Shown here one piece after another: positions 1-64,000 of a DNA stretch of 64,000 bases. Both the position numbers and the translations under genes were made by a program. Position 1 is the stretch's first letter. Each line of letters opens with the position of its first letter. Source of the stretch: Marsupella aquatica (Eukaryota; Plantae; Marchantiophyta); contig OZ316897.1 of NCBI GenBank assembly GCA_973895155.1, positions 9,261,832-9,325,831 of the forward strand. The letters run 5' to 3'. The notes beneath the pieces are model-generated. The model was not told the origin of the DNA, ran no database searches, and worked only from the letters and a program-made list of their open reading frames with translations.

Positions 1-1571
1 TGCCCAATGCCAGACGAGGACTCAGTTGAACATGTGCAGGATATGGGTGGGGAACCCATCATGCCCGGTTGTTTTCCCAGAGACCCAACTGCCAAAAGGA
101 CTTGGTAACCTGCCCAATGCCAGACAAGAATGGAGGTCACGGGTGGGAATGTCCTAACAGGGAAAGGACCAGCCATAGGAAAATTTGCGCATAAGACAGT
201 TTTACCCGAAGAAACTAGTTCCCAAACAGACTTGGTTGAAGAGAATCCTTGCTCGCTTTGCAGGTTTCATTTTCTCTTCTGATGGTTCAAACAGGGGGTT
301 CCTCACTTCTGGATATCATCCAGCCCACTGAAGGCAGTCTCTGAGCTGAAATGGTACCTTAAGTTCATTCTTGACTGCAAATCCAAATATATTCAAGCCA
401 TTATCTGAGACTAATGAGTTGGGACTTCAACAGTGAGGACCACCTTACGAATGAATAAGTTATCTTTGCATGGCTCACAGATAATGGGATGGACTTGTCA
501 TCATGTATGCCATTCCTGTACTCGTGTGATAGAAACTGACGCCATGATAGAAAGCACGGTGAGAGTGCTTGCTATTCCATATGTGTGCATGCAGCTTGAA
601 ACATTTGAATGTGGGTTGGTGCATTCGTTGTGTGGCAGAAGTAGGAGAGAAGTTGGAAGTTTTAATTCCTGTACAACGGCGATATACTGGATTCGATCCT
701 CACCTCTTTGGACCAGGAGGCGACGAGTGACATGAACTGTTTACGAGAGCCAACACCAATTTATCACGTAAAATTGGCGACATTGAGCACTCAATCATGG
801 GAATCCTTGGGAACCAACTCGGGCCCTTCAGAAATTGAACCCACATGTCATCCCACCTTGCATGCCACATGGCCTCCATCACTGTCTTAAATTGTCCTGT
901 TGAGTTGTGTCGATGGACCGAAACGTCCTTGGTACTTGCAGCAGATGCCTTGTCTTTAGTGTGAGCCACTTGGCATTTCACCCGGGAGGAGATTGCCCAC
1001 GGATTTGTAACTGGCCTTTCTTTCAGGTCATTTTTTAACACTTTTCACAGATGGTCAAAGGCTCTGACTTCTGACCCCAAGATCAAGCTACCAAGTGTTC
1101 GTCGCATTGATTAATAAAGGTAGTAGAGTCCAGAGGTATAACTGACGTGTGCAGTACTGCTTTATAAGAAACATAGCCTCATACTAATTGCCCGCGGCTG
1201 TCAAATGAGAACTAAAACTAGTCCAACCCACCCACTGCCATGATTGTCCAACGCATCCAGCGTGATAATCCAACCACTTCCATAATGCAATGCAAAGACT
1301 AGTGGTAATATTAGAGAATATACAACTGAAAGTACTGAGACCACGATGTGAAATGTCCCCAAGGTCCTTTGGCAAAATAAATATCCCTACAGGAACCAAT
1401 AGCAACACAAATAACTGTTCTCTGGAACTGAAATCAATTGAAAATGTGAGATGTAATCTCAAATTAACCCCACCTTCTTTTCAGAAGCACACGGATTCCT
1501 TGAGCTGGCGAGATTCCTCGTATAGAATTTTGGTACCCTGCAACTCCTTGAATGAGACAAACAAATGAAAC

Positions 1572-4185
1572 TCAACGACCCTCTGAAACTGACTCTGGAT
1601 CTGCATCTTCAATCTCCTGGTACTCGTCCGTTTTAGATTCAGTCCGAGGATACAACAAATAATGTTGTACGATGAATATAACATCAAATATAACCGATTC
1701 CTGCACACCAAGGTTCCACCGCATTCAAGGTTACAAACTAACGGAAATCACTTTCTACGGAGTCACAGACACATCTCATTGCACAATTCTGAATCAAACA
1801 GAAGAAAAAAATGTCAGACCTACATGAAAATTACGAAAACTAATCTAGATTATGACGTACCAGAGACAAGCCAATCTTGCCAACATTTCCGGTAAAATTT
1901 TGAAGAGAATCTGCACTCGAAAACAGGCATGGAGATCAGTTCTGTTCCACGAATCGGTCAGGAAAGTGAACCCCGAAGAAGCAAATCCTACGTGAAAAAG
2001 AAAGACCGAAGCAGAATTTAAAATCCAAACAAGAATGTACATACGTTGATCAATAGATAGAACACCCATTTGAGCGAAGTTTGAAATGCCTCCGGTTATG
2101 TCAAGAATGATGTTCCCTATACTCCAACCAACAGTGCTCTTCCTTTGATAATTAAAATACACCTGCCAAACCATGAAGCATGAGCACGAGACTTCATATT
2201 TTGGTGCATAGGCTTACTACTGCTAGAGGTATGATGGTGAATCGTGTAAGAAGTGAAGCCCTGGAACATTTAGCACCCAAAATTTCGTGGTCGTGGGGTG
2301 TTTGTGTACCTGTGGTATATACTTAATTGAAGTAAAAATCAGCTGTATTATACTGCAACGCACAGGATCAAAATTTGTCAGCACGTCACACGGGTCACCA
2401 AAATTCCTTCTTCAGTTATACTGGACTGATGATTTTCAGCTTTAAGCAGTAGAATTCCTATCACTGAAGACAATTCCCCAACACAGTCAGGTGAAGCAAA
2501 GCAACTCAGGTTCTGAGATAAAGAATGAGAGCTCTTACTTGAAGGCAGACACAAGCCACAGCCAATCACCCTTCGGCCAGGCAATGAAAAAAAGAATAAG
2601 AGCTGAGACCCATGCGATGGTCGTAAGGGAAGTGGCAGTTTGAGAAGCCTTCTGGCCTCCTCTCTGAGAATAACAAACTACAGATCAGTACTCTAGCTTC
2701 GAATAGCTGTCTGGGATGGACCAGAATACGCCACTACTGACGTACCAGTCCCCGTTCACTGCAAGCTCCACTCAACTACTAGACGGAACATCTACATGGG
2801 ACCCAGATTTTACCTACTTTCACTTCTTCGTCTTCCTTGAATATTCTCCTCTCCTGTATGTCTAACGGTAAAGAAAGATTTCAATACTTCAAATATGCAC
2901 CACACATACTTTGGGTGTTTGAGAAACCTACTCGGTCAACCAGACAGATGAAAACATTTCTACGAGTGACTTGGGACCGTTGCCGTGCACGCTGATTTGC
3001 AGGAAACCCAATTGTTGACTTCAATACAGAAAATAAGTACGAAGCCGAGCACATGAAACCGATGAACAGCCCATATTGAGCTTGGAGAACTCACATCATA
3101 GATCACAACTTGGTAGAGTGTGAAGCTTGTGAGAATTACAGCGTGTATCGAAAATGCGACATCACTAGGCGAAACTGGAATGAGCTGTTGCATTTGACAA
3201 GAAAATTAGCTTAGTCTGCCATGTAGTACGTAGTATGTATATATACGACAGAAACAGTTCTCATAGGACGACATTATAAAACAAAGACCCAGGATTCTCT
3301 CATATTGTTCGAGTCCCATGGACTCAAATGTGAGTCAATCAATAAACGATCCATCTGCCTTTGTACTCAAATTGCGTCAATTCATCAAGCAATCGATCTG
3401 TCATAAACTGTGAGTAAATCAATCAATCACAATCTACCTATGACTAAATGTCAGTTAGTCCATTGCGCATGTGAAAATCCAAAAATCAACAGCTTCAATT
3501 CCCATCAAAGAATGTTGATTCAAACCTCAGTTTCACCATACTTCTCACGGTATTGTTGTTGAACAACAGGGCTGAAGTACAGAGATGCATTATAAATCAA
3601 GTACGTCGAGTGCTTTGTGAAATTCAGAAGTAGGAAGTCCAAAGTGAGCCCGGTAACACTGCATGGATTTTCAAAAGGACCATAATTCAGTGAAAATAGG
3701 TCAGTTTGTAATAATTCAGGAGACCAAACCCGACGATTCACCCAATAGATTTATATGCCGTCCACCACGCTGGTCGCGCCATGTGCAACGCTTTGTCTCC
3801 AGGACCAGACGCATGTAGCTGACAGAGTCAGGTAAACTCAGAAGCGTTCCAGCAGAAGATCAATCAATTAGCTAGAAGGACGAAAGGAGGAAGGTCAGGA
3901 ACGAGAGCGGTGAGGACACAATCAATTAGTCAATTCCATCGCCACCATAGGGCTTCGTGAATGTCAGAAGTACTGGAGAAAGATTCCCAACTACAGAAAC
4001 GAGGCATCACAATGCACAGCTAAATGCTTCAGAGCGATGGCGTTGAGAACGAACCTTTTCCGTTTGTAATTGAGGAGGACCTGAGGGTAGAAACTGATGG
4101 ACCACACGATGAAAGCAAACCAGCCCAGGGACAGATACAGATAGTACAAGGCCGAGGAATGCCACTCGGCGTCGTCCCCCACCAT
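1572..4185 (-). CDS. CTNS: Cystinosin homolog (PQ-loop lysosomal/vacuolar cystine transporter), 8 exons, ~272 aa
   Basis: Exons 4185-4055, 3658-3526, 3184-3095, 2663-2539, 2352-2310, 2162-2045, 1910-1861 and 1700-1572 join with GT-AG introns into one frame (819 nt). Motifs: [70 protein letters not shown] (two PQ loops). Confidence 0.95.
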
Positions 4186-6619
4186 CTCTGCTTTCGAAAA
4201 ACTCTGCCGTGCGCTTCTCTCTCTGTTTTCCTGCCACTCACTCACTCACCAACAAAGCAATTGTTGTAGTTTCTCGTTTGTGACAAGAGAAAGGTTTCAA
4301 GGTCGGTGGACTGTTTCGGCTCCCAGACCTTCTCTTTGGCTCTCACAAGGCTTCTTCATATCTGCCAGAACCAATTTTTCGTTGCTTTTTCCTACCCTTT
4401 CTCCATCTCTCGCTGAAGGGTCCTGTGCATTCATTTCATCTGGTCATCTTCCATCCAACACAGAGAGATTCGAGGCACGCCACTTTCTTCTTCCAGATTC
4501 TGCGGGCTGTAGCTGTAAATAATAACTAAACTATATTTCCTTCACGTTTCTGCTTCATTGAGAAACGATTTTTACTCAGGGTGTCTTTACAGGAAGTCTC
4601 GGCCATTTATTGTCCTCTTTTCATTCTCATTTGCTTTAAACCACCACTGTCCATATAAAAGGAGAAGTGTTCAAGACTCCACTCTCCTCTAGTCTGAGAC
4701 TTTGCTCCATAATTTCAGGAAAAGACTAAAAATGGTTCAGAAAAAGTATACTAAAAGTTTCACCTGGTTTTGTCATGGACAGTGGCGCTTTAAGATTAAA
4801 TCTGGACCCTAGAATAAGTGAAAAAAAAGCTGCAATTCGCAGTACAAAACTATTATTCCTTCTCGGTTCTCTATTGTATCTGGACCCCTTCAATGAGTGA
4901 ATATGGCTACAATTGGCTTTAAAAGAAAGGGGACCCCATTAGTCTAGTTGAGAAGCTGTTATTCCGGTTCCTGTTTCATTGAGAAACTATTATTACTCAG
5001 GGTGACTTCCCAATAAGTCTTGGCCCACTGCCTTCTCTTTATTCACTCCAACTGTAAAATCTGGATTGCATACTTTGTGCAAATAGGTATAGTGAATGAA
5101 AACGGCTGCAATTGGCTTTACAAGAAGCGGTCCATTACTGTAGTAGTTGGGAAACACATATTCTTTCCGCTTCTCTAAGATAAAGCTGGACTTATCCCAA
5201 CCATTAGATAAGCCAAAAGAGTGCTCTGAATGAAGGAAAAAATTGCCTATTGTTGCATCTTGCCTGAGCCTTGTTTCCCTCAATTGCACTCCCTCCTCAC
5301 TGAATGATTTTTTAAACAGGCTGGTCCAGGCTTGGCACTTTTCTGCATGTGCGGAACCCATTTTCACTCCTTATACTCCCTTCACTTCACTCCTCTGCCT
5401 GCCATGCTCCCTCTTGGCGTCATGAACTGGGCAGTCCCAGAATGAACCCATGCTATTTCTGAAGTAACACTATTTCCTTGTACATAAAATGAAATAATAC
5501 TAACTATATTTAGAGTGAATAACTACCTTCTTCAATTATTAGCGTTACAAGGAAATAGCGTTAGCTCAAATAGCTCAAAAAGAAAGCCTAGTGTTGTATT
5601 CAAGTTTTGGTGAAGGAGTTTGCAAAAGTCAGAGCTTCAGGGCATTCTAATCAGGAATTTGGTGATGTGGCTCATGAGGCATTTCCAATTCAATCCAATA
5701 CTCAAATAGCATATTTTGTATTAGGACACCCCACTTCACCAGCCCTATTAGTGAACATTATGAGAGAGGCCTGGACACAATATTTGGGAGTGTTTTAGGT
5801 TGCCAAAATGGGTGCCTGGATACATTGCAATAGAGTGCCTCGGTCAGAGTGGCATACACTCTATTGCACTTGATCTTCTATTTGACCAGAAACCACTTTT
5901 TCCTCTGGAAGCCTTTTATTGCTTTTAGAAACCCATGCTTTTTTTTAGAGACAGTAGTTTACACTAGTTGTAACATATTAATGCCAAGTTATACCACATG
6001 GTGTGTCTACTTTACAACAAGTACACCTGTTAATTTATACCATAAAATTTGGCTAGTTCAAACCACCTGCACCGTGCACTGTTTAATCGTGAATACATTG
6101 TTATTAGTATTAGTGGTCCTTTTGGAAACACACAGAAATTAAAGTTACTTTTGGGAAATTTAGATGTTCACCTTAATTAGTGGTACCCATGCTAATTGTA
6201 ACCCTATTTGGTTACCAAGACTCTTTGCGGTGAAGAATCAGATTGTTTCCATAAATGGTAAGTGATTACTATAACAAGTGCAACAAGAGAGCAAACCTGA
6301 CTGTCCTGTTAGAGGGGGTCCATTTGGAAACTTTGAAATTTATAGGGCTCATCAGCACAAGTTCTCCCAATCACAAGGGATTAAAGCTGATCTCCAGGCT
6401 ACTTAATCCTACATGGCATATGTTTAGCCAGTGACAGTGTCCACTGCTTGGATCCTGTCCGTCTTGGGTTTCATGGTAAATGTCATGGGCGGATGGGGTG
6501 TTACATCAAGATTGGCGGAGAGGAAAGCATTGGTTGCTTTTGGTGGGAAGGCAGGCGAGGTTTAAATTGCCTGAAAACTTTTCTCTTCAACACAAACTCC
6601 ACCCCTATCTTTTTCCTTT

Positions 6620-7003
6620 GAACACAACACTTGGGCGTTGTGTTCAAAAATGGATTTTTCTGGTCACCATAAGAAAAAGTATTTTTTCTTCAAACACAAT
6701 GTCATTTTAACACAGCGCCCGGGCATTGTGTTTGACTATTGGCGTTGTGTTCGAGATTTGACCCTAAACTATTCTACGTTGAGGACAAATAGTAAAAAAT
6801 TCAAGAATCATATGTCAATGTCAATATTCAAACACAACGTCAATATTTGAACACAATGCCCATTTTCAAACACAATACCCTACAAATACAAAAAATGAAA
6901 AGTAACACATAGTTAAAACTTGAATACAATGCCCCGGGCGCACTATTCAAATAGAGCGCCCCATGGCCTACTATTCAAATCCAACGCCATGGCGTTGTGT
7001 TCA
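6620..7003. repeat. Cluster of short palindromic AACACAA/TTGTGTT repeats, probable non-autonomous DNA-transposon remnant
   Basis: Repeated gaacacaac..ggcgttgtgttc-type units in both orientations, e.g. 6620-6645, 6709-6732, 6923-6947. Confidence 0.5.
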
Positions 7004-7012
7004 GGGGAAGAC

Positions 7013-7451
7013 GGTAGTGGGGTACACCCAAATCCCTTTCTCACTTGGAAAACTTTTGTGGGGGAAAAAGATGTCCCCCACCTTGTCAGACAGCTCAAGG
7101 GAACAAGCTAGGCAGCCAAGGTTCAAGGTTCATAAAGCACTGTTGCAAACCACAACTGGCTTTGAGGCAAAACTCAGAACCTGCAAACTCCATAAAGAGT
7201 GTATATTGTTGGATTTCAGTTGACAATAGGGTGTCTTGAATTCAATTCAATTCAATTCAATTCAAAGCCATTGGTTCAAAGGAGGATCTAGTTTTGTCCC
7301 GCACTTTCAGTCCTCATTGGCTTCTTTTGACAGCAGGCATTAGTTGCTCAATAGAGGGCTAAGGCACTAACTACTCTAGTCGGACTAAGACAGTTGGTTT
7401 TAGCGTTACAGTTTTCCAAGTGACAAAGGGATTTGGGTGTACCCCACTACC
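7013..7451. mobile_element. MITE-like element with 41-bp terminal inverted repeats
   Basis: 7013-7053 (ggtagtggggtacacccaaatccctttctcacttggaaaac) is the reverse complement of 7411-7451 with 1 mismatch. Interior is non-coding. No clear TSD. Confidence 0.6.
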
Positions 7452-9289
7452 AAGTGACAAACTTACTTCAGAACTCTAGCAGGCTTTTGTAGCTCAGTAG
7501 GGCTTTAGTTCTTTTGTCATTATTTGTGACCATGGGGCTGGTTGGCTCTTGCATGTTTTGACTCTGGTCAATGTGGTTTTTCTTTTCTTTTCCTCCCTTT
7601 ATTGGGTTTCTTGCCTATCTCAAGGTATGGCGACTTTTGTTATGTGGCGGTGTTTTATCAATTTTGGTTTATCCTAACTAGGTTTTATGAAACAAAAAAA
7701 AGCCAAAAAAAAAACTTCCCCCTGTCGTATGCCCAGGAAATGCTCAAATGGTCTGCGTTGTGTCTCCTCACACTAAGATACAACTGCACAGGGTGACCGG
7801 GGGGGGACCGACGAAAAACGTGAAGTGTGACCGGACTGACCGATCTTCGGGGAAACTGGGGACACAGTCCGGTACTGTACACTGTACTGGAGACTTGCGC
7901 AAGTTGGGAACCGAGTTAGGGACAGAGCTGAAGGCCCTCTGTCCCCTCGGGAATATGGAAACCCTAATCAAACCATAGGGGCGGTCGATTTCGGCCCCGT
8001 ACCAACGATAGTACGGCATATCAGTTCAGTACTGTACAAAAGACGTAACGCGAAGTCGACGTTCACCGATGAGTAAAACTGGTATGGCGTCAAGAAAAGG
8101 AAAAGAGGTACGGTAATTGCAAACATTCACTTCAACAGGTTCTGGGAACAACTAATTAATTATTGAAATTTGAAAGCCTCAGATAAATTTATTTATTTAT
8201 TCTTGGAAGGGGGCACTACTACTTTACTTATGAGAAGTCAAACCCAATTTAATTTAAGTACCGAAACCCCAAGAAATCAATTTATCTTCCTATATAATCA
8301 CAAACAAAACTTTACGGCTACTGTCTAGAGTGAAACCTCTAGACCTTAACTCAAATAAAGATAAAATATATAATGACTCTGAATAAGACAAATTAAAAAG
8401 GTAAAAAACTTCAGGTATGCAAAGATAACGGAAAAGAGTATAGGTTTTTTTTCAATTTTTTTTGTTTTTAATTCTATTTAAGTTCAAGGAACGGGTAGTT
8501 CAGGCTAGTATTGTAGGAATGTTCTGATCATTGTGATGCAAAACACTGATATATCAGTGTAGTGCTGAAACAGATACCCTGATTTCTTGCACAGTTCACA
8601 TGGACCCCAAAGAAACTGTATTTTTTTGCTCAGATGATACAAGTTACACTAGATAGTAAAACATGACAATAAAACAAGATAGCCCATCTTTAAGAAATAG
8701 TACTTCTCTCAATATTAGACTAGTTAGAAAGCTCTTTCTTAACCAAGGCCAAATGAGAGGAAGAAGTACCATTTTGATTGAGTATCAAGGTATATATTGT
8801 TATATTGATGAGGAAGATGAAAATTTTTGGAATCCTGGAAAGTGTAGCGTGAGTAGGGTGTAAGAGTTGGAAATTCTTGGCTAATCTCAATTCTGAATGA
8901 ATTACACTTCAAAAGAAACGTTTCTTGTGGTCATGTGTATAATTTTGTCTGGAGTAACAACCTTATTCCCTCCCCAATTTGTGTATTGACTATCTCCTTT
9001 GAAAAGCAGGTGTCTATTGGAGTCACTAAAGGACAACAAAACTTGGGAGCTTGCATGTTAAATTGCTTGAGGGTCAACAAGTGGTGGACAATAAGTGAAT
9101 TTACAAACTGAAGAATCAAAACACAGGAGGTGAATCAAAGGTCTACAAGGTTAGGTTGGTAATCACGCATGAGAAATGTGTGTATTACAATGAAATCTTC
9201 TCACCACTTGCTAAATACTCTGCAATATAACTATTGTGTGTATTTGTTGTTATGTTTGGTCTGTTACTAGATAAGATGAATGTTGTCAT

Positions 9290-10037
9290 AACTTTCCTCT
9301 ATGACACCTTGGAATATTTTCATGAGACAACCACTAGATTTTTGAGCTAGTCAAGATTAATGGTAAACTCAACCCGGTTGACGCCTTTACGAAAATGATT
9401 CCTTTGGAGAGTTTTTCTAGACACTGCGACATGTTGCAAGTTTTGCAATTGTGTCACAAGTAGGGTTTTCTTAACATTCGTTGTAATTATTGATATATTT
9501 TCTCCCTTATTCCCATGTATTAGGCTACGGTTTAGTTCTTGTTTGCTCTAGTAGAGAGGAGAAACCGGTTTGATTTTTGTCCAGAAGTTCCCGATGATGA
9601 ATCATATAGGATAGCATAATTACCCGGCTCCCCTATACCAGAGTCAAGGGAAGATTGTTAGGTGTTTACTCTTAGGTCTTAGGTTATGACATGTAACCAT
9701 AGTTAGGCTAATCATAGTTGGAGATGTGGTTAGGCTAAGTAAGTTGCACATTATATCCTAAGAGGTGTTTGCTTGGATAAGGGGAACTAATGCCTCATTG
9801 TTACAAAGCCACTTGAGAGATAAGGAGAGCTTACGTTGTGGAGACTTGATATGGCCGACAGGCGTACAGTTAAGTAAATCTCTCTTGTGTGTGCCTGTGA
9901 ACGTAGCCTCAAGGAGGTGAACCACATATTTCTTGTGTTGACCACTTGTTTTTTGAATGTGTCATGGGCTTACAGTTATGAATGTCGTTTATGCTCAACA
10001 TGACCGAGCCCAAATATCATTTTTCACTGACATAACA
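9290..10037 (+). mobile_element. Truncated Ty1/Copia retrotransposon: RNase H C-terminus, PPT and 3' LTR
   Basis: ~9353-9463 translates KINGKLNPVDAFTKMIPLESFSRHCDMLQV* (Copia RNase H end, NPAD.LTK-like). Purine tract aagggaaga precedes TG at 9656. Candidate LTR tgtta...taaca 9656-10037 (alternative end 10085). Confidence 0.75.
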
Positions 10038-10738
10038 CCTATTACAATTTTGTCTAAATCCTAGTCCAAATCGTGACCTATAACATTGTGCAAACCGGTT
10101 GTAGTAAGTAGTTTGTCCGCTGTAAGTCAATTGTTCATTGTGAAGTGTTGTCCCAAATCTATGAAGCTTCTGCCCCTGACTGCTTTCCTTTGCATTATTG
10201 TTGCAACTATTTTTTGTAAGTTTCTCAATCAGTTATTGCTAAGCAGATGCAAGAGGCAGTAGACTGTGACAACTGAAGGCAAGTGTGGACATTGAGCCAC
10301 AATGGCGACCGGCCGCAACAGCAAGATAAGCTTCTTTGTAAGTACGTGGTGCTTGAACTGAGAGGATTTGGGTTGAGTTTCTTTAGTTTATCATCTTGAT
10401 TAATTAAGTATAAGGTGATCAGCACTAACCCCACACAAGAACAATCATCTCATCCATAGAGCCATTCAGTAAACTGTCACTTAAATATGCTGAGTCTCTT
10501 TACTATCAGTTGTGCCTCATCTTTTAGAACCGTAACTTTCTTAAGCTTGGTCCATCCCGGCTTCAAGTTTGATAAAACTCACAAGTGTTTTATGACTAAA
10601 TGACTCGTATATTCGAGCCAGGGGATCAAACTTGATTGATATGTAACAAGACTTTACAACTACAGTAAATGACTCGTATATTTGAGCCTGAGTAATGAAT
10701 AAGTAGAATCAGTCAAGGGTAAGTGTCTATTATTAATC

Positions 10739-10774
10739 CCTGCATTTCCTGCATTTCCTGCATTTCCTGCATTT
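10739..10774. repeat. (CCTGCATTT)4 microsatellite
   Basis: Four direct 9-bp copies. Confidence 0.9.
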
Positions 10775-11863
10775 TCGTACAACTGTATCGTTGGGTGGAC
10801 CGAGCATATTGTTGGTACGGTAACTAAAACCTTCCTGTAAATTACGGCGCTGTGCCTGGTTGTTTACCTCTGGTTGTGGGTTGTGGGGGGCCAGGGCCTC
10901 CTGCCCGGCCGTCGTCGCAAGTTGCGCCGGGCAGTAGGACTGGTGATGCCGCAGCTCAGGGCACTCATCATCAAGCAAAGCACAATCCGCCGGAACAGTA
11001 CCCGAGCCGCCGGGAAACAGCCAACGCCGACTCGACGCGGCGGTTTCACGAGCGAGCTGCGTGTTGCCAGTTTCCCATGTGTCTCTCTGTCTCTCGTCGT
11101 TCGATCGTTTTTTCGCTCGCTCGTTCTTCGATGCGGAAGGAGTGAAGGAGTGGAGGAGTTCTCCACGGATGATGGCCCAGGGTTTCTTCTGTTGAGGAGA
11201 GAGAGAGAGAGAGAGAGAAGCAGACCAGGGATCGCGTCGGAGGTCGAGTCTGGGACGAATCATCAGTGTGTGTGGCTCTTGTTTCCCACTCGAAGCAGCA
11301 ATTGCGTGCAGAGAACTGTAGAGTAGTGACTAGAGAGAGGTCGAGCGAGGCTCGTGCGAGGCACGCGCAGAACTGATCGGTTCTGAGCGGGTTTTTGTGT
11401 GCCTCTGCTAAAACCCTGGGCGGGTTCTTGTGCCGCTGCTGCTGCTGCTGCCTCGACGGCGGTGCTGTCCTCTCTGACTCTTTTCACTCTACGGCGTAAT
11501 CCATCATTTTATCCCTAGACCCAACCCTGGCCTCCAGTGCTTTAGTGCTCTCCATGGTCACCGGAGAAGCTGTGTGATTGCTCGGAGTGTGAAGTTTGGG
11601 GCGGCTGGGTTTTTGCTCCTCTGGTAGTAAGCGAGGGATCTTGGCCGTTTGAGCCGTCGTGGCTGCTTGCTGACTCCTTTCCTCAAGCCAGGGAACAACG
11701 GAGATTTATGTGAATGCTTCCGTCGCATTTCTCCTTTTACGCGCAGCTCGTGTTGCTATCCACTTCTTCTCTCTCTTTGCTTTGGTCCTCGCCTTTTCCC
11801 TGGAGCGGTAGCGTGCGCTATACTAGACGCGACTATTCCATAGCCCGTGGCAGCTCGAGCGGC

Positions 11864-13217
11864 ATGGTAAGGATACCTAGATCATCTCTTCGTTTGACTC
11901 TGTGCTCGTGAGGTGACGATGGCATCCGGGGGGTTTGCGTACGATAGTGAAAGTTGTTGTCTGGGACGCGACACATATCTGCTGATCATTGGTTGTTCTA
12001 TAGATTGTGGTGGAGTGCGCTAAGCCCTGTCGCGTTCGAGGTTTTGCAGGGTTTTGTGCTTGGGAGGGATTTAGGGGATTATGCTAATGTGCTCATGGTC
12101 TGTGTACTTCTCAGGGGTCCGAAGCACTAAACCCGAGGGCCTATCCGCTTGCGGATTCGCAGCTGACAATCACGATCATGGACATCGTTCAGCAGGCGGC
12201 CAACTACCGGCAGCTTAAGAAGGGCGCCAATGAAGGTATTATTAGATTTATGGGCCCAGTCGTTAAACTCCATCTATCATCCTCTGCGGGGTGCAAATCT
12301 TGTGTTCTGCTAGATAGGTGCCGAAATTAACTTGCCTTCGAGACGTTTAACGTAGGTCTCTTCTCGAGATTACTTTGGTGGGAACTCTTGTCTTTGTCTA
12401 TAGCGTGTTGACTTGACATTGATTGGCTGACGCCAATGAATCGCTTGCTGCAGCTACCAAGACTCTCAACCGAGGCATTGCGGAGTTTGTTGTCATGGCA
12501 GCGGATACTGAACCCTTGGAAATCTTGCTCCACTTGCCTCTACTTGCCGAAGACAAGGTTGGTTCATTTCTTCGACTGGAGTTTAGTTTTTTATGCCAGT
12601 GTCGGCTAGGGTTTAGTCCTGCGGATGCTGGCTCTTGGGTTCAAGCATCATAAGTTTGTTATACTTTTGTCGGACTACTAAGCAGAGTATCTCGGATAAC
12701 AGCTGGTGTGTAACCTTGTTCACCCCGTTGGAGGTCTCTGTTAAAGTCTGTTCGGGTTAGGAAGGTTTATCGGTATTAGCTTGGATTAACATTGCATTCG
12801 CGTGATGTCATTTTGCTGTAGAACGTGCCGTACGTATTCGTTCCGTCCAAGCAAGCTCTGGGCAGAGCATGTGGGGTTTCAAGACCTGTGATTGCGTGCT
12901 CTGTCACATCGAACGAAGGAAGCCAATTGAAATCACAAATTCAGCAACTCAAGGTGGGTATCAATCTCTCGCTTGAATTAACATTATCACGCGTTTTTCA
13001 TTACGTGTGGTGATCCATTGATCGCGAGAGGCAGGGAGGTTGGTTGGAGTCGGTGTTATTTAGAAGTTGGAGTGAACAATCTCGCCTAGAACTGGAACGA
13101 CAGAAGGACACATTAGTCCTTTACAGAGTTTCCCGTTCGTAACATGTTGGGCAAGGATTTGACTCATGTGTTCGTTCCTTGTGTTTGCAGGATGCTATCG
13201 AAAGGCTGCTTATCTGA
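11864..13217 (+). CDS. SNU13: SNU13/NHP2L1 (15.5K) L7Ae-family K-turn-binding protein, 128 aa, 5 coding exons
   Basis: Exons 11864-11866 (ATG only), 12115-12235, 12454-12557, 12822-12953, 13191-13217 total 387 nt. Protein: [128 protein letters not shown]. Confidence 0.97.
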
Positions 13218-13373
13218 GCGGCTTCTGGTAGCTGAGAAGGTTGCTCGTGTTGTGCTGTTCTTAATAGACGTGTCCCCATGAGGATTTGCTCTTCAGTTGA
13301 TCCAGAGTGAGGCTCAAGCAAATGTTTTAAGATCGTCGGCTATATTTCTCTCGTAAGTTGTTTAGTTTCTTTG

Positions 13374-13458
13374 CACTGATGAGACGGTCATTACGGCGGA
13401 AGATGGCCCACTAGAGAGCCGTGCATGGCCGACTTTGTGGAATCTGGCCGTTGAGGTG
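13374..13458 (+). promoter_or_regulatory. Candidate kink-turn RNA element in SNU13 3' UTR region overlapping a 5' splice site
   Basis: C-stem CACU/GGUG, 3-nt bulge GAU, tandem G.A/A.G pairs, 8-bp NC stem GACGGUCA/UGGCCGUU. Donor-like AG|GTGAG at 13456. Confidence 0.55.
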
Positions 13459-16375
13459 AGCCTCTTGGTGAAGTGGATATCACCCAACATGTTGGGAGGA
13501 TTAATCTTGACCCTTGAGGTATTTTTGTGTTATTCTGTCTCGTTGGTTCATGGATGATGTGGTTTTGTTGCGCTGTAGAAGATGCATGCTAGAAATCGTT
13601 CGATCTTTTGGGATAGTGGAACGAATGGCTCTTATTTCATACCTTTCTCTGTATCTTCATTATAAACTTCAGACAGATCGACGGATTTCTCCACATCATG
13701 ATGTCGATCATCATAATGACTCATCGTGGAGGGACTTGGATTGGTCTTGTGCTGGTTGCTATCGTCGAAATGGAGACTGAGCAATGGGGTTTATCGATAC
13801 AGCCAACATTAGATTGATAGGATGTCGCTTTCATGGGATTGGTTTCACTTCATGCCTGATTTTGATTACGGTCTCACCAGCGTTTGCTTGTTGGTAAGTT
13901 CTTCACACCTGGAGTATTTGTCGCTTCTCAGGATGGTTCCACTAGCCCAATTCTTCTTGCGTGATACGGATGATTTTCCTCGAGGTTCTATTTCTTAGCA
14001 GTGGCCAATTGAACTGATGTCTGCTGCGCCATTGTTGTCATCAACTGGCGCTCTGCAATTCATGAGTGCAACCCTTGTAAATCCTTCATAGGATAACCAG
14101 ACCTGAAGTCCATTTATTAAAATTGTTTGGTGCAGAATGTGTCTGCGCTTTACAATGTCAGCATAGGGTCTGGAGTAAGGAGGTGTTTAGTTAAGTTGGC
14201 ATTGATTTTCTCCCATTTTGGAATCTTGCTGATGCTCGCACGAGGCAGAAAGACTTGTGAGTTAAATTGATTCTGTCCTTTTGTGGAAATATTCGAATCA
14301 TGGATTCCTGTCCGACCACTGTTTCTGACTGTCCTGGAAAAGAATGGCACCAAGTGGCGAGTCACGTGGTTGTGTTGGGTATCCACGCCTGACTTTAATG
14401 GGCATCCTTCTAGTGATGGCTAAAGACATCGTCGGATTCGCATGTATGCCTGTATTGGATTTCCTGGAAAGGGTCTTCGTCGAAGATGATGATTATCAAC
14501 TGTCCTCTTTCTTCCTAGCCGTGAAAGGGATATAACAATTTTTTAGAGTCACTGCAGATCTTGTTAGAGTTTCTACAATCTATATGGTATCCACTAACTC
14601 AGATTCGTCAGGTTCTTTCACCAGATCTTGCTCCCGGCTAGGACTCAACAGAAAGTAATATTCAAAGGTTATAGTGTATGCAAGGTTATATAGTAAGTAT
14701 AATTGATTGAAGGAGTTACTGAAATGAGGTTTTTCCTGAATTGGAATACATGCATTGGAAAGTAGTTTCAGTTGATTTGGATTCAATTATTTTGGTATAA
14801 TACGACAGTTTCTAGAACTGAGCAGATCGGGAAAAAAATGGATTTTAAGTGGGAGGTCTTGTTATTTTTAAAACTTTAAATTGTTCTCAGAGCAAAATGC
14901 ATTTCTCAAGAAATCATGTTAGATTCAGGCACATTACAGAATCAGATTTTATCTTTTTCTATGAATTTTATTTATTCATAACGCTGAACTTATCAGAGTC
15001 AGATTTAATTACATTCTATCCATTACATTTATTCAGAGCACAGAAAAGTTTGGGGTAGAAGGTGCACAATATATTCATTCATGGCATGGAAAGATTGTAG
15101 GTTCATATTTTATTTTCACTCTCAATTGCAAGTTTTCAGGGAGCTCCATGACATGTTTTGCTCACAATGCATTCAGTTGGCTATGAAATAATTGGTTTGG
15201 GTGCACTGTTGCTAATTATTTTGAATGCTGAATATCTCAATGGTGAGTTAACATAATGGGAAGAAATTCAAACATTTGAGTCATCTCAACACTCGGTCGA
15301 AAATGCTCATGCGAAAATCCATGCTAAGATAATTTATCAAGAAGTGTCATTAACTAAATAAGAAATGGCTTTGCTTGAGAAGAGGTACTCGATGTCCATG
15401 CTAAGCTACAGTAGCTAACCAATGAAGGAGTGTCGATATCTGATATTGTTCCCAATGAATGCATTTTGTATCAAAAATGATGCAGTTTGTGCACACTGCT
15501 TCTTTCATGATTGCAACAGAAGGATTTCTGCGGCTCTCTGCACTCTTTCATCATTAAACAAAAGGATCAAATTACTCCTCAATTCTATATAGAATTTTGA
15601 TGTTTCCACAGACCTTGGATGAAACTCTGAACTGCTTTCCTTACACATTCCACCCTGCTTAAGCAGCCTGAAATGAACCCATCCAATTGCTGCTGTATTC
15701 CCACGTAAACCCAGACAGATGGATGATTACACAATAGCACACCAGCAGGCACAAATTGACATTGACAGTTAATAGCTGGGCTCAAGAACTCACTGACGGG
15801 CAGCAATGGCAGTGTCAAGGTGATTGCCGGTCAGGAGAAGTTTAGTGGTGGGAAGGGCCTTGGAAACCACCCATAAGGGATGGATCACTAGTTGGAATAG
15901 GGTGTCCCAAAACAGTAAGTAAGGTTGGTCCAAGTACATAAAATGATTTTATGGCTACCTAAATACATTTTTAAAAAATAGTTTTATGGCTACCTAAATA
16001 CATGCCCCTTAAGGATCAGAAGTCCTAAAACTGACAGCCATAAGCCTTTGCTTGTGGCAGTGCTTTGGCACACCCTAATTGCGCGCCCCAAAGGATCCAA
16101 CGTCCAAAAAGTCATAACCATGAGACCTAACCATGAGACCTTTCATTACGGCAGTGCTAGGGCACCTCGTAATAGACACAGTACTTGCTGCAAACCTGTG
16201 TCACTCTATTTACGGGTCATACTTCAGACACAGTTAGAAAAGTCAAATACCTGGTTCAACCAGTGTCACTCTATTTACATGTCATACTTCGGCCAGAAAT
16301 ATAAAATGTATTGTCCGAGTCAAATGTGAGGCTTAGCAAAGTGCGGGGGTAAGTGCAGGTGGGTTGTCAAAATTC

Positions 16376-16728
16376 ATCTGGCGTTTTGGCATGCTTGGGG
16401 GTCTGTATGGGCTTTCTTTTCAATGTTGGGCTTGATAAACAATACTAACCCCTCCATAATGCATGTAAGCCAGAAAATGCTCAAAAATTCACTTGAAAAT
16501 TTTAGAAATTAAGAGTTGACCTATTATGAATAACTAGCTCAATACATGGGCGATCTGGGAGTTTTGGCATGCTTGGGGATCTGTATGGGCTTTCTTTTCA
16601 ATGTTGGGCTTGATAAACAATACTAACCCCTCCATAATGCATGTAAGCCAGAAAATGCCCAAAAATTCACTTGAAATTTTTAGAAATTAAGAGTTGACCT
16701 ATTATGAATAACTAGCTCAATACTTGGG
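16376..16728. repeat. Tandem duplication, ~178-bp unit x2
   Basis: 16383-16550 and 16561-16728 are near-identical. Confidence 0.92.
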
Positions 16729-16734
16729 TGTCCC

Positions 16735-17125
16735 ATGGAAGATGTCATGGACAAATATTGATGCCTAAAAAATGACATTTGCAGAAAAGGTGCTGTTGCA
16801 TAAAAGGTAACATTTGCTGTACAGATGAAGTTGCTCAGAAGATATTGTGTGTGGAAAAGATATTGTTGCATAAAAGGTGTCATTTGCAGAAAAGATGACA
16901 TTGCGCACATGATGTCATTGTGTGAAAGATGTAATTTGTGGAAAAGATGTATTTGTCTAAAAGATGTCATGTGGAAAAGATGACACTGCACAAAAGATAT
17001 CATTATGTAAAGATGTCATTGCACAAATGACCCAACAAATGATGTTTGGGAGAAAATGTTGTCGTGCAAAGATGTTGTCATTCAAAGAAGTCATTGTGCA
17101 AAAGATATCATTGTGTTATAGATGT
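16735..17125. repeat. Degenerate ~17-bp minisatellite (AAAAGATGTCATTGCAC-like)
   Basis: Many recurring aaagatgtcatt/aaagatattg units. Confidence 0.75.
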
Positions 17126-18312
17126 TCGCAAGAATTATTTGCAAGGGTTCTTCACTTGATTCTTGAAAACTAGGCACAAATGAAATTAAAACTTATTCAA
17201 GTGAAGAATTTCTATCGATAATTTAGAGCGATTTATTCTCACAGCTCAAAAGAGTTGCCCCTGTCTCTCCCCTAAGGAAAGAAAACCACACCACACAACA
17301 ACCAAAAACAAGTAAGGCCTACTAAAAAGCCAAATAAAAACAAACCCCCAAACAAACTACCTTCTCACCTGAAAAATGGAAAGAGGTAAAACTTTTCTAA
17401 AAGAGTAAAACTATTCCAAAATGGAAAGAATACTTACTTTGCTCATCCTTTTTTATCCTCTAGTTGTCATATGCACTTACTCAGTTACTCAGTAATGATG
17501 GGGTGTAGGCTATACAGGTTTAGCTTGCATTTCCTGCACCCCATGTACTCTACTTTGGACACTTGTTCCTACAGAGCTATTTAATTTTATAGTTTGTCTC
17601 GTTTTATGATCTCACAGCCCAAGAAACCTAGAGTATAAATTTGAAGGCTCATACATTCCCTCCAAAGTGGGTTTGTAAATGGGCTATGACCACTTTTGGC
17701 AGGATTAGATATTATGGTAGTTAATTTTTCATTAAAGAAATAAATACAGGTGTTAAGTAAACTGTAGTTAATGCTAAGTGTATAATTTTTCCAGAATTTT
17801 TCCAGAATTTTTCCAAATGCTTGAAACAGAAATAATCATAATAGGTAGATCTCCTCAATTTTTAATTCAAAATTCATATCAACCGTGACAAATAAGTGAT
17901 CCCGCCAAATCCCTTAAGTTTACACAATTGAAAACTAGGGAGCAATACTCCCCAGTCAGATGTTGTTTAGGGTTACTTGAGAGGCTTGGATTGACTGAAA
18001 TGGGTACCTGTGATTCCCACTATGAGATAATGGGCTATGAACCCCTCAAGCTCACTCATTACCCCCAGTCCAGACTGGCTAGCTAGGGGGTAAGATGGCA
18101 GCCCTTTGGAGCTCCTTCATATATAACCTGTGATATGAATGGAAATACAAATGATGGAGTGGGGAAGATAAGGGGGGGTATGTTACCCTCCAAAGTCCTG
18201 CAGAAGGACAAAATAAACTAAAAAACAAAGATTTGTGGGAAGTGGAAGTTCCCATAGACACAAATATTTGATTCTGCAGCTTCTCAGATGGACACAAGCA
18301 CTCTGTAGTAGT

Positions 18313-20030
18313 GTTCAACCTTATAATTATGTCATGATATGATATAGCATGTTCATCTTGGAACATGCTTCATTTTTTGTTTTTTAGTGAAATGCAGGTG
18401 ATCTAAATTTTTTGTGGCAAATGTAAACAGAACATTGATTAGGAAGAGTGATATTGAAAAGTTGTGCACATAAAGTACAAGAGTAAAAGTACACATGTAA
18501 AGAAAAACAATAATGAACAATGAAAGGGAAAAGTTTAAGTTTATGGTATTGGGTTGTGCACATACTGTACACCAGTAGAGATACTTATGTACTTACCTTA
18601 ATGACACTCAAATTAAATTAAAACCATAAATTTAGGACACAAAACCATGAGTAGAACTTAAAGACACAAGGAGTGCACTTTATTTAGATCATTTCTTCTT
18701 CACTCATCAGAATAAGGGCTAGAAATTCAGTGAGCTTTGTTATAGGGTGGATGATCAAATATAGCAAAGACTAAAAAATTTCGAGGGGTGCCAGAATAAA
18801 TTCAAAATCTAAACTATACAAGGGATGCACCTTGGTAAGACACATTGAATTAAAAATACATAAGAAAAGAAGTTTGAATAAGACAAAATACTGGAAGGTG
18901 CATTCACCATATAGAAGTTTCATAATTTAGGGATTCAACCTTATAATTATGTCATGATATAACATGCTCATCCTGGAACATGCTTGCTTATTTGTCTTGT
19001 AGTGATTCTCTTTCAAAGAGAGGTAGAATACTTTCTCACTTTGAAAAAGACAATTACATTAACTATTGTACACTGTGTTTAACTATTGTACTGTGGGTAC
19101 AATATTTGTTGAAAGAGAAAATTTAATAAGTGAACATTTTAACCTTTAATTTTGAGCTGTATTTTTAGGGGCTCTTTATTCAGGTGACACTTATTATGTA
19201 TAAACCATAAGTATTGTAAAGTTATCAACCAATGGGGATATAAGCTACAGAGACATCCAATTGTTGTGTTCTAATTGCCGGGTTGAGCCTGGTGGAGGAT
19301 CTCTCCTTCTCAGAAATAAGGAGGAATTGAGCAGAGCAAAGTAGAGTCGTAAAAAGATCATCATTTACTCTAAAGTACCTGATTGAAACTAAGGCATTTA
19401 CAAAATTAAGGGGGTTAGAAGAAATAATATAAAACAAAAGCCTAGACTAGGTCAAATGCATATAAAAATACATGACAAGCAACATGAATAAGACAAGACA
19501 ACCAAAAGGTGTTCCGCCATTATAGCATTCTCATTCTGGAACATGCTTGAGTTTTTGTTTTGTAGTGATTTGAAAGTAAATAAAATATGAAAACATAACT
19601 AGAAGGATTGGTGCACAGTGACCAATGAAAAGTACAATCAAGGATACTACGATGTCTGCACTAATTCAATGTCCTCATGAATGACACTCATTTCAATAAA
19701 AACCATAAACTTAGGAAAGAAAGACATAAGGGGAACTTAAGACACAATTAGAACCATTTCTCTCATTCATGAGAATACTTTGTTCAAGTGGTGGAGCCTT
19801 TCGTTCATCTCTCATAAATCACAAACATTAAAATATATAAGTGGGTTACCAAAATAATTTCAATATACTCTAGAATCCTAAAATTAAAGGGGTCCATAAA
19901 TTAAATAAAAATGTATATTATACACAGGCTGCCCCATGATAAGGCACATTGAAATAAAAATATATGACACCAAAACTCTGAATAAGATAAAATCTGAACG
20001 GTGGATTGACCATATAGCAGCTTTCAAAAT
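18313..20030. repeat. Old degenerate AT-rich tandem duplications
   Basis: Shared blocks: ttcaaccttataattatgtcatgatat (18313, 18933), ggaacatgctt (x3), atgacactca..aaaaccataaa (18601, 19681), aataagac/taaaat..accatatag (18877, 19981). Confidence 0.65.
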
Positions 20031-20705
20031 TCAAAATTCCGCCATATAGCAGCCTCAAAATGATATGGAAGTGTAAGAGATTGTACACATGGTAACCGAT
20101 GGAACCCAACTCCTTCAGCTGAGAACTAAGGCTGCTTGGACAGAATACTGGAGGCATCCAATGAAAAACAGTTTATTAATGGAAATGCATGTTTACATGT
20201 CATATTTCTTCAAACATAAGGTGTAATACATGCTATGTTACACTGTCCACTGCAATTAGTGTTAGTCACACTAAATTGCATAGCCCTTAAAATTTCAAGT
20301 CATACTAATTATAGTTCACAAGAAGTCACACTTTTGGTCTCACTAATTGAGGTGTTGGCTTTGAATAATGCACATTGAGAATCGTGGCATAAAACTGAGA
20401 CTCAAGTGGACTCTCAATACAAAGTAAATATATAGGGTGACTTAACATACTTAAGTAGTGCGATTCGGGTTAGAAAAAAATGTTCACACAATTTACTGTG
20501 GGTCCCTCTATATTTGGAGTTACACTAATTATATATGCACACTATTTACGGTGGACAGTGTAGTAGATTTAAATGTCTCATATGTATCTATCAGGGTCCC
20601 ATCCAGGCATCATGTCACTACTCTTATGCCCAGGCATGTGAGTTTGACTTCGGATTTCAGTCTCCATAGTTATGACTTCCTTGGTGGTGGATGAGGGATT
20701 TCATT

Positions 20706-21625
20706 GGGGGTGGGCTGGTTGGAGCAGCAATGTTGGTGAGGTGAGCTTCATCCAACTCAATTACCCAACTCAATTACCCATCCAGCCCTTAATCTACGGT
20801 ACTCTCTTTGCATACATTGATTGGGGGTGGGCTGGTGGGGGCAGAACCATTTTGGCCCCAATGGTATGGGACCCATACCGGTGAGGTTAATTCCATTCAA
20901 TCCAACTACTCAACCCATACCCCGGCCCTTCCCAGCCCAGTCCATGCAGCCCCTAGTGTACCATACTCTCTTCCTGTACTTTCACAGGGGTGGGCTGGTT
21001 TGGGCAGCACTCTCCGGAACCAATAGTATGGGACCTGCTCTGGTCCAGTGAGCTCCATCCAACCCAAGCACCCTTCTGAGCCCAATGCTATGAGACCCGC
21101 ACCGGGGACATAAGTTTTGTGTACTTGGATTGGATGGAGCTCACATCAGGGCCGGAAGGGTGCTGCCCCTACCAACCCCAACCCAACCCAAAAATCTACG
21201 CCTTTCCCCTCCCAGTCCAGGCAGCCCTTCACTGGGGGTGGACTGGTAGAGGCAGGACCCTTCCTGCCCTAATAGGGTGTCTCAAGGTTTAGAGTTCACG
21301 GAAAAAAGTTGACCTGAATTTATTGGTCACCGGCCAGGAGTGTGCAAACACGCATTTTTGTGTCCGCCACTTTTTCCTGGGAATTTGTCTTTTACTGCAA
21401 CCGGAGGCAGAAAGGGGAGATTTGAGACCCGAGTCCTGCCTTCGGTTGCAGTAACCTGGACCAGTGAAGTGAGCTCCAACCAATCCAACTACCAAATCAA
21501 ATCCCCACCCTTCCCCGCCCCCCTTTAATGTACTAACAATGCTCCTGTCACGTACCCTACAATACATGGCTCGTCGTCATGCCCGGGTCGAGAGGAGTGA
21601 AATGGGACTTGCAAGAGAGGGGAGG
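20706..21625 (+). repeat. Degenerate array of GGGGTGGGCTGGT / GAGCTCCATCCAAC units containing copies of the 26341-26500 sequence
   Basis: Units start at about 20706, 20822, 20987 and 21234. Segments 20787-20815, 20893-20979 and 21478-21625 align to 26341-26500. Confidence 0.7.
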
Positions 21626-22089
21626 AGAGGAGCACTCTTCCAGCCCCAATGCTATGAGAGTACTTCCCCCAGTTGCGGAGAATGCCTAGCCGAGACCGAC
21701 TTTGGTGCTTTGGGTGCACCATACACGTTTTGTATACCCCACCAAAACTCGGTATTTTGAAAAACAGGAAAGCGGCCCGCCAGATCTTCCCTCATGCACG
21801 CCAGTTTTGGCAAGTTTGGACTCGCGCTAGGTTGCCCTCTATAATCTCACCAAAAGGTTTCAACCGGTTGGATTGGTTCAGTGCTGGACAGGTGCATAGT
21901 ATCCATTGTACTGGAATTGAGAAAAGTTGTGGTAGACTGCAAGTATCAAGTGCAAGTTGTACACTCTCATGTTGATAGCACGAGCTCCACGTGAGAGACT
22001 CTGTCAAGTGCAAAAGCTCCGCAAGATTGCACAATCCACATCTCCCACTTCTTTTGAGAGTATTGTGGAGATTTTCAATTCAATATATC

Positions 22090-22949
22090 ATGACAGACGT
22101 TGACAAATCCAGAGGCCATACTTTCTCCACTATAGAGTTAAAATAACTATGTTGTTCTTATATGCACATTTCACAAGATTCCATTGTTGGAGGTGGACAG
22201 CTCAATCTCACCTTTTGGGATCAAGTGGGCAAGCACTACAACGACCACCGACCAAGGAGCACACAAGAAAGAGGTGCAAGATCACTCAAAAGTAAACGGA
22301 GCAAGTTGAAACATGATGTAGCAAAGTTTTCTGGCAACTATTCAAATGTCATTGACGCTTGTCACTTTGGTACAAATGAAGAGGACACGTTGACGAGGGC
22401 CAAGGAGCTCTATCAAGTGAAACATCATAAAGGGAATAATTTCATGACCAGTGGATCTGCTAAAGGACTGTCCAAGATTTGCAATGACGGTGGATGGCCT
22501 CAATTCCAAGGCAGCAAAGGGGAAGGCAAAGGGGAAGGGCAAAGGGAAGGGCACACTTGAGAAAGAGAATGTCAATTCACAGGTGCTAGACAAAGTGGCA
22601 TATGACATTGATCAAAGACAGAGCTGCCTTCAGCTGGGGAGATGGACGAAGGGAGTGTTCATGGTGGCGAACAAAGGCCTATGGGCAACAAACTTGCCAA
22701 GAAATTAGACGAATGCAGCCAGAGAATTGCAGCTTATGCACAACAAGACATGGTTCAAATCAACAACAAGATGCTAAAGTTGAAGAGCAAAGCCACCAAA
22801 ATTTGTTCACTTCTAGAGCTGCAGATGTTGATGGGGCCTGTCGGGAGTATTTCAAGATTGCCAGAGCAAGACAATTGCGGGATTTTAAGAGACAATCGGA
22901 GATGGACGAGGAGGAGGAGCAAAGAACTCTGAGACAAACAACTTCTTGA
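22090..22949 (+). pseudogene. PIF/Harbinger Myb/SANT-like (NAM-associated) ORF, decayed
   Basis: SYMHISQDSIVGGGQLNLTFWDQV...RSLKSKRSKLKHDVAKFSG...DLLKDCPRF...RPMGNKLAKK, with an in-frame stop and frameshifts. Confidence 0.85.
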
Positions 22950-23662
22950 ATGCCTATGCCAGTTCATTCAACCAATGATGTGGATCATTCAGGAGACAAA
23001 TCACCACCAACATTTCCCCAACAATTTGCCAACGACTTTGAAATACCTCTAGTAGTGAAGGCACTCATAATTGAAGACCCTCCAATAGGCCTTTCAGGAA
23101 TTGGACAGGCAGCACAATGCCAATGAGTTGTTAGACCTGGACAGGCTGTTGCATAGATTTTTCTTTTGGCATAGCATAACATAGGTTTTTGGGTCCCATT
23201 GTGCACTCTAGCTGCTCATATTTTGATTTAGGGTTTCGGTTGGCATAGCAGAAGTTTTGGAATGCTATTGCGCACTTTGCTCACCTTTTGAGATAAAATG
23301 TAATGCTTCCCTATTGGAATGTGAATATGTTTGGTTGTCAAATTCCAAATTTTAAATTGCAGTGCCTATTTTGGAAATGTGTGAATGTGACTTCTTTTAC
23401 AATGGGCCTCAACACCTCTCCTTGAATGGAATTGCTTCTGTTAATGGGCTTTTTGCTCTCAATCATCTTTTAAATTCCAACAAAATGTCTTTTCTTTTTC
23501 TTTTTCACACATGGACTTCTCTTTTTTTCATGCATGAGTGGTCCATGAGCATTGACACATGTACATGTACAATTCATTCAATGCCCTCGCAAGCACTGAA
23601 AGGGCAATTGAAGGGACTGTGAAGGACAGGTAGGGGACAAGTTGTCTCAATTCTCAAGGGTT

Positions 23663-23937
23663 GTGGCAAGACTGCATGACCTGATGACAGTGACAGTGAC
23701 AGTTGCCTAATCGTGAAAGCTCTCCGCATGTGAGAGAGAGTGGCAAGACTGCATGACCTGATGACAGTGACAGTTGCCCAATCGTGAAAGCTCTCCGCAT
23801 GTGAGAGAGAGTGGCAAGACTGCATGACCTGATGACAGTGACAGTTGCCCAATCGTGAAAGCTCTCGCATGTGAGAGAGAGTGGCAAGATTGCGTGACCT
23901 GATGACAGTGACAGTTGCCCAATTAATTGTGAGAGAG
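23663..23937. repeat. ~71-bp tandem repeat, ~3.6 copies, inside the Harbinger element
   Basis: Unit gtggcaagactgcatgacctgatgacagtgacagttgcccaatcgtgaaagctctccgcatgtgagagaga starting at 23663, 23740, 23811, 23881. Confidence 0.95.
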
Positions 23938-25044
23938 AATGGCAGTGGGAGGGTGGGGATGCATGGCAAACCACGGAAGGGAATCCAAGGTAGGTTTTGT
24001 TTTGGTTATTAAAGAGTGAGCAGGGCTTTCGTTGCTTCTATACCATTTGCAAGGGATAATACGTTTTAGGCTTGGGTGACAGGAGGCTTCAAACCATCAA
24101 TTAGGCTTGCCTGTAGGCTCTCAATATTGCATTCAGGCTCCAGGTCTTGCTCCAATCTCGTAGTCATATTGCATTCACATAGGTGTTCAAGCTTGCATTG
24201 ACGCTTGTCTTTAGGCTACCATTGACAGTTGCATTGCTCCTCACCTTGTTTTGCTCCATGGCTCCTCAAACTTGACAGGCTGCAGCTGCTGCTAAAAAGG
24301 ATGGTCATAAAGCTTCTCGACTGAAGGTAACAATGGTGGTAGAGGTTGATCCTGATGCAACATCTTTGCCTAATCCAACTGGGTGGGAGATGGTTGTGCA
24401 TCAAGGTGCAGGTCAACAAGAGACAGGTCAATCTTCAAGAGACACCTTTTGAAGATCCACCTTCTGAAGAGGAACGTATCGCCAAGCCCGGGGCCAAGCC
24501 AGCTCCTGTAGAGGACTGAAATGCAATTGCTCACAATTTATGGAGGGAATTATGGCGCCCAATGACTGAAGAGACGTGACGTCTCAAAATGAAGAGGCAA
24601 AGGGCTGCTACCAGGCCCGCTAGCAGGAGAGCCAAAGAGGAGAGGGAGAGGGAGGAGGAAAGAGAGAAGGCAGCTCAAGAAAGAGCACACAACAGTGATG
24701 GGAGCTCAGGCGATAACATGTTCTATGATGGATATCATTGGCAACAACTGTCTGACTAGGACCTGTAGCTTGCAGGCATCAACCATACATTCCATGCCAA
24801 GCACACAGAGTCAATTTTGATAGGTCTAAACTTATTTTAGTAGACCAGCTATAAAGATTGACAAGTTGTATTAGGGCAGATCGAACATGCTCACATGTTC
24901 AAAAAATTTGCAATAAATGACTCGAATCACTTCCAAAATGGAGTTAATTTATTGTCAAAATGTTTGAGTAGTACATTGGAGGGCATTTGCAATCACAATA
25001 CAATTTTTCTTCTTTCTGTCTACTTCTTCCTATTCTACTTCTCA

Positions 25045-25255
25045 TCATTCTTGATTGCCTACATATTCAAATGTATGCCGCTTTCCTTTCAAATCCCACA
25101 GATGTGCCACTAGATCATTTCTCAACATGAAATGACTCTCCGTGTCTTCAATTATCCGGTGGGCATTCAAGTGTTCCCTCCAATCATCTTCTGCCACCTC
25201 AAGAACTTGCCCTCTCACTGAAATCCCAATCATCTGGCCAAGTCACCCCCGAGCC
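25045..25255 (-). pseudogene. C-terminal fragment of the Harbinger transposase
   Basis: HRIIEDTESHFMLRNDLVAHLW matches the plant Harbinger transposase C-terminal H..LR.DL..HLW motif. Confidence 0.8.
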
Positions 25256-25279
25256 GAGAGCAAGGCCATGAAGGCATTT

Positions 25280-26196
25280 GGAAAGATGATTTTGCAGAAA
25301 CTTGTACACTAATAGGCATTTCCGAAGGAATTATAGAATGAGAAAGCCATTGTTTTGGCAAATTCATGATGTAATTTGTTCTCAAGATGACTATTTCATC
25401 CAGAAATGAGATGCAACATGGGTTCTTGGGTTATCATCAATTCAAAAGTTCACTAAAGCTCTGCGGATGCTGTCAATGGGAGTCTCTATTGACACCTTGG
25501 ATGAGTATGTGCGTAAGAGAGCACTGCCATATATGAAGTCAATGAAGCATTTATGTGCTGCCATCCAAGCTGTGTTCGAGATGCAGTACCTCAGGCAACC
25601 CACAAAAGAGGATATGGAGCAACAATTTTGTGTCAATGAAGCTCGAGGATTCCTGGCTATGTTTGCTTCGCTTGATGGCATGCATAATGAGTGGAAGAAC
25701 TGCCCAGTGACTTTTCAAAGACTACTTACAAAAAAGAATGGTGACGAATCCATTGTCTTAGAGGCAATTGCAGACCAATCTCTCTGGATTTGGCATGCAT
25801 ACTTGGGTTCAGGCTTTGGCTTACCACGGGGAAATAATGACTTGAATGTCTTGGATCGTTCTCCCTTGGCCAATAATTTCATGAGAAGCAAAGCTGATTA
25901 GGTTGGGTTCATTGTGAATGGACATCACTATTCCAGGTACTACTTGCTCACAGGTTCCATCTATCCAGATTGGTCAACATTCATTTCCACAATCTTATTG
26001 CCACAAGGGAATGCTCGAAAGTGGTTTGAAAAATGCCAAGAGGGTGCAAGGAAGGATGTTGAGCGAGCCTTTGGTGTCCTTCAAGAGCGGTTTGCAATTG
26101 TGAGAAACCCTATGCCGATGCATCATCAAGACAAAATCAAGGATGTGTTGTTAGCTTGTGACATTACTACACAACATGATAGTTGAAGACGAGAGG
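25280..26196 (+). pseudogene. PIF/Harbinger DDE transposase, decayed and inverted relative to its own C-terminus
   Basis: LGLSSIQKFTKALRML..DTLDEYVR..YLRQPT..RGFLAMFASLDGMHNEWKNCP..IVLEAIAD..LWIWHA..GNNDLNVLDRSP..QEGARKDVERAFGVLQERFAI..LHNMIVEDE, with stops and frameshifts. Confidence 0.92.
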
Positions 26197-28347
26197 CCAA
26201 TCATTCTTACACTCATTATGCATGCCATCAAGCCAAGCAAACATAGCCAGGAATCCTCGAGCTTCATTGACACAAAATTGTTGCTCCATATCCTCTTTTG
26301 TGAGTTGGGTTGTCTGAGGTACTGCATCTCGAACTCAGCTCCATTCTATCCAACTACGCAACCCCCAACCCCTCCCCGCCCGGCCCGGCCCGGCCCGCGC
26401 TGTCCTTTATTTACGGTACTCTCTTCGCGTACCCTACATACGTGGCGCATCGTCACTCCCGGGTCGGGAGGCGTGAAACGCGACTCGCAGAAGAGACGAG
26501 AAGAGAAGAGAAGAGAAGAGAGAGGGAACGGAATCGAATTGGGGTAGCTTTTGCCGATTCGCCGAACATTTGTCGTTCCGGAAGGTAGACGAGTGGAGGA
26601 CCAAGTCAGTCTCGACTCTCGACTCGCGCTCTTGTACGAGCGACGAGCTTGACCATCGTGTGTGCACTGCTCGTCTGCGCTCTACTCTACTCATCCGCTC
26701 TGCTCTTGTTTTTCCCGTTCCTAGATAGATTTTGCGGCAATCGAGTGGGCCTCCTGCTGCGGGACGACGGGCTCGCGGCAGAGTACTGTGCTCCGCTGTG
26801 CTTTGCTCGTTTTTGGCTGTGCTGTGGACGTGTTGTGTGTTGTACTATTGGGAGCCGCTCGCATTGCTGCACGACGACGACGACGACGCTTTTGGTATCT
26901 TCGGGCCTTCGTCTTCTTGTTCTGGTTGATTTGCATTCAGTATGGTAGCTGCGTTGTGCGTCGTTCCGCGGCATTGGGGAGGGAGAGGAGCCGGGCAATT
27001 GTTTTACCCAATTCGGCGTAATTGCTGTGGGACCTGAGTGTGTGAATTGTATTGTTTGGTGGAGTCGAGTCGTGGAGGAGATGGTTTCCTGCTGGCTAAC
27101 GAGACCTCGCTTTGCGGAATCAACGCGCTGTTGTCGTTGCACTTCGCGGATGGTCGTCAGGGGCCAATTCGGCTTTGGTTCTCCGTTTGGGCTGTAGTTT
27201 TGCTCTCTCCAGGAGCTGATGCATTGTGAGAGACCATTGCTGTTTAGCTCAATTATGCGCTAGGTGAGAGCTCCAATTTGTGGAAACGGAGCATCTCAGT
27301 GGTGCGGAAACCCTCAGTGCTGCCAATTTGTTGAAATCGTAAGGCGGTAGAAGATCATCTTTCAACAAGGGCCCGATGAAAATCGTCCCGTGCCTCAGTG
27401 GATATCACGAAAAATGTCTCTAATTCCTGTCGCCTTTCTCCAGCTTCCTGAGATACTCTCATCTCCTTCCTGATGTCCATCCAACCTTACGATGGATCTG
27501 CTTCCTCTCTCACGGCACGCTCGTAAGGATTCTTCAGAATTTTGGGTAAGAATATATTCCCACTCTGTTAACTGTAGGCACGATAGCTAACGCCATCGAA
27601 TTTTGGATGCATTGGAGCAATCGTTTCTTTGTCTTATGCAAACCATATCTCGCGGTCTACCCCTCATCCACTCGAAGATTTGTTCTCCGCCAATTCACGA
27701 GTCTAAATCCCAGACCCTTAGTTGCAGACGACTTTCGCCTGGGTCCCTGAATTTCCATTATGAGCATGCCGTTGACTGTGCAGCTCTGCGTCCATCGTTG
27801 AGTATCATGCCATATATAGATCACCTACATTGACTCCAAGCAAGCCTTAAACCCTATCGTAGTCTATCTTTGAGAACCTTCTTCAAATATTGCTGTATAG
27901 CGTCGAAATTTTTGCTTCGACATCCGTTCAGTGTCCGCGACAGCGAGGTTGTTTTGCAGATTTTGCATCCTCTGTAGTCATTTTTCGGATTTCAGAAGTA
28001 GCGGAGCTTTGTCGGCGGTTTTTTTCGTTTATCTGGAAATGTACATTGTGCTTCGCAGTTGTTCAATCACTAGCAGCACCTGGAATTTCGTCCGCGTTTG
28101 TTGGGTTCGTTGGGACAGGGTCTTGGTTTTCATCAGTGAACTGTTGTTCGTGCTTTGGTAGGACAGGACTTAAGATCGTCACAGCCTGACAAGCAGCCGG
28201 CTCGTTTTGGATCTTGATAGGAAAATTCCACGGGCATAGTCCAGGAGTGGCGTTGGTGGTTATCTGAGGAGAAAATGAGACCGGAAGAATGATTCCTTAT
28301 CATCGACGGGCCGTTCTGGTTTCTGGATCCCCGCTGAATAGACTCTG

Positions 28348-31300
28348 ATGCCTGGACATATGGGCGACCCTGTGCCTGGACATATGGGCGACCCTGAAGC
28401 CGGGCCACTGCCAAGCGGCCTAGTCCCTTCACAAGCCGCCGCATACGCAGATTCGTTTGCCAAATCGCGATCTATTGACAATACGCGTTGGCAAAAGGCG
28501 GAGCAACGCACGGAAGAACTCATTAAGAGGATTCAAGGGACACCATCCTCCGAAACACGTAGAAAGGAAGTTACAAATTATGTGGTGTTCTTGATCCGCA
28601 CTTGCTTTGATTGTCAGGTTTGTTTTCTTGGCTTACTGAGTCAAGCTCACGATCAGTATAATAAGGAGTAGGATGTGTTGTTTTTCTGGCTTGCCTGTGC
28701 TAAATTAGTGCAGGTGACGATCTCCTCGCTGGACGGCTAAGTTGACTTCTACTGTGTTGTGAACTTACAGAATAGAGCATGTTTTTTTGGACACTGTTAA
28801 CTCCAGCTTTTGATGTTGCAGGTGTATCCTTTCGGTTCAGTTCCGCTCAAAACCTATCTTCCGGATGGTGACATTGATTTAACAATTGTGAGTCGAGATC
28901 CTGCTTTAAAGGATACGTGGTACAAAAAGGTTCGAAAAAGGTTAGAGGAAGCAGAACGAAACCAAGATGGAAAGTTCCGACTCAAAGAGATTCAGTATAT
29001 AGACGCCGAGGTTGGTTTCGCGACTCTGTTCGTGCTCTTGTTTACAATCTATTAGTGTGGAGTTCTATAGCTTTTCTTTTTGGACACTAAATATCTAGCC
29101 GATTTTTAGTGATCTGGGCCTGTTTGGAAGACATGAATTGATTCTGAATCTGTTCGACTTCTGAGACAAATGTCACATCTTCTCCGCCTTCTTGCACTTT
29201 GTGGATTTCAAGGGACAACTGATTAGGCTACTTTGCTCCCTTTGTAGGTCAAACTTATCAAGTGCCATGTGGAGAATATTGTCTTGGATATCTCCTTCAA
29301 CCAGTTCGGCGGGTTGTGTACGTTTTGTTTCCTTGAGGAGGTAAGGTTCATTGCCAAGTAGACAACTCTGCCTTCCCTAGAGGGTCTTTAAAAGGCCAGG
29401 TGGGAAGAGGAAATGCAAAGTAGCTGATGCAGTTTAGCATTTAGAGGCTTAGCGCTGATTTCTTGAAGTACAACGAGCTACATACCAATACCCTGTTGTC
29501 AATTCATTTTATATGTACTTACACTTGAAAGTTTTCTCAGGTTGATCGATGGATTGGCAAGTACCATTTTTTCAAGCAGAGCGTAATTCTTATCAAAGCC
29601 TGGTGTTATTATGACATTATGATCCTTGGTGCTCACCATGCTCTCATTTCAACTTATGCCTTGGAGACGCTGGTTCTGTACATTTTCCATGTGTTCCACC
29701 TGACACTGCGAGGACCCTTAGAGGTATGCTGGGTGTTGCCAGAGTATTCGAATCCTTCTAAATTCTAAAATCTGTATTCTTCTTGAGGGTGACATTACCA
29801 AATAATCTTTTGAGTTCATTTTCTGAAAAGTACCACAGTTCTGGGAATCAACAACCTCCGAAATGAATAGCGTCAGATACCAAGCTACTTGCAAGTAATA
29901 ACTTGAAGTTTACCAATTTTAGCATTTGTTTATGCTTAACAGGTCCTGCTGAGGTTCCTCCAGTTCTTCAGCAAGTTTGACTGGCAGAAATATGCTGTCA
30001 GTGTCCGGGGACCTGTTCTCCTTTCGTCACTGCCTGAAATTGTCGGTATGTATTTACGTCTGTTCCTTATATTAACGCATGGCCTTTTGAATTTCTGGGC
30101 ATGTACAGTATGTCATTCTTAAGTGCGATCACATTACTCATGAAAACTGCAGCGCAGACTCTAATCAAAGCATGATGCATATTTCTACTTATGTACAGAG
30201 AAATCTCCAAGAAGAGATGGTGGGGAGCTGCTACTCAGCAAGGAATTTCTTGATGCTTGCGTGCAAGAATATGGTGTCGGTCCCGGAAGCAGTCAAGGAC
30301 GAGCTTTCACTGCGAAACATCTGAATGTCGTGGATCCTTTACGCGCTGGCAATAACCTTGGACGCAGTGTCAATCGAAGTAGGTGGACAATTATTCCATG
30401 TTTAAGATGTGACTGAAATTTCGCTCACTCCGAGAGCACCTGGATTTTTATTATGCACTTATCAGCAGATTTAGGCGAAACTGGTTCATGACCGAATTCT
30501 TTGATGGGTGTCGGGTTTGCCGAAACGTCCCAGATATTATTACTTCAAATTCATTGGCATGTATCTTGACCAGTTCTTTGTCTTGACAGCAAATTTCAGT
30601 CGAATCATTTCTGCTTTCGACAAGAAAGCGGAAATTCTGCTCCAGGTATTGCTTGACCCAAGCAAAGATATTGATGAATATTTTGAAGACAAGAAGGCTG
30701 GTTTCTTTAAGAGAACACAAAACAGGCTCGATCAGTTTGAAGAGAAACGTCCTGATGCTGCTTCCAATGGAAGAGTCCAATTTGCAACAACTGGGTATGA
30801 GGGTTTACATTATCATATTTACCATAATGGATTGTCGAGAGGAAACCTTGACAACGGTCATTCTAGTCAATCATTCCTCGCTGAAACAAACAATGTGGAG
30901 TCCAATTCGTCAAATGCAGGTAGTGACACAACAGTGATAGGAAGAGTATCGCAAGAGTCGATGGTGGACGGTGCTGTGTTAGCCGCCGTTGTGCCCAATT
31001 CTTCTTCTGTGCCCGAGTCCAGTGATGTTTCAGCGTTGTCTGATGGGCAAAGAAGTTTTTCTAAAGGTGATGCAGCTGCAAAACCGTCTGGGCTCCTGAC
31101 GAAGTCTAGCCTGGATTCTGTGAATGGAATCTCTGAGAAATCTTCAAAGGCAAATAAGCAGCAGGATGATGCAAGAGGCTCGTTTGGCAGCTCTTCTCAA
31201 AGCAGTGATTTAGAATCCTCAGTCGATGACGATGCTTGGAGAGCGTCAGTTGCAAATCGCAGCAGCTCTGCTCAGACCAACTTCGACAACAATGGAGCTT

Positions 31301-34300
31301 TGGTCAGTAGCAGTGATTCGCCTTCATCAGAATCTTCACGAGGGAGTGTAAATATTTCCTCCGAAGGACCAGTGCTCGCAAAACGAATCAGTCCAAATCA
31401 CAGCACAGAATCAGACGTTTCTCGTAGAAGTACTTCGGTTGGAGACCAGGCCTATGTGGCCACGAATGGATTTTTGGATGCTCAGGGATATGCACAACAG
31501 AGAGGGCAGGATTCTGTATCTAGGGGACCCCTTCCTCTTCCCGTTTCAGTCACTCCAAGTCACTCGATGCATTTGGCAACTTCAATGGGAGTCTCTCCAA
31601 CCATGACCCTGGCTGGTCCCATCCCTTCTTTCGGCTTACATGTTAGTAATATAGGTGAGTCACCTTCAGGGATTAGTTCCCGCATAGGTCCATATTATAC
31701 GATGCTTCCGCGCGGACCTCCTGTTCCACCGTTACCCCCTCGATTTTTTCATGGATCTCCTTTGGTGCATCATCTTTCGACAATGGGAGAGATTCCAAGC
31801 GTTGCTGGTAGGATACCGACTTCCTATCCTGTTCAGCAAGGAGACGAGCAGAGTTTCGAGCACCACCACCAGTTCTGGCCGCAAATGGAGCAGATGCAGC
31901 TACATGGCCATGCATATTTTCGGCCAATACCCACGATGAATGCAGCAGTTCCCTTGCCTCAATTCCTGAATTCTGAAAGTTCTATGGCAATTGCATCCGC
32001 TCCTGCTGCTGTTAGGTCTGGCTCACTTCATGTTCCTGTCAACTTACCAGCACCACGACCCTTTGCGCTCAGTTCAACGGGCAATGGAGGTAGCACTATC
32101 CTGGAGTCTGCGGCAGTGACAAATCACGTAGTACCTGAAGATGTACCTCAGGATGAAAATGGAATATATTTGCCAGATCATGGAGAGATGGCAAATGCTA
32201 ATACAGCAAGCGATAATTCTCACATTGGGCTAGAAACAGGAACGCGAGCGATCAAGAATCCAAAGTCTGGTAAGGAAAAAAGGTTGCCGAAAGATAAGAG
32301 GACAAGCAATGACGACGATGTTGGAGGTTCTGATGTGGGGATGCCATCGTCTTCAGGTGAAGAAAGCTCTGGCCATCTGCCCAATCAAGCGCAGGTGAGG
32401 CAAGGTCACCAACAGCATTTATCTGTGCCAGGACCTACATTGGGGCCATATGTTTATCCACACCTGGTTTCCTCTTCTCTTCCTCAAGGAACTGGGTCAG
32501 TGGTTTCAGATTTTTCTCCTTATCCTCCTCCGATGGTGCTAGCTCCTAAAACCATTGTTGGACATACTTCCATTCCTTCTCAAACCCCCATTCAAACACC
32601 CTCGTTGGCTGTAGGTATTGCAAGTAGCTCATCCAATTCTTCATGGCCACCTGTTACTGAGCTAGCGAATGGAGCAACTAACTACCCTACGAAACAAAGA
32701 CAGAGATCTACAGAGAGTGGACCTCTTCCTCCAAGTGTTTATTTTCCGGCAGGAAACCCTTACCTTTCTATGTATAATACTGCGAATGCAAATTGGGGCT
32801 TTGTGGTGCCCCCAAGTGCGGACCAAACATATAGTGGCCCGGACTTATTTAGTGGAATGTATGTAAGCAAACCCTTCGACAGTTACATCGATTTAAGTAC
32901 AGGTCAAGGTGATGACTCGAGATTGAGATTTTCCCAGCAAGTGCAAGTTCGTGCTGGGGTCGGTGAAAGGCTCAGGCCCGCAGAAGTCGCTACTTCTATT
33001 TCTGGTTCAGAGGTGACTGCAACAGACGAAAGATCTTCTGATACAATGGATTCCAATTTTTTTAGTAGTGATCTTCTTAGAGGTGACTTAAATGAAAACC
33101 TGCGCAATTTAGATTATGCCCGATGGTGTCAGAATTCACGCGTTCCAGTACTTGTGTCACCGAGTACGGGTCAGTCTCCGAGATATCCATGGGAAGGCCC
33201 AGGAAGACCTTTGGCTCCTAATGCATTATGGAATTATGGACATGGAGTTGTCCAGGGACCTTCATCTGGTGCCTCTCGAATCACTGGTTTTCAACATGCT
33301 TTTCCTGGTCCAGGCAGTTACACTAGCGAGGAGATTCCCAAATCTCATGGAGGAACTGGCACTTACTTACCACACCCGGTAAATGTTATCCTCAACCATT
33401 TCTTATGTCTCTTCGCTGTTGTGCTATGTCTAATTCACTGATGATCGATGCTGTCAGATTTAATGATTAATGACAATGTCCTATTTGTTGGTTTTCAGAG
33501 GCCTCATTTTATCCGAGACAGGCAATCCTCAGGGAATGGTAGGAATCAACATGGAAGTTACAGTCAAGATAAAGGTGACAGGGTTGATCGTGATGCGAAC
33601 CAAGGACATGGACCAAGACCTCGTGCAAATGGACGAGGACAGACCAAGTATGAGGCCCGACAGCAGAGTAATAATGTTGGTGTTGAAAGGAACAATGTCG
33701 ACCTCAGGGGTGTGGAGAGGAGTAGAGAGAGGGATAGTCACAAACAGAATGAGGGCCAACGAAGAAATCCAACTCAGTCCGGCACAGGAACTGCTTCTAA
33801 CTCACCAAGCATTGGAGTAACTCCAGTCACAACGCTGCCACATGCGCCTGCTGGACTTCCAGTAGAAATGTATACTGTACATAGCACAACAGGAAATTGC
33901 AATTCATCAACTTCTGGAACAGTTGAGGGAACCATACCTTCTGTTATGGCTACCAATCCATTGAAATTCGGATCAGTTGGTGAAGGTCAGGATGTGGCCA
34001 GAGAGGGGAAAAGTGAAGTGGACAACGGAGGTGGCCATACTTCTAATTTGCGGCCTCTTGAGCAAGGAAATGCTCAGACCTCACCAGGTTTAACTAGTTT
34101 GTCTTTAGCTTCGGGTGATGGGAGTTCACAAGGACCATCATCCCCAAAGCAAAGGTAATGTATACTCTCACCTGAATGAGTGCCTTCTAGATAAACCAGG
34201 TTTCCAATTGTTGCTGGCACACCTTTCAGCTGAAAATTTTGAGCAATTCTTTTGCTTTTGAACTTTACAGGCCATTGCCTTGGGTGCGTTTGGTCTTTGA

Positions 34301-35203
34301 TGCGTTCTGCCTTTCACATGTATGTTATGTTTGAGTCCGTTCCTGTTAAGTGTTCATGGATAGAACCCGTTCTCACATGTTGGAAATTTGGATCGTAATA
34401 ATAATTTGCATCTCTTAGCTGAATCAAGGAGGCTGGTGAATAGAATCAGCGAAGAGGATAGGAGCATCAGCGAAGCGAAGGGATTTTAGGTCTTAAGCGG
34501 AGGGATTTTTGGTCAAATTATGATTGTATGGCTAAATTATGATCATTTGTATTCTTTATTGGATACATGGGGGTAAAATCATGAACAGGTTGGGGATCTT
34601 CAAATTTGTATAATGGATAGGCATATTAAAAAGTTTGAAATTATTATAAATACCCGGAATATGCTTGTGTCTGTATTTTTCTTCACGGACAACAGACAAA
34701 GTGTTTAGATGCATGGACTGATCCACTCCATACTGATATGACACCTCACCCTTTTGTCAACTTGTGTGCGGGTATAAGATCTTAACGTCAATATTTAGTA
34801 GTGACAAAATATTTCGGAGCTTGATGATCGTCTGGCACTTATATACTGTTTTGTGAGCACTATATATACTGTCTTCTTCCTGTAGTCTTCTTATCTCTTC
34901 CCAGACAGTCAGGATATCAAAAGGCATAAAACAATTCTTAGATCATGTTCAAGCGGAGGGATTTTAGGTCTCTGATAACCGCACCAGTAGGAAATGTGGG
35001 ATCAGACTTGCACTTCCATGCAGCACAAACAACAATCACAGGGTCTCATCATGGCTTTGAAAGGTGGCTGACTGTCTTGGCTGGTGTTACGATGGTATTG
35101 AATAGTGGCTGACTATATCGGGTGGATTCTCAGAGTGGTGCAAGGCGCGTATCAACTAAAGGAAGAAGATTTCCCTCCTCTTTCTTTTCGTGGGCAGCAT
35201 TGA
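28348..35203 (+). CDS. Nucleotidyltransferase with PAP/OAS1 substrate-binding domain and long low-complexity C-terminus (plant non-canonical poly(A) polymerase-like family), 9 coding exons
   Basis: Exons 28348(or 28360/28384)-28617, 28822-29010, 29248-29340, 29541-29723, 29943-30045, 30199-30378, 30590-33378, 33499-34154, 35134-35203. Motifs: FGSVPLKTYLPDGDIDLT, DISFNQFGGLCT, LIKAWCYY, ISTYALETLVLYIF, DPLRAGNNLGRSV, GGTGTYLP, terminal YQLKEEDFPPL. Confidence 0.92.
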
Positions 35204-36012
35204 AGCAGTTCCTCAGGTTCAAACAGTGGCACTACTCCTGGTAGTCAATGTTTGTGCTCAGGGTATGCTGTTTGGACCTCCTTGATGGGGTATCTGTTAG
35301 CTAGGGAAGGTGTTCAAGCGCAGCTGTTTGAAGCAAATTGAGGTTAGTTATCTGCCTGCTGCATCATCTGGCCATCATGTTCCAAACTTTCAGCTGTGCA
35401 TCTTAATTCTCCAAGATGCTCATGAAGCCGCTCAATATGCTGGAATTCACCAAGTCTTCAATCTATTGAGACTTTCATATAGGCAGGATGTAAGCTGTCA
35501 AATGTATAGACATGGTTCGTCATGATGGGCCTTTTTACAAGTGACAAATCAGTAAAAGCACTCATTGAATGTGTGGACTTGGTTTTCAATGTCCTTGACC
35601 TTCTTGAATGACAACCTGCTTTTAAATTCTGTACGGTGTCTGAGGTGAGAAGCATTTAGTGGAAGCAAGAAGGGTGCCTCAGTGCGGGGGTAATAACTTG
35701 TAAGAAGAGTTTGTCTTCGGCTTTGCAGTGTGAGATGAAAGTCAATTTCCTTCGACTTGAGCTATTTTCATAGAAATTGAAAAATTCGTACAATCTGATT
35801 CATTATGAAAACAGAAACTGCTGAAGTATCTGTTTCTGGAAACTCGATGTAATTAAGTTCCGCATAGTCTCTGATCTCCACTATAAAAACGCGTACTGAG
35901 GTAGTAGACAAAAGAAACCAGAATCTGTTCGAACGTGTAAGGCTGTTGTATTAGTGTTCACACAAAGGGTAAGCAAAGACCAAAGCTTGTAAGTTCAGCG
36001 TTGTTGATTGCT

Positions 36013-36238
36013 CCTCTCCATGTTGAAGGAATTTCTCATTGTTTGTTGCATCCGACTGAGTCTTGATTTGAGACACTGGGAATGCTGAGACCTTATCATA
36101 GTGTTTTGCACTCAATGAAAAAAATTTCCTCTCCATGTTGAAGGAATTTCTCATTGTTTGGTTGCATCCGACTGATTCTTTATTTGAGACACTGGGAATG
36201 CTGAGACCTTATCATAGTGTTCTGCACTCAAAGAAAAA
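36013..36238. repeat. Tandem duplication, ~114-bp unit x2
   Basis: tcctctccatgttgaaggaatttctcattg...tgcactcaa occurs twice, near-identical. Confidence 0.9.
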
Positions 36239-39200
36239 TGGAGACGGTGGACACTTGGTCCCACACATTACTGAACCAAGTGTGAAGAGCTAAAAACTTC
36301 ATCAGAGAAAGCCTCTTCAGTAAAATCCGGTAGAAAGTGTGCACTTAAATGGCAGCTATATCTCCCAGGACGGCCTGTAGTTTGTTTGATTTATTTCCAT
36401 ATGCCATTCAAAGAAGTACCACTTAGCTTGGTCCTAAAGTAAGGACCTGGGGCCTCTCAAATTTGTCCCACACTTACATCTCATTCATCAATTTCACGAC
36501 TTGCGCTCTATATGCTTTCTACATTATCCGAACAATGAAATTTTAAAGGATGAACCAGAAAAGAAGAGGAGGATACCAAAAAAGTGTGTTTTAAAATCCC
36601 CTTCATTCTGGCCTTATGGTTCCCCCCCCCCCTGTGTGGTTTAAGTGGATTTTATTCAAAATTAAAAAGTTTCAGGCTTCTCCCCTCAAAATGAAAGTTC
36701 TCCCTTAAAATGAAAAATCCCTAAGGAGCGTATAGTTTAATAGACTTCAAACAATATACTACATAGTTAATGAGAAAGACCACACCTCTCTTTCCTTATC
36801 AGGAAAAAATTCACAGATCTCTCCTTTCCCACAGGGAAGTGTACAATTTTACAAACCACAGTCAGGTTTGCAACTTTTAAGCTGTTTAATTTTAGGCTCA
36901 AAGTCCAGCACCATTGGTAGTCATCATTCATTTGGAGTCTTCCACTTTGCTCTTTGCTTTTTATTTGTCACTGTTGTCCCCACAGCTTATCTATGTGTAC
37001 AAATCCAACCACAAGGTATAATGCGTTTAAATCAGTCAACTATGGTTCAATCCCTTCAACCTACCTGTAGTCTGCAATTTTGTTATTGTACTTTTGTGAA
37101 TAGTAGTCTTCAAATTAACTTTGGCTCTCCTTGTGTATGTCATTATCGTGTCTGGAAAAATTGGAAAATTATCTATCTCACTGCAACCAAGACTTTTTCA
37201 TATTTACTAGAAACACTTGAACCACAACTGCGCCTATAAAGAGCTATAGGTTACTTACCTCATTATAAAGTGCACTGATCCAGGAACGGGCTTGAGCTCC
37301 ACAGATGGTGGTGAGTGCTTTACCTTTTATGGTGAGACATTGTTCACCACAGGACGGGAAAGAGGAGTAGTGAGGGAGAGAATGGGACTTTTATATGTGG
37401 GCAGGTGTGGTTTAAGTACAAAGGGATCTTAGCATATCAGTCTATATAAGGAATGTTGGATGGATGAACTTATAAACAACAGTAGAACAATGGAAAGCTT
37501 CATAATTATATACACTCAAATTAATTGTCTTGTCTCAATTGATCCATTGGATTGTATTGTCCCATTTTCCTACTGATTGGTGAAGTCCTACTTTGCATGA
37601 CCTGAAAGTGTCTAAAGCCTGGTCTAAAGGTCTAACTTAGCTCAAAGCTAAGTTAAGGTATGAGGAACAAAACTTCCCCCTATCATTGGGAATTTAGAGG
37701 ATATTGAATATTGCATCCAACAGTTTCTTTTTATTTGGAGCTTCAATCCAATATTGTTTTGAAAACAAAAATTCATGTTTTGTAAAATGTTGAAGCCAGC
37801 TTTTGCAGCAAGAACATATTGACCTTGAGTTTGATTTCTTATTGTACCTGAATCTCACCTGATTGCAAGAGTTGGTTACACTTACTACTACAGTCTGTTT
37901 CTTAAATGTTCAAGATAATTGAAGGTTTCAAATCTTGGCTTAGAGCTGGACTCGGAGAATTCCTAAGTGGCAGTTAAAAAAACAAGCCTGCACCTTGTAG
38001 AATGGTGAGACCAATGAATGCTGTGAAAGCATGGTGGAAAGAAGATACATTGAACTTGAAGGAGATCACATCTAGCACTTGTACACCCTTGCCCATTGTT
38101 TCTGAACCTCAAGATGCTATATGTTAATTGAACAGAAAGAAAATGAGCTAGCATGGGTTGGGAAGAGGGACCAACCAAAATCTACAATGACATTTATATT
38201 AGAGGTCAATTCTTTTTGAAAATACAAACATGGATAGCTCCAAAGTATAGCTCAAATGAGCATAAAGAGACACACAAAACTAAAAGAAGTTCTTTCCCAA
38301 GTTTGAATTGGTTCTTATATTCTAATCATTAAAGAACATATTTTTCACAGGTTTTGAATAAACAACTCTTTTTACTCAAAGGTGATTGTAGCATTTGGAA
38401 ATTGCACTTCAGTCATGTCATATTGCAGATTCCACTTCAGTTTCTTGCCTTTGGGATGTTAGGAATTAACTTGAGTTCCCAGCTTTGGTTAGTTTGGCCT
38501 TACTGGGGTAATTAACCCTTGATTACATTAGGATAAGTTTCGCTTAGTTTAGGCCGACACATTTCGCCTCCCCTGGGGGGTATAGGTTGAAGAGAGAGCA
38601 TTTCTCTCTCATTCTTCACATGTACTCTCATATACTAAAGATCCTCCAGGAGCTTCTTCACTCATGGTGTCTTGTTGGTGTAGCATCTAATTGAGTATGC
38701 TCTCATGTTCCGCATTTGAATTTAGTCTGAGCCAACCATTCTTACATGGGATCCTGTTTTTTTCCTTTGTTTTCACCCTTTGTTTTTTACTTTTCCCAAA
38801 AAATATGATGTTGCAAAAGAATTCCAAAAAGGACAAACACCAAACACAAAAGAAGAGGCAAATGCAACCCCCAAACTAAGAAAGAGGAAATAGTACAAAG
38901 AGAAAAACGAGCTACCAGTCCAATAGTGTGATGAGCTAATGGTCCACATTGAGTGTTTTAACGCAATCTTCAAGTGGGACAGAGATGTTCTCTAAGGGGG
39001 AAGCTTCTGCAGAGGCACTCTAGCACCCATGGTGAGATATTGACGGTAGTTCCAGGGGGTAGATTGCTTGAGCTTGAGCATGTTGTAATGTCACTAAAAA
39101 GTTGCTGACAAACAAGGGTGATCAAAACAGATAGTGGTGGTCTGATGGGACCCACCCATCCATGAACGTCATGAACTCTCTGTCAATAAAACCTATCAAA

Positions 39201-42200
39201 CTGATATGGAATTGTCCCAAGAGCAAGGGGAAGGAAGCTATTTTGATGAACAGCGAGTGGCATAATTTTGTCTTTTTTGTTGTTGCTCCCACGTGTTGCT
39301 GTCCTTACTGTTGTTACTGCCTTGGCATGGGGGGTTGGCCACCACAACATCAAGCAAGGTATGCAGGCCATCATGAACCAAGATCAACCCAAAATTGTTC
39401 TGGTGAAAGACCAGGCAAATCAAGCACCACCCCCCAATGCACATGTACCAAAGTCTGGAAAGAACATGAGCAATAGCATTGTGAACAACCATGGTCTTGT
39501 CGGCCATACTACACCGAAGAATATGGACCCATGTGACATCACAAAGCTTCTCACATGTACAAGAAATAGATAAATCTACAAGAAAAAGGTGGGGTAATCA
39601 CGTATGAGGACACTTGGCTTTGGCTTTCTTGCTGTTGGGGTCTTGTCTTCCGGCTAGTTGTTCCTCATATGTATAATTATTTAGTCCTACTTGTGAGATC
39701 TAAGAGGGCCTATTGATTGCAGTATGTGCTCTTTGGCAGTGATATATACAGTCCTACTTGTAAGATCTAAGGAGCCCAATGATTCCAACAGATGTCTGCT
39801 TTTGGAGCTGTTATATCATATCTGTAGCTATCTAGTACTATGGTGAGGTCTAAGAGGAGCCCATTGATTGGAGTAGATATCTTAACTTGTCATTATATTC
39901 AACTAATCTCGGTACGCGTTTATACTCTCTGATATTCCAGGATAGTGAAGAGGTGCATTGAGCCTCCTGTCATTGGAGTGCAATTCTTGCAGCCTCAAAA
40001 TACTACTCCCGTATTTATGCCAACCAAGGTAGATGAGGAATGGGAAGAACCAAGAGTTGTGAGTATTTTGAATCTCAGTAACAGTTTGCAAGGAAAATGA
40101 GGGAAATTAGCCCACTGGAGGAAAATGAGGCTCTCAGGATTTCGAATCTGTAATGGTATCAGAAAATAAGGGAAAATGGTGTCCAATGGAAAACAACTGG
40201 AGTCCTGATGACATCGAATTTTCAATGGTATGAGTCCGTTGAAGAAAATGGGCATAAGAAGGTCCAATGCAGGCGATGCGAGTCCTAATTTTCAGCTGGC
40301 TCAGGAAATTCTCTAAATCGGTTTGAACGACAGAATTCTAGTTTTCTGCTACAGATCTTCTCTTTCTCCGATGACCTAGAACGAAGTCCTCATCAGAATC
40401 CTGTGCAGTCCAACTATTCAGCAAGCCATGACATTTTTTGCGTCTTCGATTTCAATCGTAAGCAAAGAGACCACTGCCGATCAAGCATTGGATGTTCTAT
40501 AGAAGTTCTCAATGTGAAGTCAAGGAACGTTAAATGTGGGTCCCAAAGATGGAGGAACGAGCATCATGCAGAAAAATCAAGTCTGGAGATCTCAGACGAC
40601 GCTCGTTGTGTTTTAAGCTTGGACGTACCGGCCCAGTGGCTGTTAGCATAGACCAAGCAACAGTCCACTCTTGTAAAATAAAGCTGTCGCTGAATCACCA
40701 TCCAAACCTGTTACACCTGAGCAGTTGTTCGACGCTTTTCTCATTAATGGGAGAGCGATTGACGTGGATAACCCATCTGGAACTGAACGTAAGTAGGAGC
40801 ACACAAACCAGTGTATTCATACCAAACTGCCTTGGAGCCTCAGTCGGAAAACCCACACACCTTTGCCCTTCAGTCTCCTCGCTACAAATAAACGATGATG
40901 AACAACCCAACTATCTGACTCGTCTCACAGACCTGAGGAAAAGGTTGGTACATTCGCCTGCACTCTAGCTTAAGTAGCAAGTCTACACGAACCAGAGCAA
41001 TAATACCTACCTGCCTTGGAGCCTTCGTCGAAAGAAACCACGGCTCTGCGCAATATAAACTGGACAAAAATGTGAGTATCCAGCTCGTCTGACGCACCTG
41101 AGAAATGGGCTGGAAACAGAGAGAAACCAAATACGTAACTCCTGTACCATCTGTGTATATACAAATTTATCCGAGAGGAAAATCTCATCTCCATAATTCT
41201 AGATATCTACAGGAGTTTCATGTATCTAGAGTTTAGGAAAAAACCAGGCCTTCACAAAATCCTATGATTCATCTTGCCAGGTCTTCAGCTAGCCTGTACC
41301 ATAAAGTGCCCATGCAACTTCCATTGATAGGAACGCAGTGGAGCACTCAGCTGATTCACGACGATTGAGACTTAGGTCTCAATCCTGTATTCATCTGGCC
41401 AGATATTCAGCTTCTCGTACCACTCGTTCGAGACAGCCGCATCAGGTCGGTATCATAAGGTGCCTGACGGCGTCTATTGACAGTTACAGAGGTGAAAGTC
41501 TGTAGCATACTCAGCCATTACTCTCCATCCAATTGATAAGTGCTTCTGCCATGTTGCTTCCTATAAAGCCCCCATAACCCAAATAACTCTCAAAGGCACC
41601 TCCGTATGAACGAGCCTTGTCACGAAGTTTATCAGCATACAACGGCAGAACACACATCTCTATGATGCTCCAGAATCTTCTCCTTTCAGACAAGTATTCA
41701 ACATTCAAACCTCTCTGTTCCCCTCTTCAACTCATCAACCGCCTCAGTCTGTCTTTCCTGAAAAGCAACCACGAAATGTAAATTGGCAGCCAAAAGCAAA
41801 TATCCACAGAAAATTTCACTCGAGAGATTTTCTTCATTATCTTTGGGACGGGCGACACATTTTGAATGACTCGAAATGCAACATACCGAACAATGCAGGA
41901 GCACTACCTCCCATACCCTTCATGCGAAGAGCAATTACTGCAACTATTTACAACTACAAAATCGAACTACCACAATTTCACTTCTTTCTACAGACAGGGT
42001 TGAGGTAAATTGTCTCCCTCCACGGCTTCTTTTAGGGCTTGAGGGCTACAAGGGGAAAACTGTGATTAACTTTCTAGCTCCCATTAGATCCAGGTTGCCC
42101 TCCTGGCAGCAGATCTCCAAGCATCTTAGAAGCTTAGTAATCCCAACAACGTTAAGTATGCACGAAAACCACCCTCAACGCCCTCTCCCCCTTGGACCTT

Positions 42201-42243
42201 CTTCAAGCCCCTCTGCCCCCAACACATCCACATTTCCTCCCCG

Positions 42244-42421
42244 ACTTCTCCCTCCCACCTGGAACTTTCTTCAAGTCCCGTGAATTGAGTTCAGCTGATC
42301 TGTAACTCTGAAGCAGCAGAAACCCCCCTACTCATCTCCCCCCAAACTTCTCCCTCCCAGCTTAAACTTTCTTATAGTCCCTTGAATTGCGTTCAACTGA
42401 TATGCAACTTTGAAGAAGCAG
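42244..42421. repeat. Degenerate ~102-bp-period duplication downstream of the SUVH stop
   Basis: acttctccctccca...gaagcagcag at 42244 and a variant at 42346. Confidence 0.75.
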
Positions 42422-42572
42422 CGCGCTGCATCCCCCTACAAGAAGGGTCAATAACAGTGCACGAAGTCTATTTTCTAGAACGTGCATACTTTCCCCACCG
42501 ATGAAAAAAATCAGCTTCAGGCCCTGCAAATTGCACAAAGCCCTGCCCTACCTGACAAACTCCCTACGCTGC

Positions 42573-44861
42573 CTAATACAGCCGGCCGGTACAATTCCTA
42601 GAACCACAATAGCAATTCTTCTTCCTAATATTCCCAACTTTATCTAATATTGTATCTATCTCGTACCCGTAGTCATAGGTTAGCTCCTTGTATGGAGAGA
42701 TGTGCTCCGCGGCGAAAAACATGATGTGCGGAAATCGATGATCGTGATGATCGTACAACACACATTGCACAAACATGTTGGGATCGCAGCTGTGGTTGAT
42801 GAAGCGAGCCAGGTTCCCGCATAGATTTGCATCCACGGTGTATTTTTCGCAATTGATATCATCTTCATGTTCATCATCTTCATCGCTTGAGTTCCCGCTC
42901 TTCCCCACCCCGGAGATGTGGCCGAAGCGACGTTTCATGTTTTCAGGTATTCTCAGATCGAACATATATTCATCGTCACAGACGCGCTTCTCCGCATCAC
43001 TGTCGTGGATAATTTCTCCAATATACTCACACACGAAACCACCCTGAGGTATAAAGTACGAGCTCCGGACCCCCCATCCCTTCCCCTTTGTTTTGAAGAC
43101 CTCTAGTTCATATCGGAGTCCATTTTGAGCAACCCTATTTGTACATTTGCTGGCAGCCGCGCAGCGGCATTGCGGGCCGCATTCATATACAAGTCTTTTG
43201 GCCCTTAACAGGCTGCCCTCGTCATTGTAGGGCTGGTCCCCACTCAATGCAACGCACTTACACCCTGTTGTCGCGAAGCATTCTTTCGAGCAGGCACAGG
43301 GCGCAGGGGTCGAGGGCTTTGGCACTTTCGAGGAGTATCTCAACCTGGTGATGTATTCAAAATTGTTGGGGACGCCATCTTCATCCCCACACCCTACTAC
43401 GCGCACTTTGAATGGCTCCAATCCGAGAGAAAGATCCTCAGCGATGACTCGCTCACCCTTTTCTCTGAGAACGGCGGGAAGGGACCCAGGAATCTTCCCT
43501 CTAAACAGAACCAGGTTGGAAGACAGCGCTCCTTGGCCGGGCCTCCGAACGAGCTTAAATTTCCATACTTTGCACCCCGCCGCCCCTGTTACCTGGTAGT
43601 ATTCCACGACATCGTACAAGCCATCGTAGTAATAGATTCGGTTCGAGGGACTTTGATTGGCTGGTGACTTCTTGATATCGCAACCACGTATTACGCGAAC
43701 CGAGAGGCCCAGATCGGAGCAATTCTTAAGGGCCAAATTCCCCCTCACCATTTCCTGGTCTGCTGCTTGCCGCTTATTGCCTACGTTAATGTTTCCGCCC
43801 TGGCCAGTGTACGTCAATATGTCTCCCTCGTCGATATCATCCGCATATCCTCCAGAGGCAATGACGCTTACGGCTACCGGAATAGGATTCCCACGCTTGT
43901 CTCTGAATTGGCTCCTATCTTTTGTAATGTAATCGATCCCTCCTTGCGACTGTTTATGTAAAGAAATGAGGAGAAGCTCCGTCCTGTAGTAATAATGATC
44001 CCCGACCTGTACGCCTGGAACTTCCCCGTAGATGGTTTCGTCTCCATTCACGCGGTTGCGGAATTCCTTGAGAATTTGGAATGCCCTGACGTCGGGCCGC
44101 TTGGGTCTTGAACCTGAATCCTTGACCCGTCCTTCTTCTTCGGCCATGAAGCGCCGTCGTAAGTTATCGAATTGTTTCAGCAAATACTTCACCTTCAGAC
44201 GGGGATCAGCGTCTGGTTTCAATTCTTCAACGTGAGGATCGAATCTTACGGTTGTCTCGCCCTGCTGCCGTGCATGGACTTTCTGTTTCTTCAGCTTTGT
44301 AGGCACCTCGCTACCGGCCTTCTTCGTCACATTGTTGGCGGAGTGGCGCGAGGGTCTCCCATCTCGCTTCTCTGCTCCTGAGTCAGAGTCAGACAGTATG
44401 GTGACATCTGCGGGGCCGATCTTCCGCTTCTCCATTTTCTTCTGTTTCTCAATGGGCTTGGGGGCGGCTTGCCTGACCGGGGGCATGAATCTTCCTCCTC
44501 GAATTCTCATGCCCGGGGGACAATCTCGGATTGCAGGAGGCTGCGGCAGAAACTTGTTCTCCCCGCTGACTCCATTGACCTCAGCACGCAAAACATTGGC
44601 AGAGATGGCATGAGCATCGTAAACAACAATTGCCAAGCTGTGCTCTGCAACTGTCTCTATCGTGGGAAGAAACGGTTTCAGAGAGCCAGTAGGAAAAATC
44701 CCCGAGGCTAAAAGCTTCTCAACCTTGTCGGCTGTCACGCTGCCTCTCATCTTCTTTGGCGAAGGTGGCGAGGTCGGCATTGCATTGACATCGATAAACT
44801 GCTCTTTTAAAGGCATGTTTGGCAGCGTGTCTTCTTCTCCCAATATTCTAGGGGCGACCAT
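42573..44861 (-). CDS. SUVH: SU(VAR)3-9 homolog (SRA/YDG + pre-SET + SET + post-SET), SUVH5/6-like, intronless CDS, 762 aa
   Basis: SRA: GEVPGVQVGD..GGIDY..SGGYADD..YTGQGG..YYDGLY. Cys-rich pre-SET. SET: KGWGVRS..CEYIGE..RFINHSCDPN..ELTYDY. Post-SET: CYCGSRNCTGRLY. In-frame stop upstream of the ATG. Confidence 0.96.
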   Translation of the reverse strand: MVAPRILGEEDTLPNMPLKEQFIDVNAMPTSPPSPKKMRGSVTADKVEKLLASGIFPTGSLKPFLPTIETVAEHSLAIVVYDAHAISANVLRAEVNGVSGENKFLPQPPAIRDCPPGMRIRGGRFMPPVRQAAPKPIEKQKKMEKRKIGPADVTILSDSDSGAEKRDGRPSRHSANNVTKKAGSEVPTKLKKQKVHARQQGETTVRFDPHVEELKPDADPRLKVKYLLKQFDNLRRRFMAEEEGRVKDSGSRPKRPDVRAFQILKEFRNRVNGDETIYGEVPGVQVGDHYYYRTELLLISLHKQSQGGIDYITKDRSQFRDKRGNPIPVAVSVIASGGYADDIDEGDILTYTGQGGNINVGNKRQAADQEMVRGNLALKNCSDLGLSVRVIRGCDIKKSPANQSPSNRIYYYDGLYDVVEYYQVTGAAGCKVWKFKLVRRPGQGALSSNLVLFRGKIPGSLPAVLREKGERVIAEDLSLGLEPFKVRVVGCGDEDGVPNNFEYITRLRYSSKVPKPSTPAPCACSKECFATTGCKCVALSGDQPYNDEGSLLRAKRLVYECGPQCRCAAASKCTNRVAQNGLRYELEVFKTKGKGWGVRSSYFIPQGGFVCEYIGEIIHDSDAEKRVCDDEYMFDLRIPENMKRRFGHISGVGKSGNSSDEDDEHEDDINCEKYTVDANLCGNLARFINHSCDPNMFVQCVLYDHHDHRFPHIMFFAAEHISPYKELTYDYGYEIDTILDKVGNIRKKNCYCGSRNCTGRLY

Positions 44862-46279
44862 TTTCTTGCTTTCCCTAAACCCTGTTCAATTTTGGCGCGA
44901 GAAGCAGACGGCTCACTCTTTGTTCAAAATCTCTGCCTTGTTCTTCCTGCCAATCCCACGCAACCGAAGTGCGCCTCATCAAGCCGTGTTCCCCTCCCTC
45001 CCCCTCACTCACTCTCTCTCTGTGGATGAATTCATTCGCTCTTCCTCACCCTTGCCCGTTCTCCTACGGTACACGTAAGGCGAGAACGTTCTTCAACCCA
45101 CTTCGTCCATTGTCCTACTCGAATACCCCAACGGCTTGCGCTAACTGCTACCAATTCTTCAGCGTTCCACTTTCAAAAATAGAACTTCGAATACAAAGAC
45201 ATGGGCCCGGAGTAACGACATGCTTCAACCAATGTCGACTAGCCGGTCATCTCTCCACCCTACCGCCACCACAACACTATCGTTGCCGAGCCAGGGACGC
45301 CACTTGTCACACACTAAACGAGCAATCACTCACCCAGCCATCGCTCCTCCAGCGCCCTGTCTCCCTTTCACCAGCCATTTGTCAGGGTGCTCCATAACAC
45401 AAATCAGGCATGCTCAAAGCAAACATCTCCTGGCGAATCCAATCGTATTGCTGTACACCGCGAAGCCCGAACCACTAAACTACGGCAGAGCAGCAGCCCG
45501 CCAAAAAGAAGGCGGCAATCAGATCAAGCATCTGAACTTTTTGACTAAATACAGGACGTACGAAATCGCACTTCTGATTTTCTTAAGGCCTGCTGCACGC
45601 TGTCAAGTGCCAGACCAAATCCTGCTATGCCCTAATAGTCTCCCTCACTAGCGTTCTGTTCCCGTTTTGTCACAACTTTCTTTGCTTGTCTATCGTCAAG
45701 ACTGCGCGGAAACACCGGCACAGCATCCTCATGTCCAAATTCACGTCAACCCTAACAAGGACACTCCCCGCGAAGAAGCGCAACGGTATTTGCGCCACGG
45801 CCGGGGCGGGCCCGAGTCTGCACGCAATCGGCGACGAGGCAGATCCTGAGATCCCACTCGAAATAGCATAAAAAAGACCGCGTTGCAGCAAATGCCTATG
45901 GATGATACCTGACACAACCGCGGCAGCACGCACCTTCTTTCTTTCGTGCATGGCCTCTGGAAAAAACAGCGCCGAACTGCTAGGCTGAACTCTGGCAGGC
46001 ACGAACTCCGACGAGCATATTTCGCCCGCGCAAAACGACTCTGTCGATCAAAGATTCTCCACCTCTCCTCGACTCCTCCTCATCATCAGCTCATCATGAT
46101 TGTCTCGTCTTGTCTCGACCATAGCTGTAGCTTTCTTCGTCGCGATCTAAGCTGACTGCGAAGCCGGTACGAGCCTACACTAGTACTTCTGCTATTCTTG
46201 CCTTTCTTCTTGAATCTTCTCTTCGTTGCAATCCGACGCTCGGAGCTCATTATCGTCGTGACGGAGCTTATTATCGTCG

Positions 46280-46632
46280 TGATCGGGTACGCAATTTCTT
46301 TGCCTGAAAGATTCCATAGGACCTCTCAAGGCTCCATAGTTCAAATGATCGTAGTGATCAGGTACGCAGTTTCGTTGCCTGAAAGATTCCAGTAGGGCCT
46401 CTCAAAGCATACTCAGGAATGAACTTTTGGCCATGAACAAATGGTCATAGTTTTTTCATTCGGTTATGTAAAGATTCCATAGGACCTCTCAAAGCTTCAT
46501 AGTTCAAATGATCCTCGTGATCAGGTACGCAGTTTCGTTGCGTGAAAGATTCCATTAGGGACTCTCAAAGCATAGTCATGATTGAACTTTTGGCCATGAA
46601 CAAATGGTCATATTTTTAAATTTGGGTTATGT
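46280..46632. repeat. Tandem duplication, ~164-bp period, with internal sub-repeats
   Basis: gattccataggacctctcaa..caggtacgcagtttcgttgc..ggccatgaacaaatggtcata occurs twice. Confidence 0.85.
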
Positions 46633-49600
46633 AAATGTTTATTTTATTTAGTTACTTACATTGGTGTGATCTATTAGTTACGGACCCCACTAGAGGTCCT
46701 TTTCAAAATTTGAGATTCCATAGCACGCCACATCATCATGATGTGCTACAAACAGGTACAAATTGGTTTACAAAATAAAATTATTTCAACATTTGTGTTT
46801 GTGGCAAAATTTCGGTAAAATTGAGGACCTCATGTTGTAAACCTTGATGTAAAAATGTTTAAAATAATCATTTTATTTACCCTGAGTAACCCACTGTTCA
46901 ATTAGTAGTAGGCCCACCCTCCATTTTATTTACCCTAAGCAACCAACTGTCCACCCTCATTCTGAATTGTGGTTCAATTGAGTAAGTAAATCTCCCTCTG
47001 CAAGCTCTACAACTTGAGCATTGATGACAAAGTAATCAATGACGGGATAGAGCGCCTCGAAAATTGTCTGGACCGGTCGTTCTTCAAGTACAGAAAAGAA
47101 AGGAGAACAAAGATGGTCTATGTGTCGTGACAATTTTCTCAACCTTCTGCTGCCACTAGCTTTTTAAGAAGAAGGAAGAAGTGGACAGGATTCTATGTCG
47201 CTAAGTATGCGATACGATTGACGAAGGCGCGCTTCAACGCAATCATCACCTACATCGTCAATACTATCTCCGGAAAAACTAAAAACTAACACACCCAGAG
47301 ACTACCACTGGGACTCGATGCCATTTGGAAGGAGTAGGACTCATTGCCTCACTTCATCAAACACAAGCAAATTATTCGAAATTGCGGAACATTACTCCAA
47401 TCAATGACTACCCACATCCAGAGAGCTTGTTTGTGCAGAAGACAGACGACAATGTTGTAGGGATGTCACACAAGACTTGTGTAGCTTTGGCCAGGCAAGT
47501 GAATGTCATGCATTGTACTCGTGCTCCTTAGAGTTAATGAAATAGCCATGTACTTAAGGGTAGCTTGTGCAGACGGGTTCTCCGTTACACAGCATGCATC
47601 CTTCACAGTTGTTTCTCATTCGGGCCTTTCATTGAGCTTTTAGAGGGGCTGCATCTGTTGGACCACTGCAATTATACAAACATTTCTAATCAAGACTGTC
47701 TCGTGATCCTTGATATCACAAATTTGTTTTCGATAGGTCAGTTAATCAGCAGGCGTTGTTCTGCCCAAGTTTGTAACACAAATGTTGTATTCGACTCATA
47801 ATCGAACAAAACAGCATCAGCATTAGTAACTTCCCAATTTTGTGGTTTCGATAGGAAGGTCCCGCACCTGAGCACACCAACTAGGTATTAAGTGACACAC
47901 CTGATTGAATTTTTCTTAGGTCACATTCAGAGAGGTTGGGTGCACAACTTGACAATTAAGTTAGCAATTTTGAACTTCTGGCGGTTGTAACTCACGACCT
48001 TGGTTACACTTCTCGTCGATTATCTTTGAAAAATGTCCAGCTCGTGAATATTATCACTTCCCAGACTTTTTCTTTGAAGCTGTCGCATCGATTCGATTGC
48101 CCAATTCAGACTTTGTCTCTGAAGCTGTTGCATCGATTCAATTGCCCAAATCTGTTAGTCACGTGATTTTAGTCATAGAGCAAATCTTGACTTGCATTCC
48201 TGATCTTTTGATTGCATAATCTGTAGTTCAATTATACATGTACTCACAATGCCATCGTCTGATTGCAAACCAATGTCCTTAAGCGAAGATTCATCATCAC
48301 CAGTGCTTTGGCGATGAGGCGTGTTGTCCTCGAGGTTGTCCTGCTCGAGAAGTGGAGTGGTGATCAATTTTGCAGACTTGATGGATGATAGCAGCTGGCA
48401 CGCCCACCCTACCCGTGAACTCGACAATGTCCTCGTTCAAGAAGTCAAACATTTCCAGTTCGTCTCGCCTGATAAAGTGCAGCGCGTATCCCATGCACAA
48501 GAATTTCACCACAAATAGCCAAAGGTGGTACTTCAAATTTGTGCTCAGCCTATTCACAGAGGATTTGATGAGATAAACAAGACAATCACTCTCACTGATT
48601 CCTTTCAATTCCGGAGCACGTAATGAAATAGAGCGATGTAGTTACTGCTGGCTAATGTTTCAAGTTTTACATGCAAGCTAGAACAATTCATGAAATCTTG
48701 ATATCACAAATTCCAACTACTGGTGCCATGAGGATTGCAATCAACATTAATCATTCAACATTAGCCCATTTAGTTCAAGGGTTTGGTAATGCAGCTAGGG
48801 TTCAGGCTTCTGTGTCTACTTGGAGGCTAGGTCCAATTTGCTCAATTCTCGATAGAAACACCATGACTTTGAGATCTCATGAATCAGGGTCCATGACTCT
48901 TGTTGGATACTGCAGAACGGCTCCCCATCACCACCACCTAGAGCTGTCGGCAAGCAAGTTGTGGCTTTCATGATCAATGGAGACAAGGGGGTTTTTGGAG
49001 AGTAGCATTCCTGGGATACCAAGACACGTTGTACAACAAAAAGGGTCGCCATTACTTCAAAGACTGTTTATTTTGCTACACCATTGATTTCATATTTGGA
49101 GACGGCTAATCCTACTACAAGGTGATACTTCACCTTAAGCCCCAGCATTATGTATGTTGCTGCCAATGAATGTGATGTTGGTGCTAGAACGATGGCTGAA
49201 TTGCATTTCTAATTGTAATTTTCATGGTCGCCGTGCAGACTTGTTACTTGGATTTAGTTTCGACTTCATTTGGATCAATAACAGCTCATAAGAGAGTAGT
49301 GAAAAGTGACACTTGTGGTTACTCATTTTTGGACTGCGTTGTGAACGGAATTGGGGACAGTTACTTGGAAAGAGCGTGGGGGGCATACTCAAGAGTTGTG
49401 TTCATCTGAACCTACCTGACTGCCGCTATCCGCCCTAAAGGCTGGAATGACTGGGGGATCCCAACAAGAGAAAAGGTGGAAAGCAAGATCGAGGGGTACT
49501 GAAAAGTCTCCCATTTTCTCCACAAAAAGGACCTAGTCCTTGCTATAATTCCAAGAATATTCCCAAGTGACCAAAATGTGACATGGAATGGCCCAGATTT

Positions 49601-52600
49601 GTTTAGTACCCATCCTAAGGTCAGATTTGAATATGATTCCAAACATGCATTGAATGTAGGGCCTCGAAAGAAAAGTAGTGGCCCCAAAACCAGTTGGTCC
49701 GTGATTAAGGATGTTTGTCTCATTAGAGCTGTCGATTTGAGGACTCTCAAAATTCAAAATACTCACCACTTAATGGGCATCCCGAACAAATATCATTTAA
49801 TGGGCCACCCACACTTTGTGCTAAGTCAAATTAGAAGGACTGACACACAAGGACTCTTTTCGCGGTACTTTTTTTTTAAATGCACAGTGCTCTGTACTCT
49901 AAGCCCCGAGGGATTCAAGCAAGCCTACTGTCACTATTTTCAAATCCCATTTTCTATCAAAAGCTTGGAGGAACAAAGCCTTTGTCGATAGTTTTGTTTA
50001 TCCATGAGAGGCGACAATGTTGAACGGAGACATTTGATGAATCTTTTGAGTTGTGCCACCGCCATAGCAACTTCTGGTAACCCATGATCGATGGCAATCC
50101 TGTGTGAAGTAGAAGATGAATTACAAAAACAGAAGAGAGAGGAACGAAACTATCGAAGGCGCCATAAATATTACGACAGGACTATGAGGAAGCAGAAGGA
50201 TGCAACAACTCAATGCAGTAGCGCAAGCAATGAGCTTGACTCTATGGACATGCTTTTTGATGCGGAGGAGCAGCGTCAAGTAATCCTTGCCGAGGTAGAG
50301 CAAGAAGGTCAACAATTGCTTCTTCTCGTGAAGCAACAATGTGAAGAATTGACGACTGCTGCTACGAACGAGGCACGAGAAACAACTCTACAGACGCGTT
50401 TAGAGGTGGCTCAGCTCTCTGATACCATGCGCTTAAACTTACAAAAGGAATTAGTTGAAGGCAGAGAACGATTGTCTATTTTGAAAGTGAGCATAGGTAG
50501 AAGCGAAGCCCATCTTCATACATTGAATAGACGAGTATAGTCTTCTAGCGAGCCTGGCGAGCCAGAGTTTCCAGTGAATCATTTCAATAGCGCTGCAGCA
50601 TTCAGGACACGAGACACAGCAAGGAAAAGAGCTCGATACAGGGAGGCACACCCGTATTGCTCACGGACGACAAGAACGTCCAACATATCTAATGATGAAG
50701 GTGATCCAGGTGATCCATGTCCTAATAGGAAGCGAAGGTGTATCAATAGTTTAATCTCTTGTGTAGTTAGGGATTTAATGGTTCGAATGAAGATTATAAT
50801 ATGGCTGCTAGAAAGCTTGTCCTGGAGAGATTATGGTTGCACAGTTCGTTGAGAGATTACCAGCCTGCAGCGCTTGGTTGTGCAAAGCTTGATGCATTTG
50901 TAGCTTCTGCTGTGGGTGATATATCTTATTCAATCCCTACATATAGTGAAATCAGGTAGGCGAAAAGATCATCTAGCTACAAAGCGAGCATTGTTGAACG
51001 CATTGGTAGGAGAGTCAATAGTCGGGAAAAGATACCAGACTTCATTAGCCACAACATTGGGTATTAAACGGCAAAACATCCATAGAGCAGGGGCTGTGAG
51101 AAAACAGCTAGATCAAGATGCATGTAAGAGATATCCTATGGATGAAAGAAAGGTCAGGAGTGACCGGATTTCTGCTGAAGTGCGGCAGATTGTCGAAGGA
51201 TTTTGGGAAGCCCACACTCGAATTTCTCCCTACAAGAAGGATGTGGCCAAATTGCGACTAGCCGTGAACAAGTACGAGAACCATTCCAAGCATTGGCTTG
51301 AGGATACAGAGGTACGACTAGTTATTTCAATGCCAATTGTCTTATAATTCTAGTATCTACAGTGCAAGGATGGAGCTGATAAGTAGAACGTTGTCTTGTC
51401 AATCAATGGATTTCATAATATGATTTGGCCTAAGTACAACCTATCGGGTATTTTGCAAGTTGAGTTCTTCATGAAATTCCGTGATTGGTGCACATCGGAG
51501 GGGAATGGAGTCTCAATAGGTCTCAGATCTTTCCAACAACTAAAGCCGTATTACATTCGCACTATGAAAGATCGAATGGTTTGCTGTTGCAAACAGCATG
51601 TTGAGATAGACCTGCTGAAAGAGGCACTCAACAAATTTAGGAGGCACCACCACCAAAAGGATTATATTGTACTTGTGAATGTTGTATATGTAGATCTGAA
51701 AATGCTCCTGTAGAGGGTAGTTCCTGCATAGCTTCTAAGTGCTCCATTACATCTGTATGAGAATGGATGGAGGGAGCAGTTTGTCCCAAGCTTGAGGGGC
51801 AGGAATGGCATCAAAAGAGTTGTATTTTTGGTAGTTGTGAAATATGTGGAGTTCATAAGTTGGTGTGGTGTGAAATGGAGCTAGACGTCACAGAGAACCT
51901 TTCTATTGATTGGGAAACCTTTCAGTATGTTGAATTAGATGAGACGGCACAGAACAAGAGAGAGAAGAAGAAAGGAACTGTTGAAAGCGCACAACAAAAG
52001 GTGAAGCGCTTGAGGCTGGTGCATAAGAGAACTACTCTTCCAGATTTCAAGTTGCAGGTATTGGATACAATGAAGATATTTCTTGTTCATAATTTCAGAG
52101 CCCGTTGGCAAGGTAATCAGTCCAAACTGTGCCTGAAAACTTTTCCAAGGGGAACTATAGTCTCTTCCATAGACTTTTCTGAGAATTATACTTTCAAGGT
52201 TCAGAATGAGATTCAAACTCAACATTGGGATAATAAGCAGATTATGTTGTTGATTCTTGTGACCTGTAGACATCGCGAGGATGTCCAGTCTATTGAGGCT
52301 GCTGTGGGTAGGTCTATAGGAATGGCACAGGATGACACTGGGAATTGAGACATCATAGTTGATTATCATTTTTATATTAGTGACGACAATACCCATGACA
52401 CCCTGTTTGTGCAACATTGTATGGATTCACATGCAGCGTGGATGAAGGGTGAAAAAATCACATTCAATCAGCATTGGGTTTGGTCAGATGGAGCAGCTTC
52501 ACAGTTTAAGGCTTGCAGGCCTTTCTATTACGTCTCGAGATACTACAAACGACACTGTGCTAGAATGAAGTGGTTCTTCCATGCTTCAGGACATGGGAAA

Positions 52601-53229
52601 GGTGTTGCTGTGAGTTTCTTAACACTACCTCTAGTTTCTGACTTAAGCAACCCTAAACACTAGTATAGTGCTCTGCATACTAGTATAGTGCTATGCTCTA
52701 CTATATATGTTGTACATTCTGAATTCACTCTCTGATAAATATATTGCAATTCAGATGTTGGACTGAACTGAGAGAACTGAGAGGGAGGAGAGAGCGGAGC
52801 GCTTCTGGTGGTTTGGCTATGGCCGCCGACCTTCTATGGACTCGCTATTGCACCCTGTCTTCCTTGGCGTTAGACTGATCGTGACAATGATTCATTTATG
52901 GCTCCCCTTGCTGTAACGCAAGCAGGACCTTGACAGGATCTGGGCTGACAAAACATGATCTGAGCGGGAACAAAAGATTGAGCAGGGAAAAACTAGGAAG
53001 CAACGCGCTTAGATCCGAGATACTCTTGGAGAAACAAGGGGTGCGCGAACTGCTGCCTCGAGCGGCAGTTTAGCTTCGAGCATTGGCAAACCGGTCACTC
53101 TATGAAGCAAAGGCTGCTTTACTTTCTCCTTTTGCTTTGTGCGGTGGGACCTTCCCGGCTGGGGCTTTTTGCAAGCACCTCTGAGTGTGTTTAGATTGAC
53201 GCTGATAACTTGAGATTCGATCTGACCAG

Positions 53230-55403
53230 ATGGAACATTTTGGGAGTTTGGGGATACGGACACGAACCGGCTATGGTCGGGGTCCGGGGCGTGGGTCTAC
53301 TTTGTATTCAGAGGTGGGCCCTTTTCACGGGAGTCGGACGATGGAGGCTGCAGGAGAAGGACGGGCTGCATCAACTCTGAATGCAAACACCACTTCAGTA
53401 GTGGATAGGAGCAAACGTATAGGTGAAACAACAGATAACACGAGATTCTCTTTACAAGATGCTAGGGGCGGACCGAAGGCTGCTCCTTTTGATCTGTATG
53501 GCCACCCGGAAGGAAGAAATCTAACTACAGAAAAAGAAAAAGGAAACCGGCCTAGCAGCAGAAAATTCATTCCCCGCTCTGGACCTTCATGGGCGGATCA
53601 GATGGACCTGGACATACAAGAGGCAGAGGCAGCGGTGGCATTAGAATTACAAGGTCAGCAACCCTTGCGGCCAGAAGATTCCTATCGAGCGAGCGAGAGA
53701 GTGGCACCTGAGAACTCTGACCCGGGTGTGCGATTCCCTGCTGCTGGTAGTGTCCAATAGAGATCGGGTGGGAGCCAATGGCTACCGGAGGAGACACGAC
53801 CACTACAGAGAGGCAGGCGACAATCAGATTGGAATGACTCAAGATTTGATCATACTAACGAAGCGGATTATGATGGGGTCTCGGAGGAACCCTCGAATAC
53901 ATGTTTGGAAATGCTGAGGAAAATTGCAATCAGCTCCACTGGTGACTGGCCTAACACGTTACACACTAGAATCCAATGGTCCATTGAGGAGGCTACTCTC
54001 TCTATTACCGAACTATACAACTGCACCATGATGTGTTATTTTACGGATCGCCCCCCTCTCTTACCGGCCTTTCGTGACTGGGCCGAATCGGTCTTCATTC
54101 GGGACCTGGGCTGGCCGATAACTCAGATCAAATTTGCCAGTAAGAATTTCTATGTGATCACATTTGAATTCCCTGAGCACCGTGATTCGGCCTTGGAGCT
54201 GGCGCCCTTTTTATGGATAGGAAATTTGTGTTTACCTTCCCGTGGGAGCCCTCCTTTGATGCAAGCAGTGACTCCTACACCAAGCTGCCGGTCTGGATTG
54301 AGCTACCATTCAGAGCGTTAGTACTCGAGAGCTGCAGGAAAAGGATTGCAGAGTCATTTGGGAAAGTTCTATATTACATTCAGGGCGATGAGCGCAGCTC
54401 CTTCCCTCATGATAGGGCTTGCATTTTGTGGGACACTGGACGGGAGGTTCCGCGGTGCGTCGGAGTGGATATTACGGAGGGCATCACGATCTGGCAGCCG
54501 GTCATATTTAGGAATATACCGTATCATTGTTTTAAATGCAACCAGAAGGGTCACTTGGCAAGGGACTATAAAGCCCGTGAGCAGGAGGAGAACACTTCTA
54601 AAGGCAAAGAAATAAACGGGGACAACAAGTCAAGGGAGACAGAGGGTGACAACAATAAAGAAGCCAGGATGGCGGCGAAAACCTCGGTTGGCGGCAGTCA
54701 GAGGCACTCTACGAACCCCAACTTGCAACGTCAAGACACCGGCTTTGATGCAGGAAGTGACGCTGCCACCACGATAGAGGATACACGACAACAGCGGCCC
54801 CGGTCTGCAAGGAGGGCGGATCACTTGGCTGCTATTAGAGAGGAAAGCGAACACAGAGAAGCAGAGGGAATGAATGACTCTCAAGACACGGTGTTGGCGA
54901 CCGAAGTCGGGAGACACATTGACACGGCGGATATAGCAGCTCCAAGGACGAGGAGTGGTGCAGGCAACACGCACGATCATCAAACTCAATCCTCTTCCAG
55001 GTTTTCGCCCCCTCATGCTGTCAATAGGGAGCTTCACGTGCCTGTTAGAGCCAACAACGATCAGAATCTGAGCTACAGTCCACATGGTGGCGCTTTGCTC
55101 TCTACTGGCGAATTGGACCCGGGTGCTTGGCCTGCCTTGATCGGTGAGGACTCTCGTGCAATACGGCCGACTGCTGGCAACAACAGGTCTCGAGGTGCTT
55201 CACCCAGCAACTCACTACAATTGGGTCCATCAAGAGTCAAGGATTTATCAGCAATTGATGAATATGAAGCTGCACACAACGATAGTGGCGATGAGGAGAA
55301 TACATCCTATCAGGGGGGCTCTGACATTGAGATGTCTGAATATGAAGAATACATTACTAAAAGCCAACTGAAGAAAGAAAGAGCGCGTAAGCTCGAGTTA
55401 TGA
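53230..55403 (+). pseudogene. LINE ORF1 (DUF4283/RRM-like + zinc knuckle), stops and frameshifts
   Basis: FYVITFEFPEHRDSAL, PVWIELP..IAESFGKV, CFKCNQKGHLARDY (CCHC with last Cys lost). Confidence 0.8.
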
Positions 55404-55699
55404 ACTCCTCCATCGGTGCCAAAAAAGGATGGTTCAGGGAAGGAGAATAAGAAGGTCAGATCGCTGCAATATCCGGATGTTGGGACATCGCGCTCTCCCT
55501 ATCGGGATTGGCTATCTCTGGAGATCTTGCCTGGGAGGGACGATAGGCAGATTGCTCAGTCACTAGATGGAGGGGGAACTTTACGGGGTGCCCGGCGGGA
55601 CTTCTCGGAGAACAGATTCTCCCCGGGAAGCTCGATGTCGGGCTCCCTGAAATGACTAACTAACAGGCGCTGATTTGGGGGGGCACGATTGAGACCAAT

Positions 55700-58600
55700 A
55701 TGTGTGCATTACTTTCGTTTGCCTCCTGGAATGTCTGCGGCCTCTGTGACCCTAATCGCAAGCAGATCATCAAGAATTGGATCACGTCACTGAAAATACC
55801 ACTTACAACACTAGCACTACAGGAAGTTAAGGCAGACCAATTTAGACTTGACATAGCCTTAAGGGCTATTCTACCCAACTATCAGCATTTTTCTTCCTCC
55901 CCCGATGAAGGTCGTGGGGGGACATCTCTTTTGCTTCACCCCTCGCTCAGGGTGATCCAAGTTGGGCTTTTAGACAAGGGTAGGGCAGTATGGGCGAGAG
56001 TGGAACACCAGGAAGGAAAGTTTGGATTGGTGAGTGTGTATGCCCCCAATACGGCGCGGGAGAGGGCATTGCTATGGCATGATTTGAAGGTCTTGCTGCC
56101 TCAAGACAACTGGATTATGTGTGGCAATTTTAACATGACCAAAAGAAGTGACGACTCCACGGACCCTTCTCCCCTTCTTCGTGGGCGTGAGGAGGAATTC
56201 TGGAGATTTCTGAAAATGCGATTTGACTTCGCGGATGCGATCAGTATCAGCCAGAAATGCACTGGTGCGCACTACACGTGGAGAAGGATCATCAACGGCC
56301 GACTAATACAATCACGGCTCGACCGGTTCTACTTTAGCGAACGAGGATGGTGGGCTGAAGTGTAGCAAAATTAATGCACGAGGGGAGCTCGACACTCTCA
56401 GATCACGACCCCTGTATCCTAAGATGTCGTCTTTCAGATCCGATTACTAATGACAAGCAACGGAAGTCTTCATATTTCAAAGCAAATGCTGGTCTCCTTC
56501 GCGATGTTGCCAATTTAGAGAGGCTTAGGTCCGCCTGGATAGGGGCTGCTGATGTTGAGGTGGACCCGCACCTCAGGTTTTATCGTGCGAGTTGGCGACT
56601 CAGGCAAGAGTATGTGGAACTCCAACAAAGTCTTCGAACGGTGAGGCGGAAGTGACACACCTTAGAGAGCGGCTCCGAGCTTTGAAACTAGAACTTCTAG
56701 ACAATTACTCAGATGACAATCTGAAAGATTTTGCTACCACGGAAGAACAGGTCAGGGTCGTGGAGCATGAGGCTGCTTCGCAAGGCAGACTCCTTGCACG
56801 AATCAGATGGCTGGGGCAAGGGGATGAGCCGTCTAAATTTTATTTTGCTACGCTTAAGACCAAGCGTATGAGAGAGACCATGTCTGTATTGCTACTAGAC
56901 GACGACAAGACGATCACACAGGAATAGTTAATGATGGCAAAAATTGAAAAGCAATTCTCGGCACTATATGAGGCACAAGGGGAAGCGAGACGAAGTGAGT
57001 CTGGGGAGGTTCTTGCAGCTAGGAGGCGACTTTTCTCCAACACCGGGAAGGCGCTGTCAGCCGCTGAAATCTCCAAATTAGAGCAACCACCGACAATGGA
57101 AGAAGTGAAGGATACTCTGTGGTCTTTTCCGGCAGACAAAGCACCTAGACCGAACGGTCTTACAGCGGAAGTATTTAAGATGTGTTGGGACTTCATCAAA
57201 GATGACCTGGTAAGCATGATTTTAGCGTTCTGGAGGACTGGTGAACTGGCGGGCAATATGAAGTCGGGCATTATCAAGCTGATACCCAAGAAGGCAGATA
57301 AAAGGTGGCTCAAGGATTGGCGACCTCTCACAATGCTTAACATGACATACAAGATAATCGCCAAACTTCTAGCCCAACGTCTGAAGCCACTGCTGAATAA
57401 ATTAATTAGCCCACAGCAGACTGGCTTTATCCCCGGTCGACACATTCTCGAGAACATTTCCATGGCCTGGCTTATAGTGGACTCGGTAAGTATAAAGAGG
57501 CAAGAATCACTGTTCCTCAAGCTTGACTTTGAGAAAGCTTTCGATAGAGTCAATCACTCGTACATTTGGGAAGCTATGCATCTATTGGGCTTGGGGAGCC
57601 ACTACATCATGCTGGTCCGTTCTTTGGTTACCGGGGCCAGCTCCAAGATCCACATTAACAGGCTCTTCTCTAAGGAAATCAGAATGCTGAGGGGGGTCCG
57701 TCAGGGCTGCCCGCTTTCGCCCTTACTATTTGTACTATCGACTCAGCCATTCATGGATTTTTTAGACACAAAAATCGCACATGGCGCCTTGAGAGGCCTT
57801 CAAATATCGGAGACTTTGACCATATGCTATAGGTTCTTTGCTGACGATCTCGGGATGTTTATTCCTGCTACTCGAGAGGATTTCTATGGGGCACGACAGG
57901 CGATTGAATGCTACAAGCTAGCGTCCGGGGCCAAATTGAATTTGCACAAGTCAACTGTTATACCTCTCGCACTCCAGGAGATACCGGATTGGCTACGGGA
58001 GACTAGATGCACCATCAGCAGGAAAGGGGAAATTCAGAAATATCTGGGTGCTCCTTTGGGTTGGGGGATTCAGGCCTCCCGGCTTCATATGTTCTGCCTT
58101 GATCAAATAGAATCCAGGCTCTCTACATGGGCCACCCGGTTCTTATCCTTCACCGGTTGCACTATTCTGGTGAAGCATGTTCTCCAAGCGGTACCCATTT
58201 ATCACATGATGTTCTTACATTCGTCAAATGCTTTGGCTAAGAAGATGGTGGCTCTCTATAGAGATTTTCTCTGGGGCTATAATGCAGAAGGCGGGAGAAA
58301 GCCATTGGTAGCGTGGAAGACCCTAGCACGCCCCAAGGTGGATGGTGGGTTGGGCTTCAAGGAGTTTAGGTGCCACTCACACACTTTTAGTACAATGGTT
58401 CTATAAGGCACTGGACAACCCGACCACAGAATGGGCTCAACTATATTACGCGAATCTGAAAATGGCAAAATGGCGCAATCACAAGACAATCAGAAGGAAT
58501 GGCTACTCATTTTCTGACAGACTCTTACTCTGCTATCCTCGGTCCTTCAGCGGATTGAGTTACACTGGCAATATCTGGAAAGCCTGGGAGGCTCTACGTT

Positions 58601-59622
58601 CACATTTGCTTTTTTCACCGGATGGAGGTGCTGTGGCTGACTGGTGGAGCATTGACGACATCGCCAGGAGCCTAGAAGGATTTCAGGACCTACCAGAAGA
58701 CAAGAAAGGACAATTGGTCCAGATCTGTGGACGGATGGGACTACGCAAGATCTTGGATCTAAGGAGGTGGGGATGCAACCCTTCTGAGTATGCACGCCAG
58801 AAGCTTAATAAGATGAGGGGCTTGGATCAGGAGGTGGGGGAACTCTGCTTATCCTTTGTGAGAAAAATTAAAAGATATACAGGGGAAAAGGGGGCCAGAT
58901 CTTCTGCAGCATGTTGGGTCTGGGCCGACAAGAAGGAGAGGATGAGGCACTTTTCCATACCCAATGCTAGAGTATATCAATTACTGCGCACCAAAGGTAG
59001 CGATTCTTCCAGGCTCAACCGGATCTGGTCTCTCCAACTATCGGATCGAGAGTGGAGCAAGCTCTGGAACTCACTGTGGATGTCAGACCTTTCCACAAAG
59101 TCTCGTACATTTATATGGCGTGTGATTGCACAAGGGCTCTTCACAAATGTTCAGGCACTGAAGATGGGTAAGTCGGATGGTACCTGTGGCTTGTGCCCTA
59201 ACGTTCATGAGACCATTCCTCACATTTTCTTTACTTGCAAGCTTGCAAGAAAAGGTTGGGCACTTGTTGCCGAAACGTTCCCTGATCTGATCACTTGGCC
59301 TGCCGGGGAGCTGAAAGTTATGATGGAGGCTTTTGCTGGACACAGTCTTGCTCGATCCTTGATAGTCTTCATGGTTTATCAAGTACTATAGCATATTTGG
59401 CTAGCCAGGAATGAGAGTGTATTTAACAATGGTAGAAGTAGGAAATTTGATCTGCTACAGATCTTTTCAGAAATGATTGACCAAATACATGGACTATGTG
59501 AAGACTCTGGCCCCTGCAACCGGCGCACGCAGCTGCTGCGGACCAAGGAAGAAATCATCATAGAACGTCTGAACTGGATTTCGAGACCGGAGGCACGGTT
59601 CACACTATCTCTCTCGGACTAA
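55700..59622 (+). pseudogene. LINE ORF2 (APE endonuclease, reverse transcriptase, zf-RVT)
   Basis: SWNVCGL, LQEVK, VYAPN, SRLDRFY, SDHDP. WRPLTML, KLDFEKAFD, GVRQGCPLSP, FFADD, KYLG. CGLCPNVHETIPHIFFTC. Stops at 56363, 56925, 59389 and frameshifts. Confidence 0.95.
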
Positions 59623-59967
59623 TGCCACGAATTTACGCCTTGTCCACTCTTTGATAGGGTCACTCTCCCCTGCTTTGGTCTTTTCCCTGGTTGGGTTGTC
59701 AGGGGTCGAGCTGCTGCTCTTATTCGCTGTTGATTTTCTAGGCTCACTGACCTGAAATGCGAATTCTAGGACTCGTCACGGGTGCCTTAGAAGTATCGAT
59801 AAATTTCAGCTTGGACCCGTCACGATTGCAATAGAAGTAGTGTGCTCTTTAGCGGCCTTGTAGTGTTCCCCTCGGGCTCTGGCTTGCCCTTTCTGGGCGT
59901 CTTTGTTGCCTTTTTGGCCCCCTTTCCCGTAGGGTTTTGCGGGTTTTATTTAAAATAAATAATTAAA

Positions 59968-60014
59968 AATATATATATATATTAAAAAATATATATATAT
60001 ATATATATATATAT
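59968..60014. repeat. (AT)n microsatellite at the LINE 3' tail
   Basis: aatatatatatatattaaaaaatatatatatatatatatatatat. Confidence 0.9.
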
Positions 60015-61189
60015 TGTAATTTGTGTTCTGATTTTAGGATGCTCTTGGTGGTCACATTAAGAGCGGAATTGAGAAGGAGCAGCCAAAAGGGATTCATGGA
60101 GCTCGGTTGGAGAATGCAGCTGATGTAGTTGCATTTTGCAAAGACAAATTTGCTCTTGGCCAAGAGAAGGAATACGGTGATGTTCAATTGGTGAGACGCG
60201 TGTTTTGGGAAATTGGCGCACATGATGTGAATCGCAGAAAGAAATGGGACTGTGATCCAATCAAGGGAAGTAGATCCTTACATTGCTTTGATGGTTTTAG
60301 TAATCGTCTGTCAACTCTTCTGCAAGTAAGGGAGCTCTCCTGCTTATGTGCTCATTGTGTAGATGATGAACCAGCAAAATGTGAGAATTTAGAATGGGTA
60401 GGACATTTCAAACTCGAGATGGTGAGAGGGATACTACCAACTGATGTGACTGCTGACATAGACAACATTGGAGTAGGGGAAGGAGCAATTGTATGAGGAT
60501 GGCTCGTTGGCACAACTGGTGCAACTTGGTGATTTTTACGCTGTGGAAGCTGAGCAACCCAATAAGTGGGCTGCTGATTTCTACATCCTTCAATGTGAGG
60601 AGGTGCTGCACACAATTAAAGAGGGATTTACAGACGGGTATGACGTGGAGTTTGATACAGGCGACTTAGCATTGAAGGGAAGGTGGTTTCAACCAATTCC
60701 AAAGTCAGAAACCAAATTTGTGTTCAATGACACTGCACCCGCAAGCTATACCCATGCAAAGTCTATAGTTCATATTAGATTTGCTCTGAATCCGTGTGAG
60801 GTGGGAAGGGGTCGCAAGGGTGGCAGCCGGATGTACAACTCAGACTTAGATACACTAGCAGCAATCACTACTTCCTTGACCTCGCAAGTCTTGGTTAGAA
60901 CTTAAATTGTGCAGGCAAGGATTGGAAGGGAATTTGCTTCGAAGCGTGAGTAACCTGGCGCCTGGCAACAGTTCAGGTATGGCGTCCACAAGTTACCTTT
61001 ATTATACTTCTCTTTGCTTTCGTGCTGTATGTATGCTCATACAGTGCTATACCTATTGCTTAAAATTGGCCTGTACTTAGAGCTAGGAGTGATTGGGCAA
61101 ACTCCTTTTGTGTGGAGGACTTCCTGATCTTCATCCAGAGTATATTTAGGACTTGGTATATTGTGAAGTCCTTTTAAGTAAGGACCCGC

Positions 61190-61700
61190 ATCCTAAACAT
61201 GACTCAACTCCTTTTTGGCTGAAGGACTCACGCTGTGAAAAGGACTAAACTCCTTTTTTTACTAAAGGACTCAATTCCTGAGAAGGACTTTACTCCTTTT
61301 TGTCATGTGTTAAGGACTTGAGTCCTTTCTGAGTGAAGGACTTAACTCCTTTTTGAGTGGAGGACTTGACTCCTTTCTGAAGGTCTGTAGTCCTTTTTTA
61401 ATGATGGACTTGAGTCCTTTCTGAGTGAAGGACTTGAGTCCTTTCCAAGTGAAGGACTTGAGTCCTTTATGAGTGAAGGACTTTACTCCTTTATGAGTGA
61501 AGGACTTGACTCCTTTTTGAGTGAAGGACTCATCTTCTTTCTGTGTGAAGGACTTGCAGACTCCTTTTTTATTGAAAACTTGACTCCTTTTGTGAGTGAA
61601 GGACTGATCTTCTTTCTGTGTGAAGGACTTCACTCCTATCTGATTGAAGGACTTTACTCATTTCCGTGTGAAGGGCTTGACTCCTTCCTATGTGAAGGCG
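61190..61700. repeat. ~24-bp minisatellite with internal palindrome (GAGTGAAGGACTTGAGTCCTTTCT)
   Basis: Roughly 20 degenerate copies. Core AAGGACT-TG-AGTCCTT is an inverted repeat. Confidence 0.9.
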
Positions 61701-63462
61701 GCCTGCCTTACTGTGACATTCTAAGTTATGGTGATAAGAATCACCTTCTTAAATCTTGTATAGAGTACCATGGTCATCGTATATGTTTCCATGCCAACAT
61801 ACTGAAGTGCTTAACGTTCAGAGGCCCGTAATCTTATCATGAAGGAAGGTGTTCAATTCAAGTTTTCAATAAATGGGGAATCATATCCAGAAATTTTGAA
61901 GTGTCTACAATTACTTTTTTATTTCATATTCTTACCTTGCGTTTTGTCTTGTAGGGTTTTGGTGGTCTTCCAGCGGGAGTCCACATTTGAAGCATGGGCT
62001 GGTCTGCAAGAGATGAAGGCTTGTTGTTGGGAACATCAAATGCTCATGAATTTGTCATATATTTAGAATCATTGCATTGCTCCAGTAGTTCTTTTGTCCA
62101 GGGAGCAACAATTGTCCAGAGTGGGCTAGCTGGAGGTTGAGAGGCATTCAAACTCTGAGGGTGAACCATACCCTTTTGTACAATTACGATGCAAGAGAGT
62201 AAAGCCGTGAAAAGCACCAAGTGCTATTTTGAATTGATCTCAGTGCTCATTCAGCAAAATGTGGACTATGTTGTCTAGTGTTCTCAATGATGGTCCATCT
62301 ACCAATATTTAATCTAGAATCTGTAACAGCCCTCTCAGTTGAGCAATGCTGAAATTTGATTAAAGGAGCGTCCTTGTTTTGCATAGTTGACTTGAAAGGC
62401 CAGACTACTTTTGATCACCTTCCTTAGCAGCTTAGCATGTATCCTCCTTGATACTTGGTGTAGTGTTAATTCTGAATAGCCGACAATTCTTTCTGATTGG
62501 AAAGATTTTCTGTCCACAAAGCTGACTTAGTTTCCTGATTGCCTGTAAGCCATTGGTCACGATCTTGCCTTCAGTTTTGTATGCAAGTGATTAGTTTGAT
62601 GGTTGCTTCTTAAATTTGGGATAATCTGAGTTGCTAACAAACCCACACTCGTTCGACATTGAGATGTAATGGTGAAGTGGCCCTGAATAACCCTAGTATG
62701 GCCGGTGTGAACCATATATACTGGACTCAAGATACCTTCATGTACAAGAACTCTCATTCAGTTCAACTTCTCAGTTGATTCACCATTCACACATGTTTGA
62801 TGTTTATGACAGGGTTTACGAGATCTTGTTCTAAGTCTCAAGAATACACATTTGCCTGGGAGTCACGAGAGGAACAATCCTCGTACTATTGCAGCCTTCA
62901 TTTTGAATTTTTTTACTCCTTCAATGAGATCTAAGTTGGAATCGTTGTCCATTAAATTATGGTACAGTGTTCCAAATGTGAACAAAGTACTCTCCATGGA
63001 TATGTTTTTAGATCATACTAGTAGTGAAGGCACGACTTGAAGCTAGGCATTATTTGTGACTCCCTGCCTCTCAATTCTCTCCACTCACAATCAATTTGAC
63101 CACAAGATCATGCTCTGTAGGGAATTTTGCAGAGTCAACTTTCCTAATCTCCTCTAGAAAGAATGAATGGCTAGCAAGCAAGATAGGAATATTTAGCAAC
63201 CTTGGAACACCCTCTGGACCTCCCAATACCAAGATAACACCACGGGCTCAAAATGTGCCAAGAATTTGCCAATTTTATTCAAAGGTTCAAGATCTTCCTC
63301 GATCATGCACAATGTCAAATTAAATATAGAATTGAAATGTTGATGGCATTTCAAGTCTAATTAGAGATTTCAAAACTACAAAATGACACCATCTACATTC
63401 GCTTTACAAGCAGATCATGTTTGTACAAGTTCTGCCTGCCTTCTATTGTTTAACGTGAATTT

Positions 63463-64000
63463 CTAAGTCTCTGAGATGCAAAATGACTTCAAAGTGTCCA
63501 CTATATCAGCTGAAAAATCCTCATATAGTTTCATCCACATTGGCTTTGGCTTCAAGTCCTCTATTCCAGCAACCGCTTCAGATGGGCACTGTTCAAATCT
63601 TACAACTCGATGCTTTTCTCCATAGTCATCCTTCACATAGGTGATGGTCCATGCGTGACTCATCACTTGTTCGCAAATTTCTTTTTTCTTCTGCTCATTG
63701 TCGTTGCAGGACTCCTTGAAGGACTGTCCTGATATTCCCATCAGCTCCAACCCATTAGCTTCATTAACCTGGATCACATGATCATCAACCTGGATAGCAA
63801 AACAATACATATACGTGCCACTCCCATCTTCACAACACGCATGCTCCACTCGACTGCGAGAATGAGGACCCAGTGGAGACTCCAGATTCTGCCTCATTAG
63901 TTGGCGTTTGTGCTTTCCCAATGCACAAGGCCGACCATCCTTCAGCAACACACCACAACCTTTGTACACATACTGTCCAGCACATAGTCCCCACATATTC
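63463..64000 (-). CDS. RPA1 C-terminal (DBD-C) OB-fold/Zn-ribbon-like ORF, 5'-truncated by the window edge, possibly Helitron-associated
   Basis: YVYKGC..C..CC..YMYCFAIQVDD..EANGLELMGISGQSF resembles the Y.AC..C..C..C..Y....V.D.......E.LLG.SA pattern of RPA70 DBD-C. Pattern recall only. Confidence 0.5.
   Translation of the reverse strand, partial: NMWGLCAGQYVYKGCGVLLKDGRPCALGKHKRQLMRQNLESPLGPHSRSRVEHACCEDGSGTYMYCFAIQVDDHVIQVNEANGLELMGISGQSFKESCNDNEQKKKEICEQVMSHAWTITYVKDDYGEKHRVVRFEQCPSEAVAGIEDLKPKPMWMKLYEDFSADIVDTLKSFCISET

What the first reader, a model, noticed from the sequence alone, without database searches (positions are those of the whole stretch)
13374..13458. Kink-turn in the 3' region of SNU13 that sequesters a 5' splice site: candidate Snu13 autoregulatory circuit
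Seen: 5'-CACU GAU GA GACGGUCA (13374-13390) ... UGGCCGUU GA GGUG-3' (13445-13458). This gives a 4-bp C-stem, a 3-nt R-R-U bulge, tandem sheared G.A pairs and an 8-bp NC stem, about 160 nt past the stop codon. The 3' strand is also a donor-like AG|GUGAG (G13456). A second donor-like GUAAGU lies at 13353 and a pyrimidine-rich acceptor uuuuguugcgcuguAG ends at 13578. Established: Snu13/15.5K binds K-turns (U4 5' stem-loop, box C/D). Its L7Ae-family relative yeast Rpl30 represses its own splicing through a K-turn at a 5' splice site. Introns more than ~50 nt past a stop promote NMD in plants. Inference: Snu13 binds its own pre-mRNA and changes 3'-UTR donor use or intron retention to control its own level. 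I know of no description of this for plant SNU13. An orphan box C/D-like RNA (CUGAUGA...UUGA, ~80 nt) is an alternative reading.
Basis: partly seen in the sequence, partly recalled or inferred. Interest (0 to 1): 0.85.

Follow-up and report, generated by a model that had tools for sequence, protein, structure and literature searches.

The report
Conserved kink-turn in SNU13 3' UTR
The messenger RNA of a bryophyte's SNU13 gene, whose protein binds kink-turn RNA folds, carries a kink-turn-like element behind its stop codon that is also preserved in a very distant plant. This suggests that the protein senses its own mRNA, but there is no support for the proposed splice-site mechanism.

Summary
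The motif is in the sequence exactly as described, 157 nt after the SNU13 stop codon. Taken alone it is only mildly unusual: the fold z-score is -0.74, and minimal K-turn look-alikes occur about once per 500 nt. Conservation makes it real. Seven metatranscriptome contigs of a distant plant carry the same element in their SNU13 3' UTR. Their third-codon identity to the window is 44% and the UTR flanks are at noise level (39-46%). The two K-turn strands are 16/17 and 13/14 identical. The C stem, the GAU bulge and both GA dinucleotides are invariant. The three changes lie in the NC stem and keep pairing, or fall at position 3b.3n. The motif meets the published Snu13/15.5K sequence determinants.

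Other plants (Sphagnum and two unnamed plants, probably mosses) carry a different, strongly conserved K-turn-like hairpin just after the SNU13 stop.

The splicing part is not supported. The donor-like sites are not conserved, and no junction appears in any RNA contig. In the distant plant the unspliced RNA contigs retain the element.

Best reading (about 0.5): a Snu13-sensing feedback element in the 3' UTR, with the downstream mechanism unknown. I found no description of this in the searched literature.

The parts
11865..11867 (+). SNU13 start codon, the last three bases of exon 1; an intron follows directly (11868-12114)
   Evidence: Sequence. Spliced contig of run X1 joins 11865/67 to 12114/15.
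12115..12235 (+). SNU13 exon 2
   Evidence: GT..AG joints in X1 contigs. Translation matches plant SNU13 proteins.
12454..12557 (+). SNU13 exon 3
   Evidence: Joints. Pfam PF01248, E 9e-07.
12822..12953 (+). SNU13 exon 4
   Evidence: Joint. Pfam PF01248, E 6.5e-09. Best solved relative is human 15.5K, 1e7k_A, E 5e-19.
13191..13217 (+). Coding part of the last exon, ending in TGA at 13215-13217
   Evidence: Sequence. Loose ends of X1 contigs join exon 4 to 13191.
13374..13377 (+). C-stem 5' strand (CACU); pairs with 13455-13458
   Evidence: Sequence. Identical in L009, where the stem extends to 7 pairs.
13378..13380 (+). Three-nucleotide bulge GAU (purine at position 2, U at position 3)
   Evidence: Sequence. 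Invariant in L009. Matches the Snu13 preference in PMC1874613.
13381..13382 (+). GA of the bulged strand (G1b, A2b), candidate sheared pairs with 13453-54
   Evidence: Sequence. Invariant in L009.
13383..13390 (+). NC-stem 5' strand; pairs with 13445-13452
   Evidence: Sequence. L009 differs at 13385 (C to U, giving U.G) and 13390 (A to G, giving G.U); both changes keep pairing.
13391..13444 (+). Variable 54-nt interior between the two strands
   Evidence: Only 46% identical to L009. RNA contig depth in the related species drops about 40-fold between about 13400 and 13418.
13445..13452 (+). NC-stem 3' strand
   Evidence: Sequence. In L009, U13452 is G, so 3b.3n goes from G.U to G.G.
13453..13454 (+). 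GA of the non-bulged strand (G2n, A1n)
   Evidence: Sequence. Invariant in L009.
13455..13458 (+). C-stem 3' strand (GGUG)
   Evidence: Sequence. Invariant in L009.
13353..13358 (+).
   Evidence: Present. Not conserved in L009. X1 and X2 contigs run through it.
13456..13461 (+). Donor-like GUGAGC overlapping the C-stem 3' strand; no evidence of use
   Evidence: Present. L009 has GUGUUG and seven unspliced contigs.
13563..13578 (+).
   Evidence: Present. No joint.
13535..13547 (+). Downstream stretch that can pair over 13 positions with 13375-13387, competing with the K-turn fold in silico
   Evidence: RNAfold MFE of 13218-13620.

Best explanation
The 85-nt stretch 13374-13458 is a conserved cis-element of the SNU13 3' UTR. 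Its two ends form a kink-turn of the kind that Snu13/15.5K binds in U4 snRNA and box C/D RNAs.

The most likely function is negative feedback. When free Snu13 is in excess, it binds and folds this K-turn on its own (pre-)mRNA, probably in the nucleus, and lowers the output of productive mRNA.

Shown:
- The gene is SNU13.
- The motif is present.
- Its core is conserved across a very deep divergence.
- The element is retained, unspliced, in the RNA contigs of one lineage.

Inferred:
- Snu13 is the binding protein.
- Binding is regulatory.
- The downstream step is nuclear retention or decay, or interference with 3'-end formation near the element, rather than splicing.
For: 1. The gene is SNU13.

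2. The same element sits 76 nt after the stop in seven contigs from seven samples of another plant (L009-L014, L025).
- CDS third-position identity to the window is only 44%.
- UTR flanks are 39-46% identical, which is alignment noise.
- 13373-13389 is 16/17 identical and 13445-13458 is 13/14 identical.
- The local alignment z-score is 4.4, with 1 of 200 shuffles as good, for the first block alone.

3. The invariant part is exactly the K-turn core: C stem, GAU bulge and both GA dinucleotides. The three changes lie in the NC stem. Two keep pairing and one is at 3b.3n.

4. The core meets the Snu13/15.5K determinants in PMC1874613: a 3-nt bulge closed by a helix, U at bulge position 3, a purine at position 2, tandem GA, and a stable helix II.

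5. A different K-turn-like hairpin with a UAU or UGU bulge follows the SNU13 stop within 45-100 nt in Sphagnum and two other plants. It is the best-conserved part of those downstream regions (z 6.8-15.5).

6. Another plant transcript, L045, has a strong K-turn-like motif 18 nt after the stop (2 of 300 shuffles as good).

7. Precedents exist in the L7Ae family: archaeal L7Ae (PMC5539422, PMC6298567) and yeast L30 (cited in PMC1874613).

8. By the folding rules in PMC6298567, 3b.3n = G.U and -1b.-1n = U.G do not favour folding without protein. That suits a protein sensor.
Against: - No binding or expression experiment exists.
- Only two lineages carry this exact element, so there is no statistical covariation.
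- Thermodynamic folding in UTR context does not favour the two helices. Forcing them costs 12.2 kcal/mol in the window and 6.5 in L009. The isolated 85-mer folds no better than its shuffles.
- In RNA contigs of a related species, depth falls about 40-fold between about 13400 and 13418. Most mRNAs there may therefore end before the 3' strand.
- Camelina, an Amborella paralogue and a marine alga show no convincing K-turn after the stop.
- The organism behind L009 is unknown.
Confidence: 0.5

Rival explanations
1. A conserved 3'-UTR element with some other job, such as a polyadenylation or stability signal, or a site for another protein such as eL30, eL8 or NHP2. On this view the K-turn likeness does not reflect Snu13 binding.
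For: - Conservation shows selection but does not name the ligand.
- Contig depth in the related species drops inside the element, which could point to a role in 3'-end formation.
- In-context folding prefers other pairings.
Against: - The invariant bases are exactly those of a K-turn core, including the unpaired GAU and both GA dinucleotides.
- U at bulge position 3 and a purine at position 2 fit Snu13/15.5K, whereas yeast L30 prefers C or A (PMC1874613).
- The host gene is SNU13 itself, and other lineages carry other K-turn-like motifs at the same place.
Confidence: 0.2
2. An orphan box C/D-like small RNA, or a snoRNP-forming element, housed in the 3' UTR and processed from it.
For: - C-box-like CUGAUGA at 13376-13382.
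- About 80 nt between the two strands' ends.
- A terminal stem.
Against: - The D box is UUGA here and UGGA in L009, not CUGA.
- No C'/D' boxes are present.
- The interior, where a guide would lie, is only 46% conserved.
- No Rfam family matches, even at E up to 10.
- In L009 the element is part of long contigs that also hold the CDS.
Confidence: 0.12
3. One reading: the K-turn hides the donor at 13456 (or changes use of the donor at 13353), so that Snu13 controls removal of a 3'-UTR intron ending at 13578 and thereby NMD.
For: - Donor-like and acceptor-like sequences are present.
- Yeast RPL30 and human NOP56/SNORD86 work in comparable ways (PMC1874613; PMC11028025).
Against: - Neither donor is conserved: GUAAGU is absent and GUGAGC becomes GUGUUG in L009.
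- All seven L009-type contigs are unspliced.
- X1 and X2 contigs show no 3'-UTR joint although three coding introns are seen.
Confidence: 0.07
4. A chance motif with no function.
For: - Fold z-score of -0.74.
- Loose K-turn look-alikes are common.
- 8% of shuffles of the UTR score as well.
Against: Both strands are conserved in a plant with saturated neutral sites.
Confidence: 0.06

Closest known systems
Archaeal L7Ae autoregulation through a K-turn in the 5' leader of its own mRNA (PMC5539422, PMC6298567)
   Same: A protein of the L7Ae family faces a K-turn in its own mRNA. The K-turn sequence is of a kind that should need the protein in order to fold.
   Different: - There the K-turn sits in the 5' UTR and occludes the ribosome binding site, giving translational control in a prokaryote-type system.
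- Here it lies in the 3' UTR of a spliced eukaryotic mRNA, and the mechanism is unknown.
- Binding is not tested here.
Yeast Rpl30 binding a K-turn in its own pre-mRNA (as cited in PMC1874613)
   Same: A eukaryotic L7Ae/L30-family protein recognises a K-turn in its own transcript.
   Different: - The L30 K-turn includes the 5' splice site of a coding intron and has a protruding A or C.
- Here the protruding base is U (Snu13 type).
- The overlap with a donor-like sequence is not conserved, and no splicing is seen.
Human NOP56 / SNORD86 snoRNP autoregulation (Lykke-Andersen 2018, as summarised in PMC11028025)
   Same: The expression of a box C/D snoRNP protein is sensed through a K-turn-containing RNA element inside its own pre-mRNA.
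   Different: - SNORD86 is a full box C/D snoRNA in an intron, and it steers alternative splicing towards an NMD isoform.
- The element here has no D box, lies in the terminal exon, and shows no alternative junction.
U4 snRNA 5' stem-loop, the natural Snu13/15.5K site (PDB 1e7k)
   Same: - Same layout: C stem, a 3-nt purine-purine-U bulge on the 5' strand, tandem GA, and an NC stem capped on the inside.
- The 3' strand reads GA followed by GG.
   Different: - U4 has a 2-bp NC stem with a pentaloop.
- Here the NC stem has 8 pairs and encloses a variable 54-nt insert.
- The element sits in an mRNA, not an snRNA.
SECIS elements (SBP2-bound K-turn-like motifs in 3' UTRs)
   Same: An L7Ae-family-type motif with tandem GA in a 3' UTR.
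   Different: - SECIS has a larger internal loop and an AUGA quartet, and it serves in-frame UGA recoding.
- SNU13 has no in-frame UGA.
- From my own knowledge, land plants lack the selenocysteine machinery.

Membership tests
Kink-turn of the Snu13/15.5K-binding type | A canonical helix (C stem) closing the bulge with at least one pair | tested here: met
   Four pairs, 13374-77 with 13455-58. Seven pairs in L009.
Kink-turn of the Snu13/15.5K-binding type | A three-nucleotide bulge with U at position 3 and preferably a purine at position 2 | tested here: met
   GAU at 13378-80, identical in L009. The rule comes from PMC1874613.
Kink-turn of the Snu13/15.5K-binding type | Tandem G.A / A.G pairs next to the bulge | tested here: met
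   GA at 13381-82 and 13453-54 in the right register, invariant in L009. The sheared geometry itself cannot be tested here.
Kink-turn of the Snu13/15.5K-binding type | An NC helix with at least two Watson-Crick pairs after the non-canonical pairs | tested here: met
   G.U followed by seven pairs. Changes in L009 keep the pairing.
Kink-turn of the Snu13/15.5K-binding type | A kinked fold and binding by Snu13 | not testable with these tools
   Needs EMSA, FRET, probing or CLIP. RNAfold cannot model K-turns and does not favour the helices in context.
Box C/D snoRNA | C box RUGAUGA near the 5' end | tested here: inconclusive
   CUGAUGA: the first base is C, not a purine.
Box C/D snoRNA | D box CUGA near the 3' end | tested here: not met
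   UUGA in the window, UGGA in L009.
Box C/D snoRNA | A match to a curated family, or a conserved guide with C'/D' boxes | tested here: not met
   No Rfam hit at the gathering score, nor at E up to 10, on the + strand of the element. The interior is 46% conserved.
Box C/D snoRNA | Accumulates as a discrete small RNA | not testable with these tools
   No small-RNA data were available. The only reads tool gave contigs.
L7Ae-family autoregulatory K-turn (L30 / L7Ae type) | A K-turn located in the regulator's own mRNA | tested here: met
   It lies 157 nt after the SNU13 stop, on the sense strand, and at the same place in L009.
L7Ae-family autoregulatory K-turn (L30 / L7Ae type) | The K-turn overlaps a functional signal (5' splice site or ribosome binding site) whose use it blocks | tested here: not met
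   The donor-like overlap is not conserved, and no junction was seen.
L7Ae-family autoregulatory K-turn (L30 / L7Ae type) | The protein binds the element and lowers its own expression | not testable with these tools
   Needs experiments.
SECIS element | It serves an in-frame UGA and carries an AUGA quartet with an apical AAR motif | tested here: not met
   The exon translations contain no in-frame UGA. A 3-nt bulge replaces the large internal loop.

The most novel reading that the evidence does not exclude
Plant SNU13 genes carry an ancient Snu13-sensing K-turn switch just behind the stop codon. It has been kept since before the split of the lineages sampled here.

The partner strand has been exchanged over time: it lies downstream in this bryophyte and the L009 plant, and upstream in Sphagnum and its allies. 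Binding of excess Snu13 to the nascent transcript decides between a productive 3' end and an unproductive, retained or read-through RNA. This would resemble U1A control of its own polyadenylation more than L30-type splicing control.
Probability: 0.3. Interest if true: 0.8.

Novelty: new variant of a known kind. Interest (0 to 1): 0.62.

Why it matters
Snu13 nucleates both the U4 snRNP and all box C/D snoRNPs, so its free level couples splicing to ribosome biogenesis. How eukaryotes set that level is not known.

A conserved K-turn in its own 3' UTR would extend the L7Ae-family habit of self-regulation (archaeal L7Ae, yeast L30, human NOP56) to Snu13 and to plants, in a new position on the mRNA. 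It gives a short, mutable element (two GA dinucleotides and one U) with which the feedback can be tested directly in model bryophytes.

It also supplies natural Snu13-responsive 3'-UTR modules for plant synthetic biology.

Tried and rejected
**Exon joining.** All searches used single exons by reference, or database proteins.

**Searches that led nowhere**
- The first full-length query picked from the representative search (P0002) was a chimeric Prunus gene model and found only itself.
- The one metagenome DNA scan, using the 5' strand plus two interior bases, gave 23 loci. Of the 22 I read, only L025 is real, and it is the same species as L009. The others are chance matches without SNU13 upstream.
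- L032 is labelled as a human-gut metagenome contig. I left it unread.
- A covariance model built from the window and L009 found no further copy in any fetched locus.
- Fern genome loci (Adiantum, Ceratopteris) came back without DNA.

**Leads that stayed unconfirmed**
- A K-turn-like candidate in the fern-like transcript L044 has an A, not a U, at bulge position 3. It could not be confirmed as a homologue.
- The shared blocks AUGAUGGG and GGCUUUGACUGA between L045 and Camelina lie at matching distances from the stop. The alignment is not significant (z 1.3), and Camelina lacks a C stem.
- Homology between the downstream-partner and upstream-partner forms of the K-turn is suggestive by eye, but MAFFT aligns them differently. 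I do not claim it.
In L009 the competing pairings lie elsewhere, so a conserved switch is not shown.

**Readings and tools set aside**
- SECIS and coding readings were rejected. There is no in-frame UGA, and the conservation pattern is not codon-like.
- Complex prediction was not used because it cannot take RNA.

Full report
**Gene and coordinates.** The + strand of 11.7-13.7 kb holds a five-exon SNU13 gene.
- The ATG at 11865-67 ends exon 1. The other exons are 12115-12235, 12454-12557, 12822-12953 and 13191 onward, with TGA at 13215-17.
- Contigs of run X1 are RNA of a related species, about 90% alike. They carry the three joints 11867/12115, 12235/12454 and 12557/12822, and their loose ends join exon 4 to 13191.
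- Exons 3 and 4 hit Pfam PF01248.
- Exon 4 is closest to human 15.5K/SNU13, chain 1e7k_A.
Searches used single exons by reference and database proteins.

**The observation.**
- C stem: 13374-77 with 13455-58, 4 pairs, the inner one U.G.
- Bulge: GAU at 13378-80.
- GA dinucleotides: 13381-82 and 13453-54.
- NC stem: 13383-90 with 13445-52, 8 pairs, two of them G.U.
- The motif starts 157 nt after the stop.

**Is it more than chance on this sequence alone?** Only weakly.
- The 85-mer folds into the two helices, but no better than its shuffles (z -0.74).
- My own scanner finds about 255 loose K-turn look-alikes (C>=3, NC>=3) in the window, against 263 in shuffles.
- For C>=4 and NC>=8, shuffles give 0.75 per window.
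- Apart from this site, all such hits lie in a 24-nt tandem repeat at 61.3-61.7 kb.
- With a score that ignores 3b.3n and allows either orientation, 8% of shuffles of the first 300 nt of the UTR do as well.

**Finding relatives.** The protein is too conserved to pick relatives by name.
- I used exon 4 to reach database proteins. I then used two full-length-type queries and fetched the contigs that encode the closest unnamed proteins.
- Protein P0023 is encoded on six short JGI contigs (L009-L014). A seventh, L025, came from the DNA pattern scan.
- All seven carry a clear copy of the element 76 nt after the stop.

**How far apart are the two plants?**
- Third codon positions are 44% identical, close to the floor seen among all pairs here.
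- In the MAFFT alignment of the UTRs, the flanks and the interior of the element are 39-46% identical.
- By contrast 13373-13389 is 16/17 identical and 13445-13458 is 13/14 identical.
- The local alignment score stands 4.4 sd above shuffles for the first block alone.
- The C stem, the GAU bulge and both GA dinucleotides are invariant.
- The changes are C13385 to U (C-G becomes U.G), A13390 to G (A-U becomes G.U) and U13452 to G (3b.3n goes from G.U to G.G). In L009 the C stem grows to 7 pairs.
- With two sequences this is not statistical covariation. It is, however, the pattern expected of a protein-bound K-turn: an invariant core with a helix that tolerates pair-preserving change.

**Fit to Snu13.** PMC1874613 reports the following for Snu13p/15.5K.
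- It binds K-turns with a 3-nt bulge closed by tandem G.A and A.G pairs.
- It strongly prefers U at bulge position 3 and binds better with A or G at position 2.
- It needs a closing pair in helix I.
- It makes no further sequence demand on helix II beyond stability.

The element meets all of these. PMC6298567 gives folding rules: 3b = C or 3n = G, and -1b.-1n = C.G, favour folding without protein. The window has G.U and U.G, which suits a site that folds only when bound.

**Other lineages.** Downstream of the SNU13 stop, Sphagnum (L002-L007; cluster member P0301 is named Sphagnum), L001 and L015-L020 share a 35-45-nt hairpin.
- Its layout is NC strand, GA, a 3-bp C stem, a variable loop, C stem, a UAU or UGU bulge, GA, NC strand.
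- It is the best-conserved block of those regions.
- Its pairing is kept, including a C-G to U.G change, but no pair changes on both sides.
- Some of these contigs run kilobases past an intron-free ORF, so they may be DNA of intronless gene copies rather than mRNA.
- L045 has a strong motif 18 nt after the stop, with a UAU bulge and a U.U at 3b.3n (2 of 300 shuffles as good).
- Camelina, an Amborella paralogue, L008 and a marine alga show nothing convincing.
- K-turn-like elements with a purine-U bulge end therefore recur behind SNU13 stops in several, but not all, plant lineages.

**The splicing idea.**
- GUAAGU at 13353 has no counterpart in L009, and GUGAGC is GUGUUG there.
- All seven L009-type contigs are unspliced and extend 164-357 nt past the element.
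- In the related species, X1 and X2 contigs are collinear over 13189-13400 and 13201-13461, with no joint.
- Contigs hide rare isoforms, so this shows lack of support, not absence.

**An unresolved point.**
- X1 depth is about 1040-1080 up to about 13417. It is 24 in 13418-13518 and 2 beyond. The deep contig ends at 13400.
- This hints that in that species most mRNAs end inside the element's interior, so the K-turn could form only on nascent or read-through RNA.
- Contig depth is a poor measure, and the low-depth X2 contig spans both strands.

**Folding in context.**
- RNAfold prefers other pairings: 13375-87 with 13535-47, and 13388-99 with 13448-59.
- Forcing the K-turn helices costs 12.2 kcal/mol in the window and 6.5 in L009.
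- This fits a protein-dependent switch but does not prove one.
- The competing pairings are not at matching places in the two species.

**Known families.**
- Rfam has nothing here.
- The D box is not met, so this is not a box C/D snoRNA by definition.

**Literature.**
- Full-text searches found self-regulation for archaeal L7Ae, yeast L30 and human NOP56/SNORD86.
- They found none for SNU13 in any eukaryote. The 2024 AtSNU13 paper does not mention one.

**Verdict.**
- The K-turn and self-recognition idea is supported by conservation.
- The splice-site mechanism is not supported.
- It is a new variant of a known kind of circuit and is worth a bench test.

Noticed in passing
window 13668-13717, minus strand: A weak box C/D-like stretch (AUGAUGA ... 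CUGA, about 50 nt) about 450-500 nt downstream of SNU13 on the opposite strand. Its Rfam sR5 match scores 14 bits against a gathering score of 40 (E 0.93), so it may be chance.
   Followed up: partly
window 61282-61698 and 61201-61301: A tandem array of about 17 copies of a 24-nt unit, next to 2.4 copies of a 43-nt unit. Its self-complementary GA-containing units produce spurious K-turn-like hits.
   Followed up: partly
window 11868-12114: The first SNU13 intron starts directly after the ATG, so exon 1 contributes only the start codon. A (GA)n run (about 11195-11220) and a (CTG)n run (about 11437-11452) lie upstream of the ATG.
   Followed up: no
window 13375-13387 with 13535-13547: A 13-position complementarity (four of the pairs G.U) between the C-box-like strand and a downstream stretch. 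It dominates the predicted fold of the UTR. In L009 the same strand is instead complementary to the sequence just upstream (L009 860-869 with 874-882).
   Followed up: partly
L002 and L003 (JGI peat-moss contigs, 12-15 kb): Sphagnum-type SNU13 sits as an uninterrupted ORF in the middle of long contigs. Cluster member P0309 (the same cluster as the 148-aa P0216) sits on a 412-kb contig. Sphagnum therefore seems to have an intronless SNU13 copy, while the window gene has four introns.
   Followed up: no
L044 913-952 and L002 4611-4649: A U-rich block downstream of the stop is conserved between a fern-like transcript and Sphagnum (local alignment z 5.6). Its function is unknown.
   Followed up: no
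L045 2206-2263 and L050 (Camelina) 2437-2479: Two short shared blocks, AUGAUGGG and GGCUUUGACUGA, lie at matching distances after the SNU13 stop. L045 forms a good K-turn-like fold. In Camelina a GAAU repeat expansion disrupts the C stem. The overall alignment is not significant.
   Followed up: partly
protein P0002 (Prunus armeniaca, NCBI): This gene model fuses a PPR-like N-terminus to the last 52 residues of SNU13. It is probably an annotation chimera.
   Followed up: no
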